Shown here: positions 1 through 50,406 of the stretch, piece by piece | Layout of the letters: each line of letters begins with the position of its first letter | Position numbering within the stretch: the first letter of the stretch is position 1 | Position numbers and translations under genes: made by a program | From: Girardia tigrina | Taxonomy: Eukaryota | Assembly: GCA_001938485.1 (NCBI GenBank) | Contig: MQRK01203367.1 | Location: 35,436 to 85,841, forward strand | Length of the DNA: 50,406 bases | Reading direction: 5' to 3' | Notes under the pieces: model-generated | Told to the model about the DNA's origin: nothing | What the model saw: only the letters and a program-made list of their open reading frames with translations | Databases searched by the model: none

Positions 1-128
1 GAAACCGCGACCGTTGTCATGGTAACCGCGACCGTTGCTATGGTAACCGCGACCGTTGTCATGGTAACCACGGTAACTAAGGGCGAGGGTGGGGGTTAGT
101 GAGGGAGAGTGCCCATTTTCCCCCTACT
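1..128. repeat. Terminus of a dispersed repeat (Polinton/Maverick-like TIR end) with a 21-bp X-box minisatellite; element runs off the left edge
   Basis: Three 21-bp units containing GTTGTCATGGTAAC (13-26), GTTGCTATGGTAAC (34-47) and GTTGTCATGGTAAC (55-68), then a G-rich tract and the end ...CATTTTCCCCCTACT (128). The same end occurs at 48040 and, inverted, at 50254. Confidence 0.7.
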
Positions 129-563
129 CATTCTTTATGCGGACAGAACTCTACTTGGCCAACAGAATTTTAGTTATCTTTTGTGGAACGGAAAATTAAT
201 ATTACCTTTTTTAATAAATTTATTATGTTATTAGTAACTATTGCAATATTTTGCTGAAGGAAAAATTTCATACAAAAACATTTAACGATTCTATTTTATT
301 ATTAAAAAATTATTAATAACATAATAAATTTATTATAAAACTTGGAAGGAAAAAACCAAAACAAATTATAATTTAATAGCTAATGTTTATCATAAAATTT
401 ACTAAATGCATTTTTACCCAATAATATTTTGAGAAATTAAAGGTTATCACTATTAATATCTCATTCATTAATCACAGATTGGAATAAATATAGAAAATAT
501 ATCAATCAAAGAAAGATGCTTACCGCAGATTGTGCTACCTATTTGTGTTGTTAATAAATGTTT

Positions 564-1100
564 TCACTCAAAAAAATATGGTGACTGCGGTTCTCCGTCA
601 GAAAACAACATACAATCACTAACTAACCCTTTTAAAACGACCGTTTTCGAACAACCCGAATCAATCAACCCTATGGCCGACCTGTCATTTACGGTGACGA
701 TCATCGTCGGCAACGCCTGCAACTGTGAAGGGAGAGAGCCGGCGCCTACAAACTCCCCTGTTCGTTTTCTGACTGACAATATTTTGCTATATTACCCGGT
801 TTCTGACATTTGTAGCATATGGTATGTCTGTTTGATTGCCACTGAGAACCCTTATGATGCTTCCTTTCTTCCCATTCGGTGTCTCTCTCACGATAAACAT
901 AGGGTCCTTTGTGAAGATTTGCTCTGGGTTTATTGAGTTTTCCATGACCTTCGGATCTCCCTGTTTCTTTGTTGTTGTTTCCGTGTTGTATTACTACTAT
1001 TGAACCCTGTAATAAAGCATTTTTAATCCCTACAGCTATACTCGATCATTTTGGTCAAGGGTAGGTCACCCAGATCTCGAAGCAAACGCTTCCATCGAGT
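564..1100 (-). pseudogene. Ty3/Gypsy gag-protease remnant
   Basis: ORF 564-779 contains the retropepsin motif IGLIDSGCSKTVV; degenerate gag-like sequence lies upstream; upstream boundary approximate. Confidence 0.65.
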
Positions 1101-1704
1101 TTTTCCAAAAACTCCAAAACGATTTTCATATCATTTATTATGCCCGCATAGCTTGTAACACGCGAAAAGTTTATTTTCCAAAGCACTGTTTAATTGATAA
1201 TATTTAAACAAAATATTTATCAAAAAAGCATGTATAAAATATTTTAAATAAGCAAATATCTAATATCCAACACATGAAAAGTTTAAAATAAAGTAAAATC
1301 AAACCTCAGAAATAATTCTGATGAGCTTCTTCTTATTATTTTTAAATTTCTAAAGTTTTCAAAATTTCCATTATTAAGTATAAGAATCTCCGACACAATT
1401 CATTGTGTTGCTCAAGTTATCATTTTATATCTCTATTGAAACCAACTTTCGTAATTTTAAATACCTTATTTTATTTTTAAAATTAAATTTGAAAATACTG
1501 TTTTAAATTTAAGTAACATTATATTATCCGACGAGGAATTAAACTTATTAAAGTTTGATCCGAAACATTCGATTAAAAATAAAATTATTAAATTTAAACT
1601 TTGTGGCATAAATGTCATTTGTTTGAATCGATAGATTTACACGTGTTTGATTTATTTAAATAAATTTTGTATTTGTAGTGTCTTCAGAAGCTATCGTGGT
1701 ACGA

Positions 1705-2900
1705 ATGAATTGAATAAAGTTCACGGATTCCGCCCGGTCATTCGACGGCACAGGAAACTTCGGGGAATGGTGTCGTAAATATGAGGCCACGGCGGCCGTT
1801 TGCGAAATCGATAAATCGGTTGCTCTTTTGATGCTGCTCGAAGGGCGAGCTTGCGAGCTCTTTTTGGGAATGCCGATCGAGAAGCAAAATAATTATCAAG
1901 AAGTCAAAGATGTACTGTCAAGCGCATACCGTCCAGACCCGAGAGAAGTATATAAGCTATTCCGTTCTTCAACCTCTTCGACCTAGCGAAGCGGTTGGAG
2001 AATTTGCGGCAGATCTGTGACGGCTCGCAACAACTATCTGTCACGGCCATGAACGGCAGTAGTTTTTTCTGCGTCAGGCATTCATGATGGGCTTGCCGGC
2101 TGATGTGTCAAGCCATTTATCAGTTGAGGCGGNTGAGAATCGAAACCGGGTTTGAATGGCTGCTTCTAATGGCGCGGGCGCTCTTCCGGATCAGACGGCG
2201 GAAACTCGGTGACACGGTGGTTTGAGCGTCGCTACCTGTAGTCAAAAATGGGGATTCAGATCAAGTCAAAATGATGAAGGCGTCGGTAATAGCTTCATAT
2301 GGATCTTGCGGCAATCCAGCAAGGCACGACCGGTGGAACCGCAAGTCATGTAGTCGCGCCGAAGGGGCAGAATGGAAGGCCCCACCCGTCCAAGCCAGCA
2401 AAAGGAAGTGTTTTATTTGCAATTCAGTAGATCATCTGTGAACAGAGTGTCCTCACCGCCACCAGCAGTCAAGAAAAGAGTAGCAGGCCACCACCGGTGC
2501 GCGGGTGGTGTGTCTGCAAATTTCGTGGCGCAATTCTAAGTCCACGTCGAGAGGAGATCTATCAGGGCTGTGGTGGATACCGGGTGCTCGATTTCAATGA
2601 TCGACCAACGGTTAGTCTCGGCAGATCGTGCAGTTGGTATGTCCGAAAAATTGCAGACAGTATTGGGACCGACCGTAATACGTTCAGGTGCCTGACTGTA
2701 GCTCGTAGTGAACGGGCATCAGGTGCGGGGTTGGGTGTTGCTGGCACAGAACCTGGGAGGTATAGACGTTGGGATGCTGCTGGGTATGGACCTAATTTCA
2801 AAATTAGGAGGCGTCTATGTCAGAAATCATTGATCCGACACAGTATTCGGCCTGGGTTGATATGGTAAACTTAATCAAATACCGGCATCAAAAGAAACCA
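1705..2900 (+). pseudogene. Ty3/Gypsy gag-protease remnant (GC-rich family)
   Basis: Manual translation gives gag-like FDGTGNFGEWCRKYEA...LLEGRACELF, a zinc knuckle CFICNSVDHL*TEC near 2409-2450 and protease RAVVDTGCSISMI near 2563-2601; stops and frameshifts throughout. Confidence 0.75.
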
Positions 2901-5759
2901 ATCGGAGACAGTCAACGGCGGTGCTGTTATCCACTCGGTCAAACCAACCGCAAGCAGTTTGTCACGACCCCTTCCAGTTGGAACATTTTTGAAAGCTCAT
3001 GAGCCCCCAGTGGTTGTTAAGGGTCAACCACGACCAGACATATCTCGTGTTTATCTCAATATATTTATCTGGTTATGTGGTCGACGCTACTCCCTTACCT
3101 GACATCTAACGAGTAGTGCCAGGTTTGGAGTGCCTTCGAGTGTTCCTTAAGTCGGTAACAAGCTATGGACCCCCCCAACTAACTCAGTATCGAACGGGGT
3201 TGTTTTTACAATTATCACTTTATAATCCGGTACATATGTTTCGCCGTTATTCTGTTAAGTATCGGTTGGCATTATGCGTTACTGGTTACTCATTTCACCG
3301 TGCAGGTTTGCTGAGGCATTTACTGGTGTTCGATTACGACTCTCATTATATTATTTCAGGTTAGGTACTGCTTTATAATAACCTCCGGGGATGTAAGATA
3401 TATCAATCACCGAAATTACCCCTCTCGATTTCTCGTAAATAATTAGCGCATTCCTAAACTTCTGAGCGGGTTCAATGCCGTTATCGTTGTGAGGCTAATT
3501 ATCTGATGAAGATGTTTAATACTCTTATCGTTGCATGACTAATCATTTATCTGGAATAAAACTAATTAATTAATTAATTAACTAATTTATTATGGTTAAT
3601 ATTTTAAGTATAAATCAATATTAAATCGACTTACTTTACATTTTACTTTAAATTATAATACTCAAAATATATCCATTTAACCTGTGATTTTATTATAATT
3701 TTTCAGAAACGTAAGACAATCCACTCCAAAATATAATAATTCAACTTTTGATTATCAATATCACAGTGACTAATTTGCTGACGGTTAAGTTTAGTTGACA
3801 CATGCGCACATCTTACTAATAATCATTACTGCCTGTCGCCATATCGGCCTGGGATTGGCTCATTTATTATTGATTTATTTAACGACTCTATTTCGTTATT
3901 GATCTACGTTGCCCTTGTAGTCGAACAGAATCGATCTAATAGCACTTAACGATGTTCTATCTATTGTATCTGAGAATGCCGTTCGCAAGCTCTATGGGGA
4001 TACTTCTTCAAGTCGGTACGATTCCCTTAATGGCCGTTCGGTGGTGATAATTATTCTAGGATGTTTCGATAGTCTCATCATTTCAACTGATCTCTGGAAA
4101 GCACGAGGAAGGGAGAGGACGACGAAAAGCTCTTCTCTACTAAACGAGGATTAATACTTTTATTCAATGTAGTAACTATTAATATGAGAAGATAATTGTT
4201 ATAAAAAAATTTATTAAAATTAGAAACATAAATCAATACAAATTACACTCAAAACCCAGATATTTACATTGAATTATTACTTCTCGGTCGAATGGTACTG
4301 TCGGATTCTGTATAATAGTTGTGGCAACAAGTTTTTTCTATTAGTCGCTCTCGGTTTGTCGGGTTCCGGATTCGCTCTACTTCGGTGTCTCGCAAATTAA
4401 TGTTGATGTTCTTATAAATTAATGTTAAGGTTGTTGTTAATGTTCTGATTCCTGCTGATTCGGCCGTTGTATATATAGAAGCGTTTTCTCTTGGTGTGGT
4501 GTACACTTCATCGTGGAAGTCCTATTGTTTGTTACTGTTAATTCTTATTTTTTATTTGTCAGGACATGTGTGCATGCGGACTTCCGTAAGTGACAAGGAT
4601 AGCGCTTAGTTATGATTATTCATAATGAATAATCACGCGACGTTTATTTCAGGAACATGATATGATTCACAGTAAGTTTTAATTAATTTCTTTTATCTTA
4701 ATTAATTTTTCGTTATATTTCAGGGCTTTATATCTTTTTGCCAGACGACCCAGCTCTAGATTGAAGCACAATTATGGGTAACAGACGTCAGGGGTTTTCT
4801 GGAGAGGTCCGGTTGAACGATTTCTTTCATCGGGTGAGCTCTGGCACGACATTGTATATTTTAACTTATTTCTGTAGCGTTTTGGACCGCAAAATTGCTC
4901 ACAATGTTCCTCTAGACCAATTGAATACATGAGACTATTGTGATAATTTTTAATATATGTATTATCCCGGAACTGACTTTGCTTTATTTCTTAAGTCTCT
5001 TAAATGTCCGACTTTCGACCGTAAAACTCCTCCGGGTAGCATTGAGATCTCGACCCAAGATGTAACAACAAAAGAAAAGTATAAAATTAAAGATTCATAT
5101 GAGAACACACAAGATAAGAAAAGGTAAGTGTCGGTTAAACTAAAGCAAGATACTCATTCAAACATTCACATTCAATCAGTTATAAATTTTACACACATAA
5201 GATAACTAAGTTTAAATCACCCATGTCCGATATCGATCACGCAATTGTCATATTTACAATGTTATATCAAATAGATTGTCTCATTTTTAATAGCTGGTGA
5301 TGCAGTGAGGGTCAACCAGCACTCGATTTACTTGAGGTGTCATCGGTCTAATGCTCGTAGTTCTGATTGGTGGTCGAATCTCTGCATAATTGAAACCGTT
5401 CAACTCCGTCGGCATTCGTAGTGGATCAGAAAATTTGCTCAGGTTCAGCACTCTGGCAATGATGTCTTTCGGTTCCCTTTCGATCCGTGCCTGGGCATCG
5501 AATTCAATCTCCTGCTCGATCTGATCGGGTATTAGATTATCTGGGCCTTTTGGAGCCTCATATTTCCGCCCGCCATTGAGTTTCTTTGTTCTGGCATCTC
5601 TCTTTTACCGTAAACATCAGTGATAATATAGATGTATGTTGATACATCTCATAACGATTATGTCAGCAACTGCAGCTGAAAAAATGATTATTGCAATAAG
5701 TCAACCTATCGACGATGTTGTTTTTGCCATCTTTTTTATTAGTTTTGTAGTGAATTTGT

Positions 5760-8753
5760 ACCATCACGATCAACCAACAAAACCCTCACAACAAAAATTT
5801 AAAAACCATTATAACACAAAAACGAATAATAACGTGAACACGGAAAACAGTACACTTTGTTTCTATCACACTAAGTATAAAAATAAAGTGTTCAAGTGTA
5901 CACCCCCGTGCAATTTCTAAAACAACCATTTAAACACAATCAGTCATCTAGGGACGCACCAAAACTAGATGAAATTTACAGTATCTTTACGATGCAACCG
6001 CAAAACACAAGTTTTAGTTTTCTTGTTGACATAGGTTCAGTTGTTTCTGTTATTCCGGCAAGTCATTTTATACAAACACACTACAAACAAAATACAAAAT
6101 TGTTCGCAGCCAATGGATCAGAGATTAAAACTTTTGGTTCAAAGACTTACAGTTTAACTCTCGCAAACAAAATCTTTACCTGGAACTTTATAATCGCTGA
6201 CATTCTCAAAGCCATCTTAGGGGCAGATTTTCTAACACATTACATCTTACTAGTGGATTGCAAAAATAAAACTTTTATAGACAGAAATGCTTCAAAATAT
6301 TTTAAAAAAATCAACATGAACCAAACTCAAACAATTAACCCAACACTATCGTATATACCCAAAACAAAAATTACAACTTTCTACAATCACACATTTAACA
6401 AAAAGAATATAAACAGACACAACTCATTCAATCAAAATAAACCAAATTTGATTCCTAGTCAGTATAAATCACCAAACATACAAAAAAATTCTACACAGAC
6501 CCAAACAAATCTCACAAGTTTAAATAAAATATCCACAATAACATCTTCATATAAATCTACAACTCAAAATAATCAATTTGAAACTATCAAACAAAAGAAC
6601 ATTGAAAAAAAACTCAAACAAAAATCTAAAAATTTCAAATCCACAACCAACAGACAACAATCAGAAAATCACCGAAAATACGAAAATTATAAAAAAATGA
6701 TTAGGGGAGGCGATAATAGACAAAAGTACAATTCAGTTCAAAGAAACAACACATCAAATTATTACCAAAGGTCTTCCGACACACGCAAAAACAAGGATCT
6801 TACCACCAGAGAAACTTACAGAAGCAAAGAAGATTTTCAATGATATGATTAACAAAGGCATAATCAGAAGCTCCGATTCTAACTGGTCTTCTCCTTTACT
6901 CATGAAACTAAAAAAAGACAATTCTTGGAGATGCTGCGGCGACTACCAAAAGTTTAATGCGATAACGAAAAAGGACGGATACCCAGTTCCACTCATAAGA
7001 GATGTAACGACAAGATTACCAGAGGTCAAATTCTTCACAAAGCTCGACTTTGATAAAGCATATTATCAAATCAAAATGACAGAAGAAGACATCAAAAAGA
7101 CGGCAATTTTAGCACCATTCCGGTTATTTGAATTTTAAAAAATGTCTTTCGGCCTCAAAAATGCAGCCTCCATCTTTTATAGACACATGGATTGTCTTTT
7201 ATCAAAACTAGATTATGCAGTATCCTACTTAAATGACATTTTAATTGGAAGCATCGATGAGAAATCACATCAAAATCACGTTATAACAGTCTACGAAATT
7301 CTAAAGAACAACGGGCTGAAACTAAACATGGAGAAATGCGAATTCTACAAAAAGAAAATCACATTTTTGGGTGATACTATAGAACAAGGTGTTATATACC
7401 CAATAGTAGAAAAAGTGGAACAAATAAAACTCATCGAAACACCAAAAAACGTTCAAGAAATCAGGAGATTTTGCGGAATGGTGAAGGTTTATCACAAATT
7501 CATCCCTAACTGTTCAGGTTTGTTAGCGCCCATCACATATTTGATAAAAAACAAAAAGAAATTGGAAAAGATAAACTAGGATGAAGAAAGCCTGCAAAAG
7601 TTCACTGCAATAATAAATACTTTGGCAAAAATCAACAAATTACACATGATTCAACAAAACACAAAGTTAACTTTAACAACGGACGCTTCAAATTTCGCGA
7701 TCGGAGAAACTTTATCTCAGAAAATTAACTCACACGACGCGCCCATAGCTTTCTTTTTACAAAAACTTAGCACAACCGAATCTCATTATTCAACTTTCGA
7801 CAGAGAATTACTCGCGATATACAGATCGATCAAACATTTCGAAGATTACCTGATTCACAGAGAATTCACCATACATACTGATCATAAGCCTCTAACACAC
7901 GCGTGATCATTAAAAAACCCAAGTCCTCACCAACTAAATCACGCATGTTATATATCACAATTTAATTGTACCATACAATTCATACCAGGCAGAACAAACA
8001 TTGTCGCAGACTTTTTATCACGTAATACTATCAACAACATAAGTTTCATAAAAATGCTGAACACAAATGATTTATTAAACAAACAAGATGATGTACTCAA
8101 CGAATGTCAAAACAGCTCACTAATATTAAAAAAAGATTGATCAGATTTGGTATGACAAAAGTATGAGCGGAATTTACAGACCTTTAATCCCGAAAGATCT
8201 AAGAATCATCTGCATGAAAAGCATTCATGACTTTGGTCATTACGGACTCAAAACAACATATAATATTCTCAAAACACAAATCTGTTGGAAAAACATGCAT
8301 AAAGATATGAAAACATTCACACGAAATTGTACCATCTGTAACAAAAACAAAAACACAAAGTTGGCCATCTCAACCAACAACATAATGGCTAAAACAATAT
8401 GCGAAAATTTCGAAAAACGCTGGGTGGCGAGATATGGTCCACCCAAATGCATCATGACAGACCAGGGCAAACAATTCCAATCGGTCGAATTCACAAAACT
8501 TTATGACAATCTGAATATAAAAAAATACAAGACAGCACCATACAATCCACAATCTAACGGGAAAGTAGAAATCTTCAACCGGTATTTAAAACAAACATTA
8601 AGGACAAAGGGCAACAACCATGACTGGTTATCAAAACTAAATAAAACAAATTTCGCCCTCAGAATAAAACCTCACAGTTTTGACAACAAGTCCGCTTTCG
8701 AAAAATTAACAGAGACAAAATTTAACGTCCAATTATTCACAAAAGTTAATTAA
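5760..8753 (+). mobile_element. Degenerate Ty3/Gypsy gag-end/pol (PR-RT-RNaseH-IN)
   Basis: gag C-terminal CFYHTKYKNKVFKCTPPC; protease FLVDIGSVVSVIP; RT WSSPLLM..WRCCGDY, LDFDKAYYQI, MSFGLKNA, YLNDIL (YxDD mutated); RNase H TTDASNFAIG, DRELLAIY, TDHKPL; integrase TDQGKQF, PQSNGKVE. Broken by stops and an integrase deletion. Confidence 0.93.
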
Positions 8754-9239
8754 ATAAAAAGTTCATTGAATAAGGAAATGAAAACCAGAACACACAATCA
8801 AAATTTAATCAAAATTAGGTCTATATCAAACCATATCACTATTTCGAATGAACAATTTAATACAAAATTTCACATTTGGGGATTCCTCGAATTATTTTTG
8901 ATATTATTTATTATTATTTTTGATATTTTTTTTCTTTTCAAAAACGAATTCCATGAATTATAAATTTAGTTTTAACACTTTGACTACTGGTGAATGAGTT
9001 ACTCACATAAAGTTCTGTTAAATTGTTTTTATTTGTACGATACAGCTTATAATAAATTATGTTGCTATATGAAGCAGTTGGTTCCCAAAATAAAATGTTT
9101 TTTTTATGATACCTACATATCATAAAAAACATTTTATTTTTGCTTTTCTAAATAGTAACAATTTTCATATGAAATTAGAGAAAGAAAACCTTTTAAAAAA
9201 TATTTTGAAGTTAAAATTATTTTTTTTCATAAAATCAAA

Positions 9240-9296
9240 AGAGCGCTATAACGAAACAGAGCTAAAAGAGGTAGCTTTAATCGAGGTATGCCTGTA
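9240..9296. mobile_element. pogo/Tigger-like right TIR remnant
   Basis: ...CTTTAATCGAGGTATGCCTG|TA resembles the CAGxxxxACCTCG TIRs and TA target of pogo-type elements; no partner TIR found. Confidence 0.4.
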
Positions 9297-10879
9297 TACC
9301 TGTGCGCGGTAGATCACTGAATAAGCTAATAACTGACGATATCCACTGTTAGTTTGTTGGTTATTATCTATTTTTTTCTTATTAAAAGTGTTAAAACAAT
9401 TAGCTATTTCATTTTTATTGTTACGTATTTATTAACAATTAAGTTCACCAAATATACGATTTGGTTAACTTAGTTTTCCTATATTCTAAGTTTTGTAGTA
9501 ATATCAGAAATAGCGAATTCATTGCGTAATAGTTGGTTAGTTGAATTTGTTATTTCTTTTATTACACAATGAATAAAAAACATAATAAATTCAACTTTGA
9601 TTTTTTTATATTTGCCAAACCCTTAGAATTGACTTTTAAATCAGTAACACATTAAAATTTTCTTCTTAACCGTTTCGTGGATTTGTTTGAGTCGTGGTCC
9701 CAAAATATCAACTTCAAATCGATGAAATCGTTGAAAATTTTGAATTTTTTTATCGGTCTTTGGTGGAAATTTATTCATATAAAGAATTGTTTTTAAAAAA
9801 AGTAAAATTTTTTTGATTTATAAGTTTGATTAAAGACAAATAGATTTAATCTATAGCTGATTTCATCTAGAAGATGATTACAGTTGACTTCGCATTGAAG
9901 TCATCTCCACTGTCCTTACACCTCGTGAAGATAGTTTATAATTTGGGCTGACAGTGAGTAACTTAAGATTAATGCTCAATCCTCAATTTATTTAATTTTA
10001 ATTTGCATCTTATTGTTTATTTCTACACTTGAGAAATTGATTATCTCTGTAAGCATAGTTTATCAATCAACTTAATTTCGTTCACCTGATATAATTTTCT
10101 TTTAAAGATTTCATAAATGAGATGTTTCTTGAAATTATAAATAGAGAAATCATTGTCATTCTGTCGACAACAACGAATTTGGTGCCATTGGTAATTGCTT
10201 CATGTTTAGTTCTGAAAAATTGGATTTGGGTGTCAAAAGTCATTCTAGGAAGGGTTTAAAAGGTTTAGTATATGTCATAATATTTTGTCAGTAATATTTT
10301 TGGATACAGAATCAGCTTGAATATTAATACCAAACGAAAATTCTGATCGGATACTTATTTTTAGTTCGAAGCATGAACTTATTCTATTGGGTTTAGAAAT
10401 AGAGAATGAAGATGTAGGTGTGCTAGTTGTATATAATTGGGAATGAAATTTCCAGTTTCCACAAATGAATTGCCATTTCTGATAATATCGGTGTGGTCCA
10501 AATATTCAAGTTAACATAGTATACTGAATAAAACTGCTTGAAAAAGGAACAATTTTTCTAAAAAAGAAATTTCAAAAACGGTAGAAAGATAACCATTTTT
10601 CATGTAATATGTTAGAAATTCAGAATTGTTATTATAATTTTTTGAAAGAATGTAAAATTAAATATACCAATAAAAATATAGAAAATTTATAAAATATGTA
10701 ATTATTTGATGTTTTAAAAAAGTTTTGAATTAATCAAATTTAACGAAACTGTGAAATAATTGTTAATGTGTGTGAAATTTAAATTATTAAATTTGATTAA
10801 AGGTAACTATTTGAAAACGAGAAAAGCTAAAATTTTCTTATATTCATACATCTTTAAAATTTGAAAATATATATATTAT

Positions 10880-11804
10880 TTATCTAAAGAGTGTTTGTTT
10901 GTTTGTCGGTCACGCTTTTAAATGTGAAATTACAGAGGAACCAGAGTGAATCAATTTAAGAATTTGGTTGATCTGGGTAGCCCTTATCAATACAATTTTG
11001 TCGGTGTTGCGCCTTTGCCGAAAGACGCCCGGAAAGCGATGAAATCGATCGAAAACCGTACAAGCCTTAAATGGTTAAATTAACACTGATTTTGAATAAA
11101 GACGATTTGGATGAATCCTACAAGGAATTTCGTGAAAATGTTTTATGAAAATACTAATTTATTTGATAAATGACGATTTCTATCACTTATTTTGCGAAAA
11201 ATCAATTTAGTAGAAATTACAAAATTTCGTTATTAAGAAATAATATCAACAAATAAAATGCGAAATTGCGGAGTAACTGGAGTCAATCCACTTAAGTACG
11301 TAAGCAATCTGGATAGCCCGCATCAATACAATTTTGTTTATTTTTGTCGTGAAAGTTTTTATGAAAATAATAATAAAATACTGGAAAAAAATAATAAAAT
11401 TTGAAATGGCGATTTCTATCACTTATTTACTAATTATATTTCTAAAAATCTATTTAGGTTAAATTTGCAAAATTTCGTTAATATCTGAATCCTGGTTTGT
11501 CGCTCATGCTCAAATTTTACTATGATCATATATATGCTGATAAAATGTGAAATAGTGGAGGAACAGGGTGTGAATCCGAGTACAGTTGAGATAAACCTGC
11601 ATAGTCCGCATCGAGGCGGTTTTGGCTGTACAGTTTTTTGATGAAAGGCTCCGGGAGCCGATTTAAATGACTGAATGTTAAATCAACACAGAATTCGAAA
11701 CAATGAATAACAAATTATAATAATTACGATTTAAAAATTAAGGCAAAAACTTTCAAAGACGAAAACTCAGCTCACCCGTCATATATGACGGGTCTTTTTT
11801 TAGT
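10880..11804 (+). mobile_element. Non-autonomous Helitron-like element
   Basis: 5' TATCT..(GTTT)n start; three internal imperfect repeats starting AAATGYGAAAT (about 10920, 11257, 11543); perfect 20-bp palindrome ACCCGTCATATATGACGGGT (11774-11793) followed by TTAG|T, a degenerate CTAG end. Confidence 0.7.
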
Positions 11805-11964
11805 TAGAAAATATTTTTTAGTCTTAATATTCTAGAATATGTGATAAATAATTAACAATGATGGAAAAAACAGATTCTTCTGCTTCCATGGGTGGGGGCT
11901 ATGAAGAACATTGAGACAATTCTCATTTCAATTTTTATTGCTATTACAATTTTCATTACTATCA

Positions 11965-12438
11965 CAACTCTCAGAAGATCTTTCCCCGTTTAACATCGTT
12001 CTAATGAGTTTCGTTATTTCTGATTTAAATCATGATTATTCGAAAGATTTTTCTTTTATTTTTTAAAATATTTAATTTTTAATAATATTAATTATAAATA
12101 ATAATTTAAACCATTTCTTAATAAAAAGCAAAATAATAAAAATGTTACCATATTATTAAAAATGAATTTAATTTAAATTTTATTAATTTTATTTATATCT
12201 AATTAAATGCTTTTCTTTTCTTAAAAATAATTAATTTAATTTTAATTGTTAATTTAAAAAATATAAGCTTATCAAATTATTATTTTAATTATGTTCCAAT
12301 AATCAATCACTTTAAATTTAAAAAAAAATACCAATTTCCATCTAGGTGGGAGAATCACCATTCTAAATTCAACATACTTAAATCAACATACAGCATCAGT
12401 ACATTTACACATTCAAACAATTTAAAATATTCCTCACA
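11965..12438 (-). repeat. LTR-like repeat, TGTGAGGAATATT family, copy A
   Basis: Ends AATATTCCTCACA at 12438; direct imperfect repeat of 12950-13351. Confidence 0.7.
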
Positions 12439-12879
12439 GGGGCTATTGATATTTATTAATCTTTATTTATCTACTTATTTATTTATTTAATTTTGTTGAC
12501 GGGCATTATTTGATTTATTTTTTATTTTTTTTGTGTCATGTGTGTTTATGTATATGTTTAGGTATTTGTTTTATGAATTTTATCATTTGTTTGTGTCTGT
12601 GCAGGGTTGAAAAAAATCAAAAGGAAAAAAGAAGAAAGTTTAAGATTGAAGGAATTAAAAGATGATTTTTAGGTGCAATTAAATTCTCCCTCCATTCCAA
12701 ACAATTATAATTATTATTAATAATTATATTTTAAAAATTTAAATTTGTAATAAATCAATGAATTGCATAGCAATTCAAAATTATAATCAATATTTAATCT
12801 CAGTCAAAAATTGAAACCGATTTTTTGAATTCTCACTACCTCACTTGAATTCTCTTCTACCATTTTGTACTGAAACTAA

Positions 12880-13351
12880 CATTCAACCTTATTAAGAACA
12901 TTTAAACAAGTCTTGTTTGAATGTTTATTACAATCACATTTAGAGTCATTAAGACTCTCAGAAAGTCTTTCATCGTTTGTCATCCTTCTAATTAGTTTTC
13001 TTATTTCTGTTTTTAATCATGATTATTCGAACAATTTTTCTTAATTATTTTTTAAAATATTTAGCCTCTAAAAATATTAATTAAAAAAATAATAATTTTT
13101 ACCATTTTTCAATAAATCTTAAAATAATAAAAATGTCATCAAATTATTAAAAATGAATTTAATTTAAATTTTACCAAAAAATATTAAACTTAATTTTAAT
13201 TGTGTTCGAATATTCAATCACTTTAAATTTAAATAAAAAAATACCAATTTCTATCTGGGTGGGAGAATCACCATTCTAAATTTAACATACTTAAATCAAC
13301 ATACAGCATCTATACATTTACACATTCAAACAATTTAAAATATTCCTCACA
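12880..13351 (-). repeat. LTR-like repeat, TGTGAGGAATATT family, copy B
   Basis: Ends AATATTCCTCACA at 13351; inverted repeat of 14233-14727. Confidence 0.75.
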
Positions 13352-13359
13352 AGAGGAAG

Positions 13360-14195
13360 CGGGGTTAAACAGTTGCTTGATCGATGGGGAGTGAAGGCGC
13401 AATTCAGATGCGTGAACCGACCGAGCGGAAACGGAATTGTAGAACGGAGCCACCGCACGATCAAAAGAATGGTAGCTCGAAGTGGCGGTCAGGTCGAGGA
13501 GATGATTGCGTGGTACAACACAATACCAAACGCGAAGGGTATAATTCCAGCATCAACGGTGTTTGCGCAAAAACGGAGATTGCTTCTGTCGAAAAAATTC
13601 TCGTTAATGCAACCTCATCCACAAAAAGAATTTAAGAACGACAATCTGACAGTAGGAGACGAAGTTTTTGTTAAGCCAGCACCGCCGTTCAACTGTACTA
13701 CGAAGTGGGCACGGGTAACTATTACCAATGAACCCCAGCTGAATCGCATCAAAGTTAATGGAATGCCATACCACATCAGTCACGTGAAGCGTGCAACCCC
13801 AATATCTACAAAACAAGCAGGAATAGCCAATCAGGAAAGAAATACAACCGACTTGATGAGAGTGGCGAGGATCGAATGGGAGAGCGACGAGGGAACAGAG
13901 TATACTGAAACGAACAATCAGCAAGATCCAAAAGCTGAAGAACGGCCTCGCCGCACGGTGCGTCCACCTATTCGACTCAACGACTTTGTCTGTACTAGCA
14001 ATCAGATTCTCAGTGACGACGAAGTACCTACTTGCTCGAGCAGCGTATGCTTGTGTGCCTTGAAGGCAATGGAGGCGTGTAATTAATTGTGATTAATTAT
14101 TACTTCATTTGTTTTAATCGGTTGTTTGCCGAGGCAGTTTGTTGATTTAAATAAATACTTCTGACGCATATTTATTTTTTCTGATTTAGACGACA
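13360..14195 (+). mobile_element. Gypsy integrase C-terminal half, polypurine tract and short 3' LTR (14078-14195)
   Basis: ORF 13373-14086 has PSGNGIVERSHRTIK, VGDEVFVK and RPRRTVRPPIRLNDF; purine-rich GAAGGCAATGGAGGCG precedes TGT at 14078; the 118-bp segment contains AATAAA and ends GACA at 14195. Confidence 0.85.
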
Positions 14196-14232
14196 TTAAT
14201 TTAAAACATATAATTTTCCTTGACTTTATATG

Positions 14233-14727
14233 TGTGAGGAATATTTTAAATTGTTTGAATATGTAAATGTAGTGATGCTGTATGTTGATTTAAGTATGTT
14301 GAATTTAGAATGGTGATTCTCCCACGCAGATGGAAATTGGTATTTTTTTTATTTAAATTTAAAGTGATTGACTACTCGAACATAATTAAAATAATCATTT
14401 TATAAGTTAATATTTTTTATTTAACAATTTAAATTAAGTTTAATATTTTTTGGTAAAATTTAAATTAAACGCATTTTTAATAATTTGATGACATTTTTAT
14501 TATTTTGGAATTTATTGAGAAATGGTAAAATTTATTATTTTTAATTAATATTAATTAATATATTTAAAAAATGACGTAGAAAATTGTTCGAATAATCATG
14601 ATTAAAGGAGAAAGAAGAAAACTAATTAGAATGATGACAAACGATGAAAGACTTTCTGAGAGTCATAATGACTCTAAATATGATTGTAATAAAGTTCAAA
14701 CGCGACTTGTCTAAATGTTCTTAATAA
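14233..14727 (+). repeat. LTR-like repeat, TGTGAGGAATATT family, copy C
   Basis: Starts TGTGAGGAATATT at 14233; reverse complement of copy B over about 470 bp. Confidence 0.75.
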
Positions 14728-15257
14728 TATGTATTTTTCAAATCAATTATTTTAAAAATCAATTATTTAACAATCCATTTCAAACTTAAATTTTAGTAAA
14801 TAAAATAAATTATTCTTGAAAAAAATGTTAAAATTTATTAAAGATATTTTTAATTATATTTTTTTAGAAAAACTTTTGATTTTAGATATTTTCTTATTTA
14901 AGAAATTATTTATAAAAATTAATTATTTAAAAAATTTTAAGAGTGAACCTGCACCTCACACTATATATTTATATAATTTTTGGTCACTTCAGCTACTTTT
15001 AAATAAAAATGATTTTTCTCAAGGCCAAATATAATTTGTCCTACTCAGGGGGGTAGATATACTAACAGTTGCTCAGTCTATGGATATTGATTAAACGAAC
15101 AGTTGTCTAAGATGTTTTAGAATATTTCTAATAGAGTGAAAAATTTATCAATCTTCTTTCAATGAGAATTTGAACAAACAAATAATATGGTTTAACCAAT
15201 TAAAAGATCCTAATTATTATTATATATTTCAAAATTATATTTATTTTTTATTTAATT

Positions 15258-16139
15258 ATGAACAATACCATAGATTATTGTGGCATGGTACAAGGAGTTT
15301 CGAGAGGTTCACCGACGAATTCGTTATATTATATTTATTTTCCCGTTTATCTGATTGGAATGATCGCAAATGTGTTTCTTTTATACATGTACAAATATTA
15401 TCAAATTAAAGTCCTTGGTAAAAGAGAAACATTTGTATTTTTAATGAAGTCTCTGTCTGTGGCGAACCTTTTCAACTCATTTGTGTTGGTCACAGATCTC
15501 GTCACTCTCATTACCGAATTGTATACATTATATCAATTAATAGAGATTATAATCGGTTTCAAAAATTCAATGCTTATATCACAAAACTTGATCTATGTTT
15601 TACTGGCAATTGATCGATTGTTGGCTGTCACTGATCCGATCAGCACAAGATGGAAAGTAAAGGCTATTAAAGTTATTTTATTTATATTTGCACCAATATT
15701 TGCAATTATAATCGTTTCTATGGAAGTTTGTTTTATTAGTCTCTATTTGAGTTGCATTATACGAACAAATTGCGTCACTTTAATAAGAATATATTATGCT
15801 GGCATTCTAACATTATTTGTTTTGATAAATTATTCGTGTTATATCGGTCTATTTTTGTTTTTTATGTTCCGAGTGAAGAAGAATCCGTCTGACACTTCTC
15901 GAGGAACAATCAAAATGGCAAAGGTTATATTCTTTTCCACAGTTTTATTCAACATTACTCTAATTCCCGGAATTTATTCATCAATTACGAAAATCTACAC
16001 GGGATATATTTTAATTTATATGATATACATAAATATAATTATCAGTCCGATTATATTTATAATTAACAACGAATTCTTGAGAATATTCATTCTATCGAAA
16101 TTGAGATTGATCATAAATGTAGTTCAAACGTATTCTTGA
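15258..16139 (+). CDS. Intronless rhodopsin-like (class A) 7TM receptor, paralogue 1, 293 aa
   Basis: Seven hydrophobic segments, TM1 GMIANVF, TM3 LLAIDRLLAV (DRY variant), TM7 SPIIF (NPxxY variant), N-terminal NNT sequon; ORF intact in both paralogues. Confidence 0.9.
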   Translation: MNNTIDYCGMVQGVSRGSPTNSLYYIYFPVYLIGMIANVFLLYMYKYYQIKVLGKRETFVFLMKSLSVANLFNSFVLVTDLVTLITELYTLYQLIEIIIGFKNSMLISQNLIYVLLAIDRLLAVTDPISTRWKVKAIKVILFIFAPIFAIIIVSMEVCFISLYLSCIIRTNCVTLIRIYYAGILTLFVLINYSCYIGLFLFFMFRVKKNPSDTSRGTIKMAKVIFFSTVLFNITLIPGIYSSITKIYTGYILIYMIYINIIISPIIFIINNEFLRIFILSKLRLIINVVQTYS

Positions 16140-16190
16140 GAATATTCATTCTGTCGAAATTGAGATTGATCATAAATGTAGTTCAAACGT
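16073..16190 (+). repeat. 59-bp tandem duplication over the receptor 3' end
   Basis: 16073-16131 repeated at 16132-16190 with one mismatch; single copy in paralogue 2. Confidence 0.9.
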
Positions 16191-18015
16191 GATCCGATCA
16201 AAGTCGATGAAGATAACAATGTGACACCTTTTTTTGCTCACAAATTACTCACGAATTTTAACATTATTTTTGTTTCCATTTGCACAAAATAGAGTAAATG
16301 AATTTGTTGTCAAATTTAAATAAATTAATAATTTAAAAATATCACTTCTGAAAATTAATAAAATTTTGACAATCCTTACATTTAAGAAAAAAAAACAAAT
16401 TTTCGTATTCTAAAATATAATTTTTCTATGGGAAATATAATGTTTCAATCATAAAAGTAATAAAAAGAGGCATCAATAAATATTAATATAAGTCTTTCAC
16501 GAAGTGACAGTATCAATATTGTTAAGAGAACTCACACATTTGACCGAACATTTATTACATTCACATTTATTATCGTCTTTATGATGATCAATAGTATTGA
16601 TTTCACTTAAATCCATCAATCAATTTTCAATATCTCTCATTATAATCTGAACTATACTTGAGAAGATTATTTTATTTAAAAATATTTACTTTAAATTTTA
16701 TTGGCTGAAATAAAATATTTTTATAGTTATTTTTAAACATTAATTTGATTTTAATTATTTAAAAATTTACAAAAATAAAATCAATAAAATTATTGAAAAG
16801 TTACAAAAATTTACAAAAATTAAAAATTTGAATATTAAATCTAAATTTAAATAAATTAGTTTCAGATTACAAGAATTAAAATATTGATCATCCATCTGGT
16901 TAGGAGAGGCACAATCCCAAATCAACACACAACATTTGAACATGCAAACACTACAAAAAACAATTACACACCCAATATTCCTCACATCCCTCTCGATTTA
17001 AGTGGCTTTAGACATTCCACATTTCTGATCAAAATTTTACCATCTTCTAGCTCCAATTCATGACTTCTTTCATGTCTTCTGCTTTTTACTGTGTCTGGAC
17101 CCATATATCGATCTTCTTCCTTTGTAGCATTTTCTTTTTTTTATCAACACTTTATTCCCGTATGAAATATTCCTTTTGTCTCTATCGTATTTTCGCTCTT
17201 TTCTTTCTTATTACAACTCTGTTTCTTAGTATCTTTCCACCTTTCCGCTGACCTCTTCCCTATTGTTTTCTGTAAAGTTGCGTTTAACGTGAATTTTATT
17301 TCCGGTAGTAGTTCCTCCCAGTCTGATCCTTTCTTTGTATGTAACGACGCGTTTAATATTTTCTAATCGTCCGAAATTGTCTTTCTACAATTCCATTCGT
17401 GTTATGATGGTACGAATTTGAGTAACACATTTTAATGCTCATGCTTTCAGCCATGTCTTTTATTACCTTCGATTCGAATGTTTTACCACAATCTGTATGA
17501 ATCTCTTTCGGAGCACCAAACCGTAAAAACCATTTTGTCATAATTGTATTTTTTTATTGTGATTTCGTCTTGTTTACTAACCGCTGTAAATGAAATATAT
17601 CTATGGAATTGATCGATTATTGCGACAATGTAATTTTTCTTTCTCAATGTTTCTTTTAGTGGTCCACAAATTTCGATATATAATTTCTCAAATGGTTCGT
17701 TTACGACTAATTTTATTCGTTTTTCTTTTGTGACCGTCTTAATTGTTTTGCTTTTTTGACAAACTACACATAGTCCTATCACCTCCTTTATTATTTTATT
17801 TCAGTTGGTCATTTCATACTTTTCTGCAATATATTTTGTCACTTTTCCGCACCAGCGTTAGAAAGCCACGTTTTTTTCTGCATAATCATTTCTTCTCTGT
17901 TTGGATCCGGTATCCAAATTTTTCCTTTGTTCGTCTTTATTATACCATCTATAATCACATGGCTTTTCTTTTTACCTGAATTTATGTTCATCTTTATTTT
18001 TTCCTTGACTCCATC

Positions 18016-18018
<3 letters not shown>

Positions 18019-18063
<45 letters not shown>
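18019..18063. repeat. (TA)n microsatellite; others near 20259, 25755, 28358, 30087 and 47140
   Basis: Seen directly in the sequence. Confidence 0.95.
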
Positions 18064-18069
<6 letters not shown>

Positions 18070-19827
18070 ATCTACTACGTTTATCCTTCGAGTCTTGATC
18101 TTCTACGTCTTTGCCTCTTCGTGTACCATTAAACATTGTGTGTATGTATCACACTTGTTCCGTAATAGCATATCTGCGTTAGAATGGCTTACTCTTTTTC
18201 GGTATTCTAGTTGTATATCCAGACTTCATAGATAGTTTATCCACGTCTGAAATTACGCTGTAATCGGTTTCTTTGTCTTCAGTATGACTGGAATTGCCTT
18301 GTGATCTGTTCGTAGAATAAATCTCTTTCCGTGCAAATAATGGTTGAAATGTTGACAAAAGTAATAAATTGCCAATAACTCCATTCTTGTTACGCAGTAG
18401 CCTTTCTCGGGATTACTCATTTAGTGTGACCATTTCTATCCTTCTGTGACAGTACCACTCCGATGGTGTTGAAACTAGCTTCTGTATCTAAAATAAATTC
18501 CTTCTCCAAATCTGGGAATCCAAGAATTGGGGGTCTAGTCAAGGCTTCCTTCATTTCAGACACGCTTCTGTTCATAATAATTTCTTCTTGTCCAATCCAC
18601 ACAATTGTTCTAATGTCTTTGCTTTCGTTGCATAATTTTTGGTGAATCTTAAAAAATAGTTACAGATCCATAGGAAACTTCTAAAATTTTTTATTCATTT
18701 CGGTTTTTCAAAAGATTTAATAGCTTCCAATTTTGCCGGATCTGTTTGAATCCCGTTTTCATTGATTACATGCCCCAGGAATTCGACTTCTATCTTTAAA
18801 ATATGGCATTTTTTCTGGATTATTTCTTAGACCTGCCTTTTCAATTCTATTCAATACTCTGTCTAAAATCTCGTAATGCTTTTCTAATGATTTAGAGAAG
18901 ATTAAGATATCGTCCAAATAAACTACTGTCTGTTCTATAACCCCAAATATCCCTGTCATAAGTTTTTGAAACATTCCCGGTGCCTCTGCAATACCAAACG
19001 GAATTCTGTTAAAACAAAATTGCCCCACTTTTGTCGAAAACGCCGTTTTCAGCTTTGATTCTTCTTATAGTTCTAACTGGTAATATGCATTACCCAAATC
19101 AATCGAAGTAAAATATCTAGATCGATGCAACTTGTCCATCGTTTCTATCATATTTGGCATTTGAAATGCCTGTCTTTCTGTAACTAATTTCAGTTGTCTA
19201 CTGTCTAAGCACAGTCTAATATCATTTTTTTCTTTTTTCCACACGCATATCATAGGAGCATTCAATGGAGAGTTACACTTCTTTATAACGTTGTTTTCCA
19301 ACAAGTTTTTTATAGTTTCATTGATTTTCTCTTCTAGATTGATTGGATGTCTATGTGGTTTCAAATTAATTGGCGGTCATTTTGTATCTATTCTGTGTTT
19401 TATCAACGTCGTGCATCCTATATCCCATTTATGCGCCATGAAGACTCTTTTATTCATCTCTACGATATTGATTATCTTTGGTTTATCAGCGATATGCATC
19501 GTATTTTGGTTTTCTGAAATCGTTCCTCGTCTGTCAATTTCCGGCCGCATCTTGCTTCTAAATTACATACCTGAAAATTTTGATCGAGTATTTCATCGTT
19601 TTTCTTTTTCAAACATAACTCAATTCCGAACTCACTCTGAAAATTATGTTTGGGGTAATGTCAGTTACAACTATAAACGTTATATTTCTCTATTTGTCTT
19701 TGATATATACATCCACTGATATCTTACCAATACTTTCTAGTGGACTATTATTTGCACAGAGTAATTTAATACCCGCTGCTTCCAATTTCACATCCTTTAG
19801 TTTTTTTTCAAAAATCGTCTTGCTCAT

Positions 19828-20258
19828 TGTTGGGGTTACTTTTGGTGAACTTTAAATTTTTGATATTTTTTAAAAATCATATTTGTATTTTAAGTAAATT
19901 AAAAAATAATGTTCGATTAATTAAAATGAAATAATTCTTTAAAATAAAAACCTTTTAAATTCTTAAAAAAAGAACAAGCTCATTCTTTAAATTTTTGGAA
20001 ATAATTAATTGTTATAAATAATCTCTAAAATAAAATCAAAAGTTTTAAACAGTTATTAGTAAAAAAAAATCTTAATTAATTTTAAAAAAGTTATTATCAT
20101 AAATAATTGAATTTTAATTGTTTAGCATTTATTTTAAGAGTTATTCAGAAGAATTTTTGTTAAAATTTTTGTTGTCAAAGATGTAATAAAAAAAAGATAA
20201 TTTAAAGTTAAAAGGCAGTTGGAAATTCTGCAAATTAAAATTCGATAAATAAAAGATA

Positions 20259-20290
<32 letters not shown>

Positions 20291-20689
20291 TTTTATAATT
20301 AATGAATCTCTNNNNNNNNNNNNNNNNNNNNNNNNNNNNNNNNNNNNNNNNNNNNNNNNNNTAATTAATGAATCTCTATTAAATAATAATAAATTTAAAT
20401 ATTGCTAAATATTTTTGTATTTTAAATTGGTAAGTTATTTTTGCAATTTTATTAAAAAACAAATTAAAAAGAAATAATTTGAATCGAATGATTTAAAATA
20501 AAAAAAATCAAAATTGAATAAAATAACATATTTATATATTTATTGATATTATTATTTATATTTAGAATTTTGAGATCTGGATTATGTAATTAAAATATTG
20601 TTCCTCATAAATTTGTTTCAATAATGAAAATTGTAATAGAAATAAAGTTTACAAAATTATGACTTCAAATTTTAATCACAAACCTAATA
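19828..20689. mobile_element. Solo-LTR-like insertion with 5-bp TSD CTCAT, inside the Gypsy protease
   Basis: CTCAT at 19823-19827 and 20690-20694; termini TGTTGGGG...CCTAATA; homologous to 34666-35458; removal restores protease VNVMSKTIF. Confidence 0.85.
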
Positions 20690-21764
20690 CTCATCACGTT
20701 CACTCTAGTCCCTGTGTCTTATTAACAGTCCTCCTTGATATGTTGTATCTTTACTTTTACACTTGCTCGACCTTGCATTTTGATGTATACGATATTTTCA
20801 GTTTTCCATTCTTCTATGGTTAAAATCCTAGTTTCTTCCCTAGTATTTCTGTCCTCTACTGGTTCAACTAAACACTTTCCACAATTATCTCCGCATAAAT
20901 CTTTTTTTATAAACTTCCGGACTTTATCGTTTACGTTCTATTCTACTGCTATAATATTTTCTGTTTTGTCTCTCATTATGTTCATAATATCTGTTACACT
21001 ACTTTCACTATAAATACCGATATTTTAGGAGTCCTTTAAATCTATTAGTTTATTGCCCCGACTGGCTCCACTTCTATCGAGGCTTTGTCTTTTGGGTGAT
21101 CTTCCTCTATCACTGAAGTTTCATATTCTTCTTCAATGTTCGCCAAAAATCCTCTATTGTCTCTATCTCTATATTGTCGTTGATTGTAACCCTATCCTTG
21201 GTACTTGTTATTCGTTGTTCTTTGTTAGTTTCTTCTCCCGTTTAACTTGGTGTAACATTCGTCTTCTCGATGACCTCTATTATGGCACCGTTTACATTCT
21301 ATATTTGGACAGTTTCTTCTAATATGTCCCTCCATCCGAAGCATTTCCTAGTCTCCCGTTGTCTATTTGTTACGCTCGTGTATTGGTTTCTCTATAGTTT
21401 TGATTATTAGTATATCTGTTCTTCTCCGTGCCCCCAACTCTTGTATGCTTTTGTTCAAAGCTATTGTTATTTTGAGTCACAGCATCCTTGTAGCTCCTTG
21501 ATCTGTTCTGCGTTCTGTTATCTCTCACTACGTTTATCTGATTCTCTATATTCTTAATCTCGTGAATCTTTCTTTTTTTTCTTTTATGTGTTCTTTTCTT
21601 TTATTTGTTCCTTTAAATTTGCATCTCGTCAGAATAATTTATTATTTTTTTAATTGAAAAGGTAAAATATTTTAATGTTATAATGTTAATATACTTATTA
21701 AATATATTTTAATAGAAGTTATGAAACAATTTTAAATAACTTTTAAAATAATTTTTTTAGTTTA

Positions 21765-24700
21765 TGTGAAAATCATATAATAAATTTGCAAGATTTTAAA
21801 AATTGAATTGAAAAGAATTTAATAGATTAATTTGTGGCGAGATAATTAAATTAACAAAAAAATTTGTTTAAATATGTGAATTGTTGTTATATTGATAAAT
21901 TTTGGTGTTAAAAAATGAATTCTGATTTTGATGTTGCAACCACTTTTCACATGGCGACTAACGCTGCAATGGATATCTTCACGGGTCAACTGATACCTCA
22001 AAAGTACAGGAAAGACGATAATGTGGAGACATTTATTGAAGAATGTGAAACATTCTTTAATTTTGCAGGAGACAATAGTCATTTGTTTGTTGGAGAGAGA
22101 TATGAAAGATCGATAAAAAGCGATAGTATACGACAATAGTAGGTTATAAAGACCGATTGAGAAAGGCATTCTCTCGAACTTCCTCACTATTCGAAGACCT
22201 GGCTGAGGCATGCCGGTACAGGATGAAGGAAGACATACTGGAAGTATTTTTTACGAAAGTAGAAAAGCTCGCGGCCAAGATCTTGAAACATGACTTGTCA
22301 AAAGAAGCCCTCACGAAAGCATTATTGTTACATTGTTATGATGATGAGGACATAAAAAATGAAGTGAGAATTAACAAAGTGAAAGGAATAAATGAGATAA
22401 AAGAAAAGATAAAGGCAGTACATGACGTCAAAAGTGTGACAGAAGACATGAATGTAGTAAGAGACCAGGGATGCAAAACAGACTCCGGAGTTACAGAGAA
22501 GCAGTAACAGGAGACAGTAAATACGGACAAAATCAGACAGGGGTTGGTAGAAATACTACAATATACGCTCAAGGCATGAAAGCGGTCAAATGTAGAAATT
22601 GTGAAGACAAATTGTGTAGACAAAGAAAAAATCGATTTTTAAGCACTTTTTTGAGAATTTCAGAAATGTTCGAAAAAATCGATATTTCAGCACTTTTTTG
22701 AAAATATTGATGTGGAATCTGAATTTTCGTATATGGGTTACTATTTAAGTGCATGAGTACATTTTTGATATTCTGCTTCCTTGTGCCTTTAAAATCGATG
22801 TGTATTTTGTGTAAATTTACCCATTATGCTAATTATAGGAAAAAGTAATCAACATATGAAAATTCTAATTTCATATTAAGATAGAAAATCAAAATTTGTA
22901 TCAAACACATGATATAGATATTTGACACTAGTACTTTTAAAATTTTTATGTATTGATTTTTGCACTTCTGCACATGTTTAACGTAAAAAAGCTCTGTGCT
23001 AGCACATTAAAAATGTGCGGCACAATGTGTACTATCAATTGGTATTTTAAAAATATCGATTAGAACATTTCGGTACTGTGCAGTAATCGATTAGCACTTT
23101 TTTCTTAGGTTGCTATGGATACGGTAACCGTTACCATGGTTAAAACCACCTCAAATTACTGTATCCGTTGCTAATGAAAGCATGCAATTTATAATTATTT
23201 GTTTTATAATATTAATTCATATATATTATTATTTTGTTGAATTCAGTAGTTTTAAAATAATATTATAAAACTACTACAATTATATTGATTTTTATAATTT
23301 ATTATGTATCTTATTATTTCTCTTATTTTATAAATGATATTATAAAACTACTACTATTATATTGATAAATCAATAAAGTTGTAGTTTTAGAGTGTTATTT
23401 ATTTTGACATATAGAATTAAATATATAATCTTGTCTCTATCTTTCTTTTAAATTGCATAACCGTGTTCATTTTTAATACTTACTGATTCTTAATCGTTAC
23501 ATAATTTTTGTCTATTTTTCTATATAAAAAAACCGGTTGTAGTTTTATAAATTTAGTTTTAATATTTGTTACAACAATTAAATATTCAAAATAATATTCT
23601 TAGAATAAAATAATATTCTTTTAGAACAATTAAATATTCTTAAGGGAACCAGTAACCAATCAGAAGCGTTTCTGACTAGGCTTCGGTGATCGCGACCGTT
23701 GCTGCCTAGGCTAAGGACATGTGAACCGTCTGATTTTTGCAAATTTTTATTGATTTTGCAAATTTTTATTGATTTTTGCACATTTTACCCTATTGACTTG
23801 CATATTTGGAACTTGATTTTGATTGGCTTAGCACATTTACATTGCTCGGAAACCTGGAACCAATCAGAAACGTTGCTAAAGTGATCGGAACCGTTGCTAC
23901 GGTATTCGGTCCCTTGGTTACCGTTTCTATGGAACCACTGACCAATCAGAAGTGTTTTTGGGTGATCGCGATCCTTGTTAGGGTACCTGGAACCAATCAA
24001 AAGCGTTTCCAAGCAAATCAGAACCATTGCTAAGGACCCTGGAACCAATCAGAAGCGTTTCTATGGTGATCGGAACTATTGCCATGGAGACGGAAACCGT
24101 TGCTATGGCATTGATTATTGATTTTATTAATCGAATTATTGATTTTATTGATTATTATTTTTTTCTGATCGGATCAGACCCCCTTCACTCAGCATTTATT
24201 TATACGGGAAGCGATTCACTTTAAGAACGGATCATAAGGCAATTACGTTTATGGTTAAAACAAAAAAAACGATAACGGCGCAATTTCAGACATGGATAAA
24301 TTATTTATCAAGCCTGGACATACACTTAGAATACAGAAAATAAACAGATCATTCCAACGAGGATATATTGTCTCGGAATACATGTGATACATGCTTGATG
24401 GCTCGCTCATAAAAATGCTAAAATGATTAAGATAAAGACTCGAAGAATCAACGTGTTGGACACATCGTAGATATTCAAAGATCAACAAGAAGAAATAGAA
24501 GAACTTAAAAGAGATCCAAGTTCAGATAAAGACAGAAAGCTTACGATTGAAGATGGCATAATAAGAACAAACATGGGGAAGATTTGGATACTAAAGTCAA
24601 GAAGATACTAAAAGAGAAGAAATGATCATACAAATACATACGTTATTGTCACACGCGGTCGCAGAGAAAGTAACGAAGTACATCTCAGAAAATTATGACA

Positions 24701-25456
24701 TGATCAATCAGAATGAAATAATAACAGAAGTAATTGGACAATGTGAAGCATGCCAAAAAAGTAAAATATTAACGACCGTTACTAAGGAAAAACGGTTGAC
24801 TCTGATCGCAAATGAACAATTTGAGAAAATGTACATAGACATATAAGTACCACTAAAGGAGACTTGGTTAAGAAAAAACTATATTTATGCAATCATAGAT
24901 TAGTTTAGTAGGTAAATATCTTTAACAGCCATTAGCAAGCAGGATGAAATAACCATAAAAGACACAATAAAGACGAAATGGATCTTGAGATTTGGAGCAC
25001 CAAAAGAAATACGTACAGATTGTGGCAAGACATTCGAATCGAAGGTAATCAAAGACATAGCAGAATAAATGAATATAAAAATGTATTACTCGAGTCCGTA
25101 CCATCATAACATGAATGGAATAGTAGAAAGACAATTTCGGAAGATTAGAGAATATTTAAACGCATCGTTACATACAAATAAAGGATCAGATTGGGAGGAA
25201 CTACTACCGGAAATAGAATTCACATTAAACACAACATTTCAGAAAACAATAGGGAAGAGCTCGGCGGAAATTATATTTGGTAAGGAAATATACAGAGAAG
25301 GATGGCATAGTCAAGACATAAAGTTACAAGAAAAAGAAAACACAACAGCCAGAAGAAATTTCGAAATTGGAGATGAAGTACTAGTCAAGGTGGAAACGAG
25401 GATAAAAGTAGAGATAAACATGAAGGACCGTATAAAGTGGTAGAAGAATACATGAT
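21765..25456 (+). mobile_element. Ty3/Gypsy element: 5' LTR 21765-21951, PBS, gag; PR-RT missing; RNaseH end and IN at 24195-25456
   Basis: LTR bounded by a perfect 8-bp inverted repeat TGTGAAAA/TTTTCACA, followed directly by PBS-like TGGCGACT; gag MDIFTGQLIPQKY..FIEECETFF; pol resumes at YLYGKRFTLRTDHKAITFM; integrase closely resembles 17000-18300. Confidence 0.88.
22630..24197. repeat. Truncated copy of the X-box/CCAAT (Polinton-like TIR) repeat lying within the Gypsy element
   Basis: 22630-23180 aligns by eye with 47186-47725 and 23640-24110 with 47730-47990; AT-rich spacer at about 23185-23640; terminal CTACT absent. Confidence 0.8.
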
Positions 25457-25750
25457 TTGTTGGAGAAAACCAAAACAAAAAAATTACCAGTTATTTACAT
25501 TTGGTTAATTGAAGAAAAGTCTATTTTGAGTCCTCTCTCATAAAGTGTTTTTGTAAAAGAATTTAAAAATTAAATGATGGGTGAGGTGTAAATGTAATGG
25601 TTGGAAGTGGAATAAAATAACCAAAAACGCAAGGAAGAATTCTTTTTTTGAAAAATCTAAATCTTCATTTGAAAATTTATTGTTATTAAGGCATGAAAAT
25701 TGTATTTGAGTATAATATTGATAAAAAAATGTAGTTGAGTGGTTTGAACA

Positions 25751-25786
<36 letters not shown>

Positions 25787-25959
25787 TTTCAAAATTAATA
25801 TCCAATCAAAAATATAATCGAGAAATCAAATAAATCATATTTATTTGTATCACAACTTTAATTGCCACTAAACTTTCGTAGCTAATCATCGTTCTTGATT
25901 GATAAAATTAATTTTATTTTTAAACGTCTTATTATTTAAACAAATTTAAAATAAAAGAA

Positions 25960-26130
25960 AGTTTTACATAAAGGAATTAAATCCCGAATACTTATAATGG
26001 ATAATGCACGCATTCATCCTTTTAGAAATTTAAATTTTGATTGTTTTAAGGATATTTTTTTAACCATATTGTCAATTTTTAAATCAAATAGAGAACTGTT
26101 TTGCAAAATGGACAAATTTTGTTTCAAGAT
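25960..26130 (+). pseudogene. IS630/Tc1-type DDE transposase fragment
   Basis: YLIMDNARIHP followed by FLNQIENCFAKW (LNPIE motif), frameshifted. Confidence 0.7.
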
Positions 26131-26644
26131 AATTAAATAAAATCACCCTCCCCGCGAAAAATTCTAATTATAATCTTAATTAACTTAAGTTTTGCAGAGC
26201 ATGGAACTTTTTCTTCTTCAAAACATTAAACATGCTGCAGATAACGAAGTCCTGGTATCAATAGAAGACAATAATGAACAATTTATTAAATGTTTCAAGA
26301 TTTAATTTGCTGTACCAATGAAATTTAATTGAATGAATGAATTACTATTTCATTTAATGATATTACGCTTTCAAATTGTGCCGGATATTACTGAAATATG
26401 CTCGGATATCTCAATAGCTCAGTAAATAGTGAAGTTATTGAATGTTGATGAATAAATGGAATTTAAAATTGTGCTTCTTGGGTTTATATTTTTTATTTCA
26501 GAAAATTTATAGTGACTAAATTTATATTTTATTCAACATGGACTTATTTGATCTAAAAAACAGTGGAAATTTTGGAAAGATTCAACACTTTCTTTGATAA
26601 TTAAAAAGAAGCAATTATAAAAAATCATATTTTATCACAATAAA

Positions 26645-27645
26645 TCAATTATTTTTCGGTAATTTATTGATTCTCTTCAAAAGATTACACTCTATCTCGT
26701 GAATCTTGTCCTCAATATCTGCCGTAACCGACGGAAACACTTTCTCACACTCTTCTCTCAAGATCTGACCGATTGCGTCTAAAGACAAATCGGAGAATTG
26801 AGAAATCTCTCCTTCAATCGCTCCTTCAAATCTTTCATTGAATTCCTTCTCCAAATTGATATCATCATCGACACTCCTCACCGAATGAGACCGAACCGAT
26901 CCATCCGGCTCAAAACAATCGTGATACGAGTTAGAATCGAGTGTTTCGCACAGCGGAAAAGGAAAAGGCGTCTTATCAGATGGAAGAGTCTCGACAGAAA
27001 GATCTAATCCGAGTACTCTTTCGGCTCTACTGTAACAGAAAACGTACTCAAACAATTTATGGTGTTGAATGAGACCGGACAGAATGAAACCGTTGAGTTT
27101 TTTCATTTCATCTGTCGACAGATTCACCAAAATTCCTTTATGAGAAGAGTTTATTCCGTTTTCATCGCTCATCGAAATCATATCTCTAAAGTCGATTATA
27201 TTCTCTTTAATATTAACGTGTTTCGATTGGATGTTATCGAATAAACAATGAATCGAGTAAAATATCGATGAGAATTTGGAGGTCGTCAACTCGAAATTGT
27301 CTCGTAACCATAACACCGAGTTAACGTAGAAATCAACGATTATCGCTGATTTCAGGTCTAAATCCGGTGATTCCAATTTGAAGTTCGTGATTATTATATC
27401 TTCGATTTCGCCTAAATTCGACGATTGCAAAAGGTTCTTACAAATTTGTTCACTGAGAAAATGAAATGAGTTCGGTTCTTTTCTTTGGTTTTCCGTTGTG
27501 GAATTTTTTGCCAAATTTCTGACATTAGATTTCGGACTTTTCGATCTAAGTTTTTCAAATTTGTTTTATTTATAAACAATTGAAGTAAAAAAACATTTTT
27601 TTTTAAATAACAAATATTAATTTTAAATACTTACCTTGATGTCAT
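26645..27645 (-). CDS. CABCOCO1: CABCOCO1/C10orf107-like ciliary calcium-binding coiled-coil protein, 303 aa; exons 27645-27635 and 27545-26645
   Basis: LKSAIIVDFYVNSVLW, LIQHHKLFEYVF..RAERVLG and PFPFPLCE match my recollection of the family. ATGACATCAAG|GTAAGT donor at 27634 and TTAG acceptor at 27546 define an 89-nt intron that splices in frame (MTSRSKSPKSNVRNLAKN...). Confidence 0.85.
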
Positions 27646-27651
27646 AATTCT

Positions 27652-27665
27652 GTTGTCATAGATAT
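27652..27665 (-). promoter_or_regulatory. RFX X-box immediately upstream of the CABCOCO1-like ATG
   Basis: Minus-strand ATATCTATGACAAC fits the relaxed X-box consensus RTHNYYWTRRNRAC, 6 nt before the start codon of a ciliary gene. Confidence 0.7.
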
Positions 27666-27989
27666 GAGATTGAAATGATCAGTTTAAACAAAATTAAATT
27701 TGTACTTTGTATTTGAAATTTGAGAATTAATTTTCATTGTTGAAAGTTAATTTTTGAAAAATAATAATTATAAATTTTGTTATAATTTCAATTAATTAAA
27801 ATTAACTTGTTCTTGATCTTCAAATAATAACTTTTCGAATTTCATCTTGTTATAATCGTCACATCGTAATGTCAATGTAGAATCACTCGCAATAATAACT
27901 TCATATCAATTAGGGTTATAATGCAAGAAGAACTCATTTATAATTTAAAACGAATTGCCGGTCTTGTGAATTCCAGTCCATTTTGTCTC

Positions 27990-28270
27990 AAACAATTGTT
28001 CAAAGTGTTAATTATTTTTGTTAATATCTTGGTATTATTTGAGGAGTTCATAGGAAATTCTATAAAGTGAAGACTCCCAACTCATTTACATGGCATACAA
28101 CCAAAAATCATTATATTCTCAGGAAATTTCAGAGTTCGCTTGAAACACTCCGATAAAAATAACTCGGTATAATGTCTTAAGACCGATTTCCCATTTTAGC
28201 TCATAGAATATTCGAAACTAAATTCTTCTGAACAAATAACTTAATTCCAATCATTTTGGCTCCATTTACT
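27990..28270 (-). pseudogene. Tc1-like transposase fragment
   Basis: Manual translation WSQNDWN*VICSEEFSF...CFKRTLKFPENIMIFGCM..VGSLHFIEFPMNS, the Tc1 FSDES...VMVWG..G.G.L pattern. Confidence 0.7.
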
Positions 28271-28354
28271 ATGACTATCTGTGTTTGATTTGCATTGGGA
28301 GAAGGGGCAATGTTACCGAGTTCCCCAGTGCAAATTTTGCAATTGCGGAGCGCA

Positions 28355-28387
<33 letters not shown>

Positions 28388-29485
28388 NNNNNNNNNNNNN
28401 NNNNNNNNNNNNNNNNNNNNNNNNNNNNNNNNNNNNNATATATATATATATATGTATATAAGCGATTGCCGAATTATCGATTGGGTTACTTTGGCTGTGT
28501 CAAGAAAATTAATTGAAGGCATGAACATAGTTAAAAATGGTTCTTGGGGTGCTTGGAAAACCCTTTTAGAATTGGGAATTCGGTCGTCAAATAGTGTTGT
28601 TGGCATCGAAGAATTAGGGAATGTGAAAAAGGCTGTAGCCAGACGTATTATATCAATTTCAGCTTAATCAATTTGGCAAGTGATGATTGTTGTAAACCTT
28701 CACGTGTAGAACTAGAAAGAAATCATGTAATTCGTAAAGTTTCTTTAAAGAGTTATCGAAGAAATCAAATTTCATTATCACATCTTAAAAATGAAGAACG
28801 CTGCAATTCTTTTCCTGGAACAATCAACAAAACATGATGAAATTAATCTAAAATTTCTTGAATTGCAAATTCGGACAATTCAGGAAAAGGAAAATAAATA
28901 AATCATAAGTTAATAGCAAATTGTCTAATTCGAGACAGTGTTTCTGCATCTTCTAAACCTTTAAAAGGGGTATCAAACTCATCAAAAAAGTTACCAAAAT
29001 GCAAAAGTCAAACAAATTTACAAATTCTGATCCAAACAAATTGTCGATTGACATTTTCTGATTTTCTGTATTTATTTATTTTTTTAATGGTTTACGAATG
29101 AATAATGTTGTGTTTAGTTTTAGTGGACCGTTTTTTTATTTCCATTCAATGATTAAATAAAGTATTGGTTTTAAAAAAATTCAATTAAATAAAGGCTTGT
29201 ATTTTTTCGCTAAGTATTTTAATAAAATGCTAAGTTTTTATTTTAAAAATGCTATATTTTTAATAATAATGCTAAGTTTTTTAATAATGCTGTTGGGGTT
29301 CCAAAATTCATCTTTTAAAAGAAAATTATTTTTGTGTTTCGAGAGTCAGATAAAAAAGAATTGAATAAACAAATAATTTGAATTCCCAACGCCAAAATGA
29401 TAAAAGCTCAGGTTCTATTCATAAAGTCACAAAAATTCAAAACACTATGAAAATATAATTCTTTATTAAAACCGATTTATTTCAA

Positions 29486-29965
29486 TCAATGAGCAGTGCT
29501 CTGGAAGTTTTCTTTGGTCATCCAAGCCTTCTTTTTTCCCCAATGGGCATGTGTTTTGAGCTTCAAGCGTATAGTTAGTTCTAAAAGATGCTTACAGACA
29601 AAACATTTCAGAAAGTATGGACAAGTGCATGAACCAGCATGCCAATTTTCATTGTTTCGTGGATGAATTACAAACCAAACAGTAAAAGCCTTTACTTTAA
29701 AGTCATCAAAAGTTGACCATCTCATCTCCTCGACAATTTTAATTTCATCATCAGTAATATTTTGCTTATGAGCTGCAGGAACAAAATATATAAATTCAAA
29801 TTCTGTTTCTCTAAGGCTAATATCTTTGTTCATTGTGGTTCACTGATATACTATCGTCCATTCTTCTAAAGATGGTTCTGTTTTTTCAAAAAAGATTTTA
29901 TCTTTATTCTTATACAAATTAGACCATCTTTTGATTGAAGTTAATGAAAGTTTCATAAATCTTCC
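29486..29965 (-). pseudogene. MULE/Mutator-type transposase, C-terminal part with SWIM zinc finger
   Basis: CTCPYFLKCFVCKH SWIM motif; upstream GRFMKLSLTSIKRWS continues the 31783-31990 fragment. Confidence 0.8.
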
Positions 29966-30083
29966 TGGTCGCGCTGCGATAGCTTTCGACCCTTTATTTG
30001 TAATTTAAATTAAATTAATAAAAAAAATTAGTTAAAATAAAAGTAAAATTAAATCATTTAAATAAAATTTAAATTAATTAAAT

Positions 30084-30127
<44 letters not shown>

Positions 30128-31782
30128 AGATCATCACATTCAAATGGTTTTGTGATGATTGCCGCTTTCTATTTTTATTCACAATTATTTTTTTTGCTTA
30201 TAAATCAATAGAACAATAAGTCAATTTTGTCAAATATGTTATTAAATAAAACTCGAGCTTTGTGTGTATCGATTACAAACAATAACGTGAAAGTAATCAA
30301 CAATAGGACTCCGAGTTGTGTGTTGATCGCACCGATACTTAATTATTTCGATTTGCAAATATCATTGGAATGATTTCTAACCAATCAAACTATCGAAAAT
30401 TTTCTTTGTTATTGAATTGTGTAAATACGTCATTTAAATAAGCCAGTGGTCGTGCATGGGTGTGTGTGTGAGTGTGGAAAGTGGAATGTTATTGGTTGTT
30501 TGTGTGTGTCATGTGACAGGATTTGAAAAAAAATTAATCACAATTTTTTGAAAAATAAAAATTTGAATTGGAGATGCGTCAATTGTTTTTTATTATACAG
30601 TTTTCAAATAATCTAAAAGTATAAATCGCCCAATGATCATTCAACAGTTGGAGAAGGATCATCAAATTTTATTTTTAGTTACAAATAACCTTATTGATTA
30701 TGTCGATAACTATCGAAAATCAGAATGTGATTTAAATGAAAAACAATCTCACATATTTGGACGATAAATTTCCACATGACACTCAAATTGAAGAAAGATT
30801 AGAACTGTTAAAATTTTTACTTTATGATGGATCTTTTATAATGAATAATAAACTTCTTACTTTCATTTGGAGTTGTCTTCTAGTGCTATGCGATTCAAAT
30901 AATTCTAGTGTTTTACCTGATAGGGATCAGTGTTTTAAATGGCTTTCAAGTCTTATGGAATTCGAAAATAATCCATTTAAAAAAAGATACGATGGAAGAC
31001 TTTTTCTTAAAAAATATTTTGAAGCTCGATCCTAAGCTTCTAACATTGAGTGGAATATTGTTATTTGAACAATTTTTTCGATCAATTAATGTCAAAAAAG
31101 GAAATTTCCAAGAACGAGATCCCGAAACATATTTTGTTACTAACACAAATCTAATAGGTTTAGATTATTTGTGGAGATGTGCTATGCTTTGTGTCGACGA
31201 TGAAGTCTTTAATAAAACTATATATATCTTATATATATATACGATAAATCTCAATTTGACTTTAATCAAGGAAAGAAATTCCATCAATGTCGAATTTATT
31301 CAACATTGTTTTTCAATAATAAGAACAGCATTCAATACGGCAAAATGCTATTTGGCGAAATGTCATACTGTCTCAACTTTAAAGGATAATTATGAAGAAA
31401 ATTATTACGAAGTTTCATTTGAGATTAAAGAATCAATAAACAAATTGACAAATATCATACAATTCCTGTGTGAATTTGTTCGAGAATGTGATAATCGATT
31501 TACAGTTGAGCGTAAAAATCCAATACTGTACAGAATAACATCTGGAAACTTTCGGAGAATTACAATCATGTTTAATTACTGCTTCGGTCAAAATAACTCA
31601 GTGCGACTCGATGATTTTGATGATCACTCAAATGAATTATTTCTGAACCTACGGAGAAAGATCGAGCCACACTGACAAGAATTATTGAAGGATGAAGCGG
31701 AATCATCGTCCTAAAAGTCATTCGAACCAAAATTATCAGAATCTGATTATGATTTACGAAAACCCTCTGCTGAGATACAACA
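29966..31782. mobile_element. 1817-bp insertion with TG...CA ends and 5-bp TSD CTTCC, carrying a USP9X-like fragment
   Basis: CTTCC at 29961-29965 and 31783-31787; removing the insert and one copy restores MULE frame YPLGRFMK. Confidence 0.8.
30601..31675 (+). pseudogene. USP9X: USP9X/fat facets (USP24-related) deubiquitinase, internal non-catalytic fragment with two frameshifts
   Basis: HDTQIEERLELLKFLLYDG, DRDQCFKW, LKLDPKLLTLSG, LIGLDYLWR and FIQHCF are collinear with recalled USP9X motifs (ERLNFLRFLLKDG, DREACFKW, LIGLDYLWR, FIQSCF); begins after a pyrimidine-rich TATACAG acceptor at 30600; frameshifts near 30730 and 30980. Confidence 0.85.
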
Positions 31783-31990
31783 CTTCCTAGTGGATACCTT
31801 TCTCTGAATGTATCTTCGTTTTTAATGACATCATTAAATGATTCTAATGTATTATTTGTAGGTGTTCTTTTCTTTACACTTTCATACCAATTTGAATGAC
31901 TAGAGAACCATCCAGAACTAAACATATAATCGATGAAGCCTTGCTCATTTCTCCATTTTATGACAAAGCATTCCATTGCTTTATAAAAAA
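31783..31990 (-). pseudogene. MULE/Mutator-type transposase, central part
   Basis: FIDYMFSSGW...TPTNNTLESFNDVIK (TNN..ES.N motif with catalytic E)...RERYPLG. Confidence 0.8.
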
Positions 31991-33490
31991 TTTTTTTAAT
32001 GCTAAAAAATAATTTAAAAATTTTAAAAAAGTTATTACTTAGCATTCTATTAAATAACTTAGCAAATATAAATAAAATAAAAATAAGAGTAAAATTTAAA
32101 TATGGAAATTGAATTTGAATCAAGTCCACGCCATGTAGCGTGAGGTCATTTGACCTAATTATTGACTGCTTGTAATTGGTCAATACTTGATTCAATTGGC
32201 CTAGTGTGTGTGTGCTCGTTAAAAATTATGAGGTTGTTGGGTGAAATATATGTTTTTGAGTGAATGAATTATGAATAAATGTGGTCTCAATAAAAATTTA
32301 AAAATTTTTTTTCTTTTATAATTGAATTCAAATGTCAGATAAAGAGTGTTTAAGGAAAATGAGATCGTTTTTTCATTGAGGAGAGATGAGATTTATGACT
32401 TCAATTGCGAGTATTGATGATCCGAGAATCATTAACCGGTTAACCGATGAAGAAAAGATTTACGTGTTTCTTTTGTTAAAGATATGTATGATAATGATTT
32501 TAATTATGGATGAACAACACTACAGTCCGCGTGGATCTGCAAACTAATCACAAAAATACAGCGATCGACGTCACAAATGTTTTCAAATATTTGAGCTCAA
32601 ATGCATTTCCATGCATGATCAGCGACCCAAAAAATGAGATTCGTAAAGATTTCGAAACATTTTGTCAAATCAGCAAAACAAGGCAATCCTAGCATTGGAG
32701 AATGTTTGCAAAAAAAGAGAGGAGAATTTTTTTAGAAAACAATCTTTAAATTTCAACTATTCGTGTTTCTGTTGAAGCAAAAGCGAATCCAGACGTCAAT
32801 TTCCGGGTTTATATACAATGTCCTTGCGATGATATGAATCCGATCGGAGAATTAGATGCGAAAATAAATTGCATTAAAAAGTGCCTTTGGAATGTGAGAG
32901 ATAAAATAAATTTTGATGAAATTCTCGCAACTGAAAACCGGGTGAATGTTGGATTGCTAGGCGCGTACAACATCGTGTCGTTGCTTCTGAAGCGGCTGCA
33001 GGAAATAACCTAGAGAATATCGATAGAAGACATGGTGAATGAGATGAACGAAATGAGCAGCGAGGGAGACGACCGTCACAGGTCAAAGTTGGGTACTGGT
33101 GAGACTCAGTTGTATTTCCTTCCCCCCCTGTCCCGAGATCAATGATTTCTCAGCCCCGGGACCCCGCATCCATACTGCGCCCGCTCTCATATCAACAATG
33201 GGCCTATTTAAGTCTCTTTATCTTCTACATTAGTATCAGAAACGACTTATTTTTAGCCATATAAAATGTTATGTAATGCCTATATTTCATTAAGATAATC
33301 TCTTATAGTAGAATAAATAACATAATTCGTGCATTCGGCTTAGACAAGTACAGACGGAGAAGATCAAAAGCCTGTTTGCATACTTCGTTTCTTGATTACT
33401 TGAGCAGTAACATGAATATATTAGGTAATTAACCTCTTCCAACACTTGTTATCATTCAACATTGATTGTCCAGATGTTTTTGGTGATGAG

Positions 33491-33570
33491 TAGGGATACT
33501 ACGATTCCGTGGTACGCGAATCCCGCGAAATACCTCGGAAAAATGAAATATCCACGGAATCCCGCGGAAA
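33491..33570. mobile_element. Possible hAT-like left terminus
   Basis: TAGGGAT start followed by CCGCG/CCGTGG-type subterminal repeats; no partner end or 8-bp TSD found. Confidence 0.3.
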
Positions 33571-34665
33571 ATAACATTGCATGATCAATGATTTTTTATT
33601 AAAATTAAAAATTGTAAAATGAAAAAAAATAAACTAATTTAATTTAATTTGGGATAATAATTTTAAATCAATATTAAAAAAATGTTTTAACATTTGTTTA
33701 AAAACATTGCATTTTTTTCAAATTGCATTATATACAACTTAACAATCTATTAGGGCATTTTCATTTTTCGTTATAAAAAATAATACATCAATCTTTTATA
33801 TATATTTAATCCGGCTCGAGTGAGGTCGGGTATGTCATTCCAGAGAACTTTTTAAAAGTAGATTTTTTATGTTACTGTTGTCAAGCCAATTCTGTCATTT
33901 CAGTAGCTAGAGATAAGGGTGCAAAGGGGTTAGGTAGAATATCGAGTTTAGTGTATCTCATACGTTTAGGTTATCTCTTACCCGCCTCACAACTGATGAA
34001 ACTTTTTCTCACCTCACTCACACTGGATTAAAACAATTTTTGTATTAAAAAAAGTAAAAATTGAGTAATAATTATCAAATACAACCATATAATTATTCAT
34101 TAATATATTTATTGTAGATTATAATTAATTCAATTATTTTCTTTACAATCAATTAATATCAGCAAATTTTCAGTAAAAAAATATAATTTATACTTCGGCT
34201 TTTATTTTCTTTGACTTAATAAAATCGTCGTCATCGTTCTTCCTTTCAGAATATTTCCTTGAAACGTTCTCCGAAGAAATTTTAAATTTATTAATCTTTT
34301 TATGGTAAGTAAATTATAAATTACTTTATTATTAAATAAATTTATAAGTTTATCATATTAACTTAATAATATTTTTAAAGTTAATTATTTATGTCTTTTG
34401 AGGTAATTGAATAGTTCCTTCTCTTTAATGTTTTGAATGTGCCGTGACAATTTATTTGCAATTATTTCTGTTAAACTGATCATATAAAACTTTATTAATT
34501 CAAGTTTGTTCAATATAAAATTATTACTTTGTTAACAGTTTATATTTTCTGTGAGATAGTTTGTATGATCTAACTATTTTTGTTGATTACAGAAAAATGG
34601 GTCAAAAATATACATGATGTACCCTCAAAGTTTCTTGACTACCCCCGTTACAAATGAAATAGCTA

Positions 34666-35458
34666 TTTTGGGGTTACTTTTGGTGAACTTTAAATTTTTG
34701 ATATTTTTTAAAAAACATATTTATATTTTAGATAAATTAAAAATAATGTTCGACTAATTAAAATGAAATAATCTTTTAAATAAAAAATTTAAGTTTATAG
34801 ATAATATTTTTTTACTAATTAAAATAAATAAGATTTTATAAAATATATATTTTATAGGTAACATTTCTACCAATTAAATTGAAATAATTTTTGTAAAAAT
34901 TATATTTCACAGATAGTATATTACTAATTAAAATGAAGTAAGTTTTGTAAAAATTTTAGAGTAATGATAATATTTTAATTAAATTGAGACAAATTTTTAT
35001 AAAAATTAAGTTTTAAAAATTCACAATAAAAATATCATCTTCGAAGTTAAAGAATATTGTAAAGAAGATTTTGATATATTTTGTAACTCTATTTAAAGTA
35101 AAATTAGAATGTTTATTGTACACAGAAAGTTTTATTAAAAAAAATAATTTAAAATGGAATGACTTAAAATTAAAGAAAATTATTTAGGAATTAAATTTTT
35201 TACAGGATATGTCCATTAAAATATTTCTAAAGATCTAAATTTATAAACATTGTAAAAAAATTAATAAAACAGAAACAAAATAAGATTTTTGCAAAATTGA
35301 AGAAAATAACATCGATATTATTATTTATATTTAAAAATTTTAGATCTGGATTATGTAATCGAAATATTGTTCCTCATAAATTTGTTTCAATAATGAAAAT
35401 TGTAGTAGAAATAAAGTTTACAAAATTATGACTTCGAATTTTAATCACGAACCTATTA
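34666..35458. mobile_element. Solo-LTR-like insertion with 5-bp TSD AGCTA
   Basis: AGCTA at 34661-34665 and 35459-35463; termini TTTTGGGG...CCTATTA; both ends homologous to 19828-20689. Confidence 0.85.
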
Positions 35459-36119
35459 AGCTAAAAAAACTATTTTTGATTAATTAAATAGATAATTTAT
35501 TGGTTTTTTAAACAATAAAATCGCGTTAATTTCTACATTCATTTAAAAGGAAGTTGAGAATGAAGTAGTAAGAAGTGCCGGTCATTGGATATAGTTGTGA
35601 CGGCCGACATTTCTTATTTGTGCAGAGGTGTACCGGCGGGAGAGAACAGCCGACCGCTTCGCTATCACTTGAGATCCCCGCATGTCGAATGCCCACAAGT
35701 CGAAGAGTCGCTTCGAGTGGCTGTTGCGGTTGATGTGCGCCGGTTTTCTGCTGTGCACCGCCGAACGTAGGGCGGTGGGTTCCGCTTTGAACCGTTGGCG
35801 TCTCCCCTATCCTCTCGAGCGACACCAGACGGTTTCGTGGACGGGCAACGTGTACTGATAGTGCCCCGCTAATGGACAAGTGCCGGTATCTTCGGTCGAT
35901 CTTTGTTCATTTTTTTACAAGTAAATTCATGAAAAAACATTTATATTCGGTAATAAGATTTTTTTATTCAAAATTGGACTACATTACTTAATATTATTAA
36001 AACAAATATAATTTTTGTTTACAAATAATAAATTTTTATTTTCAATCGTTTGTTGAGTTATGTAAATAATATATCATTTTATTTATTTTATTTTGTGTTG
36101 TTTGCTTATAAAAAGCATA

Positions 36120-39100
36120 TTCTTGCGATAGAACAGCTCCAATGGAATCAAAACTTGCATCGGTATCTAAAATAACTTCCTTCTCAAAATTAGGATAAGC
36201 TAGAACTGGTGTCTTCAATAACGCTTCTTTCATTTTCATAAACGCATCATTGTATGTTTCTGTCCATATCAGTTTGTCCTTGTTAAGCCCACATAAACTT
36301 TCTAAATTCTTTGAATATTTAGAATAATCCTTGATAAACTTACGATAATAATTGCATAATCCTAGAAAACTTCTTAAGTTTTTTAAACATTTCTGTTTCT
36401 CATAATTAATTATTGATTCAATCTTACTTTCATCTACCTTTATACCTTTTGAGCTTATAATATGTCCAAGAAATTTTGTTTCTTCTTTAATAAAATGACA
36501 TTTTTCTGGATTTATTCTTAATCCCGCATTTCCTATTTTCTGAAAAATTTTATCTAAACGTTGAAAATGTTCCTCCAAAGTTTTTGAAAAAATCAAAATA
36601 TCGCCTAGATAAACAATTTCCTCCTTCCAATGCATATCACCAAGAACTATTGTCATCAGTTTCTGGAACGTCGCAGGTGCTGCTGCTATTCCAAAAGGCA
36701 TCCGATTGAAGCAGAATTGTCCAGTTTTTGTTGAGAATGCCGTCTTTTCTTGTGACTCTTCATCCAATTTCACTTGATAATAAGCATTACCTAAATCAAT
36801 GGTACTGAAATACCGAGATCCATTTAGAATATCCAACATTTCTTCTATATGAGGCATTGGAAAGGCTGGTCTTTCCGTTATCTTATTAAGTTGCCGAAAA
36901 TCTAAACATAATCTTATGTCTTTCTTTTCCTTTTTCCAGACACAAACCATTGGTGTATTCCACGGAGAGTTGCATTTCCGAATTATTCCCTTCCTCTCTA
37001 AATTTCATATGGCTTCATCAATTTTATCCTCTAAATTTATGGGCTGACGTATCGGTTTGATATTTATAGGTCCTCCATTAGTTAATATCCTGTGTTTCAT
37101 AAGTTTTGTGCATCCTATATCCCATTAATGTGCCATGAAAACATTTTTGTGCTTCTGCATTACTTTATATAACTCCGATTTTCAATCAATATTAAAATGT
37201 TTTATCGCCTTATCAAACCTTTCAAGTTCAGTAACTTGTTTCCCAAATTTCGCATCTATGTTGCAAATATAGTTATTTTGAATATTTTCGAAGTCATTAT
37301 CTTTACAATTATTTAAATTCTCTTCTAAAATTAATTTGAAGTTAAATTTATTTAAGAAATTCATTCCTGCAATTATTTTGGAGTAACTTTATCAGCAATA
37401 TAGAATTCTATGTCATCACTATGACAATCAATTTTAACATTAATAACTACTTTTCCATAGATTTTCAACGAACTATCATTCGCACAATATATTTTATCTT
37501 CTGAACCCGTTACATTCACGTTCTTTAATCTTTCAATCAAACTTCTATCACACTTATATGGGCGCCTGTATCTAAAAGACAATATGCAAAGATTTCGTTA
37601 ATCCTAATCTTAATACTAGGCCTACCATTCATAATCTTATAAGTGATTTTCACCTTATTGTTGAGGCATGAGATATTACTATTTACATTTTTAATTTCAT
37701 CTAACGAATAAATTTTTAAATCATTATTCAAATAAAAATTATCATCATAAAAAAATTACACTCATTCGAAATAGAATTACTTTTAACATTTTTATTTGTA
37801 GTAATTTTATTTCGTTTATTTTCAATACGTACATTTTTACATTTATTATTTTTATTGTCACTATTTTTACTAAAATAATCAAAATTACTAGATTTATTAA
37901 AATTTAAAATATTACGCTTTTTATAAAATAAACTATTTACATACGGATCGAGAACAAAATTANCTCTATTTAGTGGATGGCTCCAATCACCTCTCCTGAA
38001 GACGGAGCCCGATCTTTTGAATAACCATCATCAATTTCGTCATCATATTCTCCACGTTCTACGAGTCTCATCTCTGAATTGATTGCAGCGACATTGTCAT
38101 TTCTTCTTTGTCTGAAGTTGTTAAATCTAAAATTCCCACTTTGATCTTGTTGTTTCTCCAAACACTGGTAACTGAAATGTCCTTGCTACTTGCATGTTGA
38201 GCAGCATATGTTTGAGCATTTCCTTCGGATATGACCTTCTTCTTTGCATGCATAGCATTGGATTTTCCGAATTTGGTTGCAGTTTCTGTTGGAATGCCCT
38301 TCTTTTTTGCAGTTTGCTATCTTCTTTCTGATTCCACATCTTTGAATTCACATAATATTTTATCTGATTTGAAGTGTTTCTCGAGAAGTTATTTGCTGGT
38401 ATATTCTGAAAGTTTCTTTTCTTTTTCACCATCTGAGCAAAAGTTCTTTTTCGATTGAGGACTGCTACGTCGTTGTCTTCTAGAACATATTCCATTTTCT
38501 TGACAATACTTTTGATGTCTTCAATTTTCGTCGCATCGCGCATTTTTAATTCTTTTTTTGTTTCCANNNNNNNNNNNNNNNNNNNNNNNNNNNNNNNNNN
38601 NNNNNNNNNNNNNNNNNNNNNNNNNNNNNNNNNNNNNNNNNNNNNNNNNNNNNNNNNNNNNNNNNNNNNNNNNNNNNNNNNNNNNNNNNNNNNNNNNNNN
38701 NNNNNNNNNNNNNNNNNNNNNNNNNNNNNNNNNNNNNNNNNNNNNNNCAACCGTTCATCGAATTTGGTTATCTTCGGATCCACAGCTTCATAAATTGAAA
38801 TGAGATCCTTGGCCAACAGTCCTTTGACGAATACATTTTGGATATCTCCTTCAATTTTGGAAATTTTAAAGAATCTATTGCAATCTGTAATAAATTCATT
38901 GATGTCTTGTTGTCCATTAAACGCTTCCGGAATCATATGATTGAGGAAATTTGCATAGGTCGTCATGTTAGAAGACAAAAGATCTGCACTAAAATATATT
39001 TAAATAAACTAAATCACAAACACACATACATCAGTTATATACAGAATAAATGGAGAGTCAAAGGTTAACTCTGCTCTCGACCCCGTAATAGTTATATAAT

Positions 39101-39182
39101 ACAAATTTAGAATTATTCTAAATTTGATGATTGCGCAATATTTTATTTAATTAATTTAAATTTAATTCTATAATATCTCACA
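36120..39182 (-). mobile_element. 3'-truncated Ty3/Gypsy element: 5' LTR 39182-38966, PBS, gag, PR, RT, start of RNase H
   Basis: LTR TGTGAGA...TCTAACA then TGACGACC (TGGCGACC variant); gag IPEAFNGQQDINEFITDCNRFF; protease CLLDTGAHISV; RT TIDLGNAYYQ, MPFGIAAAP, YLGDIL; RNase H LDTDASFDSIGAVLSQ where it is cut off. Confidence 0.93.
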
Positions 39183-39199
39183 ATATGGAAGATGGGAGA

Positions 39200-39710
39200 A
39201 CTTTTTCAACTTTTCTGGAGGAATAATTTTATCCTTAAGTATTTTGTTGTAAAAAGTGATTTGGAAAATTTTGGTCCCCTTCATCATAAGACTGTGTTTG
39301 TAGACCTTGGGAATTTTGAATGCTTGAAACTGAAGGAGGCAAAAATGGTTCAGGTATAAATTTCACTTCTAAGTTTCAAGCAACAATTATCTTCTGTACA
39401 TTTTACGAAAATATTGGCTTGCATGAATTTGCTTCGCAAAACAATCAGATAACATATTGATCAAGTCATTGGCTTACAATTCAGAAACATAAGATTGAAT
39501 ATACTCTGACAATGTTTGGTATCCACCAAATATCAAATTAGACCAGATTTCTGAAAGCACTTTTCCTGCATGCTCAAAGTTTAATTTCCCCAAGTCTTAG
39601 TCAATAAATGAGTTCCAAAGTGATCATGTGTCATTATTACACAAGTTAGCTCTTTTGATAACAGTGCCATTCTGCGTACTACTATATTAAATGCATTTGA
39701 CCTGGTAATA
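39200..39710 (-). pseudogene. DNA transposase fragment (DDE-type, superfamily not assigned)
   Basis: Manual translation RSNAFNIVVRRMALLSKELTCVIMTHDHFGTHL...NFEHAGKVLSEIWS resembles the SAFNxVERRMAPLS motif I recall from invertebrate transposases. Confidence 0.55.
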
Positions 39711-39949
39711 AATAAATATATATCCTATACAACGTCAAGTATGTGGGTTTGTGTACGCTGTTATTTATTTCTTTTTATTATTATTTTTATTATGATCTTT
39801 CGTGAGTTTGTTAGTAGTAATGTGATATTCCTATTATATTATCTTATAACATTTTTGTTGTCGGATAGCCCCATCTTTATTTTCCTTAATTATTTTTTAT
39901 ATATAAATAAAAATTAATTATGTCAAAAACAGTTACCAAAGTTATAAAT

Positions 39950-40163
39950 AAAAAAAATAAAATTTTAAATTCAAATTCAAATATAAAATCCTTTACAATA
40001 ATATTAAATTAAAATTTCGAATATTAAATCTAAATTTGAATAAATTAGTTTCAGATAAAAATTAAACATTAATCATCCATCTGATTAGGAGAGACACAAT
40101 CCCAAATCAACACACAACATTGAAACAATACAAAAAACATCAACATTCCAAATATTCCTCACA
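39950..40163 (-). repeat. Solo/partial LTR related to the LTR ending at 16986
   Basis: Shares AATATTAAATCTAAATTT..TTAGGAGA.CACAATCCCAAATCAACACACAACAT..AATATTCCTCACA with 16830-16986. Confidence 0.8.
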
Positions 40164-40264
40164 AAATCAATTATCTTTTAGTACCTTGGATTGTCATCAG
40201 GGCCTCCATCATCAATGGTGACAATAATCGGTTTAACAACATTCTATGATTTTAAATGTTTTTA

Positions 40265-40460
40265 TTAGGTGTACAAGTATGAAATGCGGATTAAATTTTG
40301 AAAAGAAATACGTTAAAAACAAAAGAACGATAAAAAAAGCTTTATTCAAAATATGCTCCATTACTAATGATACATTTGTCCCATCTATATCTCAAATTGT
40401 GGATACCTCGCCAGTAAAAGTCTTCCTTTTTTTCCATGAACCATTTATCGACCCATAATA
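40265..40460 (-). mobile_element. mariner 3' fragment with TIR
   Basis: Minus frame WVDKWFMEKKEDFYWRGIHNLRYRWDKCIISNGAYFE*; TA|TTAGGTGTACAAGTATGAAAT is a Mos1-like TIR. Confidence 0.85.
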
Positions 40461-40593
40461 AATGCAGGAAAAAATTATTCTTAAAAAATTTTCTTAAAAA
40501 TTATATAATTCTTATTTTGAGAATTCTAGTGGAGTTTATTTATACATGAACAAAATATGAATTAAAAATTAAAATCATTCTTGCTATACTTAA

Positions 40594-40817
40594 CCCTTTC
40601 CAGCCCAAATTATTATTTTTGAAAAAAATTTTTTTATTGTTGTTTTGTTTCATATTAACAAGTGAGGATCGCGCTTTTTTGCATTCTAATATATGTAGTG
40701 TCCTATATTAGACTTTTTAGAAACTATTACTGTGTAAATTTTAAATTGGGTAAAAGAGATAACTGTAATTTAATTTTTCAAATATATTGCCATATGACAA
40801 CAATGGGCTGGAAAGGG
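40594..40817. mobile_element. piggyBac-type MITE, 224 bp
   Basis: TTAA on both sides (40590-40593, 40818-40821); perfect 14-bp TIR CCCTTTCCAGCCCA / TGGGCTGGAAAGGG. Confidence 0.92.
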
Positions 40818-41389
40818 TTAAAGTAAATGTTTGTGATAAATGTTTATAGATGGAATAGTGACTGCATTTGATTACGGATTTTTACTCGACAAAGAAAGTT
40901 CTTTATTTGTATTGATTTTCACTGTTCCTATGTCCCGAGCATTTAGTACCCACGTAATCGAAAATAAGTATATTAAAAAGTTAATGAATATAGTAAATCA
41001 AAAGTTTGAAAAAGTTTAAAAAAATTTAGGAAAAAAAGAAAAACTTTTATTTTTTACAATTATTTGAGACTCTACCAAAACTTTTTTTAAACAGAAACTG
41101 ATAGTTTTAGGTTTTTTAAATAAATATTTTGTAGTGATTTTTTATTTACTTTTTAAATTTTTTTTAGTTCTTACAGATTTTAAGAAAGGTGAAACGTGTC
41201 TTCATATTTACTATGTGTTAACTGTATTTTTTACACGTTTTTCACAAGAATTTCTAGGAAGCGTATCTACCGTGTAAAAAGAGAATTAAGTATATAGTAG
41301 TGTTGAAACGTTATTAGAATTCTAAATCTTCAATTCAAGTTCAGTTCAGAACAAGGATTCTATCATTGGATAATCAGCGGAATTAATTA

Positions 41390-41750
41390 GTCAGGACCAG
41401 TTGCTTCGGCAACTAGTGCAATAACCAGTCGGACACATCTCTAAGCGGTGTCCCTGGAAAACTAGAATCCGTCTCTAAGCTAAAGTGCTTGACGCTGTGC
41501 CATTAAATATTTGCAAAGGTCGGCTGCGATTGTAACGTGGCTAGAAATCCGTTACTTGAAGGCTAGCTACAAATCTGGGTGTGAAGTCTGTAGGGAGTAG
41601 TGACCCTGCAGTCGACGATGAGATAGCATCACAATGAGTGCCGATGAATCAATTGTCAATGCCTGCATAGGGGGAGTGGTATAAAGGCCCTGTCAGCATC
41701 TCATGTCCTTCTAAAAAACATATAGGCTTAATACCTAAAAGAAGCAGCGA
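41390..41750 (+). ncRNA. Candidate structured RNA of unknown class (possibly a retroelement 5' UTR)
   Basis: GC-rich, no ORF, several stems including a C(UUCG)G hairpin; G-U wobbles favour the + strand. Confidence 0.4.
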
Positions 41751-41899
41751 AGTTCACTTATTTAGAGTCACATTTTAAAAACAAACAAACATTGAAAGAT
41801 AACCAATACTAATAGCACATATACAATTACTAAAAATGTATTTTTAAATCCCGTGTTTTTAATTGAAATCAGTATAATTAATATAAAAAAACGGAAAGT

Positions 41900-41991
41900 C
41901 ACAGAGCCTTTCACACTCCCTTCTGTCACAAAGTGTCACAAATTTCTTACCCCCTGCCCCCTTAAAGCGTGACATCCTTTATGGACAGCCC
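41900..41991. mobile_element. MITE terminus (possibly PIF/Harbinger-like)
   Basis: GTCACA repeats, a C-rich tract and end GCGTGACATCCTTTATGGACAGCCC resemble a widespread invertebrate MITE TIR; no partner end seen. Confidence 0.4.
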
Positions 41992-42379
41992 ATTATAATA
42001 ATGGAAGAATTTCGTTTAAGTTTTTTTTTAAAATACAAGATAAACAATTGAAATAGAAACTCTATAATTTGAATATTTCTAATAGGACATTTTTTTTTAA
42101 AATGAATTAAAATGAAAGAATTTTCCCGAAATTTTTAAAGGATAAAATTTTAAAAAGATATGTGGTAAAAACAAATAAAATTTGGAATGATGTCAATTTC
42201 CTATTCTTCTTTAAATTAAGATTCGAAAAATCAATAATTATTTATTATTAAGATAAAATTAGAAATTGTAAATGAAACATGCGGTAAGTACTTAAAGTAT
42301 TATAAAGAATTATTAATATTATTTTTTGCTATACAACCTTTTGATATTAAATGAATTTACCAAATAGAACACGAAAACT

Positions 42380-42765
42380 TTAGTTTTCTGAAAGCTTTTT
42401 TCATCGAGTGTCAGAGTCATACTGATCAAATCAATTTCCAGTGGATTGAAGATGTAACAGTTCCTGAACACTAGCCTCATATGGTTGATATTCTCGTCAG
42501 CGTTGAAATAGAATTTCTTTATCAATAGATTATTGATTGTCTTAAAATCCATTTGGATAATGAACGATTTTAGTATGCGCAGTGTGATCCACATGATGGA
42601 GAAATTGAAACGAATATTTATGAAGTATTAGTTGAGGTAGAATTTTCTTTTCGATAAACTGAAGCCGATTTGCAAGAATATTTGCCGGGCAAGATCGATC
42701 GGAACTGACAACAGTTTTTTTTCGATTTGTTGGGAGACCTCAACACAGTCATCCGAAATGAGCAT
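42380..42765 (-). pseudogene. BET-family first bromodomain (BD1) fragment, frameshifted
   Basis: ANRLQFIEKKILPQLILHKYSFQFLHHVD (compare TNQLQ..LWKHQFAWPFQQPVD), then a frameshift into MDFKTINNLL..FRNCYIFN (compare MDMGTIKKRL..FTNCYIYN). Confidence 0.75.
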
Positions 42766-43333
42766 ATTTGATAAGTAATTGATGAATGAAAAATGGAATG
42801 GGTCTTTAGAAAAATCGAAAAATCATAATTTGAAAAAAATAAAAATAGTGAAGAGAAAGTGAAATTTAAATTTATTATTAAACATCAGAAAATCCGTTAA
42901 ACAAATTGCTCAATTATCAAAAATAACAATAATTAATTTTGTCATTGTTATTTTCGGTTACTATTGAGAATTTTAGCACTAAGAACTTTTTGTTATAAAT
43001 AACAATATGTGATTTTACTATAAAAATATATTTGAAAATATTGTTATTATTTTTGGTCTCTACAACTACTTTTACATGAAAATGATCTTCCTCAAGGCGA
43101 AATATAATTTATTTGTACTCGAGGGGGGGTAGATATACTAACAGTTGCCCAGTCTATGGGTATTGATTAAACGAACAATTGTCTAAGATGTTTTAGACTA
43201 TTTCTAATAGAGTGAAAAACTTATCAATCTTGTTTCAATGAGAATTTGAACAAACAAATAATATGGTTTAACCAATTAAAAGATCCTAATTACTATTATA
43301 TATTTCAAAATTATATTTATTTTTTATTTAATA

Positions 43334-44209
43334 ATGAACAACACCATAGATTATTGTGGCATGGTACAGGGACTTTCGAGAGGCTCACCGACGAATTCGT
43401 TATATTATATTTATTTTCCCGTTTCTCTGATCGGAATGATCGCAAATGTATTTCTTTTACACATGTACAAATATTATCAAATTAAAGTCCTTGGTAAAAG
43501 AGAAACATTTGTATTTTTAATGAAGTCTTTGTCTGTGGCGAGCCTTTTCAACTCATTTTTGTTGGTCACAGATCTCGTCACTCTCATTGTCCAATTGTAT
43601 ACATTATATCAATTAATAGAGATTATAATCGGTTTCAGAAATTCAATGCTTATATCACAAAACTTGATCTATGTTTTACTGGCAATTGATCGATTGTTGG
43701 CTGTCACTGATCCGATCAGCACAAGATGGAAAGTAAAGGCTATTAAAGTTATTTTATTTATATTCGCACCAATATTTACAATTATCAATGTTTCTTTGGC
43801 AGTTTGTTTTATTAGTTTCTATTTGAGTTGCATTATACGAACAAATTGCGTCACTTTATTAAGAATATACTATACGGGCATTCTAACATTACTTGTTTTG
43901 ATAAATTATTCGTGTTATATCGGTCTATTTTTGTTTGTTATGTTCCGAGTGAAGAAGAATCCGTCTGACACTTCTCGAGGAACAATTAAAATGGCAAAGG
44001 TTATATTCTTTTTGACAGTTTTATTCAACATCTCTCTCATTCCGGGTATTTATTCATCAATTACGAAAATCTACCCAGGATATATTTTAAATTATATGTT
44101 ATATTTGAATATAACTATCAATCCGATTATATTTATAATTAAAAACGAATTTTTGAGAATATTAATTCTCTCGAAATTGAGATTGATCCTAAATGTGGTT
44201 CAAACGTGA
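43334..44209 (+). CDS. Intronless rhodopsin-like (class A) 7TM receptor, paralogue 2, 291 aa
   Basis: Same architecture as 15258-16139, DRLLAV in TM3, NPIIF in TM7; about 28 amino-acid differences counted by eye. Confidence 0.9.
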   Translation: MNNTIDYCGMVQGLSRGSPTNSLYYIYFPVSLIGMIANVFLLHMYKYYQIKVLGKRETFVFLMKSLSVASLFNSFLLVTDLVTLIVQLYTLYQLIEIIIGFRNSMLISQNLIYVLLAIDRLLAVTDPISTRWKVKAIKVILFIFAPIFTIINVSLAVCFISFYLSCIIRTNCVTLLRIYYTGILTLLVLINYSCYIGLFLFVMFRVKKNPSDTSRGTIKMAKVIFFLTVLFNISLIPGIYSSITKIYPGYILNYMLYLNITINPIIFIIKNEFLRILILSKLRLILNVVQT

Positions 44210-47135
44210 TCCGATCAAAGTCGATGAAGACAACAAATGTGACATCTTTTATATTCACAAATTACTCACGAATTTTAACATTACTTTTGTTTTCATTCGC
44301 ACAGAATAGAGTCAAAGAATTTGTTGTAAAATTTCTTTAATTAATAATTGTAAAAATATCACGTTGGAAAATAAATAAAATTTTGACAATCAATAAATTT
44401 TATGTTTTAAAATTTTAATCATTTCTCAATTATTGAAATTTGTCAACGTCAAGGAAATTAACTCCTCATAAATTTAATGCCAAACAATTATTAACAAAAT
44501 CAATTAAATTCAAATTACAACGATTTCGATTTGTCGTAATATTTCTCTATTTCTAGTGGTTATATCTCGTTATTTGAATAAAAATTTATCCTTAGTAATT
44601 TTACAATTAAATATATCTTTGTTTGGAAATATCGTTTGAATTTTTACCATGTTTATGAAAACGAATCAATTTTGTTTTTTTTGTCATTGAGCAAAAGTGC
44701 CCGGTTGGTACATAAATAAATTCGCCGCATGTATCGCCCTGAAGGCGTCCTTTACACCCGGCCCTGGTTTCCACAGGGGTTCTTTCACTAGCGGCCTACC
44801 CCCGCACCCATCACTTGGGTGAACGTTTCCGCCAAGCCTGACACTTTCACTCACTGCATCCTTAATAACTCATCATCGAATTCCGTAAAATTTTTATTTT
44901 AATCTTCATCTCTCAATGGTTTAATATCGATTTTATCACTCTTTGCTTTATTTTGATTTTTTCTTTTGTAAATTATTTTTATTATTATATATCTGTTTTC
45001 TTTGATTATTTTTTTACTATTGATAACACCTTGTCGATATATGTCTTTTGAATTCTTTTATAATTCTTGAACATTCTCTTTGATTCTCTTTTCTAAACGT
45101 AAAGCCTCCTCTCGACATGCCTGTTGCGGTAGCGCAGTAATTCAATACTCCCACGAGGCGCCAAAGTGGGGAGGACGTTTTTGTTACCGTTATAATAATT
45201 ATTATTATTATTTAAATATATACGTAGACAAAACACATCATATATTTTTGGCAATTTGATAGTCTGTGGCTTTGATGAGGACCATTCCACGGTCCCGAAT
45301 GATTGTCCCAGACAACAATCATTCGAAATGAATATCACGATTATCTCCTTCTTCATCGCCATGACAAACAAACCACGACCGAGACTCTGTCATTCTTGCT
45401 GCCAACGCATTTTGCAAGCAAACGGGCAACGAAACCCCACTCCTGACAAGATCATCCTCTGCCAACGGAGAATAAAAGGCATCTTTAATATCTTTGAAAT
45501 TTCAATATTATTAATTATTTTATAATAATTTTAATTTGATCTTCTTTCGTAATGCTCTTTTTAGGACTATATCCCAGACTTAATACATTCGTTTAATCGT
45601 GGTTGTGATTTTCTTATACTCTTTCATTTGTTAGGATCAGAGAGCTTTTCCTTTGGCTCGGCCTCGGGCCTATTCATTGCACCGACATCGAGGCGGGCAA
45701 AAGAGAAGACTCTCAGGATCTAAAAACCAAAAAATAAAAATGATTATAATTATAAATTATAATATTAATTAATTAAAGAAAAGAAAAACTTTTAATTGGT
45801 TTTGGACCTTGGTTCCATTGAATTGAATATTTTCTGGTGGGAATTGTTGACCTGATTTTTTAACGTGGGTTTGGTCGTCTTCGGATTGTTTCTATCTGAG
45901 TGATGTATGATTGAAGGTTGACTGTAAGAATTGTCTGCTTTCTGGTTCTGTGAGTTTTTGTAACGTAAGGTTGGTATAAATTCGTCTGATTTTGAACACT
46001 CTACCAGAACTTTTATCATTAAATATATTTTTTAAAAAGAATTTGACTTGGTAAATTTTACCTTTAATTTTTTTTGTTGATTGAGGTTTTGAGATGTCCT
46101 CATGGTTGCCGATTCGTCGATGGGTAACGGCAGATGCTGATAGTGCCTACCGAGACTGTTGATGATCAAGCAGTAAATATTTCTCGAGAATATTTGTAAG
46201 CTACCGATCTGTCAATAAGAGGTGACAGGTGCTTTTAGTGCCTGCCGAGCCTGTTGACGATCTGGTTGTGAAAAGACGTTATTGTTAAACTGAGGATTTG
46301 TCTTTACTTATCTCCATCAACTATTTTTTATTTATTTATTTTTTATTTTTTTATTTTCATCAATAAATCCACTTCTCATCCTCAATTAGTTAATGAATAG
46401 ACCGATTTATGAAAAAGAAGATAGAGGGTTGCTTCATGAGCTTCAGAAAAGGAGGGAAGAAATTGTCAAAATTACAAAAAGAGTTGTCCGAAAAAAAATG
46501 GAGTTCGAGGAATACAGAAGAATTTCAGTTCCTTTATCAGTACACAAACCGATGGTGGACAAATATATGTTATCGCAACAAAAAAACAAAGGCCTTACAG
46601 GTTGAAATTACTGAGTTGAGGATTCAACAAAATATTTCGGAGTACCACAAAAAGATCATAAAGAAAATCCCCAGGAAGATCCTGCGATGATCTTGGAGAC
46701 TGCTTCTAGAATTGCAGCGAAGGAATCCATGGATGCGAAAGATTGAAACCTTGATTCATCTTCAATAATTCATGAATCTATCAATAAGGATGATATGATG
46801 GCATCAATGACCGGCAAAATGAGCCGAACAAAGAAAAGGCGCGAGCAACGAAAACGAAAGGCGCAACTATTCCAACAAGTAGAAACTGAATTGAAAAAGA
46901 TTCAAGGTTCAGGCTCAGGTACATTGGATGATTATGCAGATGTTATGTATCATGTCAGTGCATGTTTTAAGTACAATAGGAGTTTTTACATGTCATTTCT
47001 ACATATAATATAAAACGTTACGTATCTTGGATACGGTAACAATGGTACTTGGGATTGTTGATGCCTACGCTGGGGTACATTAAGCGATTCATGAGGTATT
47101 GTTTGATGGTAAATAACATACATATATCACATGGG

Positions 47136-47166
<31 letters not shown>

Positions 47167-47185
47167 CGAAAAAAGTACTTGGCCC

Positions 47186-48040
47186 CGATTTTTGAGCACA
47201 TTTTTGAGAATTTCAGAAATGTTCGAAAAAATTGATTTATCAGCACTTTTTCAAAAATGTTGATGTAGAACCTGAATGTACGTATACGGGTTATTATTCA
47301 AAAACATCAGCACTTTTTTGAAATTCTGCTTTCTTGTCCCTCTACCTAGGCCTAAAATCGATGTGCATTTTGTGTAAATTTGCACATTATGCTAATTATA
47401 AGGAAAAGTAATCAATATATAAAATTTCTAATTGCACAGTTAGATAGAAAATCAAAATATGCATCAAACACACGATATTGATTTTTGCACTTTTGCACAT
47501 GTGCAACGTAAAACACATTGTGCTGGCACATTATAAATATGCGATACAATATGCACTATCGATCAGCACTTTAAAAATGTCGATTAGCACATCTTGGCAC
47601 TATGCAGTAATCGATTAGCACTTTTTTCTATGGTTGTTATGGAAAGGGGCACGGTTGCTATGGATACGGTAACAGTTACCATGGTTACAACCGCCTTGAA
47701 TCACTGTATACGTTGCTAATGAAAAACGTCCCTTGGTTACCGTTGCTGTGGTAACTAAGACCTTGGTTACAGTTGCTGCCAGGCTAAGGTGATAGAGACC
47801 GTTGTTAGAGTAACCGGAACCGTTGATGCTTAGGGCTAGGGTGATCGGAACAATTGCTAGGGGATTACTGACTAATCAGAAGTGTTTTTGGGTAATCGCG
47901 ACCGTTGCTAGGGTACCAAGAACCAATAAGAAGCGTTTCCAAGTGAACCGGAACCGTTGCTATGGTAACCACGACCGATGCCATGGAAACTGGCTACCCC
48001 CACGGGGGATGTGGGCGAGAACCAGCATTTTCCCCCTACT
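47186..48040. repeat. Longest intact copy of the X-box/CCAAT repeat (Polinton/Maverick-like TIR), ending CCCCCTACT
   Basis: Homologous to 22630-24197, 1-128 and 50254-50406; X-boxes such as GTTGCTATGGTAAC (47956-47969) and GATGCCATGGAAAC (47977-47990). Confidence 0.8.
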
Positions 48041-48520
48041 TACATGTTTTAAGGAACAACTATAATAATTATAATAAAAGTATAACAAGTAACTGTCATA
48101 ATAGAAAGAGACACATTCGTCGAGTAATAAATGCAATAGTCAAATTCACAACTTTAAAAGGAAAAACAACGAGGAAAGATACTTGACCTCTGACTTGTGT
48201 CTTTGAATTTATCGAGTCATTTGATAGACCTTGTCTATTTTATATCAGATGGACTTCTTCAACTCTGATAGATATGAATCAAATTGATCTGAAAATTATT
48301 CCGTGATTACATGTTGTGGAGGTACAAAAATTTGACAAGGTTTGATTTAAAGAATCAATAATCCACAATATAAAATAAGATAGCGAATAGAATATCGAAT
48401 TCCTTTTTGTATTATTTATGATAAATTTTTTATTATTTCATAATTTTATTATACATCATTTAAGGATCCAAACCTAGTGTCGTAAAATGGAATTGGAATC
48501 AATATTAACCCTTCTAAGTA

Positions 48521-50207
48521 CTTCGGCTGTCCCGAAAGTCCTCAGGTGGCCTTTAAAAACACACTAATATTTTACCAAATTTAACCAAATTTGGACTGAA
48601 TATTATTCAGACTGTCATAAATACTGTGTTAAAATTTCAAAGCATAACATTTGAAACTTACCAAAAAAATAATATTAATAACCAACAAAAGAAATTAGAT
48701 GCAGTGAATTTAAAAATTTATTTTAAAAATTTCTTAAGCAACAACATTGTTGTCAATAACCAACTGACAATAGTTAAAAAGTTTTTCTAGTTGATTTTTT
48801 AATGTTTCTGTTGATAAAGAATTAAAAAAGAATTTACAAGCTTCTTCAATTTCTTCATGTGATTTGAAAACATGATTTTTAAAGCTTTTCTTCATTTTTG
48901 AAAGCAAGAACCTGTCATACAGATTAAAATCTGAACTATAGGGCGATTGATAATTTTTTTCAATTTTTCTTCTTTCAAAAAAATAGTTGTTTCTTTGCTA
49001 GAATGAGGTCTTGCATTATCATGCCACCACTTAAGTTCCTTTAGCTTGATGCTGTTAGATCTAAGTTTCCGCCATTTTTCACCGGTGTCATGACCAAAGT
49101 TCACATACGCCTCAGAATCAATCTTGGTACCATATGGCAGTGCTTTTATATTAAAACGTTTGTTTCAGGTAAAGGTTACGAAAACAAGAGATTTTTTATC
49201 AGTCATTGGCGATGGCTTTATCACTTTTGGTAGAACAGCATTAGAAGGAATCCAAACATTGTAATCTTCTTTCTTTTCTCTACATTGGAAAAAGACCCAT
49301 GTCTCATCCTCGATCGCTATGTTGGAATATGCTTCATCAACCATCTGTGAAATTACATGGCTTATATGCTTTGCAAATTTGTTAATTTTGGTGCGGATTA
49401 AACAAGGTGTTTTGCGGCCGGTTTAACTCTAAAAATAATTATAGTGTACCCTCTTGCCCCTACTTTTTGTACCTTCAGTTGTCAATCAGTGCAGTAGCGA
49501 CCCGTATCAATTTAACATTGAAGTTATCTTGAACTTTTTCAATTCAAGTATTTTAATTTAAATTATTAATGTTTGAATGGGTTGCGTTAATGCGTTGTTG
49601 TTTATTAGCAGCAGAAAGTTCGCGAGGGACCCAAACAGAGCAAACTTTTTTAAATGAAGTTTTTCACGCAAAATTTTGTAGACTGTATTTTTACCTAAAG
49701 AAAGTTCATTTTCAATATAACGCAAAGACGCATTTGGAGCTTTATCAATCACTTCTTTGACTGCTTTAATCTTTTCATCGTCTATTAATGACGGTCTGCC
49801 ACTTCTTGAGTAATCGTCGAAGGTTGTCCGCTTTTCTTTTTTAAAATCAGTCAACCATTGTTGAATAGTTTTCAGTGCTGCGTGATTTGCGCCTTCCCAT
49901 GCCTGCTGAAGTTGCTGAAGAATTTCTGAAGCAGAGAATCCTTTTTTACTTTGAGTTAGAACAAAAAAAACGTTGACAACATTTATTTGGTTCCATTGTT
50001 AAAAACCGCTTGATTTGAATTCGCTGCACTTTTAAAATTTCAATACTTTAATAAAACAAAATTTTACTTTTCTTTTAATTTTATGCTTTGAAATTTTAAC
50101 ACAGTATTTATGGCAGTCTGAATAATATTCAGTTCAAATTTTGTGAAATTTGGTAAAATATTAGTGTGTTTTTAAAGGCCACCTGAGGACTTTTGGGACA
50201 GCCTAAG
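48521..50207 (-). mobile_element. Full-length defective mariner (about D34D) with 127-bp TIRs and TA TSD
   Basis: TIRs 48521-48647 and 50081-50207 flanked by TA; transposase pieces RSGRP, WVPREL, EDETW, HDNARPH, PYSSDFNLYD; frameshifts, stops and an internal insertion near 49355-49560. Confidence 0.93.
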
Positions 50208-50253
50208 TATATGTATATTTATATACATAGCAAAGTAAAATCTATATATCAAT

Positions 50254-50406
50254 AGTAGTGTAAAAATGGGCATTCTCCCTCACTTAACCCCCCCCCCTGC
50301 TGGTAACCATAGCAACGATATGGGTTATCGTGGTTACCATGGCAACCGACCCGATTAACATAGCAACGGTCGCGGTTACCATAGCAACGGTCGCGATCAC
50401 CTTAGT
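50254..50406. repeat. Terminus of the X-box repeat in inverted orientation; element runs off the right edge
   Basis: Begins AGTAGTGTAAAAATGGGCATTCTCCCTCAC, reverse complement of about 90-128; X-boxes GTTACCATGGCAAC (50333-50346), ATTAACATAGCAAC (50354-50367) and GTTACCATAGCAAC (50375-50388), 21 bp apart. Confidence 0.75.

Follow-up and report, generated by a model that had tools for sequence, protein, structure and literature searches.

Why would a mobile repeat carry, one after another, copies of the 14-bp X-box known from the promoters of ciliary genes, and to what sort of element would such a repeat belong? The question is raised by a window of 50,406 nucleotides, by which is meant the whole stretch of DNA that was analysed. 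It is AT-rich animal DNA (G+C 0.31) with scaffold gaps, and in it lie four mutually homologous, related and non-coding copies of one repeat, together 2,709 bp. The initial annotation had taken the four for copies of one mobile repeat with X-boxes in it; their homology is confirmed and the mobile setting is supported.

The window and its four repeat copies

The genes and elements of the window are Gypsy fragments, a mariner-like element, two copies of a 7TM-like gene, a USP24/9X-like exon and a CLAMP/C1a-32 ciliary gene, with two homologues found for the CLAMP-domain protein and one for the USP protein. All the repeat copies are surrounded by further transposon debris. Both window ends lie inside the repeat, which suggests that the assembly breaks there. 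The features needed for what follows are these, TIR being terminal inverted repeat.

1..128, minus strand: copy 1, putative outer TIR end, truncated where the window begins; terminus 5'-AGTAGG at 128
13-68: X-boxes of copy 1, three exact, 21-bp period
22627..24112, minus strand: copy 2, putative older TIR remnant without terminus; two AT-rich insertions, at about 23180-23640 and 23730-23845
23845..24112: higher-order unit of 51-52 bp, made up of X-box, 17-bp spacer with CCAATCA, degenerate X-box and 7-bp spacer
26645-27665, minus strand: CLAMP/C1a-32 (CABCOCO1-like) gene, a host gene outside the element; likely short first exon, intron of about 85 bp
27652-27665, minus strand: X-box with one mismatch, a host feature, 7 nt upstream of the likely ATG (27645) of the CLAMP/C1a-32 gene
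44400..47185: single-copy inner flank of copy 3; short broken reading frames on both strands
47186..48040, minus strand: copy 3, putative TIR remnant and the most complete, 855 bp; terminus at 48040, read inward
47186..47628: inner AT-rich domain of copy 3, GC 0.32; six occurrences of a second motif, ATCGAT-n-AGCAC-T-run
47633..47990: outer domain of copy 3; 14 X-box-like units, three exact to the published consensus
47991..48034, minus strand: G/C-rich subterminal segment of copy 3, a candidate core origin
48035..48040, minus strand: end motif of copy 3, 5'-AGTAGG, where homology to copies 1 and 4 stops
50254..50406, plus strand: copy 4, putative outer TIR end, truncated where the window stops; terminus at 50254, 5'-AGTAGT; three of its four boxes exact

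Read inward from its terminus, copy 3 has a G/C-rich end of about 50 bp, an outer domain of 360 bp and an inner domain of 443 bp. Its final 15 nt are identical to copy 1, and its inner domain is 85% identical to that of copy 2 (64 substitutions in 433 aligned bases); copies 4 and 1 are 75% identical over 142 columns. The ATCGAT-n-AGCAC-T-run motif is found five to six times per copy (47186-47628 and 22633-23104), the first two occurrences being about 48 bp apart, and may be bound by some other factor or by a protein that the element encodes. G-runs close behind the ends of copies 1 (79-110) and 4 (50275-50300) could, judged by eye, be G-quadruplexes or GC-boxes. Copy 2 is placed between gag-like and RNase H sequence of one Gypsy element whose protease-RT part is missing, the gag assignment being by eye and without a Pfam match. 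It had been drawn as far as 24197; it ends near 24112, and from about 24180 the sequence is Gypsy RNase H, so a degenerate copy 2 terminus near 24195 was rejected.

Inward of copy 3, the flank of about 2.8 kb is possibly an accessory region of the element. No Pfam family reached the cut-off in the 23 frames scanned there; positions 46552-46891 have 54-60% identity to protein P0010, and near 47030 there is a 14-nt match to the array, the best of four comparisons, reached by 2 of 200 shuffles. Two 37-bp direct repeats, at 46131 and 46226, are in the same flank.

Several further observations concern the neighbourhood. The 7TM/GPCR-like gene is intronless and duplicated (14965-16383 and 43038-44400, DNA identity 88%); it is without a Pfam match, and its Atlas likeness is to invertebrate rhodopsin-like or serpentine receptors in generic 7TM clusters. 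Between copies 3 and 4, at 48519-50209, is a Mariner/Tc1-like element with a broken transposase and 133-bp inverted repeats that are 95% complementary. At 11900-14727 three related repeats of 460-540 bp, two direct and one inverted, flank an integrase-like frame (13295-14086) and are possibly nested element ends. A bromodomain match (E 6e-5) in the minus-strand frame 42322-42627 is probably from a host exon.

Predicted RFX sites in the array

Could the array be a gene product rather than a set of DNA sites? A non-coding RNA was rejected, no Rfam family being found at the gathering threshold. A coding repeat was rejected as well: the 21-bp unit does keep a reading frame, which spacings of 29, 31, 37 and 52 break, and the array frames gave no Pfam match.

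As DNA sites the units are easier to place. An ideal RFX site is given in PMC2797782 as an inverted GTTGCC repeat with a spacer of 0-3 nt, and the terminal units nearly equal it. The X-box consensus used here is the published one, GTHNYYATRRNAAC (bioRxiv 10.1101/2020.08.21.260547). It is matched exactly at ten sites in the four copies (three each in copies 1, 3 and 4, and one in copy 2; 2,709 bp) and at none in the remaining 47,697 bp of the window; with one mismatch allowed there are 20 in the copies and four elsewhere. By these published definitions the array units are near-ideal predicted RFX X-boxes, as was first claimed. The enrichment in the copies goes back to a very small number of ancestral units multiplied in tandem; the ten sites are not independent events. 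The pattern on which the 21-bp unit was originally said to be centred, GTTRYYATRGYAAC, is matched exactly at each of the six sites cited for it (13-26, 34-47, 55-68, 47956-47969, 50333-50346 and 50375-50388; ten strand matches), a count attained in none of 100 shuffles. It had been credited to all four copies, which is right for copies 1, 3 and 4 but wrong for copy 2, where the best sites have two mismatches.

Thirty-four units were registered by hand, a procedure biased toward the GTTGC half, and against the consensus 10 were exact, 7 had one mismatch, 5 had two and 12 had three or more. Registered by that half, they give 1.1-2.0 bits per column in GTTGCY-A and 0.1-1.5 in the spacer. Hand registration took the place of a spacer-anchored alignment of the units, which was dropped with 7 of 22 matches out of register. 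By Tandem Repeats Finder, positions 3-69 and 50328-50395 are arrays with a 21-bp period, and 23941-24082 is one with a period of 52 bp. Is the array then one of 21-bp units, as had been described? That is the commonest start-to-start gap (14 of 29), but the others are 20 (two), 29 (one), 30 (four), 31 (six) and 37 bp (two). Expressed as turns of the helix, 27 of the 29 gaps (20-21 or 29-31 bp) come to about two or three, and the earlier notion of helical phasing fits these two spacer classes while the third, of 37 bp (2 of 29), is out of phase. The evidence for phasing is weak because the gaps reduce to these three classes.

CCAAT boxes and the higher-order unit

The 51-52 bp unit is present in copies 2 and 3. 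CCAAT boxes of copy 2 are at 23860, 23942, 23993 and 24045, with a fifth in register at 23656, and at 23942, 23993 and 24045 the match to CCAATCA is exact. The spacing of about 51 bp reported for CCAATCA holds for those three, but there is no exact CCAATCA in 47186-48040, where copy 3 has only decayed forms (47872 and 47923), and those parts of copies 1 and 4 that are within the window have no CCAAT boxes. Window-wide, CCAATCA occurs 14 times against 8.5 expected, six of the 14 in copy 2; as 6 of 100 shuffles attain 14, this is not clear enrichment.

Termini and the identity of the element

What kind of element ends in this way? In three different flanks the homology of copies 1, 3 and 4 stops at one base (128, 48040 and 50254), and from there inward copies 1 and 3 read AGTAGG and copy 4 reads AGTAGT, a listed Maverick motif in three of three intact ends. 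The commonest end of vertebrate Mavericks is, according to PMC8097293 (Barreat and Katzourakis), 5'-(AGT)2//(ACT)2-3', i.e., AGTAGT//ACTACT. The supplement of PMC8097293 lists AGTAGG//CCTACT too, for tuatara Mavericks; it has 37 and 41 occurrences there, mostly, among the matches listed, as tuatara end motifs. That reference set is vertebrate, and the host of the repeat is probably an invertebrate. By composition the chance of an end beginning AGTAG is 0.001, or 0.003 for any of the three listed motif types. The shared non-coding length, at least 855 bp with no Pfam match in its frames, is inside the 46-1,447 bp range given for Maverick TIRs (PMC8097293); the Anolis TIR is put at 584 bp (PMC3014272) and that of C. 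elegans at 744 bp, in an account that also describes strains with only TIR insertions at a locus (bioRxiv 10.1101/2024.01.15.575659).

Because three of them share a sharp end with listed Maverick/Polinton motifs, the four copies are most likely TIR remnants, and going by sequence it is quite probable that they are of the Maverick/Polinton family, with at least two end variants. What was initially seen as a free-standing minisatellite element is then probably a TIR instead. Membership of the family is unproven because neither a Maverick gene nor a TIR pair nor a target-site duplication is present in the window. The core genes (pPolB, capsid, ATPase, cysteine protease) had no Pfam match in the 182 window frames (19+23+140), and the integrase matches in the window sit in Gypsy elements. 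Within the window neither an inverted TIR partner nor a 6-bp target-site duplication was found; copies 1 and 4 have different flanks, and no target sequence shared by the three outside flanks was found. A duplication candidate for copy 3 was rejected, the adjoining 6-mer recurring once, at 46987, which is about chance level, with no end motif after it. Copies 1 and 4 are turned toward the outside of the window, and the bodies of their elements are probably beyond its ends, with the body of copy 2 and most of that of copy 3 probably deleted.

Might another class of mobile repeat end like this? Helitrons and Helentrons are defined by a subterminal hairpin and TC...CTRR (or T-rich) ends, and Foldback or MULE-like elements with long TIRs by paired modular TIRs and a 9-bp duplication. 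A repeat with an internally repetitious end could be Foldback/MULE-like, a Helentron or HINE with a minisatellite, or Crypton-type, and RFX sites would still be possible in it. That the window is without a Maverick gene, TIR partner or duplication favours such a reading, as does the combination of a tandem-repeat outer with an AT-rich inner domain that recalls Foldback TIRs; here the modular layout fits, with no pair within the window. The inner match of copies 2 and 3, moreover, ends within about 7 nt in both, as if at a second true end. However, that common inner boundary is explained if truncation there affects copy 2 alone, and the ends equal two listed Maverick motifs. Hairpins were not significant at either end (AGTAG end, z 0.1 to 1.4; inner end, z -1.2 and -1.35), and by eye no complementary short repeat joins the two ends of copy 3. 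A Helitron is disfavoured because neither end folds better than shuffles; the plus strand ends in CTACT and the flanks are varied. A fold-back junction at the inner boundary was rejected, the fold there being no better than in shuffles. Membership of some other class is on balance improbable, and the Maverick/Polinton TIR is the identity carried forward.

Host factor, element protein or slippage?

If the copies are Maverick TIR remnants, what would their array do? The layout of the repeat, its end motifs and its match to the X-box are observed; Maverick identity, binding, function and any cell-type timing are inferred. The preferred reading, to which a probability of about 0.55 is given on sequence and analogy, is that the array of these Maverick TIR remnants would recruit host RFX, with NF-Y, as an enhancer or an auxiliary origin. 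The terminal core beginning AGTAG(T/G) would serve protein-primed replication and integration, a role of the terminal bases that is itself an inferred one for Mavericks, of which PMC6431247 has a general description. The outer array may have grown by tandem duplication of the 21-bp unit and of the 51-52 bp X-box-plus-CCAAT unit; it would attract host RFX dimers, with NF-Y predicted at the CCAAT boxes, and the assembly would act as an enhancer for the genes of the element or as an auxiliary element beside its protein-primed replication origin.

The same Maverick TIR could carry an array with a different history. Many elements have subterminal repeats to which their own transposase binds. The boxes may bind an element-encoded protein (integrase, terminal protein or polymerase, or an accessory winged-helix protein), or the array may be a slippage minisatellite, with the match to the X-box incidental in either case. 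Here the conservation of the boxes is pertinent, and on this point the expectation that X-box positions would be more conserved than spacers found no support. Between copies 2 and 3, in three ungapped blocks, there are 14 substitutions in 106 box positions and 13 in 84 elsewhere (p=0.68), the inner domain being similar (64/433); in 11 terminal units deviations are 18 of 154 in boxes and 16 of 77 in spacers (p=0.08), and 13 of 88 in degenerate and 5 of 66 in invariant columns (p=0.21). Boxes without excess conservation suit an element-encoded binder or a minisatellite, and so does the small number of ancestral units, by which the enrichment becomes one or two events multiplied. The comparison of boxes with spacers has little power on decayed copies and speaks neither for nor against function in the live element, because copies that decayed after insertion would look just as uniform.

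What does the palindrome do elsewhere? Scanned for a tandem pair of near-perfect boxes, GTDB yielded four loci, three in bacterial intergenic DNA and a fourth, L002. In L003 (9950-10050) the tandem pair is between a MarR-family gene and an FAD monooxygenase and is likely an operator, which is again in favour of a binder other than RFX; in L001 and L004 the pairs are near 10001. Because it is found in three bacterial intergenic regions, the palindrome alone does not name its binding protein. Among phage records no relatives of the repeat were found. The fourth locus (L002:1959-2096, on WPAE01000165.1, a contig of 2,254 bp assigned to an Ignavibacteria MAG) carries a pair of perfect X-boxes at a distance of 21 bp, a weaker third, CACGTG boxes and, beside the X-boxes, a 15-bp tandem repeat which we take to resemble a YY1 site. 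Its ORF gave itself and four short matches, with no Atlas match, and it matches the repeat in the boxes only. To the eye it looks eukaryotic or mobile, possibly host contamination that comes from another mobile element of the same design, and it is a hint that the X-box arrangement may recur in other lineages.

Against an element-encoded binder or a minisatellite stand the exact matching of a 14-bp eukaryotic consensus in ten places, in several sequence variants, and the building of a second host motif, the CCAAT box, into the higher-order unit. Also, only 14 of 42 single substitutions leave the consensus intact, yet it is kept in six of seven units in copies 1 and 4, with events too few for significance. 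An element-encoded binder and a minisatellite, taken together, are viewed as unlikely, and host RFX as the better candidate.

A third possibility would be that the host keeps the remnants, whether as RFX/NF-Y enhancers or as decoys, for the benefit of nearby genes such as the CLAMP-domain ciliary gene, which is 2.5 kb from copy 2. The X-box at this CABCOCO1-like gene had been called genuine. The site exists (27652-27665), and its presence in the window lends host retention some colour, but it has one mismatch and is one of four such sites outside the repeat; the start codon and intron of the gene were placed by eye against comparison protein P0001. For TIR-derived repeats there is a precedent of re-use, at C. 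elegans eri-6/7 (bioRxiv 10.1101/2024.01.15.575659). Nevertheless, divergence between copies 2 and 3 is even, at 13-15% whether one takes the boxes, the spacers or the inner domain; insertions interrupt copy 2, which has one exact box left; and every copy sits amid debris of transposons. Retention by the host is very improbable.

Comparison with known systems

Maverick/Polinton TIRs (PMC8097293; C. elegans Polinton_CE_TIR) are like the repeat in their AGTAGT/AGTAGG ends, non-coding length and occurrence as TIR remnants; they differ in that the repeat is here without genes, partner TIR or duplication in view. In the literature searched, which was titles and listings with most subscription papers and Repbase outside its scope, there was no description of an X-box/CCAAT array in a Maverick TIR and no paper on host factors acting on Maverick ends; exact 14-mers brought up only papers unrelated by title. 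The supplements of PMC10748475 and PMC8502044 had no Maverick TIR sequences for comparison. Probably, then, the kind of element is known and its regulatory architecture undescribed.

Use of RFX by a viral or mobile element, as first suggested, does have a precedent: per PMC5760533, RFX1 and RFX3 bind the AAV inverted terminal repeat, and further RFX sites are in the enhancers of HBV and polyomavirus. There, as would be the case here, the end or enhancer of a DNA virus has an X-box for host RFX. However, those are vertebrate viruses with sites shown by EMSA and ChIP, whereas the sites of the repeat are predicted ones, in an integrated element, with at least 14 tandem boxes per TIR plus CCAAT boxes. 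The X-boxes of ciliary genes (DAF-19/RFX; bioRxiv 10.1101/2020.08.21.260547) share the 14-bp consensus, but a ciliary promoter has a single box near the start of a host gene in place of an array in a mobile element.

The analogy drawn earlier with the MHC class II enhanceosome is good for the order of the motifs and for a similar span. Inward from the terminus an X-box is upstream of an inverted CCAAT, and from box start to the end of ATTGG it is 47 nt in four of seven units, 46 in two and 56 in one; the total XY length of MHC-II genes is given as 47-49 bp (PMC4381081), with motif ends defined otherwise than here, and with spacings of 21 and 31 bp some box will be near many chosen distances. 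It fails for the rest of S-X-X2-Y (PMC4381081, PMC2278383), the repeat being, by eye, without an S or X2/CRE element. Between X and Y the repeat has, besides, an extra degenerate box 7 nt from every CCAAT (seven of seven). The MHC-II site is for the RFX5 complex, in contrast to the symmetric boxes of RFX1-3 type here, and CIITA is a vertebrate factor.

The adenovirus ITR, another protein-primed linear DNA end, has a core origin plus auxiliary NFI and Oct-1 sites. It resembles the repeat in having a short terminal repeat followed by host-factor sites; it differs in its host factors, in having no tandem amplification and in not being integrated.

What the array may mean for Mavericks

How far might this be taken toward particular cells? 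In its most extended form the proposal is that the RFX/NF-Y array of the TIR, helically spaced, would activate the element in flagellated germ cells or in multiciliated ones, at the level of either transcription or replication, and so tie animal Mavericks to the programme of the cilium and flagellum. This is doubtful. Timing by cell type is a further step because RFX factors act broadly and can repress, both of which are recorded in PMC5760533. Should RFX binding fail, the repeat would be an ordinary Maverick TIR fragment with a minisatellite. As it stands, a TIR of repeated near-ideal RFX boxes predicts a host factor, RFX with NF-Y, and ciliated or spermatogenic cells for transcription. Mavericks encode capsid homologues, and in the account of PMC8097293 particles had not been observed; if the prediction is true it shows in which cells to look for Maverick activity and for particles, elusive in animals. 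It would also carry the viral use of RFX at DNA ends beyond AAV, to a virus-like transposon that is integrated and whose scattered remnants could seed RFX-bound sites in the host genome.
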